NCBI GenBank assembly: GCA_965644295.1
Contig: CBFFRP010000352.1
Coordinates: 124,001 to 188,000, forward strand
Reading direction: 5' to 3'
DNA: 64,000 nucleotides
DNA from: Paraphysomonas bandaiensis
Taxonomy: Eukaryota; Protista; Chrysophyceae
This document shows, one piece after another, positions 1 through 64,000 of the stretch. The position numbers and the translations under genes were made by a program. The notes beneath the pieces were generated by a model. It ran no database searches. It was not told the DNA's origin and saw only the letters and a list, made by a program, of their open reading frames with translations. How positions within the stretch are numbered: the stretch's first letter is position 1; each line of letters opens with the position of its first letter.

Positions 1-782
1 CCTCCAGACTGCGTTCGTGCACTAACTTTATCCCCATAGGGCCATCTACGTCCGCCAGAATGAGGATGCCAAAGTGGTAAAAGCATCACTTGTGGAGTCG
101 CAATTTGAAAGAGTTCAGAAAGAGGGGAAATTTCGTAAAAATGCTCCTAAGGAGCGTACGTATTTCTCAGATGCTGCATGTCTTGGTGACCTGTTTGACA
201 AAATGAAAAAGGGTGCTAATGGAAAGTTACCTCAGAAGCGCTGTTATGCGAGAAATTCCCCTGATACTTTACCCTTTCAATTTACCGCTGGTAAACAACG
301 TATTTCAATTAAGTAGTTTTTTTCAGTTCGCTACCAGCACTACCGTGATTTGGGCGACATTGCTGAATGTCCAAATCGGGGTCATTGGTATTTGATGTAT
401 ATTTCCGTACTATGCCGTCTAACTGCAGTTTCACAATAGCAGTGCGAAGTAAATCGTATTGCTTTTAATATGAGCAATGCATAGATTGCAGTAAAGATTG
501 CACCATGCTTATATGTAAACATTTCATAATGTTTTGCGATTGCATAATGTATGTATCGAGTAATAAGAAGAATATGTATAACATAATAATTTCAAACGAC
601 GGCGATTAACAGAGTCGCGATTTATTAACATTCATCATAATGTCTAGTTTTTCTGTTTGAGAGCAATTAAGGGCTGAAGTTCAAAGGTATTTGAAATATG
701 ACTGTTAATAGAAGAATACAGAAGTGGTTAACTGCATATAAGAACTAAGAAAGTCATTACAGAAATCATAGGGGATATATTA

Positions 783-1164
783 TTCAACCTAGTCAATTTG
801 GTGGAATTTCCTAGTCATTCCATTTTCGGTGTAAAAACCTAGTCAAAGCCATAAATGACTCAACCTAGCCAATTATAGTATTAAACCTAGTCGTTCTTAT
901 GTCCATTGATTACACATTGCGACTGTCTAAGATATGCGCACACACCACACAACATATTGATGGCTCGTAGAGCATCACAACAAACATAACAATTCGTTCA
1001 TATCTACATAACAGTGTATGTGTATGTATATGCAGCATATCTGTATAGCTTATTAGTGTACGATGGGTCTCTTATTAGCGTTATGAGGAAGAGGAGTGGT
1101 CAGTGTAGCTGTGCTGTGGACATACCCCCATGAATATACGTACCACCAAATTGACTAGGTCGAA
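783..1164. repeat. Inverted-repeat-bounded segment with internal CCTAGTC motifs (possible MITE or transposon end)
   Basis: Perfect 18-bp inverted pair ACCTAGTCAATTTGGTGG (787-804) / CCACCAAATTGACTAGGT (1143-1160). About five CCTAG(T/C)C copies within 787-893. No TSD recognised. Confidence 0.45.
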
Positions 1165-1647
1165 AAATAGATCCCAAATCATAGCAGTGAACCTGAAATA
1201 TATAATACATTGACCGTATAAGATCGCGATATATCTAAGATGGTATGGAAATGATTGGTAGTTAAGACAACATGAATTTAGCGATTGACAGTGAATGATA
1301 AGTGATGTTGATCATATTTTACTATGGTTTTACTAATTTATAATCTCAGCATAGAGTGAAAGTCTTGTTCAGTTATGTGAATTTCTAACTTTCAACACAT
1401 CAAATAATCTACAAAATATTAAAACCAGAATGTTGTCATCTTTCCACTAACACCTGAAATATATGTACAATACACTTGTAGCTACAACGGTTCAGTGAAA
1501 TCACGTTTGGATTGGACTACAATAGGGAGGTCAGCCCGCTTATATGAATCTACATTATCTGAAACGCAAACACCAAGACGAATCGAGGTCGTTTGAGAAA
1601 AGTTGTCTGCCTTGTGAATATTATAGTACACACTACTACGTCCTACA

Positions 1648-2322
1648 TTACAAGTCTTGTTTCCATGGCTTTCCAGGTTCAGGGTAATCTTTAACTAGCT
1701 GTCTGGTGAACGTATGACTTATAGCAGAAACAGCATATTTCGAGAGCAGATCATAATAAAGCCTCGAAAAATCGACAGCTGGTTCCATATCCGTCGTTGT
1801 GTATCTCTTTCTGTATAATTTCAAAGCGGTGTCAATATTACCAGATTTATTTGGTGCATGAATTGCATAGAATTGTCTTAAAGCAGCCACATAGTGGCTA
1901 TGGACATTTTCGGTCTCAATACACATACAGTGCTTGTCCTGAAATTCCTGATAATCTTCTAATCCAGAAGTAATTGCTCCCAAGTAAAGCGTTTCAGAAG
2001 ATGACTCACATTGTTGAGAGTGTCCTATTGTAGACTGGCACAATTTATGTAAACAGATTTTAAAGTCCTCATCACAGGATATTTTTGGCATTCCGCACAC
2101 ACGGTAACAAGCATTGTGACGATCACAGCAATATGTATAGTCATCAATCCCTGGAATTGTTTTTATACCCGTTTGAACGCAACCCTGAGATAAGATCTTA
2201 GCATTAGTGTTCTGGACGGGATGTTCATTAGGCGCACAATCATACGTCGCAGAGCATTGATACGGCCGCAAAATCAGCACAAAGAGTAAAGTACATAGAG
2301 TCACCGGTGTCAACCCTTCCAT
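1648..2322 (-). CDS. Secreted phospholipase A2-like protein (group XII-like)
   Basis: Signal-peptide-like N-terminus; Cys-rich CCDRHNACYRVCG...CDEDFKICL resembling the sPLA2 CCxxHDxCY motif; C-terminal KQDL. First ATG at 2322 (the ORF track starts at a TTG). Confidence 0.75.
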   Translation of the reverse strand: MEGLTPVTLCTLLFVLILRPYQCSATYDCAPNEHPVQNTNAKILSQGCVQTGIKTIPGIDDYTYCCDRHNACYRVCGMPKISCDEDFKICLHKLCQSTIGHSQQCESSSETLYLGAITSGLEDYQEFQDKHCMCIETENVHSHYVAALRQFYAIHAPNKSGNIDTALKLYRKRYTTTDMEPAVDFSRLYYDLLSKYAVSAISHTFTRQLVKDYPEPGKPWKQDL

Positions 2323-4889
2323 TTTCAATCAGCGTGATCGCGGTGGCATGCTTGTAGAGAGTAATCGATGGTGTGATGCACATCTCGCTCTGATTCTTCT
2401 AGAGGTACAACTGTGGCACTGTACACAGTATTCCTGTCTACGTACTTTATGTATACCTCTGTAGTCCCTATCTATCTACATGGACCTCCCTCTCTGCTGC
2501 TGTATAGATACTCTATATGGGAGGATAGTATCTGATGGGGAGTACTATGTGGATCTCTTAATCGAAATGACGGGAGCTCAGCTCTATCTGAATCTTCAAT
2601 TAGCTGTGAGAGAGTACCTGTTATATGGTGAGGGTACTGTGTCAGTATACCTCGCTCGTAGAGTATACTAATCAAGTCCGCTGCAACCCCTGTCCTCTAT
2701 GATGTATGTAGAACACACACCCTGTTTTATTTTTGTGCAGCACACCAATGATGAAGGGATTAACTTTCAGGAGTTGGAGTAGGAATAAAGAGAAACGAAA
2801 TCTCGGTAGCACCACTCCAGAGAATACCTGCATCGGGAAATAACCATGTGGATTGCTTCAAGTATGCTCAAAATAGTTGCTTTGAGGAAAGTGAGAATGG
2901 AGCATTTTATGCTAGAAGTTCGTGGATCCACTAAAAGTTGCGTACGATAATGAGTTTTAAAATGTGCAATCCTTGGCTCCCATATGGCTGGAATAACTAC
3001 TTGTTATGGGTCTCTATCTGGGCGACTAGAGGACTGGTTATAAAGCTAGCAAGTATACCTTCATTGACTTTCAACCGCGATCCATGGACTACAGAATGTA
3101 CCAAGGTTGTTAGTACGTATGAGGAGAAACCGTACTCTCCCCGGCATGTAATTCCTTGTCGGTATATTCGTAGATATGAATGCGGGTACTGATGATGATA
3201 CCAGTGCAGTACAATAGTGAATAACTTTTGGATTGAGTGTGAATAATCTGGTAAAGTGAGAATGGAGATATATATATGTGATTGTGACGTCGTACTATAT
3301 GATCTCTTTCGTGTCAGGCTTCGCTCAATCTTGTTTCTTCACTTATGTAATGTCATAAATATGCTTTATCTCTATACACTTGCATGTAGGTGATTATGCA
3401 TTGTTGATGAAATAATTAATATTATTAAACTAGATATAAGTTTCTTTTTTCAACATTGGTTCTCTTGTAACATGTAATCCCTTGTAAAAAGGAATTTATA
3501 GCTTGAATATCACTTAAATAATCCCTAATGAATACAAGCTCTATATACTTGATTCTATGTGTCACAGTGCACCAATTTCAGCTATTAATCGGAAACCATA
3601 TCTGGCAATTCGAATATTCAAGTTTATTCTTCAACTAGCACTACTCTACTTTGCAAATGGACTAAGTATTCACCCTTTGAAAATTGTGTTTTGATTGCAC
3701 AGGTGTATATCGAGGTGTAGTCTTTTGTGTGTGTGTCACACTGTGATTTTTACTGCGTATTCGACTCTGTGTATAATAGAATCTAAAGAAGATTAGAGTA
3801 TTGTATAAATATTTTTAATTTTGTATCTTTACATTAGAGTACAACTTTATTTTGGTATTCTACAGATGAAAAAGTGGTTATTTTGTGCAACAATATAGGC
3901 TCTGAAATTAGTAGCACCTGGATGCACTAGGCGTTGTATAGATCTAAAGACTGCTGACATCAACAAAGAAAATATGATATATAAAGTAATTACAAAAAAT
4001 GAAGTATTAATACACAATACTATCTCACTCCAACATGATATTGATGACTCCAACGCGATATCGAATGTGTGTACGTGCAGTTAGATAAATTACTTCACAA
4101 AGATATATATCACAGATATATATCAATTATTTTAGTACATTGCATTTCATTTGTATTATACTTGTAGGATCTTTATACCACCATTGATAAATACTGTTTC
4201 GAACATAGGGGAAAACTTTGGTGGCCGCACGGCTCTCATACCAAACGATGGAAGGAATTAACCGTGAGTACAAATGGTTGTCGTACTGATTGTGCGTCAT
4301 TTAACCGACACTTTATTCCAATAATAGATGACTCGCCCAACACATTGGTTAAATATAGTTGAGTCAGCAGTAATGCCATCGTGTTATCTACCAACTATAG
4401 TCTAGGACGAAACGGAGAATAAGTTATACATATGTTGTTCTTGTCATTGTCATGTGATAGAAGCGGACAGCTTCCAAACCTCTACCGTACTATACTGGGT
4501 CCCACCATATTGAAAGTATGGCGGAAACGAGACAAATCCTTTGCTGCATATGAGAGAGATGCCAGTCTTGTTTATGTGCTTTGGCATCACCTAAAATATT
4601 TTCGACAAATGAACATTGAGAATTTTATTTATCCGGCATCTGATTGGGTGAAATGTGATTGGTGTAGTGGGGCTGGTAGTTCTGATTGTCCCATTCTCTC
4701 TGTGTATTTTATGCTGTATACGAACCACTGAAATAATCAACTTCTGTATGAAGTCTTCTGAAGTGTGATGCTTATATAGAGACATACTGTACATAGCAAC
4801 TGTACCGTGTGTTGTTGTTATATATATGAGCCAGCTGTCTGTATTCATCTAAGATAAATCAGTGAGCCTCTATTCATTGTACGATAATA

Positions 4890-7065
4890 ATGTGGCGTAA
4901 TAGTTTGTTTCGAGCAAGGAAGTGTTTCAATGTGAAGTACTCTCATACATCTGTACGCAGGGTGATGAATGGATTAATTGAACCTATAGATATCAAACAA
5001 CAGTGTCGTGATATCATTATGAAATGTCATCCGGAAGACGTCTCTCTGTTAACGAAGACCATATGTACGATCCTGCAGAATCACAGGAACAGGAGGGTTA
5101 TACTCTCAAGCGTATCGTTTAGAGCTACTAATGAATTGAAAGTTTTATTAAAATGGTTATTTGATCAAATAGAGAGCGGGAAAATTACATCTCCTCCGTC
5201 AATAGATAATCCCGATTTGGATAGGAAAGTAAGGGGCCGATTCATGAAGGTCTATCTAGAGTTCTACAAAGTGCATGGTGCACAACCCGAAGACATGCTT
5301 GATGATGGTTTAGAATCAATTAGACTGCCGAAAGAACTTAGAAACAGTATTCAGGATGCAATATCGCAAATTCCTACACAACTATTAGTCGATCTTACAG
5401 TGTTCGTAAAAAATTTTAATTTTGCTGCACAACGAGTATCCCAAGATGCCGACAACACAGTCGAAATGGAAAAATTGGAAAGCTTGGTGACAGATATAAT
5501 CGATACTTCTGCATACCATCTCCCATCTGTTAAGCCTATTTTAGATACTATGCCATTATCGTCTACCGGAAGCCAATATCTATATGTCAGATTTAGATCT
5601 CAAAAGCGGCAGCAAATTGAAGCCACAGTTAACAAGTTTGAGGGCCTAATTCACAAGTGGGTTTTATGTAAGGATTTTTTGTTGTAAGTTAACATCAATA
5701 TTTCTACAGATTTCACGGTAAAGTACCACAGTGGTTGGAAGATGAACGAACTTCAAGTACTGATTCGAGTCAGGCACGTACCAAACTATACGGTTCGAAC
5801 TACAAGCACTACGTGAGGGTAGACGCCCATCCAAGAATGATATATAGCGCTCTAGAACGATGCCGCATGGAGGAGCTGGACAATGAGGTAGAACCCAGAA
5901 TTCAACCTCCTGAAGTTGTGACATCTGAATCTTCTTCTGACACTCTTGTTGCCCAACCTTCGTACCTCAAGAACGTTGGAGACATTCCGAATGAAGTTTT
6001 GGAGGCATCGACGGAAACGGAGTTGAGTGCATACACCTACTCTGAGTTCAACGAGAATGCCGAAGATCCTAAATCCGTAACGCGATCTGGTAAAGGAATC
6101 CGGTTGGAACGCACACTACACTCCATGTATCACCCAGATGCCCCTTCTGTTGAGGCCATAAACGACAACTGGGAATCATATGTTGAGGACGACATGCTCA
6201 GCGCAACATCATCTGAAAATAAATTACTGGTGGATAATCTCCCCCCGCGTATCAAATCAGCTGAATTGAAATTTGCTTTCAGAAGAATGGGAAGAGTTAA
6301 ATTCATAAAGATATTTCACACCAATAAGTTTGAAGCTAATGTTCCCATCCTCCCAAGTAATATACAGAAAGTGAACAGGGGTGCGAAAACAATGTCGCAA
6401 GTGAAAAAGGTTAGCAATTACTAGACATCCTGTATACTCAAATCATACATGTGTTGTCACGTCACAGATTATGAGGTCGGACTCTTATGCATTCATAGTG
6501 CTAGACAGTGCTGAGGCTAATGAAATTGCAACGAGAGAAGATATTCAGATATTCGGCCTGTGCTTGGAGGTGTGTATTATTTTTACCTGGGTATGTTGTA
6601 GTAAGCATGCTGATAGGGGTACCGCTGCGGGGTCTTTCAAGCTCGAACGAGAAAAACATTAGTGATAGAACTAACTAAGCCCGCATCAACTCAGCGGTGG
6701 ATCGAAACGCTCAGGTATATAGTCGATTTATTGCCAGATGATAAGATAAGAGTGTTCACAGCAACTGCCTTGGGAGTGATTTTGATATCACCTACGATTC
6801 CTCTCACAATAATGTCAGACCATCCTTCATTCAAATGGATTTCTTGACGCATGAGGATGCGTGGAAGGCATTTTTATTACTGGAACTAGCATCACAGGAG
6901 AGTGATTTAAATTTTTCTGTTGGCTGGACAAAAACGACCTGGTTTTATCACCTTGCAGTCAAAGCCCGTGAGCGGCGGCGAAACTCGAAAGCATATCTTG
7001 CAAGAATGGCTGATGAGAATGTTAAGCAGAATAAGATGTCCAGTAACAGTGAAACTGGAAGTTAA
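4890..7065 (+). CDS. Multi-exon RRM-containing protein, possible mitochondrial presequence
   Basis: Successive ORFs 4890-5687, 5735-6424, 6471-, 6835-7065 joined by short GT-AG introns. RNP2-like LLVDNLPP and RNP1-like SYAFIVL. Arg-rich, acid-free N-terminus. Confidence 0.6.
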
Positions 7066-7350
7066 TATTATCTGTATGATTGCAGTTGGTGTAATCATAT
7101 ACTTTGCAGATGTTATACAGTTGTGTGCCTGTAATTTTTATCAAATGAAATATTGCTCGTTACCTTCACAGTTTTTGTTGTTGCTTTTAATAGCTTAGAT
7201 ATATAATGCTGATAGTTTGTAGTGCTATGTAGTTTTCAATCGTCAGGGTGTTTCTATAACCACACTATCCTTAATTTTGTCAGATTTACTAATCACCTTT
7301 CATGTAAAATAACCTGGCTGTGTATACCCGATATTTAACCGGATATGTAT

Positions 7351-7713
7351 ACAAAACCGGACTCGCGCACCTTTTCGTGGTGTTTTCTAGGGGATAAATA
7401 CCGAAGGTATTTCCCGGGAAGCTATCGTGAGCCGCATATTATATATAGTCAGCAGATTTTGTTCTGTCCACTCAAATATTAAAATGCTTGTGCAGTACAA
7501 GGGACACTAATAAGAGGTGTCACTTTGGTAGACGATAAACAGGCATCTGGGAATGGGCTCACCTCAAGTGCATCCAGGGTATTGGGCTGCCTGCTGAAGT
7601 CAAGCATCCGGGCTGTTCACCTGAAGGACTCAAAAATCCTGAAGTTCGCAGATGTCAGGTACATCAACATTCTGTGTGCTCACTGCATTTTCTTTGAGCA
7701 ATAGAGCGAAGTG
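7351..7713 (+). mobile_element. SINE-like structured repeat, copy 1 (head and body, tail missing)
   Basis: Aligns by eye to 20495-20850 (GGACTCGC..CACCTTTTCGTGGTG..GTGAGCCGC..GCTTGTG..TACAAGGGACACTAATAAG..CCTGAAGGA..GCAGATGTCAGGTA..GAGCGAAGTG). Confidence 0.8.
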
Positions 7714-8106
7714 TTTTTTTACATGAATTGAGTTCAACGAAACGCTCATATTACAAGCGGCGTCGTACAATATTCATCATCATACTTATGTACAAATTTT
7801 GATACCTCACAGTTGCTATTCTCTCAGTATCCTTCTGTGGTAGGGGTACATTGGTTGAAGCTATTATTGTTGAAATAAAAAGTATTTTCCCGCGCTCAGA
7901 CGAGGACTGTCGTTAAATATAAATATACTTTGACAGTTTTACACCAAAGTTACTGTCACTACTGGGTTGAATAATATTTCACGAAATCTGTAGATCATGT
8001 ATACTATCAATACAACATACTCTGATATATATGACAGTATCAGATTTGATTCTATGCAATAACCACTCGTGTTGGTGGGTCGTTCACTGATCATGGCGTA
8101 TGATTA

Positions 8107-9482
8107 GAACGTAGAACACAAGAGATCAAAGCAACTGGACCTACACTGACTACGGCATTTATATAGCTGACGCCGCCGCCAGTGGCGATTGGAAGACACT
8201 AGACAGAGTGCTCGGAGCCTCCAACTACAGTGTTGTCACAACTGACGCTACGCACATTCTTCACCACGGGTCAATGGCACTGGCGAAGATACGATACACA
8301 CCTCCTCACAGACCTCGGTCCCATGCTAGGAAACGTCACAGATCTCCACCACCAGTGGGACCTCCATCAATACACCCTCCGACGAGATAGCATGTACGCT
8401 GCGCAAACGCAGCGGAACAAGGCTCCCACACAAGCTCCATCCTCTCCGTACCCATAACTCCTCCAAACACTACATCTCCCTCGCAGAGCGTATACGCGAG
8501 ACGGCATACGTATGGGACAAATCCTACGCGATGGGAAGAAACCGGGCCAAAGGAAGAACTGGGCATGATCACACAACGGCTTCCACATGCACAGATTGTA
8601 TATACCCCACAGACAACATGGCGCACATGCTTCTAACCTGCACTCACCCTGACATCATTCACATACGTGAAGATGTCCACCAAGCACACCACAATAAGCT
8701 TGTTGACAAACTTCGCACATGCACGCTCCCCCATCCCTGGTTTTACACCGCCATAATCAAACTAGCCAAAGCCGCATGGAACTCAAACACCCCCCAGGTT
8801 GAGCGCTACTGGACCGGTCACATTACTGCCACACAATTGGCCGACGCATTCGGACGCCATATATCCAGCTCACTGCTCGAGCATCAGTTTCACGCCCTCA
8901 AAAAATCCATCACCTCTATCCTGCTCCCCCTATATGATGGAGGGCTCCGCATGCTTCGAAATAGGGGACTCAGACACCACAACGCAGACACGGCACCGGC
9001 AACACCAGTCACGACACACTCACAGCAACGCCAGTCCCAGGATACTCACCCGACACCAAAAATACTCCAGCTACTCCAGGCGACATCCACCCCAAGAATT
9101 ATACCCTCTGCAAGAGTCCAAACCCGACAGAGGCAAGCGCAACCACTCCGGAAACAACTCCTCCTTACTTGCGGCCGAAACCCCACCTCCACAACCAGCA
9201 CCATCTCCACCACCGACTTACACTCTCATATACATCTCGCCCCATTCACCCCTCACATAATCCATGGCACAGGCCCGCCAGACACATTGCCCAAAGGTAG
9301 ACCCCCTGACTAACCTCATTACAAGGGACGGTTGCACCATGGTGCTCGAGGCGATGCACAAGCAGTCCCGAGACGGTTGCCCGCCACTAGTAGTATATAG
9401 CAAATCCAGTTATTAGTTAGTCTATAGATATAAACTAGTTTCTGTACACAACCGTTCTCATGTAATAATCAGGCTTTCCTAT
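8107..9482 (+). mobile_element. 5'-truncated, frameshifted non-LTR retrotransposon (relative of the 49-56 kb element) with 14-bp TSD
   Basis: Translates to GIYIADAAA..DW..LDRVLG, GQWHWR, GRNRAK, CTDC..HMLLTC, PQVERYWTG, PKGRPPD*, all matching the C-terminus of ORF 49049-55999. 3' UTR GGTTGCACCATGGTGCT..GCACAAGCAG. Flanked by direct repeat ATGGCGTATGATTA at 8093-8106 and 9483-9496. Confidence 0.9.
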
Positions 9483-9705
9483 ATGGCGTATGATTAATAG
9501 AAAGTATTCAGTCGTATAGCTTTACTTGTTTCTCGTATGACTTTGAACTAACTTCTGCTCCCTCTTGAAATGAGTTAACATAAATCATTTTATATATCAG
9601 TACTACAAAAAGATTTTAGCTTGCATTCAAATGACGAAGGGTCAGAGCAAATAAAAGAGAACAAGATATATCAAGTGAACATCATTGTAATTGTAATATC
9701 GAGAC

Positions 9706-9878
9706 CGAAGGTGGTTGCACCTTGCTTGGTGCTTGCGGTGATGCACAAGCAGCCAGCTTTTGTAGCGTTAAATAGTAGGATATCAGAGTTAAGTGCTAGT
9801 TAGTTAAATTGTAATGCTACAAGTTCTGACTTTCTTACACACCTATGCTAATAATAAGACATTCACTATTCACTGCTA
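9706..9878 (+). mobile_element. LINE/SINE 3'-tail-only copy
   Basis: GGTGGTTGCACCTTG..GGTGCTTGCGGTGATGCACAAGCAG..CGTTAAATAGTAGGATA..TAATAATAAGACATTCACTA matches 56058-56243 and 20845-20966. Confidence 0.8.
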
Positions 9879-10093
9879 TTGCAAATCAGAGCCCTCGCAC
9901 ACACACCAGCACATTTCATATGTGCTTAAAGTGATTTAGAATTCTAAAGATATTACAAGGACAAAGTATTACGAGAAATTCTGTTCAACACCAATGGTGT
10001 GTCAACTTTATATCAAATACAAACAATATATATAAAAAATCGACAAACGAATGTAACACTTGCACTTGTCGTCAATTAAGGGAGACCGTACCG

Positions 10094-13000
10094 TTACTTC
10101 ATCGCCGATATCCACATCTTGTCCAGCAGCTGTGCAGTTGCAAAATCTGAATTATATGATTTCAACAATATAGTGGTCTGGATTCCTGCGTTTCTCAATT
10201 TCGGATATAGATACTTTATGCGCCATCTCAATTTATCGTCTGTGTCAGAAGGTGTGCCATCAGTTTTAGTCGTATCACATAATATATCAGATGGAGAAGT
10301 GGAAGACAAGGAAACCGTTTTGCGTTCGCACTCTCCGTTTTCAACAAGTCGCCTCATGAGCTCCTCTTTTCCCTCACTAAAATACGCATTAGACCATCCG
10401 TCGTGGTATTCACAATGCAGCTCGTCCCCGCTACCATTGCAGCCTTTGCTTACAGGGAAACTAAAGCACTGACAAGCTCCAGAAAGTATATCCTGATTAC
10501 AGTGATTTCATACCAGGTAAAACTATCGACAATGCCCTACTTACCTCACGAAGGGATGACAATGTGGCAGTCGCTTTTTCTACCTCTTCCTTCAATTCTT
10601 CGAGCGAGCTGTTGATCACTGACTTTTCATTGGCAAACTTCCACCTGAGCAATCAATATAAATATGGGTAGTTAGTAGAGTTCTAAACTCTACACCTGTT
10701 TACTCCAAACAGCTCTTTAAACCTTATCTTGAATAACAAAATGCATTCTATTGCTAGAGAACTCAATCTTGACTGTTCCGCTTGGCTTACAGACAAATTG
10801 TTGTCAACATCTGTAGTATCAGTTGTGGTGGCATTTTCAGCTGATCCTGAGCTCTCTCTAAAAGTAACTTCATTCGAAAGGGGATGTTTATTTAAACTAC
10901 AAAGTCCGCTGGTGAAATATGTATATCTGAAACATTAAGATACACATCACAACAGGTAATATCCAACACAAAATTCTTACCGTGTCAGTCGCACAAGTGC
11001 TTCTTGATGTAGTCTGGATCGAGTGGTGCACAGCTGCTGCAAGAGATGAAATTGTATAACCAGTGGTAAAACACTGAGTTCATTGCTTTGTATGAAATCC
11101 AGGACAATGGGATCAACAGTCCAGTTACGCCGCAGAAAGTCAACAAAAAATATCGTACAGTTAATTCTAGTCTCATCATCTGCCTCGAGCCACTCCTTGG
11201 CCTAAAACGTAACGTTATACTGGAGTAGAGAAAAGAAGACAAACCTCTAGTACGGCAGACAGTTCTAGCTCAACGGCTCGAGCAAGCGAAGAGCTGTGAA
11301 CTAGTTCTGAATGTGCAGTATGTATATCTGCGCTGTGTGCTGCCGGTCCGAAGTCAATATACGACCCGAATGGAGAACGGTCCATCATCACTTCATCACA
11401 TCCAGCCTGTCGCAGCTGTTCCACGAGACACTGTAGGTCAGACAGATCGGAAGATTCAGCCAGATAGCCTGCCAGTGCACAGGAATTGATGAATGAGTGT
11501 GCAAACCTCCACCAGGATTGGATCCAACGCTGTTGTAGTAGTGTGACATGTCCAGATCCCCAGCTTAAACCCACTTCTAGATGAAGCTTATCGGGCATTA
11601 TGCCACGGTTACTTCGACTTCCAAATAACATGAGTCGAGGTATACATGGCTCTATCCCTGTCACACCTCCTCAAATCATGCATGTATTGCTAATTTTATT
11701 ACCTGGACGAAGATCGGAACGTTCGTTATACACGCACTCTATCCACGTGCTATTCAGCCGATAGAGTACAATGATCCAATCTACCATGACTAATATTACG
11801 TTCGCCCTCTCCTGCTTACTCTCTGGTATAGGAATACCACTCCAAATGTTTACCAGAGAGTGAGGGAGGTCGGGAAAAGGGTGCTTGGTAAGATGCATTA
11901 AAAAGCACCACTGCAATTGGGCTGGTAGCACCTTCAACCTATCCGAAACCTCTTGTGCAAGACAGGGGTCGCCGCAAACCTTATTCGCACTCTGCATAAG
12001 TTTTTCAAGCTCCGCAGACAGCATCGCCGGACCGTTATCAAAACCGACGAACTTTTTCGGAACAAGATAGTCTGGAGAGGGGTCAGGCACTAGCAACAGC
12101 AGCGGCAAGTCATTCGGACTAAGTCTTTGGGGCTTATGCTGCAGGCCGCGCTTCTTCTTCTTTTTACTCGTCCCTAACATACCCGTTGGCATAGCTTCAT
12201 CAGCAGCTGGTACCAAGTTGGCAAGCATAGTGAGCTCCCGTCTTATCTGTGCACAGTGGATTCTGCCAAAACGCCTATCTTGTTGTACATGAGTGCACCA
12301 CCGCCAACGTAACACCATTGACGAAAGGTGATAAAATCGGAACTGCCACTTACATGCTGACCACAGCCCTATTATGAACAATAACAAAGGCAATGCTACA
12401 CTAGTCAGATTACACCTGTGTCTGCATCATACTTCCTCCTCTCCCATATGCGATCCCGGACTGTGTCAAATTCTGTCCACTGCTTGGCCACCTCCTCCTT
12501 CTGTATGCATTCAGGTTTTGGCCACTCTTCGCCCGTAAACTTTTCATCGTATCTCCTCTTCGGATACCGAACCCTTGGTATAATTCTGTCCAGTGCTTCA
12601 GTGTCTGATAAGGCAAGAGCGCAGAAGAAGCGGGTAGCACAGAATATATTCCGAATAGACTTGTAGTAAGCTCCCCGACGCACTGGGTCGAGAGAATGCA
12701 TTGTCCCGTCCCCCACAAGATAGTTTAGAACAAGGTAGCGAATAGGCAGACACATAGTATCCAGTTCCGGCAAGAAACCCAGCACGTACTCCTGCACATC
12801 CGGTGGTTCCCTATCCAGAAATAGTTCTAACTGGCTCGACCACACCTATCCTAAAAAGTCAGCCCAATCCAAATACACCTACACCAATACACATTACCTT
12901 ACATCTTGCGTTCATGAACGCAGAAAAATCCAAGTTCGAGGAGAGGATTGGTTTAGCCTCAAAAGATGACATATCTATTACCACCTCCGTCTCTGTGGGC

Positions 13001-14048
13001 TTGTATAAGGGAGCAGTATCTTCAAGAGCAATCCTCAAAAATCGCCCCCGGCACTCGATTTTATGGCCTGTTGATTCAGAGTCTATTCCAACCCCTATGT
13101 ACTCGCACACCCTAAAGAAACAGATCAAAATCATCCTGCAGCACCAGCGATATTCATATATTTCACCTCACCTTCGCATGTCTATTAATCTCGGGCCCAG
13201 AAGAGTATCCAGGACCTCATCTTCATTCCCTTGGGCTATAAAGGCGGCATTCTGAAAGGACCGGGCAAGAGAATCAAAAAACAATTGCCAATGCGCAGAC
13301 TGTGGGTTATCTGGGACCACGTGCTGCACCACACTTGCGCTCTTTCGCGTTTCCTGACCGGTTCCATTCTTCTGAGGACACATCGCAAACGCCGATTCTG
13401 GATGCACTATACGAATAAACACTGGTGACTGAGTGAAAAAGTATTAGTCATCAAGAATTTCAAACCTAAGGCGGTTTTAAGGCAGCGCAAAGGTTCTCCA
13501 AGAACAGCTTTGCTGTCTGCTTCCGAATTGCCTCTTAGTGATGCACCAACTGACAGAAGCGGTTTACAATAACTTTCCAAATGAGAAGATATCTCGATAG
13601 TATCCAACAGCCTCTCTATTCCTTCCCCTATATCAGCTATCATGAAATTATCAGGACTCTTCTTTGATTTTTCAGAGAGAATGCGCTGTAAGTCACCCTT
13701 TATAAGGTCCATAACACACGAGCACCACCCACAGTGTAATGCCGTTAACAATCTCTCCATACGAACATATACATCTTCAGATATGAACGGATACTGTTTT
13801 CTTATGCGTGATAAGAAGTGAGTGACTCGACTGGCATTAAGATTATAGTCCAGAGTGCTCTTGTCTGATATACATAATACAGAGAACGAGTCAGGAGATA
13901 AATAAGACTCAAAGTACAGATGATATGACGGGGATCCTGGAGACAGTGACATAGGGAGAAAAGAGCGGTGCGATATGATGTAGATATTAAATCTAATATC
14001 AGGTACGCTTAAAGTGGATATTCCGTCAATTGTTAATAAGCTGTCCAC
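10094..14048 (-). CDS. Large multi-exon hypothetical protein
   Basis: Chain of collinear minus-strand ORFs (13407-14048, 13168-13422, 12859-13134, 12405-12845, 11671-12393, 11215-11664, 10985-11242, 10094-10357) separated by intron-like gaps. No domain recognised. First in-frame ATG at 13952, so the true start is uncertain. Confidence 0.55.
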
Positions 14049-14127
14049 TCTGTATGGTTAAATGTTGTTCAAAAAGAAAAAATAATATGCTTTATATTAC
14101 ATAAATTGTGTTATCAGCACCAGAGAA

Positions 14128-14198
14128 GCATCAGTGGTTTAGTGGTAAAATTTCCGCTTGCCATGCGGAAGCCCGGGGTTCGATTCCCCGCTGATGCA
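14128..14198 (+). tRNA. tRNA-Gly(GCC)
   Basis: 71-nt cloverleaf: acceptor GCATCAG/CTGATGC, anticodon arm TCCGC-TTGCCAT-GCGGA, T-loop GTTCGATTC, downstream T-run Pol III terminator. Confidence 0.97.
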
Positions 14199-14286
14199 TT
14201 CACTTTTTGCTCGTTTACATTACTTCTTTGTAGTAGAAATGTGTTATCTATTAATAAATTTGTTGGCACCTCATCACCATCAAGTA

Positions 14287-14357
14287 GCATCAGTGGTTTA
14301 GTGGTAAAATTTCCGCTTGCCATGCGGAAGCCCGGGGTTCGATTCCCCGCTGATGCA
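14287..14357 (+). tRNA. tRNA-Gly(GCC)
   Basis: Identical to 14128-14198; followed by TTTTTT. Confidence 0.97.
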
Positions 14358-14594
14358 TTCTTTTTTCACTTTCCATTTTTTTATTGGGAAAATCAGTATT
14401 CCTGAGTAGACGCACTGTATTTTTTTCTCAAGCGCTGATCAGAACAAAAACTCTTCACTTCGCTCATATAGTCCGCTCCACTGACCTCGTATCCTTGTGG
14501 ATGGATAGTAATGTGTGCGTGAACAGCATACACTCATACCAGTTTTGCAAACAAGAACGAGGACAGAGCAAGCAATCCACTATCTTCTCTTTCT

Positions 14595-16139
14595 ATGGTG
14601 CATATCGAATACAAAGTTCTTCCCCCGAGTAGAATATTTGAGAGCATTGCTGCAGTCAACGATACTGATCAATGCAATACTTTTTATAGGGTTGGCACAT
14701 GTGGTCTTGAAATCGAAAAAGCTTCAGACACAGGCCTTGTTCCAACTCTGAAAGAGTATTGCGATAAGTTAGCATCCTCTTCATCACAATGGTTGGCTAA
14801 TGAAGGGGGCGCTATTAGCGCTTCCATTAATGGAGATATTGTTGGCATAGCAGTGTATCGCCAAAGTTCACCAGGTCGTCACGCTCAGCTATTGCTTATA
14901 CAGGTGAACAGTAGCTGCCGCAGACGAGGGGTGGGTCGAAGTATGCTTGAGCGCGTGGCAGATATATTCCGGTCGGAAGGGGAATCCTCGTTGCTGGTGT
15001 CCTCACGACCTTGCACTGAAGCTGTCGACTTCTTTACAGCCCAAGGATTTCGCTTTGTACGGGTAGAAAGCGAACGTAGTGACCCGTTGGACATACCATT
15101 GGTGCTTCCGCTGCAGTCTAGTCGTCTGCGGTGGTGCATTTTGGGCACGAGTTTCATTTCTGAACTAATGGTGGAGGCTATCCGTGGATCAGTCAATGGG
15201 GAAGTATGGAGTGTGGCAGGACGATCTATAAAGAATCTTACAGCTTTTGCAGAGAGACATAATATATCAGTTCGACACCAGGACTACGAATCGGCAATAG
15301 TGGATTCTGTCGTGGATGTTGTGTATATTGGTCTCCCAACCTACATGCATGCGGAGTGGGTACAGCGGTGTGCTCTTGCTGGCAAGCACATCGTCTGTGA
15401 AAAATCATTTGCTGTCAACATGCAACAGGCTGAGGCAGCACTTGACGTGGTTCGACAGAGTGGAGTCTTTTGCATGGAGGCGCAAATGTACCGGTGTCAT
15501 CCTATTGTACTTCGACTTCTAGAACTACTAAAGGAAAAACCACTGGGAGCGGCTGTCTCTGTTTCCCTCGTCTTTTCTGCACCCATAGTCACTCTTTTCA
15601 ACAGGATTGCAGGGGGAAGTATTCTTGACTTGGGGTGTTATCTTGTCTCTCTTGCTCGGATTTTGTTTGGGGAACCGGTGGGAGTGTCAGGAAGTGGAAC
15701 ATTGGTCCAGCCATCACCAGAACGACTTGACGCAGGGGACAGTCCATTCGACTCTGAGTCAGTGGCAACATTAGATATGCCAGGAGGGGTAACAGCTACA
15801 CTAAGAGCCTGTAATAACGAAGACTTAAGTGTCTGTTGCTCGATTAATTGTGAAGATGGTGTTATAGAGCTCTCCAACCTCTGGGACAACTCTCATCCAG
15901 ATGAAATTATAGTTAAGCGGTCATGTGGGAGTATTTATCGCATTCCAGTGCCGTTGCGGAAAAACACCAACTTTTACACTGCCCAGGTTGATGCAGTTAA
16001 CACAGCCGTTCAGCATGGTCGCTATGAGGCTTATTTTCCCGCGATGTCGTGGCAGGATTCCGTTAATAATATGTCTGTATTGGACAAGTGGAGGACCGCT
16101 ATTGGGCTGAAGTATAATTTAGAGACTCGTATCAAATAG
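14595..16139 (+). CDS. GNAT acetyltransferase - Gfo/Idh/MocA oxidoreductase fusion, intronless
   Basis: N-terminal GNAT motif A (VNSSCRRRGVGRSML). C-terminal LRWCILGTSFIS, VDVVYIGLPTYMH, GKHIVCEKS, GGSILDLGCY typical of Gfo/Idh/MocA. Confidence 0.85.
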   Translation: MVHIEYKVLPPSRIFESIAAVNDTDQCNTFYRVGTCGLEIEKASDTGLVPTLKEYCDKLASSSSQWLANEGGAISASINGDIVGIAVYRQSSPGRHAQLLLIQVNSSCRRRGVGRSMLERVADIFRSEGESSLLVSSRPCTEAVDFFTAQGFRFVRVESERSDPLDIPLVLPLQSSRLRWCILGTSFISELMVEAIRGSVNGEVWSVAGRSIKNLTAFAERHNISVRHQDYESAIVDSVVDVVYIGLPTYMHAEWVQRCALAGKHIVCEKSFAVNMQQAEAALDVVRQSGVFCMEAQMYRCHPIVLRLLELLKEKPLGAAVSVSLVFSAPIVTLFNRIAGGSILDLGCYLVSLARILFGEPVGVSGSGTLVQPSPERLDAGDSPFDSESVATLDMPGGVTATLRACNNEDLSVCCSINCEDGVIELSNLWDNSHPDEIIVKRSCGSIYRIPVPLRKNTNFYTAQVDAVNTAVQHGRYEAYFPAMSWQDSVNNMSVLDKWRTAIGLKYNLETRIK

Positions 16140-17107
16140 CGTTACAAACATAGAGTACCACAATATATCACTGCAGTGACTTATAGTTTTAAGAAAATAG
16201 AAAATACGGTATTCATATAGCCAAAGTGTGACATTGCATGACCATATTATAGTTTAATACCACATTGATTGTGCTTTAGGAATACTGTTCCTGGCATTGA
16301 CTCTTTACGAAAAGATTACATCTGTATGTGTCGAATAACTCCAATTATAGTCAATGATGGTAAGTAATATTCAGTATTTAGTTATTGCCAATAGTGAAGT
16401 ATAGACCGTCAAAATATTAATTATATTGCACTGTATTTATTGAGCGCATGAAAAATATTACTACTAGCACAACAATACAAGATTGATGAATAATATTGAT
16501 TCAGTTCATTGTTGTCTTGCCCTGCGTTGCTTTAACTTCTATCCTCATTGCACAACCAACTCTACGGAGGATGTTAGCACTAAGTCAGTGTTTCACCTCT
16601 ACATTTAGAACGTACATCTATACTAGTCTCACTAATACAACATTCATTGTCAGCAACATTTATTCGGAGTATTGTCAGCAAAAGCACGGAGAAGAGAAGT
16701 TTCCTTCGGAAATAGAGTGATGTTGCCTATATGATAACACCTCTATATATCTGATCGCGAGATGTAGCAATGAGTCCAATACATGGACAGTACGTGAATA
16801 TTATCAAAGCTTCAACTAAATGCAATATTTGCAGAACTTGTGTGATCCGAAAATGACGCAAGAAGAATATTAAGGCCTCATTCAAGAGGTAGTAATACTC
16901 TACTTCATACGCAAAAGTCCATACCGAAACAGCAGGACAGATCCGTGACATATGACTGTTATATAATAACTTGCAGTTATAAGGATGCTGTGTCGCATTC
17001 TCTATTGGCTGGAACCTGGTGCCCATTGGATTGAAAACGAAACTCCATCTCATGACAATATGATCTATGCTTTATATTATATAAATTGTGTTATCAGCAC
17101 CAGAGAA

Positions 17108-17178
17108 GCATCAGTGGTTTAGTGGTAAAATTTCCGCTTGCCATGCGGAAGCCCGGGGTTCGATTCCCCGCTGATGCA
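17108..17178 (+). tRNA. tRNA-Gly(GCC)
   Basis: Identical to 14128-14198. Confidence 0.97.
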
Positions 17179-17266
17179 TTCACTTTTTGCTCGTTTGCAT
17201 TACTTCTTTGTAGTAGAAATGTGTTATCTATTAATAAATTTGTTGGCACCTCATCACCATCAAGTA

Positions 17267-17337
17267 GCATCAGTGGTTTAGTGGTAAAATTTCCGCTTGC
17301 CATGCGGAAGCCCGGGGTTCGATTCCCCGCTGATGCA
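17267..17337 (+). tRNA. tRNA-Gly(GCC)
   Basis: Identical to 14128-14198. Confidence 0.97.
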
Positions 17338-17617
17338 TTCTTTTTTGTCTTTTTGTTTGTGTTCGGCCACTTCTTACTGGATAATCTGGAAAACGTAGAT
17401 TTTCATGAGAAGTAAAGAATATACAGCAGTACAGTATTTGAAGAACTGCTCGCAATACACTTTTGTTCGTCGATTGACTGTGTTTGAATCAAAGTAATTA
17501 CAGCACTCATCGTCCTCACCACCCCTTCACTCTACCCGCAGACCAATTACCGAAACACATGTGTTGAGGTCAAATCTAGGGTTCATCATGCCCGCAAGTA
17601 TGCATTAACCGGAGGGG

Positions 17618-19936
17618 ATGGGGGAGGTATACCGGACAATAGTAGCTGAGCGTGGACGTTTTCGCGGAGAGAACCCACGTATAGGGACTGAACTATCAGA
17701 TGAAGTAACATGTGCGCTCATATCTATAGATGAGAATGATGTCACGGAGTTTTGGATGCACATTGGGGAGTTGCGTATACGAATCGATAAGTACTCCGAT
17801 GTCCAGCCTACCCTACTGGATATCCTCTCTGGGGATAACATGGTTTGTGTTCAGACCCAAGAATTCGGCAGCTTATATATTCATTTGCTAGACAATAATT
17901 CATTTGAGAAATTTTGGAGGGCTGTTCGAGAAGTACTAGTCGAAATTCTCTTTATGGAGGCTACATCCGTATGGTCAACTTCGGGCAGGATATCCGTGCC
18001 AGTAATGCAGTCTGCAATTGAAGCATCTGCAAGTCTTGTTCCAAGTACGAATGTTCATGTTTTAAGGGGCGCATGGATTATAAAATGTAGGCGTGCAATC
18101 GATGCATGTGCGCAGGCCTTGAGAGCGGATCCCGGTGGAGTGAGTGTGGAAGTAGCAGAGCGGGTACTACAAGCCGCAGATTCTGACCCTGTCTTCTCTT
18201 CAGATAGAGACGTACAGTTTATCCGATATCTTTTGCCATCATTGTATCCACGTGCCCAGGATGAGGTTGTAACAGGGGTAAAGGTTACATCGCCCTCCAG
18301 TGGTGACGATGTTGTACCCGAAGAGAGTAAAACTGCAACCCCACCCGAGGGATTCATTGAACGGTACGTAACGGAGGATACATCAGAAATAGATTCCGAT
18401 TACAGTTGTAGCAGTACTAGTGTATGGAAGTGCGATTTAGCTGATATATGTGTGTCGTACGATAGCGATAGAGTGGCACTGTCAACGCGCCACAGGTCCT
18501 CACCCCGTCGTAGACGCCGTGGACTATGGCTACTTTCGGTGGTGTTGCGCTCTTTAGGAATACTTGTTCTGATGATAAGTGCGATTGTATGTGGATGCAT
18601 GGCGGGGGTGATAGCACGACAAGAGGTTTTCTGTTTGCAAACCCACTCACTACACAGTATAGGTGTTGCACCGGACCCCGCCCAATATTCCGGTCCTTGG
18701 ACCCCTAGCCCTGTACTTTTGCAACTTCCTCCTATAAGCCTTCTGCCCTCTAGAGTCCGGGGTGTAGTTGGTGCTTCCCTCTGTAGTGGTGCACATATAG
18801 TGATCAATAATCCATCAGTGGTTGCCACGTTCGCTGCTAAAGCCTCAGCGGATGTTGTCTCGATGTCATTGTCCTCCATGTACAAGGTCTGGCAGCACAC
18901 GCTTCTCCCCAACCTCTCTGGGTGGGTGAGATATATGTACCAACAGTGTATATTCCCGTTAGGCAGATCTATATGGTATCAGTGTAGTATACTGGTGAAG
19001 GGTTCAGGTGAGAGATTGTTGTCCCCCACGAGCGCTAAAGCCTACTGTGGTGAAGAGCTACTACCATGGTTGAAACGGTTGTTGCAGGAGATACTTCAGA
19101 TTGCGAAGAAGAGGTTTCTCCGACTGGATTTTAGAAGTAGTGGAATAAGAATATATGAATTGTTGCCAATTTCATCAGCAACAGATGTTTACCGGAGTGT
19201 GGTTCATGGGCGTCTCCGGCCTTTGATAGTCGAGTTAGCAAGGGTTGGCTTGGGCGCTGCGGGCCAATCATGGAGAGTTGTGTATAGTGGCTACAGTAAG
19301 ATAGCGCGTTGTGCTCATGTTTTTGTCGACCAGTTTGTAAGCCTGGTTTATGCAAGCGGTAATGCATCCCAAAGTGATAGTGAATCTGCCAGCGACAGCA
19401 TGTCCACCCAGGAGTTATACACTCCGGATCGGACAGTGGCAGTTGTAGATAGTACAGAGTTATTTGGAACAGATGAGCCATTGGTGAAATTTGCAATAGA
19501 GGATCAAGTATGTGATATCAGTGACGGTTGTCGGATGATGACAGGCCATATTATTGACGAATCCGAAGGTGAAGAACCCAAACAGTTGCACGAGTCTGTT
19601 CACCTGGAAGCTGCTCCTGCTGGTGTGCCAGTCTCGCCAACTTTCAACTTTGTCGACTCAGGGAATCCAGATACTATTGGGTCATTGGGACATGATGAGT
19701 TTTCTCCTGATGACGATGAAATCGACAGTGGGAGAAGATTCGTCCTCGGCGCTATTCCATGGTTACGGCCACGCAGTTCCGTATATCACAGGGCTACACC
19801 AGATCTCTTCCTATCTAATTCACCTGGAAACACAGGAAAAGGTGATGTCGAGGTGTCAACGGAAGGTAGCGAGGCCGCCCGGCGGGAAAAATCTAAGAGA
19901 CTGCATTGGCTGGGTTTTGTGCGTCAAGGAAACTAA
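17618..19936 (+). CDS. Hypothetical 772-aa protein with a predicted transmembrane segment
   Basis: Long uninterrupted ORF; hydrophobic stretch GLWLLSVVLRSLGILVLMISAIVCGCMAGVIA after RRRRR; acidic C-terminus; no family recognised. Confidence 0.65.
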   Translation: MGEVYRTIVAERGRFRGENPRIGTELSDEVTCALISIDENDVTEFWMHIGELRIRIDKYSDVQPTLLDILSGDNMVCVQTQEFGSLYIHLLDNNSFEKFWRAVREVLVEILFMEATSVWSTSGRISVPVMQSAIEASASLVPSTNVHVLRGAWIIKCRRAIDACAQALRADPGGVSVEVAERVLQAADSDPVFSSDRDVQFIRYLLPSLYPRAQDEVVTGVKVTSPSSGDDVVPEESKTATPPEGFIERYVTEDTSEIDSDYSCSSTSVWKCDLADICVSYDSDRVALSTRHRSSPRRRRRGLWLLSVVLRSLGILVLMISAIVCGCMAGVIARQEVFCLQTHSLHSIGVAPDPAQYSGPWTPSPVLLQLPPISLLPSRVRGVVGASLCSGAHIVINNPSVVATFAAKASADVVSMSLSSMYKVWQHTLLPNLSGWVRYMYQQCIFPLGRSIWYQCSILVKGSGERLLSPTSAKAYCGEELLPWLKRLLQEILQIAKKRFLRLDFRSSGIRIYELLPISSATDVYRSVVHGRLRPLIVELARVGLGAAGQSWRVVYSGYSKIARCAHVFVDQFVSLVYASGNASQSDSESASDSMSTQELYTPDRTVAVVDSTELFGTDEPLVKFAIEDQVCDISDGCRMMTGHIIDESEGEEPKQLHESVHLEAAPAGVPVSPTFNFVDSGNPDTIGSLGHDEFSPDDDEIDSGRRFVLGAIPWLRPRSSVYHRATPDLFLSNSPGNTGKGDVEVSTEGSEAARREKSKRLHWLGFVRQGN

Positions 19937-20494
19937 ACCAGCGTGCAACCGCTAATGTCTCACATACATACACCACTTTTTTGCAGTAAACAAAACTCAG
20001 GGTTGCATTGTTTCAAGTACTTGAAAAGCCAATGCAGTGGTTTGTTGCTACGAAAGTAAGGGAGAAATGCGCCACAGGAATGATTCGACAGTGTAGAGTA
20101 GCTAATTTGTAATGATATTCGTACGTGTGGTGTAATACCGTTTTTTTGTAACATTTATATTATCAAAGTGCTATTTACTGTGTATAAAAGTATATATTAC
20201 CTACTAATAATAATCAGTAATCTGCGTTTGTAATGTTAATTATACACTGTTGATATCGTCTAGATATGAAGCACTGATTGGAAGGTTGCTCTCATACGAG
20301 GGATATTTTAGTACTTTGTTGTTCAGTTTCCAAGTTGTATTTCATACGTACTCTCCTATATATGTTTGTATATCAATCGATTTTACAAAACTTTATTTAT
20401 TCGATTCATAATAACGTAACCAGTGGGGTAACAATTAATGTTACGCTACTAGCCACACAACAAAGTCTAACACGACGTTTTCTTGGTTCATTCA

Positions 20495-20966
20495 CTCTCA
20501 ACAAAGTCGGACTCGCACCTTTTCGTGGTGTATAAGTACCGGAGATATTTCTCCGGGAAACTAACGTGAGCTGCATATAATTGACAGCAGATATTGTTCT
20601 GCCCATTCATAGCCTTATGCTTGTGTAGTACAAGGGACACTAATAAGTCACTTGTGTAGACGTCTTTGGGCCTTGACGAATAAGCAGGAATCCGGAAAAG
20701 AGCCCACCTCAAGGGCATCCGGGACAGGGCTGCCTACTAAAGTTAAGTATTCACCTGAAGGAATCAAAAATCCTGAAGGAAGCAGATGTCAGGTATATCA
20801 ACAGTCTGCTTGCTCACTGCGTTTGTTTTGAGCGGTAAAGCGAAAGAGGTGGCACCCTGGTGATTGTGGTAATACACAAGCAGCCTTCGTAGACTTAAAT
20901 AGTAGGATATCAGAGTGAAGCACTAACTCTTAAACGCCTATTTTTAATAATAAGACATTCACTGCT
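20495..20966 (+). mobile_element. SINE-like structured repeat, most complete copy (head + body + LINE-type 3' tail)
   Basis: 5' part shared with copies at 7351, 28075, 34642 and 44540. 3' part (GGCACCCTGGTGATTG..ACACAAGCAG..TTAAATAGTAGGATA..AACGCCTA..TAATAATAAGACATTCACT) shared with the LINE 3' UTR at 56058-56243. Confidence 0.85.
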
Positions 20967-21083
20967 GGGTCGTTCACAAGTAGCACACTGCTAGTCAACA
21001 AATATGGTTATTATGACATTATAATTGCAACCTAGAGCGCTTGAAGATATTTCAATTATTCAATGTTAATTCCTTTAAGAATG

Positions 21084-22514
21084 CTACAACCTCTTAGAGT
21101 ACTCATAAAAATCACAATACGGATTTCTTTCAGGGTGATTCAATACAATGTGACTAATGGAGGCGGTCTCCAGGGATTGTAAAATGAGTGTATCCCAATA
21201 CGGCTGCGTAAGAATCTCGTACTTCCACTCTTTTGCATAAGTAGTAAAGCACAGATAGGCCTCCTCCAGTAGAGATAGGGAGACTGTAAGGAGGCTGTGT
21301 ACTACCAAAACCGGCAGTCGAGAATATAACCTGTCTAGGCCAGGGGCGCTCTCCACAATAGGAAAAGATCCCATGATAAGCGCCTCCCACAGTCTATATG
21401 TATCTGCCCCTAGACCGAAAGGACATATGACAAAGCGTGAAGAAGCTAAACTTAAGAGATAAGCCTGGCGAGCATTTCGCACTTCCCCAGGAGGCAAACT
21501 CAAACTCTTATTGGGATACATATTGCCCTCACCGAATTCTGTTCTATAGTACGCTGCCACGGCTTTTCTGTAGTACCTTGGGTTGAAGTTAACTAATAAA
21601 AGTCGTTCTTTTTTGCAAAGAGACGCGCTACGATTCATGATATTGAGAGTGGCTACCACTTCCCGCGCCATGTGTGGGCGCACACCGATGGGGACGCTCA
21701 AAACTTTTTCGTGGTTAAAGGTTTGCTGCTGCGTGGTGACCAGAAGGAGTATACGAGGATGGTCTAAAAAGGTTACCAATGAATCTATACTAGAGTTGCA
21801 TGATACTAGACTGTCCTTCAGCGCGTTAAAACGCTTACACGAATTCGTGAAACGATCATAATTGAATGCAAGACAAGTCCTTCCGGGCAGATCGCTACTC
21901 ATATAGCCACAATTCTCATCGAACCGACTGGTAAGCAAAACAGGAACAGGTAATGCATCTAGCGATCCTGCTCGGTTAAGCAAAAAACATAGTCTGTGTC
22001 CAAGCACATAGCGCAGTACATCTCCTCCTTTATTCGCTTTCAGCAACTCGGCCATATGAATAGCCAGGTCAGCAGTGGTTACTATAGGAGGTCTTCTAGC
22101 GAAGAACATACCCTCTCGTTCTCTTCCCCATACAGATAAAGGTACCGTGCTTTTGTATCCCTCGTATTCCTGAAGCGGATAGTCGTCTGAGTAGTGTGAT
22201 AGAAATTTAATTCTATGATCAGTGTCCGAGTGAGACACAGCATAACTGTAATTTCTATCCGACGACATGCGCCCTTGATACATTATGTCATCTGGATGTC
22301 GGATACGCTGCCAAACACTCGGAGGAACACAATATTTTGACTTCAGTGTGAACCCTGACTCTAAAATTTCTTTTTTTGTTTTTACATGAGATAAGTTCCT
22401 GTGTCTCTGGTGAATGATGAAGTATGGTAGAAGGGATATACACACTAAAAGTAACAACCGTGACAATACGCGATATGAGTACATTTGGTCTTTTCCACCT
22501 CCTGTATAAATCAT
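21084..22514 (-). CDS. Exostosin-like (GT47-related) glycosyltransferase, type II membrane protein
   Basis: N-terminal TM anchor; C-terminal SSRFVICPFGLGADTYRLWEALIMGSFPIV signature. Confidence 0.8.
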   Translation of the reverse strand: MIYTGGGKDQMYSYRVLSRLLLLVCISLLPYFIIHQRHRNLSHVKTKKEILESGFTLKSKYCVPPSVWQRIRHPDDIMYQGRMSSDRNYSYAVSHSDTDHRIKFLSHYSDDYPLQEYEGYKSTVPLSVWGREREGMFFARRPPIVTTADLAIHMAELLKANKGGDVLRYVLGHRLCFLLNRAGSLDALPVPVLLTSRFDENCGYMSSDLPGRTCLAFNYDRFTNSCKRFNALKDSLVSCNSSIDSLVTFLDHPRILLLVTTQQQTFNHEKVLSVPIGVRPHMAREVVATLNIMNRSASLCKKERLLLVNFNPRYYRKAVAAYYRTEFGEGNMYPNKSLSLPPGEVRNARQAYLLSLASSRFVICPFGLGADTYRLWEALIMGSFPIVESAPGLDRLYSRLPVLVVHSLLTVSLSLLEEAYLCFTTYAKEWKYEILTQPYWDTLILQSLETASISHIVLNHPERNPYCDFYEYSKRL

Positions 22515-23339
22515 ACATAAAACATATATATACTAAACTGGTCGAGTCAATAAAAGTGTTGGACCGAAAACGACTCATTTGACTGTACACTTCTTCAAGT
22601 CGAGAATACAAACAAACGTAACGAGGATTTATATAAGTACCACACATCATTGTCACTCTATCAGAACTCCACACCATTGATGTGTGTATACTTCAGAGTA
22701 GTGATGTGGTTAAACACCGTATAGACTTACAGCATATAAGACTCATACAAACACACGCACTGATACAGGGACTAGTAGATGCTTTTTATAGAGATATTTG
22801 GCGTGTGACTTAAAAGTCAACATACACACATCACTGCTATGGTTCTTATAGGAGTGAAGCTGTAAGGTGTAATATATAGCTATGCCAAGTGTTCCATGTC
22901 CCTGCCCCTCCATATATGCGGGTTGTCCTGTGCCTCCCTGGATACGTAGAGCTGGTTGAGAGATCCAATAAAAAACCAATATGGGAATTTGACCAATCAT
23001 ATGAAATACATCCCACACATATTGTTTTGATTGGTGTATACAGACAATGAGTCAGTGAAGTGAGTTCACTCACTCATTCAGAATTCACACATAGCTATGG
23101 CATACCATACCACTCCCGAGTCCTGACTGAGGAGTCACTGAAGCCGTGCAATAGGAATACTTCAGCTCTATACTATATTCAAAACTATAATCAGGAGTTT
23201 CAATATATTTCACTGATTTTTCTGTGAAAATGATAAGATTATTCTTATCGACATACAGTTCTGTCCGGTTCATCTGCATGCTGTGAAGAATGACCTGTAT
23301 TAAAATGTCATTTTCCAGACAAGTTTTCAGTTTAAAGTA

Positions 23340-24350
23340 TCAGCATGCAGCAAAATAACGACAGGCCATCGATTAAAAGTCGTCGAGGCACGCGATCTTC
23401 TTCCGTCCTTCATAGCACCACCTCCACAGCTAAAGTAAACCAACTTAAAAGCCAAGTTAGATACTTGCTGGAGCGACAGAGACTACTTGCTGCGGATGTA
23501 TATGAGCGAGAGCCCCATGAACAGCGCGGAGTTGATTTCCGTTATGAGGCAGTGTCTTTTGTGAGTGCATTAGTGGGTGAGGAACTTGACGGACTTGCCA
23601 GTCCCAGTCCTGTTGTTGAACTTTTGCGCTTGCCTGAGAGGGAGGTGGTGGGTGAGGATGAAGTACGTGCATACCTTGTTGGGGTAGTAGCTCTCAGACG
23701 ACGGCTTAGTGCACACTGCAGTGTCACCAGCTCTGTGAAACCGGGACGAGTACTTTTGAGTGACTCTCAGGTAGATACTGTCTGAGCACCATGTTAAAAG
23801 GACGCTAAGCAGCTTTGCCCTACGTTTGTGCAGGCAATGATATGCGGATGCATGGAAATGAGAAGAGGTGGCAGCGGGTGCTTCAGGTTTGATTTCATCG
23901 TGAAAATTGTTAAACCACAAGTCCCTTCTACTGGTGCCTGTGAGTGTGATGGCGGGCCTGGCAGTAGCCCAGTCACCAGTGAAGGGTGTGCTTCACTTGC
24001 CTCTGCTTGTAGTGGTTGGTGCGCCGAGTGCTCTGTTGATATGCTGGCGATATTTGAAAGTATGTATGAGCTGGACCGAGTTCATCCCGCTACAATACAT
24101 CCTTGTTGTTCATCACTTTCTGGGTGGTCTCTGTTTGATGGTCAACAAGAGCAGGATATTATCTCCCCTTGCTGCTGGAGTCCAGTGGAATATCCAGACC
24201 GACGATCTCCAGACATAACAAAGTCAGCGGATTCCTCACCAACTAGCCCGTTTTGTCCCCCTTCTAATTTACCAGTTCATTTTCTCTAGAGTAGCGGAAT
24301 CACTGTCTACCAACTCGCAGACCGAGTACTATTTTGTTTTTCTTACTTCG
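23340..24350 (-). pseudogene. Probable decayed coding sequence, unidentified
   Basis: Higher-GC coding-like composition; a Ser/Pro/Thr-rich minus-strand reading frame interrupted by scattered stops and frameshifts; no domain recognised. Confidence 0.25.
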
Positions 24351-26187
24351 TGGATTTAGAATAAGAGCATATACAACAAGTTTAGAATTGTTGTTACGAT
24401 TATTTACTACCAGTTTAACAGTCATTGAATTATAATAATCCGTAGCGTACCATGGAGATATGTATCAGTGGTTAAGATGGTCCGCAATAAATATACCACG
24501 CTCTGACTGTTGCTTATACTAATTTCGAAATTAATATACATTGTGACGTGCGTTATTAATATTTTCTCATAATTTAATTGATGTTTCCTCATCTAGTCGT
24601 TCGTTAAATAGTTCAACTCAGGTACTAAAATTAAGAAAAGTTTATCTGCGCTAAAGCCATTGAAGGTCCCGAAACTCAGTGTAGCCAAGTTTTTACCGTG
24701 ATGTTTACATCTACTGGTTTTCTATTTCTCACTATCAAGAGTCAATGAACCTTCATACATGGATAGTGGTCAGCGCAATTGCCACGTCGGATAGTGAGAT
24801 TAGAATCGACTGATAAATAGGATGGAAAATAGGCAATACGGGATTCACACATCCGGTATATATATATATCGACATCTACGTCTTTCTCTGTCGACATTAT
24901 GGTATATTCGAAATTTAACTAGTAAAATTGGTGATATAACGACCTCCTTTATAACTAAATGTACTATTCGAAGTGAATTTACTATTCCCTGCAAACAACT
25001 ACGACACAGAAAGCATTTTAGGAAGCAGAGATAGTACTCTAGTTATTATGGCCCGCAACTATTAGCCCATCGGCACAAGTTGTCGCCCATAAGTATAAGC
25101 CGTTGACCTCCTTTCCATACCACATGCAGACTAAAAAAATTTCGGGTTAGGAATATATTATACTGCTTCTTCACAGATTCGGAGTTTTATAGCACTGGGA
25201 GCAACAGCAGCAAAACACCCGTGATCGGGGTACCATGAAGCCACACAAGTATACCCGTCCATGACTATATATCCAGGAATAATCTTTAGCAATATCTACG
25301 TAAACCGTCGTAGTTCATATAAGAATAACATAGTTCTATTCCTCATTTGCAGAAATCGTGTCCACAATTTCGACTGTTGGTTTTACAATACCCAAACCTA
25401 TCTCTTCATATTTTTCACACCACTGCGCGTTATTCAAGTAAACAGCTGTCGTTAGTTTAGTATACCCCCTGCTTCATTCATCACTTACTCGATTTCAATT
25501 AGGACATCTTTTTTCCAACAGACGTGTCACAATTAAGCACAGGCTGTGCCCCTACTGACACACACAAGTTACTGATATCATCAATCAAGTCGTCAATTAG
25601 AGGAGACATATCACTGATATCCATACCGCGTATGACTTATCGAGATTGTGAATGTCTTATCTGCTGATTATCCAACAGTTTCTCAATACAGTCAAGAAAG
25701 TGACTTTGCTGGGTTATAAAGTGTTCACGCAATGATGTGGATATCATCTGTGAGGATATATATTGCTGTATCTGGATATGTGTGTAGATATGCTGCAGAT
25801 AGAGCAGTGGAAAGCATGATGTGGATACGAAGTATACCGTATATACCTGGACCTCCTATACATGGAATACAGGAATATATACAGCATATCTACAGTGTGG
25901 ATATTATGCTTCTTCTTGTATGCAGAGTGTGTGTGTATCTGTATGCTGCACTGTGTCGAGAGTACTCCTCATTTTGTTATGTGTTGAGTGTATAGATAGC
26001 ATGGAAAGGTTCTGTTAAGGACACCATCACATTCCCTGTTATTGAACAGTTGCTTCATTCCCAATAGTCGTATATTGTTGCTACTATTATCCCGCTACGT
26101 TTTCTTCGTACCAGGCAGTTAGTTAGCTGCCCACACGTTCTGTTTGCAGGTGTGCCTCAGTCGGGGGGTTATTTCTCCCACACGAAC

Positions 26188-27137
26188 ATGTCAACGACCA
26201 CACTAGTGAACGAATTTATTCACTCTTCTCAAAGTGAATTGAACACCACGGGATGCAAATTGGCCATGGTTATACTAAACTCGCCAACACTTAAAGTCGA
26301 TCTGGTGAAGAGGTGCGTGAGGCCCTCGATATGATGCTGTTGACATTTGTTATTAGACTATGGAACAATGCAGAACTACGTTTTTGCGCAGACGGCGGTG
26401 CTAATCGCCTTCACGATAGTCTTCCTGAAGATGAGCGCTCCGCCATGCTACCGCACTCCATTATCGGTGACCTAGACTCAATTCGCCCTGCTGTTGCGGA
26501 TTACTATAGGTTTTTTACCAAATGGTGTGCTCGTTTGATCTAATTTACACATTACTGTAGATCCCGTGGTGTATGTGTGCGCTGCATTGAAGACCAGAAC
26601 GAAAATGATCTTGACAAGACGGTATCCGGCATCTTGGAAGTGGTGCAGGAACGTGAACAAGCGGCCAGAGAGTGGACGGTTGTTGTACTGGGGCCTTTCG
26701 GGGGAAGAATGGATCAAGAGCTGGCCGCCATCCACTCCTCTTTTAAGTGGTACGCATCAGATTACTTATGTAGTATCTTAATAACATGCGGCAGGATGGA
26801 TACCTTTCAGCGGCTAGTACTCCTAAGCGACGAAACTGTGGCTCATGCTCTCTCCAGTGGTACTTCTTCCTTGCTGCTTCGACGAGGCGTGGAGGGTCCT
26901 CATTGCGGGATATATGCTCTTGTAGAGCCGGCAGTTGTTTCCTCTAAGGGACTGGTCTGGAACATGCAAGACACTTCTCTGGCCATGGGTGTTACATGCT
27001 CCTCCTCCAATCAAATAGATTACACTTGTAGAGATGACGAGACGATAGACTCTCCTCGAAGCAGTAATAGTGTGCATACTGTCACTATAAGCACAGACCG
27101 TCCGATATTTTGGACATGTTCACTATTTGGGGAATAA
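26188..27137 (+). CDS. TPK1: Thiamine pyrophosphokinase (spliced)
   Basis: VILNSP, CADGGANRL, IIGDLDSI, DQNENDLDK, GGRMDQ, SKGLVWN, SSSN motifs across short-intron exons. Confidence 0.92.
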
Positions 27138-27520
27138 TATAGATGGTTTTAGAGTTAGTGTGTTATATTTTGTTGCTCTTAGTTTTTGCTGTGGAGTCCA
27201 TTCTGTCAAGAGACTGCGGCGGTACCAGCGCCCGCGAACAAGAGAGGTGAATTGAATTTTTACTGCCTGTTAGTGCTAAATACTCGCTGTTTTGCCTTAT
27301 TGGTTTCATCCTCTTATATTACCACGCTGCATCAGGTGAAAGAGCTGAAGTATTGAGATATTGGTATTGTTGTCTTTGGGAGTGAAGAACACCTTTTAGA
27401 TACGCGTTATTGATATTATACGTCATTGAAGCAGCATTCTATCACACTTGCATAACAATTTAGTATTCACTATGCTTTAATGGTGTTAATAGTTACGTAG
27501 TACGTAGTGGTAATAAAGGC

Positions 27521-27609
27521 CTGGACCTGGTAACCGTTAATGGAAATGCCATTATAATTGCCGGGAACTGGACTACCATTAATGGGCCATTAGTGGTTAC
27601 CAGGCCCCG
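27521..27609. mobile_element. 89-bp hAT-type MITE
   Basis: Imperfect ~23-bp TIRs (CTGGACCTGGTAACCGTTAATGG / CCATTAGTGGTTACCAGGCCCCG) with 8-bp direct repeat ATAAAGGC at 27513-27520 and 27610-27617. Confidence 0.7.
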
Positions 27610-28074
27610 ATAAAGGCCCGTTGTCTGTACTCAGTAACTGTCATAGTAGCTTATAGTACAAAGGTACAAAGGTTGTCAAGCAATATTGAGTAAGCATTAC
27701 TGAGTACACTAGATATACTACTACATAAACAGTATATCCTTTCCGCACATACTTCAATACTTATATGTTTTGAAGTTGAACAATTTTAGTTTTTTCTATA
27801 TATTACAACAATTCTCCTGACGATCAATTCCTGTTACAACAGTTAATGATTCAGGAGGTGAGAATAAATATATGAAGTCTTTAGCAACTTTTTATAGAAT
27901 ATTGAGCTAAAGTGTTGGTTGTTGTACTGTCATTGACTGCTGCATCTTGTTTAATACGTTATATTAGACCCTATACTCATTACTTGCCTAATGCTAATAA
28001 TAAAACATTCACTACTACCCTGCAGTCATATTATTTCAACAACTATAATGTAGTTTTCAACATATACATGGATG

Positions 28075-28381
28075 CCCTCAACAAAGTCGGACTCGCACTT
28101 TTTTGTGACATTCTGGGGGATAAGTACCGAAGATATTTCTCCGGGAAAATAAAGTGAGCTGCATACTAGACAGCAGATAAGTTCTTCCCACTCATAGCCA
28201 AATGCTAATGTGGTACAAGAAGGTACACTTATATCTTATATAAGTGTCAATTGTATATACGTCTTTGAGCATTGATGAATAAACAATAAACAGACATCGA
28301 GGAATGGGAATAGCTAAATTGAAATGCTACACTAGTTCTGACTTGTAAACGCCTATTGCTTATAATAAGATATTTACTACT
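28075..28381 (+). mobile_element. SINE-like repeat, copy 3 (internally deleted; head plus extreme 3' tail)
   Basis: CCCTCAACAAAGTCGGACTCGCAC head and AACGCCTATTGCTTATAATAAGATATTTACTACT tail. A separate tail remnant lies at 27986-28017. Confidence 0.8.
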
Positions 28382-29210
28382 GATATATAGAAACTAGTTT
28401 TGACTAAATCATAGGTAACTGTCATATAATTAAGTGCAAGTAGAGAATAACAAATATAATTTGAAATTAATCCAAAGCGTAATATTACTAATTCATTCCT
28501 TTTGATCATCAGATTGCTGCAATATGTATTGCCAATCACATAAAAAATATTGCAATAGTCTTGACACGATACGGACGAGTTCTACGTTCTACTATTGCAG
28601 CATTTACTTCTTTCCTATCATGATAAAACTGTACGGGTAAACACAAACCATACTTCTTTCACTAACAACTACATATATTTTGGTAAATATCATTAATATA
28701 TATATCAATGTGAGTACATATGATTAGTCAACGTTACGCACATAAATAATGCTTATATTTATACAGGCTCACCAGTAACCACAGTTACATTAGAAAAGCT
28801 CACACATGTATATAAGCTACGGAGGATTTTGACTAAATAAGTCCGAAAAGACCAGTTGCATAACTTCTAAATGTGAGCGCACGCCTTCTAAAAACTAGTG
28901 CTCTGCAGTTGTAAATCATGGCGTATTCTCGTATATAGCTAACATCACGTATACTTCTCGTATATAGGTAACATCACGGTTTGTGTATCGATATGACTGC
29001 AATCACGATAATTAATATATAATAACTATTAGACAATTTAAAATCACTAAACATGATCACAGGGGTGTCAAACATACGTAAATTTCATGTAGTCAAAAGA
29101 ACAACATGTGCAAACGCAATAAAATAGTGAAGTGCATACAAAATATGCATTAGTGACAACAATCATCACGAGGCCTCGAAATTGAAACCAGTTGATGATG
29201 ACACATTACC

Positions 29211-30454
29211 CTACTGAATTGTATATTTTTTGACTTCATCTCTGCTCCATTGGAAAAGTTTCCGCGTCAGTGTGTCATCGCTAACCACTTTGTCTGGGGT
29301 GGATCGGTGGAAACCATAGGACGTATTTTGAAAAGCTATAACCCATGGAATTGCTATACATCCTACAAAAACTGCTCGTAGTCCCAAACCTACCGCTATC
29401 TTGAATAGCACAGATCCCAGATAGTTATCAGTCCATATGTTGTAGAAATTGGTCATGAGCTTGCAATTGCTGAATGTTTCAGGCGCAGCGAGTAGGCAGT
29501 GCATAGGCGTATATGCCGCAGCAGATGGAGTGAAAAACACTTTCCGGAGCATATTTCCAATCGGCGAATGAGGAAGCATTCCTGTAGCAGTAAAACCAGG
29601 ACATGCGCAAAGTACCTTGATATCCCCCCGTCCCTCACTTTCCAGCTCCAGTTGTAGCTCCTTGGCATGCATGATTTGCGCCAACTTGTTGTTCCCATAA
29701 GCGTTCAGGAAATCCCCGACAGACTTAGCAGGCTGGCTAGCAGAAGGAATAGGGCAAGGGTGAAGAGCAGATCCATCAACAGTTAAATGGGCGCTGCTAG
29801 CAATGTTAAGTATACGAGAACCGGGAGTCCTCTTTAGTACAGGAAGCATTAGATCCGACAAGAGGAAATGACCAAGGTAGTTGGTTGCAAAAGCAAGGTC
29901 ATATCCCTGCTTACTTACTGGTGGATCAGCAGGGTCAAACTTCATATTATCAGGTAGGTATATTATTCCAGCGTTGTTAACAAGAAAGTGCAACTGGTTG
30001 TACTCGCCACAAAACCACTTCGAGAATGCTACAACTGAACTCATATCTGAGGAGTCCAGCACCTGCTCATTGCACACAATCAATTGACCCTTAGATTTTG
30101 GACATTCACGAGATATGGAATCCACGGTGTCCACAATCTTGTTGTATGATCGAGAGGCGACTATCACAGTAGCTCCCAACTGATAACACACATATGACCA
30201 TCAAGAAAATATTAAAAATCAAACACACTCACCCTAAATAACTCGAGAGCGATTTGTTTGCCTAACCCAGATGTACTTCCTGTGACGACTGCTATCTTAT
30301 TTTGGAGAGGGAATTCACTGTTAGTCTGATATCTCTCCTGTGCGAGCAGCAATATCTTTTGGCGTGGAAATGAGGCCTTTGGTGAGCTGAATATTCGAAT
30401 GATAGCGGCCAAAGAAGCAATCGCAGAAGCGAGCAAAGCTATGATCAAAATCAT
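29211..30454 (-). CDS. Short-chain dehydrogenase/reductase (retinol dehydrogenase/WWOX-like), one intron
   Basis: N-terminal TM; AVVTGSTSGLG, LVNNAG, FATNYLGHFLL, catalytic YGNNK. Confidence 0.9.
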
Positions 30455-30823
30455 TGTTTGATTTAATGAACAAATTGCTATGAAGAAAGGTACACACTTA
30501 AGTGAATTATATTCAGCTTCCCAGTGCTGATATACTCTGGCCTGCATCTATCTACTCATACTCACTGGGATATCCTCCTAGATGCGTACCTACCTACTGT
30601 ACCTGCCTACAAACTAGCAGGTATACATACATGCATACGTACATAGAGCAGTACACAGTACTGCTGTGCATATAACCAGCCTGCGTACCTACCTACTTCA
30701 TGCTTTGTGCATACTGCTGTGTAGGTACTATTACTGCTTGTTGTGTTTTAATGCCCGTTTCAAAGTGTTCTTGAAATACATGTAACATCGTGAATAAGCT
30801 TGTGGAGTTTATGATTAGCGTCA

Positions 30824-31423
30824 ATGGGTGCAACAGATAGTCAATTAGGAGTGTCTGCTATGGCAGATGTCTCAGACATCAATAGAGATATTGTCTTATC
30901 GCTGCGATGGAATATTCGAGATGTACTCGAAGAAGCGGGAATAAATACAAGACTCATCTCGAAAGAACTATTTGATAAAGTTTTATTACGAATGGATATG
31001 TTATCCCATTATGATATTGAGATATTATGTGCCCTCTTTGACATGCATGATGTTAACGGAGTCCGACAAATAGATTACCAAGATTTACTAGTTGGACTTT
31101 GTATCCTTGTACCTGGGAGTGTAATGGACAAACTTCTGCTTGCATTCGAAATATTTGATGAGGCGGTGACCGCGAAGGCTGGATATGTGAAATCTGGGGA
31201 GATGAAGAAAGTTTTGACAGCAATTAATAATACTATTTTGTATTTTGGAGACCGAGCATTAAACTCAGTGCAGCTCAAGGAAATTGTTATAGACATTTAT
31301 AAGAATGCATCGAGTCCCGCTGCGCCCCTGTCGTATAAAGAGCACATTAAGGATATTCTGGCACACAAACGCTTTAAACTGCTTTTGGAAGGCAAAGGGA
31401 ATCTGCAATTTGGTGTTGGGTGA
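30824..31423 (+). CDS. EF-hand calcium-binding protein (calcineurin B/NCS-like), N-myristoylation motif
   Basis: MGATDS start; LFDMHDVNGVRQIDYQD and DKLLLAFEIFD..GYVKSGEM EF-hand-like loops. Confidence 0.8.
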   Translation: MGATDSQLGVSAMADVSDINRDIVLSLRWNIRDVLEEAGINTRLISKELFDKVLLRMDMLSHYDIEILCALFDMHDVNGVRQIDYQDLLVGLCILVPGSVMDKLLLAFEIFDEAVTAKAGYVKSGEMKKVLTAINNTILYFGDRALNSVQLKEIVIDIYKNASSPAAPLSYKEHIKDILAHKRFKLLLEGKGNLQFGVG

Positions 31424-32168
31424 TCACTGTATAGATATTGAAATACATACTTATTTTTTGACGTATTTATCATACTTGACTGAATCAGTTTTGTTTATAT
31501 TGTAACCACGTAGCAAAGTATTAATTTGTTTATCTTCGAAGAAGACAACCCAGTTTTACTTATTGAGGTAATTCGGGTGAATTAAGATAGTGCGATTTTC
31601 GCGTGAGGAATGTGATTACGATGTTGCGTCTTGCATTGAATCTCAGTATCCAAGCGACAAAGAATAACAATGCGTACGTGTATATACCTATCAGGGATAA
31701 GGAAAAGCTATTGCAGTGGTATTGTTTGTGTTGATAGTTTCTATACTATTAAAACAGGTTTTCAATGTACTCAAAATAAATAAAAATTATAATTATTGGA
31801 ATATATTGACGATAGTATAGCGGATCATAGGTATTGATTCCTTCATAACTTCACAAGAAATATGTGAAATTACTTGCTTATTTAAATAGAAACTTCTTTC
31901 GCTGTATCCCCAAATTGCAAATGCAATGTTGGAAATTGCGCATTCTTAACTAGATCCCAAGAGAATTTGTCGTTAGACTAGATAGATTTATTTATATCGT
32001 TACACGAAATTGTGATAAACAACACAAACTCATTTTGTTCCACGCATAATCTCCTACATATGCGAGCCTCTCGTTACTAAACATATCTTGAAAGATCAAA
32101 CTATTTCAGTTTCTCAATATCATCACAGCATTTGTACATCACTGTATTCTCGTACAACGACATACTGA

Positions 32169-32828
32169 ATTCAATAAATGACGAAACGAACTTATTCTGG
32201 TTGCACAGTCTCAATCACACCTGAAGCCGGATACCTCACTAATTATGTGGAATGCCTTACTGATATCCAAACAGCAAAGGCAGTATCTACTATGACTTCT
32301 TCAGGTCATGGAAGACTAGGTATAATCCCCAAATGCAAAACGAAACAAACTTCGTTTGTGATCAAGAAGCCGAAATGGGAACCCTTGATTCTGGTTGCAC
32401 AGTCTCAATCACACCTGAAGCCGGATACCTCACTAATTATGTCGTATGCCTTACTGATATCCAAACAGCAAAGACAGTATCTACTATGACTTCTTCAGGT
32501 CATGGAAGACTAGGCATAATCCCCAAATGCAAGCATGTGGACCAGGTTTCTAGAACACTCGTTTCCATCAATCAACTAGACGACCTCGGACACGAAACCA
32601 TATTCAGAAATTAGTCCGTAAAGATACTCAAAGATGGTATACTTATATCCAAAGGCCAGCGAGTTGGAAGCCTATATGAAATTTCACTATCGGACCTCGG
32701 TACTCCTATTGACGAATCCCACCTTGATTCAACTGCATCTGGCCCACTCGCAACTCTAGCACATAAGAGATTGGCGCATTCTTCAATTGGACTCATACAG
32801 AAAGCTGTACAGTCAAAATTAGTAACGG
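32169..32828 (+). mobile_element. Ty1/copia pol fragment (protease to GAG-pre-integrase), partially tandem-duplicated, inverted relative to the adjacent copy
   Basis: LDSGCT protease motif, LVSINQLDDLG, GSLYEI, AHKRLAH; 32169-32338 is a deleted duplicate of the segment that follows. Confidence 0.8.
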
Positions 32829-34264
32829 GCAGTTGAAGCAAGGTGGGATTCGTCAATAGGAGTACCGAGGTCCGATAGTGAAATTTCATATAGGCCTCCA
32901 ATTCGCTGGCCTTTGGATATAAGTATGCCATCTTTGAGTATCTTTACGGACTAATTTCTGAATATGGTTTCGTGTCCGAGGTCGTCTAGTTGATTGATGG
33001 AAACGAGTGTTCTTGAAGCTTGGTCCACATGCTTGCATTTGGGGATTATGCCTAGTCTTCCATGACCTGAAGAAGTCATAGTAGATACTGTCTTTGCTGT
33101 TTGGATATCAGTAAGGCATACGACATAATTAGTGAGGTATCCGGCTTCAGGTGTGATTGAGACTGTGCAACCAGAATCAAGGGTTCCCATTTCGGCTTCT
33201 TGATCACAAACGAAGTTCGTTTCGTCATTTATTGAATAGCCGACTCCTCCAAAGTCTCGTCCTTTCTGTTGTAGTTGACGAAGGACCACTGTCTTCATAA
33301 TCTGCGAATTGGTCGCAGTCGTCGTTTTAGGTGCTCTGATGAGTCTGGAATCTAACTTTCTTGATTTTCCTACTGGTTGGTTTGGTTCCAGAGGAATTCT
33401 TCATCTGTTGGATCCTTTCCCTGGAGTGCTTGCATTCTGAAGCGATGTGTCCTTTTCCATCGCATCGGAAACACTTAATGTCTTTGTCAGCTCTCTTGTC
33501 ATGTTTCGGTTTATTGGAACGGTTTCTGAAAGATGTCCCCTTTTTGCGCTTGGAATTCACTTTACTTCTGGAAAATGGGGGTTTTGAAGCTGCAAGCTGA
33601 ATACTGTCGGTTTTTGTTTCGTTGCTTGACAAGAGCATTCCAACAGACGAGCTTCCTAATCCGCGTAGTCTGCTCTGCGTATGAGTGTTTTGTAGTCATC
33701 GATAGGGTGCATCTGCAGGTTGATCGCCAGTTCTCGATACGTCATATTTTCTTTGGATACCAGGCCTTGTCGAATGCGTGAGATAAGATCTTGATCACTT
33801 ATCCGATGACCATAATTAATCAGCTTGTTTCGGAGCCTTTCGACCGCTTCAAGAAAGTTGATTATCGACTAACCTTTTTTGATTTTTATGCTCTGGAACT
33901 GGCCAATCAGATCGGTGATTACGTCATTAGTCGTTTTCTCCAAAATCCCTTCAGCCTCTTCATTCTGACCAATGATAGAGCTTGTAATGACTGACCATAG
34001 GTAGTTATTACCTTCATCATCATATCGTTTCGCATCCTGATACTGTTCGAGTCGATATTGGTAGTCCTGCTTCAGGCTCGATTGGGTGATCGTTCTGTAG
34101 AGTATACGATCTTACGCTTGCGATAGAACCGTGCGCGGCACTTCTTCTGCTACCTGGAGAAGTTCTTCTTATAGAATTTCGGCATTGAATCTTTTCGCTT
34201 GTCGGTTGTCGAATCCGAATCGGTTGAGTCGTAACTTGTAACTTTAACTGACATCTCGCTACCA
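32829..34264 (-). mobile_element. Degenerate Ty1/copia 5' half (PBS-gag-protease)
   Basis: Gag-like MPKFYKKNFSR*, zinc knuckle CFRCDGKGHIASEC, protease LDSGCT, multiple stops. Candidate PBS TGGTAGCGAG at 34255-34264 (minus). An AT-rich possible LTR lies at ~34265-34612. Confidence 0.8.
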
Positions 34265-34641
34265 AATAAAGAATTGATCTTAGTAATAGTAAAACAATGT
34301 TGTGATTATTAGAGTGTAAAGTGATAAACACAGTAGAGTGAGAATTATGAATAACAACATAAAACATAACTATCATGCACAACGGAATAGTTAGAAGTGT
34401 AACTGATAATGACGACGCTATGATGACGATTATGTATCTTCAACAGATACTCTCTCTAATTCAGTTCATGATATATTTCATTGAACATTATAACTCACAG
34501 ATGTAATCTTGTATTAATCTGAATCCTAATAGCTATGAGTTTAGTACACACATAACGACGAAGAATCACATGGGTCGATATGTGTGTGTGTTTAGCATGA
34601 GTCTATCTCACAATCAAATTGACTTGGCTTCTCGTATTTAC

Positions 34642-34861
34642 TCCCTCAACAAAGTCGGACTCGCACCTTTTCGTGGTTCGTGGTGTTCTGGGGGATAAGT
34701 ACCGGAGAGATTCTCTCTGGGAAACTAACGTGAGCCGCAAACATAGTCAGCAGATATTTTACTGCCCACTCATAGCCGAATGCTTGTGTGGTACAAGAGA
34801 CACCAAAAAGTGTCACTTGTGTAGACGTCTTTGGGCCCTGACGAATAAACAGGCATCTGGG
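34642..34861 (+). mobile_element. SINE-like repeat, copy 4 (5' part)
   Basis: TCCCTCAACAAAGTCGGACTCGCACCTTTTCGTGG.. head, aligning to 20495 onward. Confidence 0.85.
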
Positions 34862-34873
34862 ACCTCTGAAGGG

Positions 34874-34909
34874 TAAATATTGACGGATGAGTAGTATAAT
34901 ATACCACAG
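34874..34909 (+). repeat. 36-bp sequence, perfect inverted partner of 40392-40427
   Basis: TAAATATTGACGGATGAGTAGTATAATATACCACAG is the exact reverse complement of 40392-40427. Confidence 0.85.
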
Positions 34910-36204
34910 CAATGCCATCAGTCATTGTACTTATGTATTTATAACATAACATTTGTGTGTCATACATAAAGCCATCATAAGCTTCAATGTAGTGAATGAA
35001 ACTCAAGCACATATAAAACTATTTGCAAGTTAAAACTATCTACTCTAGGTCGCACATAACAAACTCTAGGTCGCTGAGAGCGTTCTATTAAATAAGCTGA
35101 TACAAAATTGACATTGGTCGTAACCATTACTAGCATGTGGTCTTCATATACGCTACCCGGATGACATCATGATCCTTAGTGTGTGGATACAACCAAACAC
35201 TTTTAATTTACTAACAAAGTAATTCTAGTTGGATACACCTCTCTCAATTAGATTTACTTATTCAGTCAAGTATCTGTGATTGCCTGTAAGACATAATAAT
35301 ATTTCATATAATATAAGTATACTGTATTATCGTGTATAGAGTATGAAACTACTGTATTGTGTTGTCGGTAACAGTACACCACTTTATTAAGAAGTTCAAA
35401 CTGTTGAGGTGATATAATCACGCGCTACACAATTTGCCTCTCTACCAAATTGCTACGACCAAGTGCTAAATAACGCAACACAATCTAGTTAGCTACCTGC
35501 GCATACAACAGTTGCGGTCTCACATGAGTAAATTTGCACAGTGATGCATGCAAAATCTTCTTCAGATTCAAGCACAGCAGTTGTGTGAACTAGTGATCAG
35601 TTCCGGAACTGTAAAGGAAAAAAAGAGCTTATAAAAAATCTAAAGCCGAATCCTTGGGTTGGAGTGGTGTTGAGCTCAAGGTTGATCTGTGTTCTCTAGT
35701 CACAGCTAAGAGCTTCGTCTCGGGTTGTTACAGTAGGGCAATAGTCATATATGGATGTGCTCTACATATACGGAGATGAGGAAGAAATGATACCAATACC
35801 ACACACCATACATGGAGCGTATTATACGCATACAATAATGATTACTGAGCGATAGGAGTGATGTATATGGTGCACTTAAGATACAAATCTTTCTGTGATA
35901 TGCTGCTTGGAATATGTACATGTATAGATTGCACTGTACATGTATTTTTACTCCGAAATTAGGATATTTTGGAATTTTTCCACATGAAAAATCATAATAT
36001 GCAGAGAAACCTGTGTAGGAATTCCTACGAAGTAGTTGTGTATAATTACAGTAGTGGGTACCACAGTACACCATACAGGTCTAGAGGTACAGTAAAAAAT
36101 CAGCCGGCGATGTAGCGATCGATATTTCTAATTTGAACGCTGAGCACAAGCAGCGATGGTTGTCTTCACCAAACGAAACACTCTCAAAGCTTCTTCGAAC
36201 TGTA

Positions 36205-39200
36205 ATGGACGATTTTGACGAATCTCTTCCATCTCATAGTGTGTTCGTTCCTGCATCTGTGCCGAAGGAGCAGCGCGAAGACGATTCTTTTAGGTAAGAG
36301 ACTGCTCTACTCTATCCGCTTATTCTGATCGTATACAGTGACAGATCAAAGCCGCATGATAACGCATATGTGGCTGATAGTCGCACGGATGACCAGCGAG
36401 GGGTTTCCATAGGTAACAAGTGTGTAGAGATAAAGTGGAATGATATGAAGTGTTTTTTAAGGACACAGCCGACAAGAAACGAATACGAAGTCGCCGAAAC
36501 CTGTAACTCCGAAACCTTTTCTCCGGAAGGGAAGGTATGCAGTGTTGTTATGCATTATTATTATTTGAAGCACTCCTATATTGTAGTCGACAAGAACCAT
36601 CTGCATTGATGAGGAAAAATGCTAAACGAACGCAGACATCCAACCTTTCTGAAAGTAAAATACGTAGAAGTCGTGCATCATCAACACAAAGTGGGTCTAT
36701 TTGTGAAGACACATCATTTTCTACGATTCAGTACGGTTGCTCACCAGAGCGACCGACAAGTGCTCGAGAGAAAGGAGCGGGTGATGTCGATATATCTGTG
36801 GTATCATCCACAACATCCGTGCTCGGAGATACTAGCACCATAGAGTTACACCAGAGAGTGATGCAGAAACAACAGCATGCTCGACGGGAGCTAGATGAAT
36901 TTGAAATGATTGAGAGGGATTTGGACCGTATTGAAATTAATCCTCTCATGATGTCCCTTGATACAAAAGGACAGTCTGAAGTACAGACTGGAAATTACGC
37001 CGCTGCCACAACTTCCGTCAGAGATCCAGTGGACAGATATGAGTCATCCGACTCCGGTTATGAAAAGGGAGATTGGCAGGACCAGACTGCGGATTATTAC
37101 ATGTCGGAACCCCCTTTGATGCTACATTCGGAGGAGGTTGATACTGTCCATGAGGACGATGAGTATGGAGTACTTCCTAAGACATCGTCTGAACCAACAG
37201 TTCGACAAAGTAGAGAGCAGTATGACTGGCGGGGATCAGAGGGAAGGAAGAGTTTGGAGTCACTCAATAGAAAAATCAGATTATCCGTGGAATCTGACAC
37301 CGCATTGACCGAGACATCGCAACATCGCAACGCATGTACCACTGACATTCGCAGTACCAGTCCTATGGAAAGTAAGACTACTGAGGCTTCGCATATTATT
37401 CCACAGTACGAAAGCGAGGATGAAGAATCATACAACAACGACAATGAATATCACCCTGAAGACGACAAGAGTGAAGGAAGCCGGGACGCTCTTCCCAATA
37501 GCACAGAGTTCTATGACATGCAACGTACTGATACCAGTGTCGCGGGTGTTATGAGAGCCCGGGCGGACGACGAGAGTAGCGTTGACGACTCTCACAGTTG
37601 GGGTGCTACTGAAAGGGTAGTACAGACTACTCGACCATCTATGATGCCATACAGAGAGGAGGCTGGGAGGTACAACTACACTACCCAGTCTCAGCATTCT
37701 GTGGGGGCCATTGGTGGAGATCGGGGTGCTGAGGACCCGTGGAGTGTAAGAAAATCAGTCGGGAGCGTTCGCCGAGCAGCAAGTGCAGGCAGAGCAGTGC
37801 GTCCTGCTTCTGCAGGTGCAGTTTCATCCAGAAGAAAAAGTTTTGGTAAAAGTGGGGAAGTAAAAGGTAGAGATAGAGTAGGAAATGGAAATAGTTCTCT
37901 CCCTGAAGCAAGTGGACAATCCGTATCGGAGGACCTCAAGCGAAAGGCCAAAGAACTTGAGGATGAAATAAATACGTACAAGTAAGTTTCCTGAACGAAA
38001 GGATCGATGTGTGATGTGTGTTTAGAAAGGAAAATTCTAACCTGAAGAGTGTGCGCAAGCAACAAGAGAATGTTCTTGCCGACATTCAAGAGCAAAGATC
38101 TCAGGTAGTACCTTGTCATCATGTAAACGAGCTGAAAATCATTGGAATTCTAGTTGAAGGCATGGGTGGATGAAGAAAAGCGAAAAACAGAAAAGTGGTG
38201 TGAAGAGATTAAGGAAGCCGCTCTAAAAGAAAAGAGAGCAGCTGCGAAATATGTACGGCACTCTTTGTTTTGAGTCACGAATTTACACATTTATTAGGCA
38301 CGTGATGTGCGCACGAGTACCAGCTCAGGTCTGGGTGGTACAACGAGAAAGGAGCGGGCTGAAATCGAAGCATTAAAAGCAACTGTTGAGAAACTGAAAA
38401 TTGACCATGCCGAAGCAACGAAAAAGTGGAAAACAAATACTACGAGGCAAGAATTAATTGTGTGTGTCCCGGAAATGGCTGTTTTAATTGTAGGAATACA
38501 GGCTACAGAAATTAACAAAGTCTCAGGCTGCAATGATTTCAGACTTGGAGGAGCAGGTGGGTTTTATAATCATTCGCATGCAAGTGGCGCACATGTATCA
38601 TACAATGTATTTTTCAGGTTGCTTCTCTTGAACTGGAAAAGCTGCGACATTGGGAATCTGTTAATAGTGCCAATACCACAAGCAATAAGCAAAGCAGAAA
38701 GGGGCGACGAATCTTGTCTCGAGACGGAACCCCTGAATCATCATACGTTGAGGAAGTAGAGCTTGATAACTCTGCACATATAATTCGGAACTCGAAAATA
38801 TCTACAACTCGATCGATTACCAATAAAGACGGAAGCGTTGTCAGCAGCAGCGTTGAGCACGTTCGTCGTTCGAGCAATCGAGAGGCATTGGACGTTCAGC
38901 TTAGTGAAGAAAGGGCATCAGAGGGATCCCTAGTCGAGTATGGCACCCTTCGAAAGATGAATGTAGCCGGTGGAGTGGATAACGATTTTGTGTGGAACAC
39001 AACTGAAACCGAGTCGAATAATATAACATACGATTCTGGAGAGGACGTGACTGCGGTGACACCAAGCAATAGCCATACTTCGCCGCGGCTACGACCCAGT
39101 GGGGAATTATCTTCCCCCCACAACCGTAGCTATGATCCTAAAAAATACAATCGGTCTCGGGAGGACAATCTTGGGACAAGCAGTGGTAACAGGAAGAGCA

Positions 39201-39905
39201 CAGGCTCGTCCGTGAAAGAGTTAAATATGACTGCTTCTACCACAGTTTTGTCCCCGGGCAGAGTTGAACGTTCGAATGACGCTCCGTTACATGAAAAGCA
39301 TGGTAAATATGTTGTGTTTTATTTATGTTAGTGTAATTTCTATTACGACAGTCAGCGAGCCTTCTCAATCGAATTTGCAACAGTCGGAAAGCTTGAATTC
39401 TGCATATCAAACAGAGCGCGTTGTGAAGTTACCGGATTCTGATGGAAGGAGGAAGTCGAAAGATAAAGATAGAGTGGTTGAAATTACCCCAGAAGGTGTG
39501 AAAATCACGAAGTATAGTAATGGAACAGTGAAAACCGCATTTCCTGATGGTAGCTCAGAAGTGCGTTTCTCCAACGGAGACATTAAGAACCAAGATCCAC
39601 ACGAAGGCATCGTGGTATACTTTTATGCACATGCGAAGACAACACATACCACGTATAAAGATGGGTCTGAGTTGTATGAATTTCCGAATGGCCAGATTGA
39701 GAGGCATTTCGTGAACGGCAGGAAAGTTATTACATTTCCTGATAAAACAATAAAAACTATTGACCCAGATGGGTTTCAGGTATGACAGTATTCTTGTGTC
39801 CAGCCTATCTCACGAATGCTTTTCGTTGTGCAGGAGAGTATTTTCCCAGATGGTGTTATTGTAAAGGAGTATCCCGGAGGAGAGAGACAAATTGTAAAAT
39901 CTTGA
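36205..39905 (+). CDS. CENPJ: Centromere protein J / SAS-4 homolog (TCP10 C-terminal G-box), multi-exon
   Basis: Coiled-coil exons (RKERAEIEALKATVEKLK) and C-terminal repeats YSNGTVK..FPDG..FSNGDIK..YFYAHAKTTHTTYKDG..FPNGQIERHF..ITFPDKTIK..ESIFPDG. Confidence 0.85.
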
Positions 39906-40391
39906 TGTTCATTGAGAATACCAATATTATATACCTAACGCAAGATATTATAGGAATAGTGTATATTTTACATTTTCTGTAGTAAACTGAGAGTGAAAAT
40001 AGAGGGAGTACTTACCTTTGCCTAGGGATAGCTGTGATTTTCACACTTTTACCGTGGTAGTAAGTATGTCGAATGGTACCGCTGCCATGCGTCAGAGTTA
40101 TCTAATAATTATCGCGGGCAGCTCTTGCCAAGGTGGTACTTCGTCATCAAACGTCCACTATTTTAGTGTCTTGCATAAGCGAACTCGCTTATAAATAAAT
40201 ATTGTTCATCTAATATAAGGATGTGATGAGTACTTCATAAAAACATGAACCTTGAATATATAAACTGAAAATGCAGCAGACAATAATGATAGTAGTAACG
40301 TGGAAGCCATATTTAATACTTAAAGTGTAAAATATGCATAAATCTGTGTGTACTCGTAGGCGCTTCGTAGTCTGTATTGGTCTTTTTTAAT

Positions 40392-40427
40392 CTGTGGTAT
40401 ATTATACTACTCATCCGTCAATATTTA
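40392..40427 (-). repeat. 36-bp inverted partner of 34874-34909
   Basis: Exact reverse complement, read directly from the sequence. Confidence 0.85.
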
Positions 40428-40940
40428 TCCTATATCTGTACAGCAATGAAGTACAGAATCTAGGACTGCAACACTAGGAGTAGGAATAAAAATATAGAAA
40501 GAAACTGAAATACATTAACCGTTACAAATGTGGCCTGTAGAGAATATGTTAATGTTGGCGATTGATCAAGGCATTACTTCGATACCACAACCTTACTATC
40601 ACTTATTATAAAATTAAGCGAATTTCAGCGAGTATTGTACTTTACAAAACTCAACTAAGTCACCAATTAACACATACGCAGCAACTCAGCACTACAATCA
40701 TTCATTATATTGTGTACATTCATTATATCTCTTTCTCAAGCTACAATAGTACTATGAGTTAGTGACATGCATCTTCTTGTCCTATTTCCTTTCACTCCAT
40801 CTGTAACTAGCTGAGTCTGTATTATTTTTGTTTACATGTAGCTATGTATATTACTATGCTTTATATCAAAGTGAAAGAGTTCTATGTATATTGCATGCTA
40901 CTTGCGGTTCTCGACAACAATTTAGCCATGACTTGAAAAA

Positions 40941-41588
40941 CTAATCTGCAGAGTATACTTGTATTGGGTGTGGAGTAACCCTCTCTTCTCTGTCAATATA
41001 GTCTACTAACTGATTTAACAAGCTCACTGCAAACACAGCACACATAAATACTATGGCCGCTAACGCAGATTCATAACATGGTCCCACCTCTACTTCTTCA
41101 ATGGTATCGTTGCCTTTAAATGCACTGTGGCATATTCCAAACGAACTATAAGCCGCACCCAAAAATATCACAGTGACGGCTGATAAAATGCTGCACTTTA
41201 TAAAAGGATTAGGAACACATTTAGATGCGAGCGTGATAAGCAATGTTCCACTCGCGAATATCAAACCAAACATCAGAAGGACCGTTACACCAATACTCTG
41301 CCCATTACATTTTTTGCATATGTCGATGTCATCAGCGCAGTCTGTATATTTGATTACGTCCTTGTCGTTCGATTTTGTAACGAAATATATAGCATTGATT
41401 CCGGCATAGTAATCGCCGTGAATATACGACTCTTCTGAACCAGAAGCGAAAATCCAAGGCGTTTCCTCAAGTGTATTCCTTTCCACCGATGCACCACTCA
41501 AACTAACTATAGTCAGAATAATACATAGCACAGACAAGATTGCAGTTGTAAATGTCAGAATAACACTTAATTGAGCATGCGTTATCAT
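40941..41588 (-). CDS. Four-transmembrane protein (claudin/amastin-like topology)
   Basis: 215-aa ORF with four hydrophobic segments and a Cys-containing first loop (W..G..C..C..C). Confidence 0.65.
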   Translation of the reverse strand: MITHAQLSVILTFTTAILSVLCIILTIVSLSGASVERNTLEETPWIFASGSEESYIHGDYYAGINAIYFVTKSNDKDVIKYTDCADDIDICKKCNGQSIGVTVLLMFGLIFASGTLLITLASKCVPNPFIKCSILSAVTVIFLGAAYSSFGICHSAFKGNDTIEEVEVGPCYESALAAIVFMCAVFAVSLLNQLVDYIDREERVTPHPIQVYSAD

Positions 41589-42067
41589 TTCTAACTATCT
41601 TTTCCAGCACCCGTCAAGTGAACATGCTTCTAGCGTTGAGAAATTGCTGAAATATTGAAATATGTATAATCAGAGGTAGGATTGTTCAGGGCCCTATCGG
41701 TTCATTCAGAACGATAAGTAAAGGACAAGAATAGAATAGTACAGTTCAAAGTCCACCCAGCGCATACCATACTATGACTTCTCTGTACATTGTAAGCAGA
41801 ATGGAGCAGTCATGTCGTGTCGTGTGTGTGGTATTGCTATGCGACGACAGCATGAGAGACACTCTCATACCGTTCCGTTACTGTATACTGCAGTGTAGTT
41901 GTGTACTGCTCTATTTGTACGTAGACATGAGGTGAAGGGTGTGTGCAGGTACAACTACAGGTCTACATACTGTACATGTGTGCTGTGTTGTGTATTGATA
42001 GTGGCGTAGAGAGTCACTGCTATCTCATATGGATATCACACCCCAGTAACCTCCCACCATACACAAG

Positions 42068-43129
42068 ATGAGGGGTTCTATATGCCCTGATACATTTGAT
42101 GACGAAGAGAGCATTAAGAAGAAGCGATTGAGGAGTGAGAGATTCAAAGATCATCTGCATGTATGTGATGAGAGTGAGAGGGATGGAGCAGATAACACGC
42201 ACAGCCCCAAGAGATTCAAAGGACTGAGTATTCAACTAGAGCGACCATATCTTCGACTGACATCAGCTCCTGTCCCTTCTGTCATTCGGCCTTTGAAGGT
42301 ATTGAAATTAGCACTAGAGAACGTGAAGCAGAAGTATCTGGAGAATGAGGACTACAGTCATGCGTGTGAGCAGTTGAAAAGTATTCGTCAAGGTTAGTGA
42401 TTGTTAGTAATATCGATCGTCATTATGTGTTGGTGTAGATTTGACTGTTCAGAATATCAATAACAGATTTGCTGCTCATGTATACGAGACTCACGGCCGT
42501 ATAGCCCTGGAGTGCGGGGACCTTGCAGAGTATAACCAATGTCAGTCTCGGCTACAAGAAATGCGACGTCGGGGCATCCCGATATCGTCGTCCGAGTTCG
42601 ATAGCTACAGGGTTCTCCACGCTCTTTATTGTAAAAACAAACTCGAGACGGTTGGAATTCTTCGAGACTTGGCTAGGCGCCGTGAAATCGTAAGTAGATA
42701 CCAATGTGCTTGTAGTACAGCTCATCGATACGATGTTCAGGACAACGAGCACATGGCATTCATGATGTCAATACGACGGTGTCTTGTTGATGGCAACACC
42801 AGTAGATTCTTCAAGCTGTACTCTTCCGCCCCTCTCTTGAGTGGGTATATATTGGACTACATGGTGTCTAGTGTGCGGAAAAATGCTTATGACGCGATGA
42901 TTAAAGCCAATGATACAGTTTCACTTGGGGATATTACAGTGAGTTTTTAATAGTTACTTGTATTTGTTTTAATTTTTCTCACACGATGCATCGACAGAAA
43001 ATTCTTGGGTTTTCTAAAGTGAAGGAGTGTAAAGCATTCCTAAAGGATAAAGGAGCCGTTGTGGCAAGAAATCCGTCCAGTAATTTCCTGCGTGATATGA
43101 CATTAGACTGTAAACTCTCAAGATTGTGA
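42068..43129 (+). CDS. SAC3/GANP/THP3 (LENG8-like) PCI-domain protein
   Basis: ERPYLRLTSAP..IRP, CEQLKSIRQ|DLTVQ, VYETHGRIALE, EYNQCQSRL; short introns. Confidence 0.9.
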
Positions 43130-43747
43130 ACTAGTCCTGTTAGCTCGCTGTAGTACATGTCTGGTTTTTATAGAAACAACTACAAATTGTGATATAAAAC
43201 CTATAGAAAAAGCATTTCCTTGTTGTCGCTCCTGCATTGTAAATTAATAGGCCTATCCTGACTGATGTTATGAGATTTTGCACTCCAGGCACATTTCTAG
43301 GCCATAGCACCTAATCAACGGCAATCTGAACAGTCTGAATGGTGAAGTAGTATTTAATTCATCTAGTGTTTACTGTTAGTACTGGAAGTAGTGATCCCAC
43401 TTAATCATGAATTATATGTTATAACAATATAGGCCATCTAAATTACGTTCAATCCCGCTCGCTGAAGTGCGACGCACACACATACGGATCATTGCAGATA
43501 AGTGAGTGAAGGTTCAAAAACTTCTTTTAATAAACATTTGTGATTTACCTGCACATGTTACGGAGAATATTCAGGCCTATCACACAGAGTATGGCATAGG
43601 CCTATGACACAAAACATTCTCGTAATACTTTCTAATATGACATAAACGCAGGACAAGGGATTTAGATTTTTATATATGATATTACCAGGGCCATCTGGAG
43701 AAGGCCAGAGCAAATTGGCTTGTGACTGATGAAAATGAATTCATTCA

Positions 43748-43918
43748 AGAGCGAAAGTGGTTGCACCTTGGTGCTTGCGGTGACGCACCAGAAGATATCG
43801 TGGCGCCAAATACGTGGGGTATCTGAGTTAGGCACTAGTTAGTTAAATTTCAATGCTACATTAGTTCTGACTCTTATACGCATATTGCTAATAGTAAGAC
43901 ATGATTCATTCACGACTA
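43748..43918 (+). mobile_element. LINE/SINE 3'-tail-only copy
   Basis: AGAGCGAAAGTGGTTGCACCTTGGTGCTTGCGGTGACGCAC..ATTGCTAATAGTAAGACAT matches the SINE and LINE tails. Confidence 0.8.
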
Positions 43919-44539
43919 TTTATGAATTTATGTAGTGCAATATAAATTCATTCGCGCATTCCAATAGTTCTGATGTTTAACAGCTCTAGTTAATCAGCCT
44001 ACAATATTCATTTTTATAAGTACATATAATAAAAGTAGTGACAAAATCTATAGGTGACCAACTACAAAATATTTTCGTTGAGGATAAACTACTCCCGATA
44101 TGTAATATTTAGTAAATAGACTTGAGTGCACAAACCTTATAGGCACAGTTATAGCAAGTGCTCTTCCATGACAGTAATACATATTTAAGTACACAATATA
44201 TAGACATGTACAGTAAATTCACCAATCCATTGAGTGCAGTATAGTTGCAATAACATAGTTATGAGAGAAGAAAGTAACCTTATAGCAACTAGCCAGCTCT
44301 AGTCGTGGCTGTCATGGGTCTCTTCTTGTTCCAGCCCCTGATCTGCAGCATATCTCTGATAGGAAGATGAGAGAACTGGCTCTTTACATATTCTGCCCAA
44401 AGTAAGTTAATTGACTGAAGAATAAAGAATGGAACAAAGAAGGTTCCTGGGGGTTTATATACAGAGTAAGTGTAAGGGGAATATAATTTTTCTTGGAAGT
44501 TTTTAATAAAAATTAAGAAGAGTATTATGATACTTGACA

Positions 44540-44715
44540 ATCCCTCAATAAATTCGTACTCGCATCTTTTCGTGGTGTTCTGGGGAATAAGTACCGGAGA
44601 TATTTTTTCGGGAAACTAATGTGAGCCGCATATATAGTCAGCAGATATCAGATATTATTCAGCCCACTCATAGCCTTATGCTTGTGTGGTACAAGGAACA
44701 CAAATGTTTGACGAA
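44540..44715 (+). mobile_element. SINE-like repeat, copy 5 (5' part)
   Basis: ATCCCTCAATAAATTCGTACTCGCATCTTTTCGTGGTGTTCTGGGG.. aligns to the other copies. Confidence 0.85.
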
Positions 44716-45214
44716 AATTAAGATATGAAATATGACGTATGAATTACATGAAGAAATGTCTCCAGAATCACCATTAATTTTCGATATCTGGCCGTGGTGG
44801 GCTATACACGTGACAGTATAGAATATAGTGCTTAGTAAACAGTGTAATTATTCTGTGATATTAGAGTGTATGAGCAAGCCACATGTAGTTGAATAGTATT
44901 CTGTTGTCATCTGTGGTAAACATCACTGACATTATATGCCTCAAAATAAGAGACGAAAACAACAGTGACAATAATAGGATGTGTATTAAAGCATTTATTT
45001 CCAAAGGGTATTATTGCTCATGCCACATTTTTACGTCTACGTATGACAAACACTTCGATACGAGAGTATGGACGAAGTGCTGAAATAAGTAACATCTAAG
45101 TCAAGGGTGCGTATATCTATATACTTTCCATATATATCTTTCGTATCCTCAGCTAAGAATTCACTGCTGAGCTGCGTATATTCATTCACATCGTGCACTG
45201 CTCTAGTAAATGAT

Positions 45215-48200
45215 CTATCTTCTTGCTGGCAGCAAGTTTAGGGCATTCTCAACAATAGAGTCCTTGCTAATGCCATATGCATCGTACAAATCATCTACAT
45301 CGCCACTTTGACCAAACTTACTTATTCCAAGTGCATGAACTCTACAATAATAGGTACATCAATGATTCGTATCTAGCATAGATGAAATCCCCTACCTGTG
45401 ACCCAAGACAGATCCAACCCACGAAAGTGTGAGAGGGTGACCATCCAATACTGTCAGTATCGCACAATCTTGCGGCAGCTGAGAAAGGAGACTTCGAATA
45501 TGAGAATTACCACTGGCAAGATTTTGTTGGTGGTCCTATGATCGACTCAGTAACTTCCCACTATGGTAAACAGTATACGCACCTTATACAAAACGTCAGG
45601 AGATGTCACATGAAGTAAACTAACAGTCCCATGGGTATCATTGTATTTCTCCTGTATCTCTACAGCTGCTGCAGTGGCTTCCTGTATGCTGCATGAAACC
45701 TAGCTGTCATATTCAGCAATATGCATTGGACATACCGGTGCAATAGCTCCCATGTAAACGATGCATAACTTCGTCAAGGACGACGGAGGTGACCCACTGA
45801 AATACGCACCCCTGATAATATCTTCTCGTAAGGCGCTAGTCATTTCTCGATCAGGCTGATCTAGCGACCGTGTCGAAAGTCTCAAGTAGATACTTCCCCC
45901 CTCACCTGCTGGGGCTTGCATGTATTTCAGTCCCCACGACACGATCACCTGGAGTTCTACACGAAAAAAATTAGATGAAAAGTTATACGATACAGAAGAA
46001 AGGATACCATCGGTGTATGTCGGTTCGAAATATACTAGGCCTGGCTGGGAGAGCCCGACAAGCGGGGTATTGATTGACTGGTGTGCCCCTCCCTCCGGCG
46101 CAAGACTAATCCCCGATGGAGTAGCAACTACCATAAACCTTGAGTCCTATGAAAATACCAAAAATTAAGTTAGAAATACGCAGAGAATACTTAAAAACAC
46201 ATCGGACCTGATAGCATCCATAGATAAGTGCATCAAGACCTCGTAGGATAAAGGGGTCGTACAGAGTGCCAATAGGAAGTACCCTCTGACCGTAAGTATA
46301 TGCACTCATTCCAGCAGCCTAAATTTAAATGTGCAAATTTGAGCTCACATGCATATATATATATATATATATATAAACTCACCGCTAGCATAAGAAATAA
46401 ATTGTGTTCAGCAATGCCCAGCTCAACATGCTGTCCGGCTGGAGATATGGACCACTTGTTCATGGACATAACCTATATATAGGATAGGATATGACCAATA
46501 AGTTTGGAGTGCAATGCTCGCAATATACGCACTTGATTTTTCTTTGAAGTATCTTCTATTGTCTCGAGCCCGAACACACCTCGCTATACGAACATATACA
46601 TATGTCAGGTCAATAGCACATATCACGGCAGCAAGGGCACCAACATTGTTAACAAAGCCTGTGAGATTTGTAGAAGTGGCGACGTCCGGACTGACAGTCA
46701 TAACTCGCGAAGCAAACTCCATAGCACTCTTTCCTATAGCTAACATGATGTGCCCGAATCCTGTCTGTGTCGACACTGCACCCTTCTCCGTGTTTTCGTA
46801 AAACTGGTCTGCGAATAAAATGCACAATTATGAGTAGGGTTGACCAACACTTCTCCATGTCTTACCAGGGATTTCATACACATCTGCAAGGTGTGAGAAA
46901 TCTCGATATCCTTTCTGCGACACCAGAGTTGAGTAAGTAGTCTTGAGCTCATTAAGAGCGGAGCCATGTAACACAGACATGGCGGCCTTCCGATCATCGT
47001 CAGAGAGTCCAGCGGTGGTGCCCCACTCCTCCCCTTCGGGTATACCGTGCACATTCCTGAGGATATCCACTTGCTTCGAGTTCATAAAGAGCCCGTGGTT
47101 ATCCCTGTGTCCTGCCAAAGGAAGCCCATACCCCTTCACTGTGTAGCATATGAAGGCTGTGCGTTGACTGCTCCGGGATGCTTCCAGGAAGGCATCAAGA
47201 AGGGTCTATGAGTGTGTAGAGTTAATTGATTTCATTTGTCACAATGATAGTTCACCTCAAAACAGTGCCCTCCAAGGTTTGTAATTGTTTCAAAAAGTGC
47301 ATCATCGTCGTATTTACTAAGTGTGTCAGCAACTCCCACTTCATTGCCAATGTCTTTCAATATCTGTGCTCGGAAGGCCTTTCCGCCCTTAAACACCAGC
47401 GCGCCGAATAAATCATTATCGCATGTGCGTACCCAACGACGAAGAGCCTGTCCTCCAGGAAGAGAGAAAAGCTGCATTAATTTCTTCCCATATTTAACTG
47501 TAATCACTCGCCATCCTGTGCTCCGAAACCTAGCACATCGAAGAATTCAGTTGAGCAATTACTCCAAGAATACAAGATATGTGGTTGAATACTCAGACAA
47601 AAATGCACGCCCTACATTCTGTCTATTTGACGATAACTAGAATCGTTTGATACTTTATCCAGAGACTGCCTATTATAGTCTACAATCCACCAATTATTCT
47701 GCATATTCAATTTATACGCTTCGACGAGAGCCTCGTATACATTTCCTGATATTTCAATATTATCTACAAGTATTCGGGGCAGAATAGCCACCTTCATCTA
47801 ATTCAGCGTCACCAACCAATGCAATCGTCCGTCCCACACTATCATCTAATTGTTTGGGCGTAATTCCTTTCAGTCGTAGCCAATCCTGTGTATATGCCGA
47901 AAACGTGGTTATCGCGGCACCAAGACCGACACTACCAGTGCTAAAATCAACATCAGTCTGCAGGTATACATCAAAGTAAATATATTACAAACAATATCAA
48001 ATACCTGATCTTTTGTTCTCGATGGGTAACTTTGAATGCCTCCAAATGATCGAAAGCGCTGTAGTTGATCAACGGTCTGATTACCCAGCAGGTACTGAAG
48101 GGAGTGAAATACAGGGCTTGCATGAGGCTTTACGGCAATTCTATCATTTGGACTGATAAATCCGCAATACAGTGCAGTGAGAATTGTCACCATACTAGAA

Positions 48201-48459
48201 GCAGAGGCCTGATGACCACCGACTTTTAGACCGTCCTGTCACACAAGTGAGAATGATGGATAGATACACAGCACAGCACTGCAGCTACCCTCTTTGGCCG
48301 AACAGAGTTAGCATTATGAATCATATACGAGCTCAACCACAGAGATTTCTTCTCTACCGCACGAAGGCCTCGAAGGAACTCATCAGTGGCTGTTTTAGTT
48401 GAGGGGGTGTTGCTCAGGGGACGATAGAGGGGATATCGTATGCACCGGGAGAGCCTCAT
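45215..48459 (-). CDS. Pyruvate dehydrogenase E1, single-chain bacterial AceE/transketolase-like type, multi-exon, probable mitochondrial presequence
   Basis: KVGGHQASSAS, KPHASP, IQSYPSRTKD, DFSTGSVGLG, GDAELDEG..N (ThDP motif), DYNRQSLD, SPDVATSTNL, ELGIAEHN, GTLYDPF, ATPSGISLAPEGGAHQS, YLRLSTR; N-terminus MRLSRCIRYPLYRPLS. Confidence 0.88.
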
Positions 48460-48637
48460 ACGATTGATAACAAACATGGAAACCATACGAGTGCACTGCG
48501 AGGATGGAGGGATAGATCAGTTGCAAGATTGCTGGCAGTAGGAGTATGATTATCTTTCCTGCTAGGGCACAAGAGATGCGCGCGCTGTGTGTATGATACA
48601 TACAGCCGTACATACAGCAGTATATCGTGAGAAAAAT

Positions 48638-48681
48638 AAACCAGTCGATGAACTGGCAGGTGCCAGTTCATCGACTGGTTT
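48638..48681. repeat. Perfect palindrome (21-bp arms, 2-nt spacer) within the left transposon end
   Basis: AAACCAGTCGATGAACTGGCA-GG-TGCCAGTTCATCGACTGGTTT. Confidence 0.95.
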
Positions 48682-48979
48682 GATGATGTTGAAAGGAAAC
48701 GATATACGGGAAATACAGTCAAGTATACAGCAAGTCCACTCGGATACCCAGTGTATGATATCAGCAGACAGCATCTCATAACTATGATCATAAGAGCTCC
48801 TGATTATTAGCCCACAAGATGCTATTCCAGCCTACCAGCCTTCAGTATCAAGATAGATATCTGTATCCCTCTTCAGTGCTACTTCCTTCTTCATGAGAGC
48901 ATGGATAAGACATAAGAATATCTCATTTTTACATGGGAACGGTTGTGACTAGAAGCTATGTATATATCTATCCTGTTTT

Positions 48980-51900
48980 CTACAACACCAGACCTCCAGA
49001 CAGAGCACCAATATCCTCTGGACTTCTGAGCCGTCAACTGTACCACCTATGCTACATGAGCACAGAGAGCAACAGGAACAGAGGGAAGTAATTGCAGTCT
49101 CCTTGTCACCGAGAGCTCGACGTCAACTACGACAGATGAACCCCACGGACCGTCGACAACTCAGGCTCCATATGTGCGACATGAGCAGAGTCTACCGCCT
49201 CACCCTCAGACCCTCAGCCCTTCGCACACAACAACATATCCCTAGTGATGGGTACTGCGCATACAGCACACTCTATCATCTGCACATTCTTGCTTCAAGC
49301 AGGCGACACACTCGCTCCTGTCTGAAATTAGACCTCAAACAACGCAAGGACCGTCACACGCTAGCATCTTTCATAAATACATTAGGCACCCAAGCGTTCG
49401 ACATAATGCAACGGGAGTGCATGGCCCATCACACACTTCAGCCACTACGACATAAGTTAGATCACGCACAGGCCGCACTTTTAATACCTACTAAAACAAC
49501 ATACACTACGGAAGACGACATAACTCACTGGCTCTCAGTGCGAGAAGTCCACCTTTTAGCCTCTACTATCAACCCCTGCACGACGTGGGCGCAAAATGGT
49601 AATTACCTCAGCATTGTAGGCATCCCTACTGACAAAGTAGCTTATAACATCGCATGGAAGGTGGACGAACTTAGGGACGCTATTCGTGATAACTACTACC
49701 ATGTCATACTACAAGATGCTCACTACTTCCTCTTAGACCCTGCCGGTCTTTCTACTGCCCTAGACAACGCCCTACTATCTCTTGAAAACACCTTGGCCAC
49801 CAGTATACTCTCAACGGCTGACCCCATCGCTCCACCTACACTCCCCGCGGACTCAATCACGAACAACAATAGGACATCAAAGATGACCAGCACCAGAACA
49901 ACCTCGTCAAGCAGCACCAAGTTAGCACGAACAAATCGACAGATTCTGCAGGCTTCAACCCCTGGAGCACTACCATCGCACAAGAAGATGCAGTTGAAAC
50001 ACGCCCAAACTGCGTTGACAAGTCGATGCCAGCCAACCCGGAAAGCCAAAAAGGTCGTAAATTACGATGAAAGTGACCAACCAACGAACCTTCACAACTC
50101 ACACCCAACCACGACCACACGAACGATCAGACCAACTCCAGCACTAGATACCACCGGCTGGGACAGGGACTGGTCAAGAAAGTTCTACATTGCGTACGCC
50201 GATAACACTGCCAAAGGACTATCCCTTTATGCGAAGAACACATTCCCAGCAGACGTCATCATTGCTGAGTACAAAGGCAAACGCTATCCACTAACAAAGA
50301 TGAGTCAGTCTACAAGGCGTTCTGATTACATAGTTCAAGACAGTACTGGTACCTTCGCAATAGATGGCTTTGACCAAGTCCGACAATGTGTAACATGCGA
50401 AGCTGGGTATATTAATGACCCCCTAGCCACAAATATGGCTAATGTCAAGTTTGTCACGAAAAATAAACGCCTCTATGTCCGTACAATACGTTCCATTGCT
50501 AAGGATGAAGAACTTCTCATCAACTACGGACATCATTATTGGTGTGATCAACGCTGGCCACTTGAGATATTAATCCAAGCCAGGGCTGCGTACGACAGCG
50601 ACATAGGCGGTGCCAATATAGCAGTATGGGACAGACTCCTTGCAGACAAGAGTGGAACTCCTACAGAGACCTCCAGCAGCATCCCCAAGGATCCCTCGGG
50701 AGCAGCCATGGGACTCCGACTCTCCACATGGAACACAAATGGCAATCCGGCATCACACACAGGTAAAGCCCAAGCTATCATCCGACACTTTAAGCGGCAA
50801 AAATTGGACGTGCTCCTATTACAGGATGTCCGTCTAACAGAAACTCAGGCCAACTTCTTCACGCGTATCATCGAAGATGCACTCCAGGGAACAAGAATAT
50901 GCCTCTTCCTCAGCAAGCAGCCAAAACTGACTTCAAGAGACCCACTAATGGGGGGTACAGTAGTCATAATCAGCGAATACTGGAAGCGCCGTCTCGCCTT
51001 CACAAAGGCTGACTTTACGGGACTTGGTTTAGTGAGCCGACTAGAGTTCAAAACGTCGGTGGCGCACACCCTAGTACTAATAAGCGTCTATCTACCCCCG
51101 AAGCCATCCACGCCAGGCACTTGCACATTATGGAGCAAATTGACCAAGCTAGGGAGAGCGTCCCGTGGTATCTGTACTGCTGACCCCTACAAGCTCCTAT
51201 GCAACATCCTTACGAAATGGGTCACTAAAGCCAGAGCCAAGGACCATACTGTCATTGTCGCCGGCGACTTCAATGGCTCCATGGAGACAAATCCTAAAGG
51301 CAGAGACATACGACCACTTGCCGACAAACTCCAACTGGCTGCACCACTCCATGAGCTTCTCCTACCCAGGAAAACATATCATACCTTCCACAGATTAGAC
51401 AAAGGAATATCGCGGATCGATCATATTCTACACACGCCGTTACCTCCGAACATGTCTGTTACGGACACTGGCTGCCTTGACTCCCCCTCATTACTCGCAG
51501 CAGCCTTCGATCATCGACCGGTCTGGGTCGGTTTCACCGTACCAGTCAATCTTGACCCTCGACCACCTGAGTCGCACCTCCGAATCCCCCCCCGTCTCAA
51601 TGTAAACCCGAAGGACTCCAAGGAAGTACAGGCATACACCGCAAGACTCCTCCAACTTCATGCACAACTACCACATTTCGACAACGGATCGACTACCATA
51701 CTCCCTCCTGAGGTGGCAGCCAACAGACTAGCGGCCATCCATCACATAACCCTCCAGGCTTCGCTTGAGGCGAAGCGTCCTGCATGTACACATAGCACAC
51801 GCCTACACGAACGTTGTCAGCGCACACGCTCAAAGTTCAAGAATGGCTTTTCCCCGGAAATGAGAGTAATACAGGAAGGAATGCTCATGGTTTTGCGGAT

Positions 51901-54900
51901 TATCCAAAAGATGTTCAATTCTGCTGGATACAAACGGCATGGATGGCGCGGCCCCCCGGCAACCACCCCCACCCACGAAATCATCACTGCATGGTTCGCC
52001 CGATGGGACTCCTATCTCAGGAGTTCTCAGGGTCACATCAAAGGCATATCGGACATCAACTTCTGGTGCAGCCACCGCAACGCGGACCCACGAGTAATCC
52101 TGGGTTGGAACGAAAAGCAAGCCACCAAGAAAAACCTTCTCCGAATTGCCTTGCGACTGAGAGGACTTCTTCATGGAAGAGCCAGGACAGAAATGCGGAC
52201 TAGACTCACGGCTCGCACCAAGCAGATGGAGGCACTGCTACAGCAGAAAAGACTTCAAGCAATTCTTCAGAAAATTGGTCTCAAGGTCAAAACACCACTC
52301 CGACTTACCACGGTGAAAACAACGGACGGACACATCCTCACAACGCCGCAAGACATTCATGAAGGCATTAATGCGCACTTCCGTGAACATCATGCCAAAC
52401 CTCCTGGACTTGACCCTGTAGCACAACAGCTCCAGGATGACCCTACATGGTGGAAATCACTTCTTGATCCGGGCTCAGCGACATGCCAGGAACCACTCCA
52501 CCCCCGCTCGAAAATTCCTCTTCCCCTGCAACTGGGGTTACGACGGGCCCTTTGTACCAAGACCACTCCGGCCATGGCAGCCACACTCAAATCTACTCTT
52601 GCAAAAGACATCACCCAGGATGAATTCTACTGCACACTTCACTCTCTCTCCTTCAACCGCGCGCCTGGACCCTCAATGGTCTCCTCCAACATGGTCAAAT
52701 CCTGGCCACCGGTAGTTCAGCGAGAGGCTTACATCCTCACCAGATCTCTCTGGAAACATAAACATGTGCCCATTTGGTGGAGAGACAGGGTAATGTCTCC
52801 CATTCTCAAGAAACCAGGAGAATCCTCCCTCACTAATCTCCGACCGATTGGTCTGCTTGAAGTCAGTAGGAAAATATTAACAAGGATAATCACTCATAGA
52901 ATTCTTACCGTATGGGAGGAACAGAAAGTTTTGCATCCGTCCCAGCATGGTTATCGCTGGAGGAACGGGACGGACACAGCGATACTACGGGTACTCGCGG
53001 CTGCAGAAGAAGCAAGACGAAAAGGCGACCAGCATATATGTACACTCTGGGACTTCAAGAAGGCCTTCGACTCAATTGCGCCTAACCTCATGCGTCTCGC
53101 GTGGGCACGACTGGGCGTTCCGGACGATGTAGTTGACTGGTTTGGCAACTTAGATGCCGGCGGTCTAACATTTCCCTGGACACCATTCATGGCAAACAAC
53201 ATAGAGCCACGTTCTCTCCTTGACCTCCTGTCCGCAGACGGCCACTTCATTGCACTATTCAGTCTGGGTTTCGAAGCCGAAAGGGGTATCACCCAAGGGG
53301 GCACAGAATCCACATGCGCCTGGGTGGCACTCTACGACATCCTTCTCACGTGGCTGGACATTGAACTGTCAACAACGAGTCCAACGTTACCAACTATTCA
53401 ACTCACGACTCCGACTACAGGCGAAATAAAGATCTCCTTCGCGGATGATCTTAACACAATAGCTAAATCCATACACGCTGCCCAACTCATTGCCCAACAA
53501 ATATCTGCGTTCTGCGTACTTTCGGGAATGGAACTCTCTATCCCCAAAGTAGTTTGCACAGTGTTTCCGATCCTACAGGATTCCAACAAGTCCTCCGACC
53601 CCATTGGCTACATCATTCTCTACGACTGGTCATGGCGCCCACACCCAGTCCCTATCCAAACATCACTAGAGTCGATACATTACCTCGGAGCAGACCTTCC
53701 TCTCACAATCACAGACAAGGCCTCCCATGACTGGTGTCTAAAATACCTGAAAGTCGTGACCACACACCTAGGGATCAAACAGGCCTCAGCCGGCTGTAAA
53801 GTCATGGTTATCGAGACCCAAATCATACCGACTTTGCTCTATAGAGCCACCAAAGCTTCATGGCCGCTACACTGGTACAGAGAAATTGACGCTGCTTGCG
53901 CAACCCTCTACAGAAAGGCCCTCAGTCTAGGCCCTGGATACCCCACGGAACTAATCTACCTCTCACTCAAGCACAACGGATTAGGTATGAAACGTTTCTC
54001 AGACTCAGCGCAGGAGCAAAAATGGGGATCTCTACAGCGCGCAATAACCCTCGGGGGAGAAGCAGGTCAAGCAGCACATTTTCTACTCACTCAGACAACA
54101 GAGCCACAGCCCCAATACCACCACTATGTTCTCAGCCTCAGGGAATGGGGAACGGAATTGGGCCTTACCCTTCAGGAACCTGAGCCCCCCGAACCACAGG
54201 ATGAACACATGCTGACCAACCTAAAACAAGAACTCGGCCTTAATAGTGTCCAACCAGATACTTTCAAGGCTATCTTCACAGATGGATCATACACAGCCAG
54301 TGCGCTCTCCACTCGTCGCCTCACTCATGTCAATCCGCGAACCCGATGGACACACCGAGGAGGTGCAGCGGTCGTCTACTTACCCCCAGAAAATGCCTGG
54401 GAAGATGGTACAACCACAATACTACGACTAGATACACCCTTTCGTGACGTGCCCGGTTTGGACTCATACGCATATGAACTCATAGGCACAGCCATGGGGC
54501 TTATACTCTCAACACGTATTCCCGAACACATACGAAGCCACACAGACTGTCAGGCAGTGTGCACCCGCACTGAGGAAGCACTCTCCACAAGACGCAGAGC
54601 TCTCGGTCACCGTGCAAAAGGGGTACTACTCGAAAGCATCGCAGCCAGCAGAGATTGCAAACGACAGGTGACCTGGGTGAGGTCTCATCCCGAACGACGT
54701 ACCACAGATGAAACGGAGTGGACGTTTGAGGACAAGGGCATCTATATTGCGGACGCAGTTGCGGGTGAAGACTGGCATGAAGTCGATCGCATCCTTGGAA
54801 AAAATAACTACACTGTCTGCACAATTGCGATTGACAGTGCCATCGAACGCTTACTAACTGCTGGATTATGGCACTGGCGTATGCACAGTACAAGACGGCC

Positions 54901-56243
54901 ATACTACTCTAGCCCACTCCTTACTAATTTCCAGGATCTCTGCGACCTAAGGACACTTGAGAACTACACTTCAACCAGAGATCAACGCTACGGACACAAT
55001 CCTGATCGAGCGCCTGGCTACTGGACCAATAGCGGAGTACACCTCCCGCGCAAACTAGCTCAAGCGGATGGCAGTGCATCCAAAGACAAACTCAGCTCAA
55101 ATCTACGCCAAAGAATACTCAACACGGCACTGACATGGGACAAATCTTTCTGCATAGGGAGGAACCGGGCCAAAACCAAACAGGGGCTTGACCTGACCAA
55201 AGCCGCATGCTCTGACTGCGGGTTTCGACTAGATTCCCTAAAACATATGTGCCTCGACTGCACACATGAATCCATCACCCAAATAAGGGAAACTGCATTT
55301 CAATCGCATAAAAATGTGCTCCACGAAATACAGAGAACTCAGACCTTACCCAACTGGATCACATCTGCACTACGGAGACTCTCCAGCAGAGCCTGGAATC
55401 CCTCCATCCCACAGGTCGAGAGATACTGGACTGGAACCATCACAGCAGCCCAACTGGAAACGGTCTTCGAAGATGCCATACACAACCACCTGACGGCACA
55501 CAGTCTACGGAACCTAGAAACAGCGGTTATTAATCTCCTGCAACCGCTTTACACTGCAGCGAAGCTTATGCTACAGGATCGCGGTTGTCGCTATATCACC
55601 ATGTCCAAAAGGCCGCCCAGACTACTCCCGAGACCCCGTCCGAAACGCAGTCAGTCAAGACAACGTCCGAGAGTCCTTCGACTACTAGGGGTCCAACGAA
55701 GACCCCCCACAGCGTCCCCGACTCCAGACACACGTGCACACCTCACAGGTCCTACCCGACAGAGCACTGGACTGCCCAGACCTCCACAACGCCGACGGCT
55801 TCGACAACTCTATCTACACCCGCGGCCCCACAGGAGCACAGTAACACAGACTACAAACCCAACTCCTCCTCCCAACAATCCCCACCACTCTCAACCCACA
55901 CATCTGGAACTAGGTGCACTCAGGACCCTAATCCAGAACGCTGAGCCCCCTCCAACACCAATGGAGACCCATCCCAAAGGGAGACCCCCAGATCAATAGC
56001 GCCGGTGAGTCCACGGACACACGATAAAGGCGAATTTCATATCACACAAAAGAACGGAAGTGGTTGCACCTTGGTGCTTGCGGCGACGCACAAGCAGCTT
56101 TCGTAGCGTTAAATAGTAGGATAAAAGAGTTTGTATTGATTAGTTACGGGTAGTGGTCTAACTAGTATGACTAGCATTCTTCTAGCCACTAATTGATGCA
56201 AGGTCTCAACGCCTATTGCTAAATAATCAGACATTCACTACTA
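48980..56243 (+). mobile_element. Non-LTR retrotransposon with intact single ORF and 3' UTR ending in ATTCACTACTA
   Basis: C/A-rich composition begins ~48980; ORF 49049-55999; 3' UTR shared with dispersed repeats. 5' boundary and TSD not resolved. Confidence 0.9.
49049..55999 (+). CDS. Retrotransposon polyprotein: OTU-like protease, SET, APE endonuclease, reverse transcriptase, RNase H, CCHC finger
   Basis: IPSDGYCAY..AHY (~49235-49730); SET KGLSLYA/AEYKG/YIND..N/EELLINYGHHYW (~50180-50545); APE STWNTNG/LQD/SVYLP/GDFN/SRIDH/DHRPV (~50714-51530); RT APGP/RPIGLL/QHGY/DFKKAFDS/GITQG/FADD/YLG (~52650-53700); RNase H FTDGS/AYEL/TDC/WVRSH/IADA (~54270-54765); CSDC-x8-H-x4-C (55208-55261). Confidence 0.95.
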   Translation: MLHEHREQQEQREVIAVSLSPRARRQLRQMNPTDRRQLRLHMCDMSRVYRLTLRPSALRTQQHIPSDGYCAYSTLYHLHILASSRRHTRSCLKLDLKQRKDRHTLASFINTLGTQAFDIMQRECMAHHTLQPLRHKLDHAQAALLIPTKTTYTTEDDITHWLSVREVHLLASTINPCTTWAQNGNYLSIVGIPTDKVAYNIAWKVDELRDAIRDNYYHVILQDAHYFLLDPAGLSTALDNALLSLENTLATSILSTADPIAPPTLPADSITNNNRTSKMTSTRTTSSSSTKLARTNRQILQASTPGALPSHKKMQLKHAQTALTSRCQPTRKAKKVVNYDESDQPTNLHNSHPTTTTRTIRPTPALDTTGWDRDWSRKFYIAYADNTAKGLSLYAKNTFPADVIIAEYKGKRYPLTKMSQSTRRSDYIVQDSTGTFAIDGFDQVRQCVTCEAGYINDPLATNMANVKFVTKNKRLYVRTIRSIAKDEELLINYGHHYWCDQRWPLEILIQARAAYDSDIGGANIAVWDRLLADKSGTPTETSSSIPKDPSGAAMGLRLSTWNTNGNPASHTGKAQAIIRHFKRQKLDVLLLQDVRLTETQANFFTRIIEDALQGTRICLFLSKQPKLTSRDPLMGGTVVIISEYWKRRLAFTKADFTGLGLVSRLEFKTSVAHTLVLISVYLPPKPSTPGTCTLWSKLTKLGRASRGICTADPYKLLCNILTKWVTKARAKDHTVIVAGDFNGSMETNPKGRDIRPLADKLQLAAPLHELLLPRKTYHTFHRLDKGISRIDHILHTPLPPNMSVTDTGCLDSPSLLAAAFDHRPVWVGFTVPVNLDPRPPESHLRIPPRLNVNPKDSKEVQAYTARLLQLHAQLPHFDNGSTTILPPEVAANRLAAIHHITLQASLEAKRPACTHSTRLHERCQRTRSKFKNGFSPEMRVIQEGMLMVLRIIQKMFNSAGYKRHGWRGPPATTPTHEIITAWFARWDSYLRSSQGHIKGISDINFWCSHRNADPRVILGWNEKQATKKNLLRIALRLRGLLHGRARTEMRTRLTARTKQMEALLQQKRLQAILQKIGLKVKTPLRLTTVKTTDGHILTTPQDIHEGINAHFREHHAKPPGLDPVAQQLQDDPTWWKSLLDPGSATCQEPLHPRSKIPLPLQLGLRRALCTKTTPAMAATLKSTLAKDITQDEFYCTLHSLSFNRAPGPSMVSSNMVKSWPPVVQREAYILTRSLWKHKHVPIWWRDRVMSPILKKPGESSLTNLRPIGLLEVSRKILTRIITHRILTVWEEQKVLHPSQHGYRWRNGTDTAILRVLAAAEEARRKGDQHICTLWDFKKAFDSIAPNLMRLAWARLGVPDDVVDWFGNLDAGGLTFPWTPFMANNIEPRSLLDLLSADGHFIALFSLGFEAERGITQGGTESTCAWVALYDILLTWLDIELSTTSPTLPTIQLTTPTTGEIKISFADDLNTIAKSIHAAQLIAQQISAFCVLSGMELSIPKVVCTVFPILQDSNKSSDPIGYIILYDWSWRPHPVPIQTSLESIHYLGADLPLTITDKASHDWCLKYLKVVTTHLGIKQASAGCKVMVIETQIIPTLLYRATKASWPLHWYREIDAACATLYRKALSLGPGYPTELIYLSLKHNGLGMKRFSDSAQEQKWGSLQRAITLGGEAGQAAHFLLTQTTEPQPQYHHYVLSLREWGTELGLTLQEPEPPEPQDEHMLTNLKQELGLNSVQPDTFKAIFTDGSYTASALSTRRLTHVNPRTRWTHRGGAAVVYLPPENAWEDGTTTILRLDTPFRDVPGLDSYAYELIGTAMGLILSTRIPEHIRSHTDCQAVCTRTEEALSTRRRALGHRAKGVLLESIAASRDCKRQVTWVRSHPERRTTDETEWTFEDKGIYIADAVAGEDWHEVDRILGKNNYTVCTIAIDSAIERLLTAGLWHWRMHSTRRPYYSSPLLTNFQDLCDLRTLENYTSTRDQRYGHNPDRAPGYWTNSGVHLPRKLAQADGSASKDKLSSNLRQRILNTALTWDKSFCIGRNRAKTKQGLDLTKAACSDCGFRLDSLKHMCLDCTHESITQIRETAFQSHKNVLHEIQRTQTLPNWITSALRRLSSRAWNPSIPQVERYWTGTITAAQLETVFEDAIHNHLTAHSLRNLETAVINLLQPLYTAAKLMLQDRGCRYITMSKRPPRLLPRPRPKRSQSRQRPRVLRLLGVQRRPPTASPTPDTRAHLTGPTRQSTGLPRPPQRRRLRQLYLHPRPHRSTVTQTTNPTPPPNNPHHSQPTHLELGALRTLIQNAEPPPTPMETHPKGRPPDQ

Positions 56244-56254
56244 TAGTCTTACTA

Positions 56255-56732
56255 ACTTGGTTTGTCATATTCTCTGATTGGTGATTCTACAGTCTATGCA
56301 TGCGGCAGCTGTTGTCTGGTCAATCCCGGTTTTGCTTTTGACTCGATTTCTTCCCATTGCATAGAATTTGTTCCAGACGTATACCGTTTCGCGTATGCGG
56401 TCTGGGAAAGAGATGTAGTGTTAGGGGAGTTATGGGTGCGGATTGGATGGAGTTTGTGTGGGAGCCTCGTTCCACTGCGGGTCCAATACTGCGGGTCTCG
56501 CTGCGTTTGTGTAGCGTACGTGCTGTCTCGCCTGAGGATGTATTGATGTAGGTCCCATTGGTGGTTGGGGTCTGTAATATCTCCTAGCTTTGGACCAATG
56601 TCTGTGAGTAAGTTCGCATCGGATCTTCGACGGTGCCATTAACCCGTGGTGAGGAATTCTTCCAGTATGTGCGTTACATCAACTGCAGAGTGCTGTGTCC
56701 CTGGGGGACATTAGTTGGTCCACTTCCCCATA
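56255..56732 (-). mobile_element. Inverted, decayed internal fragment of the same LINE family
   Basis: Minus strand reads ETVYVWNKFYAMGRNRVK..ACIDC, matching ETAYVWDKSYAMGRNRAK..TCTDC of the 8107-9482 copy. Confidence 0.8.
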
Positions 56733-57320
56733 CAGTGGACACGATAACAAGGTAAATAGTGACTAAATTACTTATAACTGATATACTGATGTTTTTAATT
56801 AATGCAGTACTATTGTACAGATGATACTCTATATTCGTTACATATATGATGACAGCGGATACTCCTTATAGGCTGTACGATAACAACTGATTACATTAGT
56901 TATAACTGATGTACTAGTGATGTTAGTTTATATCACTAGTAGCAACTAATATTCATGTTACTTGTAGTAACCAGCTATCGGGTTACTTTATACTATGAGC
57001 TCTCTATTGTATATGCTTTCGCTTGTACATATTCCATGTTTGAATATGTACAATTATTATGAATATCGACTCTATATGAATGAAGATCTACTCAATAATA
57101 TGACTATTATGTGATAGGCTTTCTACACTCTATTCATTACATATATCATCTGCAGACAGTATATCATCATCATCTGCAGACAGTGGACACAATATTAAGG
57201 TAAATAGCTACTAAAATACTTAGAGCTGATGTACTGATGATGTTAATAAATAGCGATTTATATATCACTAGTTGCTAATAAGATTCATGCAACCAGTACC
57301 AAATAAGATTCATGTTACTT
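56732..57320. repeat. Degenerate AT-rich direct repeats inside the DNA transposon
   Basis: ACAGTGGACAC..AAGGTAAATAG..ACTAAA.TACTTA...CTGAT.TACTGATG at ~56732 and ~57180; TATATCACTAGT..CTAATA and ATTCATGTTACTTGT recur; tandem ATCATCTGCAGACAGT. Confidence 0.6.
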
Positions 57321-57377
57321 GTTAAGGTTGTTTTTCTACTCAGTTAAGTAGTAGTCTGTAGTTTACTATGGCACCAA

Positions 57378-57996
57378 CTACTTGTTATAATACGCAAGCA
57401 AATTGCTTTTGTGGCACCTAGTTACAGAGAAATCCATTCTTCTTGCACACACATTTATTACTGTTGCACTTACCCTTGCAACTACAATTACTAAACCCCT
57501 GTCCAAAGGATGGAGAAAACATAGTTGCAGTTTCTCTCTCTGATATAGTCTTCGAATTTCTCCAGTTCTCATAGTTTCCAAGATGACGTTGGTATGAAGC
57601 AGGGGTCTTATTCGGCTCGTGAATCAGATCTGATCGGTTATAACACGAGTTTAAAACTCCCCTGGGAGCGTACAGACGAAGTAATTCATTGGGGGTAACC
57701 TCAACAACAACAGCTGGAAACCTGATTTCATCAACTTGTCCTCGGTCCACCTGATGTGGTTTGACTAAAACAACACTACCCACCTGTAGGAGTTCCGCCT
57801 CATCGGTTGGAGTGCCAGACGTGGAAAATCTTTTCATCCTTTCGCCTTGTTCAGCTAGTGCGGCACTCACTGCTTTACTTTTCGCCCCTCTTGATGGAGT
57901 ATCACCGTGCTCATTTACCAATACTGCAACAGACTCATTCGCTGAAGCCACAACTGTACATTCCTCTGGTTCATGGCCCTCGATAACATTATTCAT
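57378..57996 (-). pseudogene. C-terminal remnant of a KRBA2/SCAND3/GingerRoot-type integrase-like transposase
   Basis: QGERMKR..VGSVVLV..VDRG..GVL..Y.RSDL..IS.RE..GQGFSNCSCKGKCNSNKCVCKKNGFLCN, then a frameshift to RCH; DDE core absent. Confidence 0.75.
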
Positions 57997-58741
57997 AGTT
58001 GAATAATTGAATTTGCGAAAGCATTTTGTGCATTCAGATAGAACAGTCGTTTGTGTTCTTCAATTTTAATGGAATCAGTGATAGATCTAGTGTTGTCGTC
58101 TACTGACGATGCAACTTCTGGTCGTACAGTGCTCCCTGATGAGACAGTTTTAACCACCGATATCATTCCTTCTTGTTTGATACAATGATATATGTAGCAC
58201 TTATATTACTATCATGCTGTTGCATTTAGCGATAATCATCAACTACGATATCTTACGATGGTATGTGGGTGGAATGAAAAAAAACACGGCTGGATAAGCC
58301 ACTTCACTGACGGGTTCACTTTCTTGGTGGGTTTTTGAGTGATAGTCAAAAACTGCCAGTCGATGAACTGGCACTGACTGGCACATTTTTCTCACGGGTC
58401 GTAACATATACACACCTACGTACTGTACTCCTATACATGTAGCCCGTGTGTATATATATAGCGTACCTATATACTATATACAACAAAATATCGTAGAGTA
58501 CAATAGTACAGCAGTACAAGACATCTTCCATGATCCGACACACTGCTGTACGTGTACATATGTGAGTTCTGCATGCATCAACATCCCACACACCATGCTG
58601 CAGTATGCAGTATAGTGTATAGTGCGGTACACTACAACAGTATCCATATGTGCAGATGCAGTGCATGCAGCATATACTCATACAGAGCAGAGTCATATAT
58701 AGAATATACAGCCTCTTCCTATTGAGGAAACACCACATATC

Positions 58742-59853
58742 ATGTCAACTGAAGAAGCTGTCACCTCTGCTCCCAGTTCGTCCCCTGCGGGTCGTCCGAA
58801 GCGAGAGAGGAAGCAGGTGCGTGTGCTGCACCAATAGCATACATACATACATATATACATATATTTGTATATATACATTATATGATGTTATGCAATCCTG
58901 TCATATGTAGGCCGTCATTGTCAACGTCAACAACACAGCACCCAAGCAGGCAGCGGTTCCGCCATCAGGCAGCGGAGAGGAACTCGGGTCGATCCCGTAC
59001 TGTAAGTGCATAGATGTGTGTCTCTGTGAGGGTGAGATGTGATGCAGTTTGCGGTATGATCTCCAAGTACACTGAAGATGATGATGTCATTCGTGCCTTG
59101 CACCAGCTTCTTATTGGGTCTGTTGGCAAGAAGGGTCAGAGGAAGCGTCTGTTGCGTCAGTTTAAAGGGTTTGGCACCTCCACGACCCCTGTCCACATTG
59201 AGGCAAAACTCGTAGAAAACAAAAAGAAGTGGACGGTAGCAATTCTTAAGACGGTCGCGGAAGTGTTTGGCCTCGAAAAAACGGGTACCCGCAGTGAGCT
59301 GTGTAAGCGCATCGCCGAGTACGTTATGAGCCCGTATGAGACAAAGAAGGAATCTGCCTTGCCTGCCTCAAAGAAGGTGTGTGCAATGCAATCTATCGGC
59401 GGATTAATCTGTGCATGTAATCGTGTAATGATTTATTTAGGGTACGAAGAAGAGAAAGCTAAAGGGAAAGAGGAGTCGCAAGGATGCCAGCGGCGAGCCT
59501 AAGAAGAAACGGGCTCTGTCGGCTTTCATGGTGTTTTCTTCAGAAGTACGGGCAGATGTTCGAGCGAAACACCCTGAAGACAGTTTTGGAGACACTGGCA
59601 GGCGCATTGGTGAAATGTGGCGCGAGCTCAGTGAATCGGAAAAACAGGTATGTCGTGCATATGTTGTGAGACCTGGTGATATGATCTACTGTAGAGTTGG
59701 AAGGACAAGGCAGCTGCGTTGCATACTGACGAAGCGGAAGATGGCATGGAGTCGGGAGGTGACGATGGCGAGCAGTCTGATGATGAGGATGAAGAGCAGG
59801 ATGCTGATCAGCGCGATATCGAGGCTGAGTTCGATGCAGCTATGGAGGGCTGA
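58742..59853 (+). CDS. DEK-like/SAP domain plus HMG-box chromatin protein, multi-exon
   Basis: GRPKRERKQ; LHQLLIG..GKKGQRKRLLRQFKGF; SAP-like WTVAILK..FGLEKTGTRSELCKRI; HMG box KRALSAFMVFSSEVR..GRRIGEMWRELSESEK; acidic tail. Confidence 0.85.
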
Positions 59854-61649
59854 GTGTTCGGTAGTGTTGTTGTTGTGTTGTCCGTATTTGATATTCCGTA
59901 ATGGAGTATGTTCATGGCCAGGACAATATTGTACTTTCACTAATTAATCTACCTGATATTTGCAATTAATGTGCGTTGTTTTATATTGAATGGTCGTAAT
60001 GAACTCGTCGAATAAGTGGGAAGCGTATAAGGGTTGTGACTTGTAACTTGTAACTATCACGGAATAGCAATGACAATACTCTTTGAGCCAAGTGAGTTAC
60101 TATTCAAGCCCATATTACCACTGGGGTGTCCATCAGTGAACTTCAAAATTACAGTACGATCTCTGTCAGCAAGAAAAGAGCGATGGATGTACTTATTTCT
60201 CACGCACCTGTAACATAACAACAATGCAGTCTAACAGCTACTACATCGCAATTCGATTAAGGTTAGGATTATGTTAAAATGTTCACTTTTAGTGTCTGTT
60301 TTGTGCGTGAAGCGTAATTAATGAAAAAACGAGAGAATATCCTATTTTGATAAAAATGTAGCTTGTTATAAACGAAGTATAGGTAGTAAAAACTTTTACA
60401 TCTTTGGCGATTTCTTGAAATTGGAAATTGAATTATGTTTCCTATTTCCACTTGCTTTTCACGTAATCTTGGCTACAAGCTAGAATGGCCTCGGGTAAGA
60501 AGTATTGTGTCTATACTACTTTTCCATTCAAGTTTGGCAGTTTGGTGCGTGCTTTCTTGCGATATCTGTTCTATATAAGTAAACGAATGGACACTTGTTG
60601 AATTTTTATCGGATCATTTTAAAGCATACCCAAATATTAGTGAAAGAATCAATAGATATCGTTGGAAAAACATATGGAGAAGGAATTTCTGTGCAACTCC
60701 AGACAATGCGAAGGCAAAAGATGAATACTATAGCACACGGCCTTCAAGTATTTTGTATCATTAAGTATAATCATTTAAAGAAAAGATAGGTTCCCGATTA
60801 ATAAATAGCAGCACTTTTAACTAATCACATATATAATAGCTGGACTAATATCAAATCGCACAACTACTGAAATAAATTACGGGTTTGGGCTTACACTATA
60901 ACTTCTCATTTACTTATATATAATTTTTGTTTTAATTTCTTTTTAAATTGCTGTTAACCCTCAACCCTTATTATAAATATAAGTAATTAAATAATATAGA
61001 AGAAATATAAAACTAAAGGAAATATTTATAAAATATTCCAAAAAACGAAATTTATTAGGGGTAAATTGATTGATTTTTACGGATCTGGCTAATGGCTCGT
61101 ACGAACTAATGGGGGAAACTTGCTTCTCATTTTCCGATATTTTTATATCACGACGACCATTGTGGAGGTGCTCAGTGTGTTCATTGTCAACGACATTCTT
61201 GCGTACTGAGGTAAAGTGTATACTATCCTTTGTCACACAATTATGATAAAATGACAGTGCACTGTGCACATACATCCTAGGTCTTCTATGATAACAAACG
61301 ATGGGTTTGTAATCATGATAATTAGCTATGCAGCTCAAGTTGCTGTATAGATAAGAAATAAGCCAAGCAATTAATTGCTACGCAAGCCTGGTTAAGAGTA
61401 TGATGTAATGTGGCCAAAGAGCATGTAAAAGGAAGTCATCTAGCAACAAAGTTTTTGGTTACTTCTACTTAATAATTTTCTAATTTGTTCTCAAGACTTT
61501 TATCTATAAATATTATTCAGCACAAATATCGAGCAAACTACTATTTTTCCTTCATCACCCTCAGTCTCAATTAATTAGCACCATAATTCTGAGGGCTCTT
61601 GAAATAAGTAGATATCACCTATACCACATATAATTTGAAGTAGAGCAAC

Positions 61650-64000
61650 TTAGTAGAATTGCATTTCCGTCTGCTTTTCACGTTTTCCTTTCTTCTTTTC
61701 TCGATTTATTGGTTTCGTAGAAGTAGTAGATTCTTTATCAACCAACTTTTCTGACTGCATACAACAATGAATTTCGCATCGAAAATTCAGACTTCTCACC
61801 TCTAGTATGACCTGTGCCCTGGAGGGAAAGTACTCCAGCTTTATGAGCATCAAATACACATCTTTAATGATAACAATTCCACAAGTGCATATTAACGCAA
61901 GCCAAAAGTTACTTGTATCCAGTAACCTCGGCCATATCTGATAAATAATGTTATTTTAAACAGTAATGATACGGAAGAGAAAAATACCTTGAACCAATTT
62001 CGATCAAGGATAACATAATTGGATATAAAGTAGGCTGACCCAAACCATAAGCCAACAGACAGCATCAAAATTACGATGTGGACAACATGCCACTGTGCCG
62101 TCAAAAAAGACACCTGTGTTCATACGTTAAGCAGAGTTTCATAACTAGGCATCATCTGAAAAACCTTTACATTCGCCAGAACTATGATAACTGTATAGGT
62201 AAGAGCGCCCGACTCCCAAAATGTTTCCAGCATCCCCATTTCCGAAAAATGTAGTAAAAGGAAAACAGAGAAGTAGGATATAACAACTGAGTCAAAAATA
62301 GCATTCCATATTTGAAACCAAAAGAGAAATACCTACAAATTATCAGAAAAATCCTTCAGTGCAGGCAAATACTACTTACATTGAAATACTCGTTATCTAT
62401 TCCTGACTGGTATAATTGCGGAAAGCGATATACTAACGCTATAGGTACATCCATATCGTATATTCCCACCAGCAGAATAGGAAGGGATGTGTACAAGAGA
62501 TTGTAGAACTGAATACTTCCTTCTGTGTATATTTTCTGCCCTGCAGATTATAAACTCAGGCACGTATTACTATAATCTACATAAAATACCCGAGAATCCA
62601 TTCATCCAAGAAAACCAAAAGTGACAAATACTCATCATGACATTCTTGTAAAACATATATATAATAAGCTTTGACATGCGGATGTAGTTGTATCTTCCGT
62701 GCTTAAGAAGCAACACCGCAAGGAAGCGGAATTGGGCAATGGCGTAGTCCGAAGCATTGGTCGCCTGCAAACCTTCTTCACCTCTTATCCCAACTCCGAT
62801 GTGAGCCTCTTGGATCATAGCAACATCATTTGCTCCATCGCCAATAGACAAAGTGCGTACACCTTGAACACCATTTTTTATCATATTTACCATTTCCCTC
62901 TTTTGATCGGGTGAAACTCTACAGAGACATCTTATAACGCAAGTCAAAACAGATTAGCAGTGCATGTACCTGCATCCAACTACTGCTTTGCACATTTGAC
63001 TAAATTCTAGCAACGCATCTTTAGCCCCTCCTGGCTTGTCATCAGCCATAATTCCAAGAAGTGTCGGACCATCAATAATGAGAGCTCGTGGCATAACATC
63101 ACAGTTTCCTTTCTCCTCTTGCTCGCGAATCATGTCCTACATAGCAAACGTAAGTCACATAAGACAAAACGGACAGCTAGAATACCGATCGCTCCACTGT
63201 AAGCAACGATACACAGGCAGATAGTGACGGAGCGGTGTTGTTGTTCACAATAATGTGTTTCATGTATTCTTTTGGAAGTACTAGGTTACATGCTACAGCA
63301 ATATTGATAGCTGTTTCTTCTTTGTCGCCTGTCAGTACCCAAATATTAATTCCTGCTTTAGCAAGCTGAGAAATGGCCTCAGGCACTCCGTCTTGTAGCT
63401 TATCCTCGATTGCTGTTGCTCCAACAAGAGTGATGTTTTGTTCAATTTCATCTTCTGCCTCCTCGATTTTGTTCGGAAGCCCTTTCTTTTTCTTCTCAAG
63501 CTCATCGAGACTTGTGGAGCAGTTGTTATATTTCTCACTCCAGGACTGGTATTCTCTTTCGTCTAGCTCCTTGAAGCCGATCAATAGGCAGCGTAAGCCT
63601 TCTGATGCATACTGACGCATATGGTCGTCAGTTCTATGAAAAAGTTCATCCTGACCAGGATGAAGACGAGGCACCATAGTAGAGTCTGCACCCTTTATTA
63701 CCATGTGAATTGTTCCGTCTGGGTTCTTGACGATGACCGACATTCGCTTGCGTTTAGACGTAAATCCGATTACTTCGAGCACTTCCACCCGCTCTTCCTT
63801 CCCTTCCATTTTGATTATGGCGTACTTTTCCTGCTTATCCACAAATTCAGCTCCAAAGTATTTGGCAGCTATTACCAGGCATTCATCGTCCGGATTGGAC
63901 GCAGAAAGTTTAATCTTGCCATCAATACGTTCTGGAATGGTATCATGACAGAGAGACAGGACACGGAAAAACTGCCTGATTTTGGTTCCCTGTTTATCAC
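61650..64000 (-). CDS. P4-type ATPase (phospholipid flippase), 3' part; 5' end outside the window
   Basis: ASNPDDECL, FTSKRKRMSV, KGADS, EGLRCL, GATAIEDKLQDGVP, WVLTGDKEETAINI, CRVSPDQK, IGDGANDV, FYKN. Confidence 0.95.

Follow-up and report, generated by a model that had tools for sequence, protein, structure and literature searches.

The closest described system to the locus reported here is Dualen-1_GCr, a LINE of the cryptophyte Geminigera cryophila that was published by Lescot et al. in 2016 (ISME J, PMC5029228) and is deposited in Repbase. Its 5287-aa protein combines a SET methyltransferase, a C48 peptidase, APE, RT, RNase H, CCHC and RLE (PMC5029228). Cryptophyte Dualen LINEs, including Dualen-5_CCu, were found in marine plankton data (PMC5029228). 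The SET-LINE architecture is therefore already described, in a single-sentence report, and belongs to a barely studied kind of element. A survey of fusions between transposable elements and chromatin proteins (Grau-Bove et al. 2022) includes SET among the fused families and counts SET-TE fusions; its text is limited to counts and contains no description of a SET-LINE family. Among other mobile elements, accessory genes encoding a SET have been described in HarbingerS, oomycete MuDR, Helitrons and the red-algal Plavaka PAG2. Transposons are otherwise usually viewed as targets of histone methylation and not as its writers.

The window analyzed here is a 64,000-nucleotide stretch of the genome of the chrysophyte Paraphysomonas bandaiensis. 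It contains, on the forward strand at 48968..56242, a 7275 bp 5'-truncated LINE copy, delimited by blastn against other copies and by the junction sequences. Within it, an uninterrupted ORF of 2316 aa lies at 49049..55999 (+), as the initial annotation had noted; it contains no stops and begins at an internal Met. The encoded polyprotein consists, in order, of an N-terminal region, an OTU-like module, SET, APE, RT, an RNase H-like region, a CCHC knuckle and a C-terminal domain. That annotation had regarded the combination of SET with a LINE as a candidate for an undescribed system, which cannot be maintained in view of the SET, APE and RT of Dualen-1_GCr published in 2016 (PMC5029228).

The modules other than SET place the element among the non-LTR retrotransposons. 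The APE-type endonuclease (50726..51439, +; aa 560-797) gives a Pfam Exo_endo_phos match of 39 bits and contains the GDFN and SRIDH motifs, and the reverse transcriptase (52808..53689, +; aa 1254-1547) gives an RVT_1 match of 56 bits and contains the FADD motif. The closest solved structure to this RT is human LINE-1 ORF2p (E 2e-8). With APE followed by RT in one ORF, and with dispersed truncated copies bearing target-site duplications, the element is an APE-type non-LTR retrotransposon. Upstream of SET is an OTU-like, cysteine-protease-like module (49166..49801, +) in which C70 of IPSDGYCAY and H225 of DAHYF are both invariant. No Pfam match was obtained for this module; in a Foldseek comparison of its AF2 model (pLDDT 68), the leading matches are OTU domains with few exceptions, but they are weak (E 3e-3, TM 0.36-0.50). 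The RNase H-like region (54266..54823, +) is recognizable at the motif level only, by a D-E-D-H-D series that is invariant across lineages (D1745 in FTDGS, E1810, D1833, H1880 and D1902), and gave no match in Pfam and PDB profile searches. A CCHC-type zinc knuckle (55208..55261, +; C2054, C2057, H2066, C2071) is followed by a conserved helical C-terminal domain. After the knuckle no restriction-like endonuclease motif was found, no invariant Asp or Lys there fitting PD-(D/E)xK, and a PDB search with a profile of the C-terminal domain brought up neither an R2 nor an RLE chain; the sensitivity of these comparisons is low. Pfam is blank for the first 384 aa, the last 766 aa and the spacer at aa 818-1251, and a Pfam search with the extra N-terminal parts of the longer LINE copies was also without a match.

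By blastn, contigs C433 and C132 carry copies that are 99.6-99.9% identical to the window copy. Full-length copies reach 1426 bp further upstream than 48968, and their ORF encodes about 2813 aa (about 2800-3000 aa). We therefore rejected the description of the window copy as an apparently intact full-length element: it is truncated at its 5' end relative to the longer copies, and ORF 49049-55999 is the remnant of a truncated insertion, with the reading frame still open across the truncation point. Without the element's 5' end, the window copy is unlikely to be an autonomous source copy. The 3' UTR occupies 56000..56242 (+), and the 3' end of the copy reads ...CATTCACTACT, without poly(A). Pieces of the 3' UTR reappear, at about 80-85% identity, in short non-coding repeats elsewhere within the window. 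An older LINE fragment adjoins the truncated copy. A host gene of the window has its best relatives, at only 50-53% identity, among metagenome or Logan proteins.

Copies of the LINE are dispersed, have independent flanks and lack LTRs. Target-site duplications are 11 bp at the C433 copy and 7 bp at the C80 copy; the junction of the window copy itself exhibits only 3-4 bp of microhomology. The point of 5' truncation varies, being at 48968 for the window copy and at the window-equivalent position 49951 for the C80 copy. Target-site duplications, variable 5' truncation and independent flanks are typical of insertion by target-primed reverse transcription.

The SET domain is genuine as judged by profile and predicted fold. 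The region assigned to it initially, 50180-50545, corresponds to aa 378-499 and spans the SET core (50216..50530, +; aa 390-494), which matches Pfam PF00856 across positions 1-105 of the 105 in the profile (35.0 bits against a cut-off of 22.4; E 2e-8). The motifs quoted for it are all present: KGLSLYA contains G390, EYKG contains Y408 and G410, GYINDPL..N contains N456, D457 and N465, and LINYG..YW contains Y493, Y497 and W498. Among these, G390, Y408, G410, N456, D457, N465 and Y493 are signature residues, Y408 being the Tyr of the YxG motif and Y493 being at the catalytic position, that of the Tyr of ELxxxY, and D457 stands where NH(S/C)xxPN normally has its His. In an alignment of 31 SET relatives at about 30% identity, N456, N465, Y493, Y497 and W498 are invariant, and G390, Y408, G410 and D457 are nearly so (Y408 and G410 at least 90%, D457 about 90%). 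The best sequence matches are KMT2D and KMT2C, and in KMT2D the residue opposite Y493 is the tyrosine of DY. The second Gly of the GxG motif is replaced across the family by Ser or Ala (GLS or GNA). With ND in place of NH and GxS or GxA in place of GxG, cofactor binding could therefore be altered.

Cysteine clusters of the pre-SET and post-SET types are absent, as had been stated. The core is followed by a conserved, cysteine-free post-SET extension (50531..50653, +; aa 495-535) with two predicted helices, which reads YW, WPLEIL.QAR.AY, W..L. The SET was said to lie about 55 aa before APE: it is indeed upstream and in frame, but the two conserved helices reach about aa 535, so that the linker proper is about 20-25 aa. 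The AF2 model (pLDDT 85, pTM 0.80) is of a confidently folded domain of roughly 190 aa. Its matches to MLL1, SET8, SET7/9, ASH1L and EZH2 have a Foldseek probability of 1.0 and VIA Z of 13-14.7 (about 14 for MLL1, SET8 and SET7/9), active SET enzymes being among them, and the SET7/9 structural alignments extend to about residue 160 of the model. The PR domains of PRDM3 and PRDM5 are also among the fold matches (Z 13), and Pfam PRDM2_PR matches the region weakly. A particular resemblance to chlorovirus vSET, suggested at the outset, was not borne out, the phmmer match to 1n3j having an E of 0.064 over 33 residues (query 101-133) and vSET being outside the best 50 fold matches.

About 95 SET matches are present in the genome, at identities of 100, 96, 66 and 48%, within open frames of 2000-3700 aa. 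The order SET, APE, RT is found also in LINE lineages B and C, in both of which SET is above the Pfam threshold. Colinearity of the three lineages extends from aa 11-15 to aa 2315, at 68% and 41% identity, and takes in the OTU-like region, SET, APE, RT and the C-terminus. For SET itself, amino acid identity is 0.68 between lineages A and B and 0.50 between A and C; the corresponding values are 0.74 and 0.49 for APE, 0.74 and 0.53 for RT, and 0.28-0.53 for the linkers. Conservation of SET is thus close to that of APE and RT and above that of the linkers. The dN/dS ratio of SET is 0.15-0.28, with dS saturated. SET is an integral part of the LINE that has been kept by purifying selection, and at least three lineages of this genome have inherited it together with APE and RT. 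The SET and RT trees concur on all supported groups, which is weak evidence because the SET tree is poorly resolved.

This recurrence bears on whether the junction of SET with the LINE could be an artefact, whether a misassembly, a chimera confined to one copy, or a host SET gene lying beside a LINE insertion. The window copy is truncated and has an older LINE fragment next to it, and for the rest the artefact is a general possibility only. The same junction recurs in dozens of independent copies whose flanks differ, is shared by three diverged lineages, and is seen as well in metagenome contigs of other origin. We rejected a chance chimera or misassembly because the junction recurs in so many independent copies, and an artefact of any of these kinds is hardly credible.

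Beyond this genome, SET+APE+RT ORFs of the kind that the initial annotation proposed to look for are encoded in metagenomes. The proteins P0165, P0166, P0169 and P0170 (2100-2800 aa) contain SET, scoring above the Pfam threshold, Exo_endo_phos and RVT_1 in the same order as the window LINE and align with it, at 29-35% identity, in one unbroken stretch that starts at SET and ends at the C-terminus. Two metagenome fragments, P0001 and P0005, are colinear with it across SET and APE. A protein homologue search confined to the SET part of the long protein returned no relatives; the long relatives came from an exhaustive representative search and from a query with the APE-RT region. Other arrangements exist: P0023 and P0045 have the order RNase H, APE, RT, SET and OTU (these two in either order), C48; P0057 carries C48 and SET; and in the metagenomic Gypsy protein P0126, SET is located after the integrase. 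Ty3/Gypsy elements of the same genome resemble the window LINE in possessing, within a retroelement polyprotein, a SET of the subfamily with NDPL and YG..YW. They differ in belonging to another class of retrotransposon, in the order RT, RNase H, SET, integrase, and in a SET that is only 21-24% identical to that of the LINE in a domain alignment.

The window contains a very young, 5'-truncated copy of an active LINE, and we consider it fairly probable that its integral, selected SET is a working lysine methyltransferase acting at or near the integration site. In such a model SET would be a SAM-dependent lysine methyltransferase that is either brought to chromatin by the retrotransposition complex or released by the neighboring cysteine-protease-like module. 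Its substrate, at the integration site or close to it, may be a histone tail or some other protein of chromatin or of the host, and methylation of that substrate would aid integration or bias the chromatin state of new copies. A predicted complex of SET with SAM and residues 1-45 of the genome's own histone H3 scored 0.01, which is neutral on binding. A broader and more tentative proposal, which we find conceivable rather than likely, is that the cysteine-free SETs with NDPL and YG..YW form a distinct subfamily and are a shared, catalytically active weapon of marine-protist mobile elements, writing a specific histone mark at new insertions. Such a SET would be exchanged among LINEs, Ty3/Gypsy elements and Ulp1- or OTU-bearing proteins, or handed down within each of them, and the mark written at insertions would block host silencing or make a safe chromatin harbor.

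The same domain could also function without catalysis. As a pseudoenzyme or reader, SET would tether the LINE RNP to a histone tail or to a lysine-bearing partner and thereby steer integration, much as chromodomains do in chromoviruses. Such a role would fit with ND in place of NH and GxS or GxA in place of GxG throughout the family, and with the PRDM matches, the weak one to PRDM2_PR being to a branch that has inactive members and the PR folds of PRDM3 and PRDM5 having Z 13. It would also fit with the position of SET after the integrase in P0126, since chromoviruses carry their chromodomain after the integrase. However, Y493, N456 and N465 are invariant, and Y408 is nearly so, over the 31 sequences at about 30% identity, whereas a purely binding module should leave these positions unconstrained. 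PRDM9 is active as a SET enzyme and likewise lacks the His of the NH motif. We regard a purely tethering SET as unlikely. A catalytic SET might alternatively methylate a nonhistone target, either its own polyprotein or a host factor of silencing, of the ubiquitin/SUMO system or of DNA repair, as part of a host-manipulation cassette with the adjacent OTU-like or C48 protease modules. The SET subfamily is repeatedly linked with cysteine-protease domains in varied orders, in the window LINE, P0023, P0045, P0057 and Dualen-1_GCr, and SET7/9, which methylates many nonhistone proteins, is among the closest folds. The protease modules may, however, merely process the polyprotein, and a nonhistone target is in our judgment rather improbable. 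A methyltransferase working at or near the integration site is the reading that we prefer.

If SET is an active writer of histone marks, theirs would be the first demonstrated case of histone methylation deposited by retrotransposons. The SET-LINE and the related SET-Gypsy elements, present in one genome, allow the question whether retroelements themselves modify chromatin to be addressed in a natural system. The SET-LINE architecture itself is not a first discovery. The main value of the present work is documentation: the evidence for selection, the conserved signature, the environmental relatives and the link to the 2016 report.

Compared with known systems, the SET of the window LINE shares with SET7/9, SET8/SETD8, the KMT2/MLL core and vSET a SET fold with a helical C-terminal flank and without zinc clusters. 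Its model superimposes on such cysteine-cluster-free enzymes with Z 14 and an rmsd of 2.2-3.0 A over 114-138 residues; in contrast to them it has ND for NH and its own YW...WPL..L..A..AY...W..L tail, at only 17-24% identity. Chromoviruses, with their chromodomains, and the DNMT retrotransposons (de Mendoza et al. 2018) likewise encode chromatin machinery in retroelement proteins, but these are readers or DNA methyltransferases instead of a SET. The SETs of DNA transposons are also lysine methyltransferases that belong to a mobile element and presumably act on chromatin; however, they reside in cut-and-paste or rolling-circle elements, as separate genes or fused to a DNA methylase, whereas the SET of the window LINE is an in-frame domain of a retrotransposon polyprotein. 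Compared by its published description, Dualen-1_GCr has C48 (Ulp1) and RLE, whereas the window LINE has an OTU-like module, no C48 and no detectable RLE motif. Both have a giant single ORF with SET before APE, followed by RT and CCHC; the cysteine protease and the RNase H of Dualen-1_GCr have putative counterparts in the OTU-like module and the RNase H-like region. LINEs of the Dualen/RandI clade have two endonucleases, APE and a C-terminal RLE, and the second of these was not found in the window LINE. The window LINE and the cryptophyte Dualen LINEs with SET reported in 2016 are elements of one kind.

The ORF at 49049-55999 (+) runs for 2316 aa without interruption, and three Pfam profiles exceed their thresholds in its translation: SET (aa 390-494; 35.0 bits versus a threshold of 22.4, E 2e-8, with the profile matched over its full length), Exo_endo_phos (the APE endonuclease, aa 560-797) and RVT_1 (the RT, aa 1254-1547). 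Intact motifs are GDFN and SRIDH in APE and FADD in RT. The initial annotation was therefore right in placing a SET domain ahead of APE in a LINE polyprotein; its interval for the domain, 50180-50545, corresponds to aa 378-499, where the SET motifs that it quoted are found.

The signature of this SET subfamily, taken from an alignment of 31 relatives, is AG.G.FA, EY.G, SDY, IDA, AGYINDPL, N..F and ATR.I...EEL...YG..YW, followed by WPL..L..A..AY and W..L. Among the 31 relatives N456, N465, Y493, Y497 and W498 are invariant, and conservation is 90% or more at G390, Y408, G410, Y427, D439, D457 and A511. Where the NH motif normally has His, the family has Asp throughout. The YG..YW ending and the absence of pre-SET and post-SET cysteines, both proposed at the outset, hold throughout this alignment. 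The AlphaFold2 model (pLDDT 85, pTM 0.80) is a SET fold with two C-terminal helices, and its top structural matches are MLL3/MLL1, SET7/9, SETD8 and PR domains (Foldseek probability 1.0, VIA Z 13-14.7). Among solved structures the closest in sequence are KMT2D and KMT2C (E about 3e-3). These are nearer than chlorovirus vSET, which matches just the last 33 residues (E 0.064), and the special likeness to vSET suggested earlier is not borne out.

A six-frame search of the 62.5-Mb assembly returned 95 SET matches, about 10 of them at 99-100% identity, about 20 at 94-96% and further groups at about 66% and about 48%; the majority sit inside open frames of 1000-3700 aa. In two diverged lineages of the same genome, B (66%; L031, L032) and C (48%; L033-L036), Pfam again finds the SET-APE-RT order. 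The 95 matches and the shared order rule out a SET domain peculiar to the window copy. By tblastn the window protein can be followed colinearly in both, starting at aa 11-15 and ending at aa 2315, with identities of 68-70% (B) and 41-44% (C). Amino acid identity between lineage A, which comprises the window LINE and its closest copies, and lineages B and C, respectively, is 0.68 and 0.50 for SET, 0.74 and 0.49 for APE, and 0.74 and 0.53 for RT, versus 0.52-0.53 and 0.28-0.37 for the flanking linkers. The dN/dS of SET is 0.28 (A1 versus A2), 0.15 (A versus B) and 0.24 (A versus C), with synonymous sites saturated. The linkage thus recurs with dN/dS below 1, and the colinearity, segment identities and dN/dS values together show that SET is an old, selected and integral part of an active LINE lineage.

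Judged against the other copies in the genome, the window element spans 48968-56242 (7275 bp), with an 81-nt leader before the first ATG, a 243-nt 3' UTR and, in place of a poly(A), the 3' terminus ...CATTCACTAC(T/C). It is a 5'-truncated insertion, because the copies on contigs C433, C440 and C132 continue further upstream, those on C433 and C132 sharing an extra 1426 bp and an identical 5' terminus with different flanks. The frame runs open through the 5' junction, for 2348 aa in total, against about 2813 aa for the complete A1 ORF. With its 5' end missing, the window copy is probably not an autonomous source copy. It is very young: the copies on C433 and C132 match it at 99.6-99.9% identity. 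Target-site duplications are clear at C433 (11 bp) and at C80 (7 bp), the latter copy being truncated at the equivalent of 49951; the window junction has only 3-4 bp of microhomology. The regions upstream of the truncation point (L045:1-1773 (-), L046:2-2221 (-)) are of two kinds. In full-length A1 copies about 500 additional N-terminal aa gave no match in a Pfam search; they start with a segment (IRIRIW ... HFFLD) that resembles the second half of a further OTU-like module. The upstream region of the A2 copy on C440 differs, contains a short tandem peptide repeat and may be non-coding read-through.

Two more 3'-end fragments of lineage-C-like LINEs lie in the window (8118-9310 (+) and 56330-56701 (-); 51-67% aa identity to L033). 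The young copy thus inserted beside an older LINE remnant, the second fragment, which lies about 90 bp past its 3' end. Short stretches at 9704-9790, 20841-20916 and 43747-43812 are 80-85% identical to part of the 3' UTR (about 56050-56131). At 14595-16139 (+) an intronless ORF of 514 aa, bacterial in look, joins a GNAT acetyltransferase and a GFO/IDH/MocA oxidoreductase in one protein. The nearest database relatives of a host gene at 21084-22514 (-), whose product has a C-terminal RXYLT1 domain, are only 50-53% identical, and the organism is therefore without a close sequenced relative in the protein collection.

Upstream of SET, the window protein has a conserved module in which C70 (IPSDGYCAY) and H225 (DAHYF) are invariant; Pfam gives no match for it, and its modest model (pLDDT 68) weakly matches almost only OTU domains. 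Downstream of RT, the motif series D-E-D-H-D resembles RNase H and is followed by a CCHC knuckle and by a C-terminal domain that is conserved and mostly helical. Profile searches of this region gave no matches, and none of its invariant residues fits a restriction-like endonuclease.

The 167-aa SET segment, run exhaustively with HMMER against 1.84 billion representatives, had 239 matches, the top identity being 39%. Several of these are fragments from metagenomes that run colinearly with the window protein over SET and APE; in P0005, for instance, aa 60-677 match window aa 371-962 (32% identity, E 3e-83). An APE-RT query recovered P0165, P0166, P0169 and P0170, proteins of 2100-2800 aa from ENA and JGI metagenomes that bear SET, Exo_endo_phos and RVT_1; over APE-RT they share 32-37% identity with the window protein. 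P0165 and P0166 align with it in a single piece from SET to near the C-terminus, and P0169 from SET to the end of RT. The metagenome LINE proteins P0023 (L048:1454-13225 (+)) and P0045 (3500-3900 aa) are more distant (25% over APE-RT) and carry a SET of the same subfamily downstream of RT, in the order RNase H, APE, RT, SET and OTU, then C48/Ulp1, with SET before OTU in P0023 and after it in P0045. In trees of the 11 elements with both domains every supported group agrees between SET and RT, the SET tree being poorly resolved. In the same genome, Ty3/Gypsy elements (L037:3217-7998 (-), L038:2-5143 (-), L039:4013-7531 (-), L040:2907-5255 (+)) carry a related SET that follows RNase H and precedes integrase. 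In the domain alignment it shares 21-24% identity with the LINE SET, and the two have the NDPL and YG..YW signatures in common; two retrotransposon classes of one genome therefore bear one SET subfamily. In the metagenomic Gypsy P0126 SET follows the integrase. The subfamily also occurs in a metagenome Ulp1 protease (P0057) and, as two stretches, in a metagenome SET-protein kinase fusion (P0066).

Every catalytic-position residue is kept at identities of about 30%, which favours a working enzyme, and a functional lysine methyltransferase is the most likely of three readings. Either carried by the retrotransposition complex or set free by the neighbouring protease-like module, the predicted enzyme would modify histones or other proteins of chromatin, at or close to the sites of integration. 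The ND and GxS/GxA variants make catalysis less than certain. Next in likelihood, SET would be a non-catalytic tether that steers integration. The repeated pairing of the subfamily with OTU or C48, in varying orders, suggests a functional cassette; the least likely reading is that SET acts on non-histone proteins jointly with the protease modules. The methyltransferase reading is the one that we prefer.

We found no paper devoted to LINEs bearing SET. The architecture had been taken as undescribed, a claim that fails because Lescot et al. 2016 (PMC5029228) reported Dualen-1_GCr, a SET-bearing cryptophyte LINE whose sequence was submitted to Repbase and which they relate to the longest RT ORF of the Tara Oceans data. 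The domains given for its protein are SET, C48 peptidase, APE, RT, RNase H, CCHC and RLE. SET accessory genes are on record in DNA transposons (HarbingerS, oomycete MuDR, Helitron, Plavaka), and the count of TE-fused chromatin domains by Grau-Bove et al. 2022 includes SET. By the published description the protease-like module is C48 in Dualen-1_GCr, whereas that of the window family is OTU-like; the published element has an RLE, none being detectable in the window family, which is about half the size. The family is not assigned to Dualen here, since our searches of its protein did not recover the second endonuclease that defines that group. The SET-LINE is real and biologically interesting, with its selection, structure and distribution documented here, and it is a further case of a kind already on record rather than a new kind of system.
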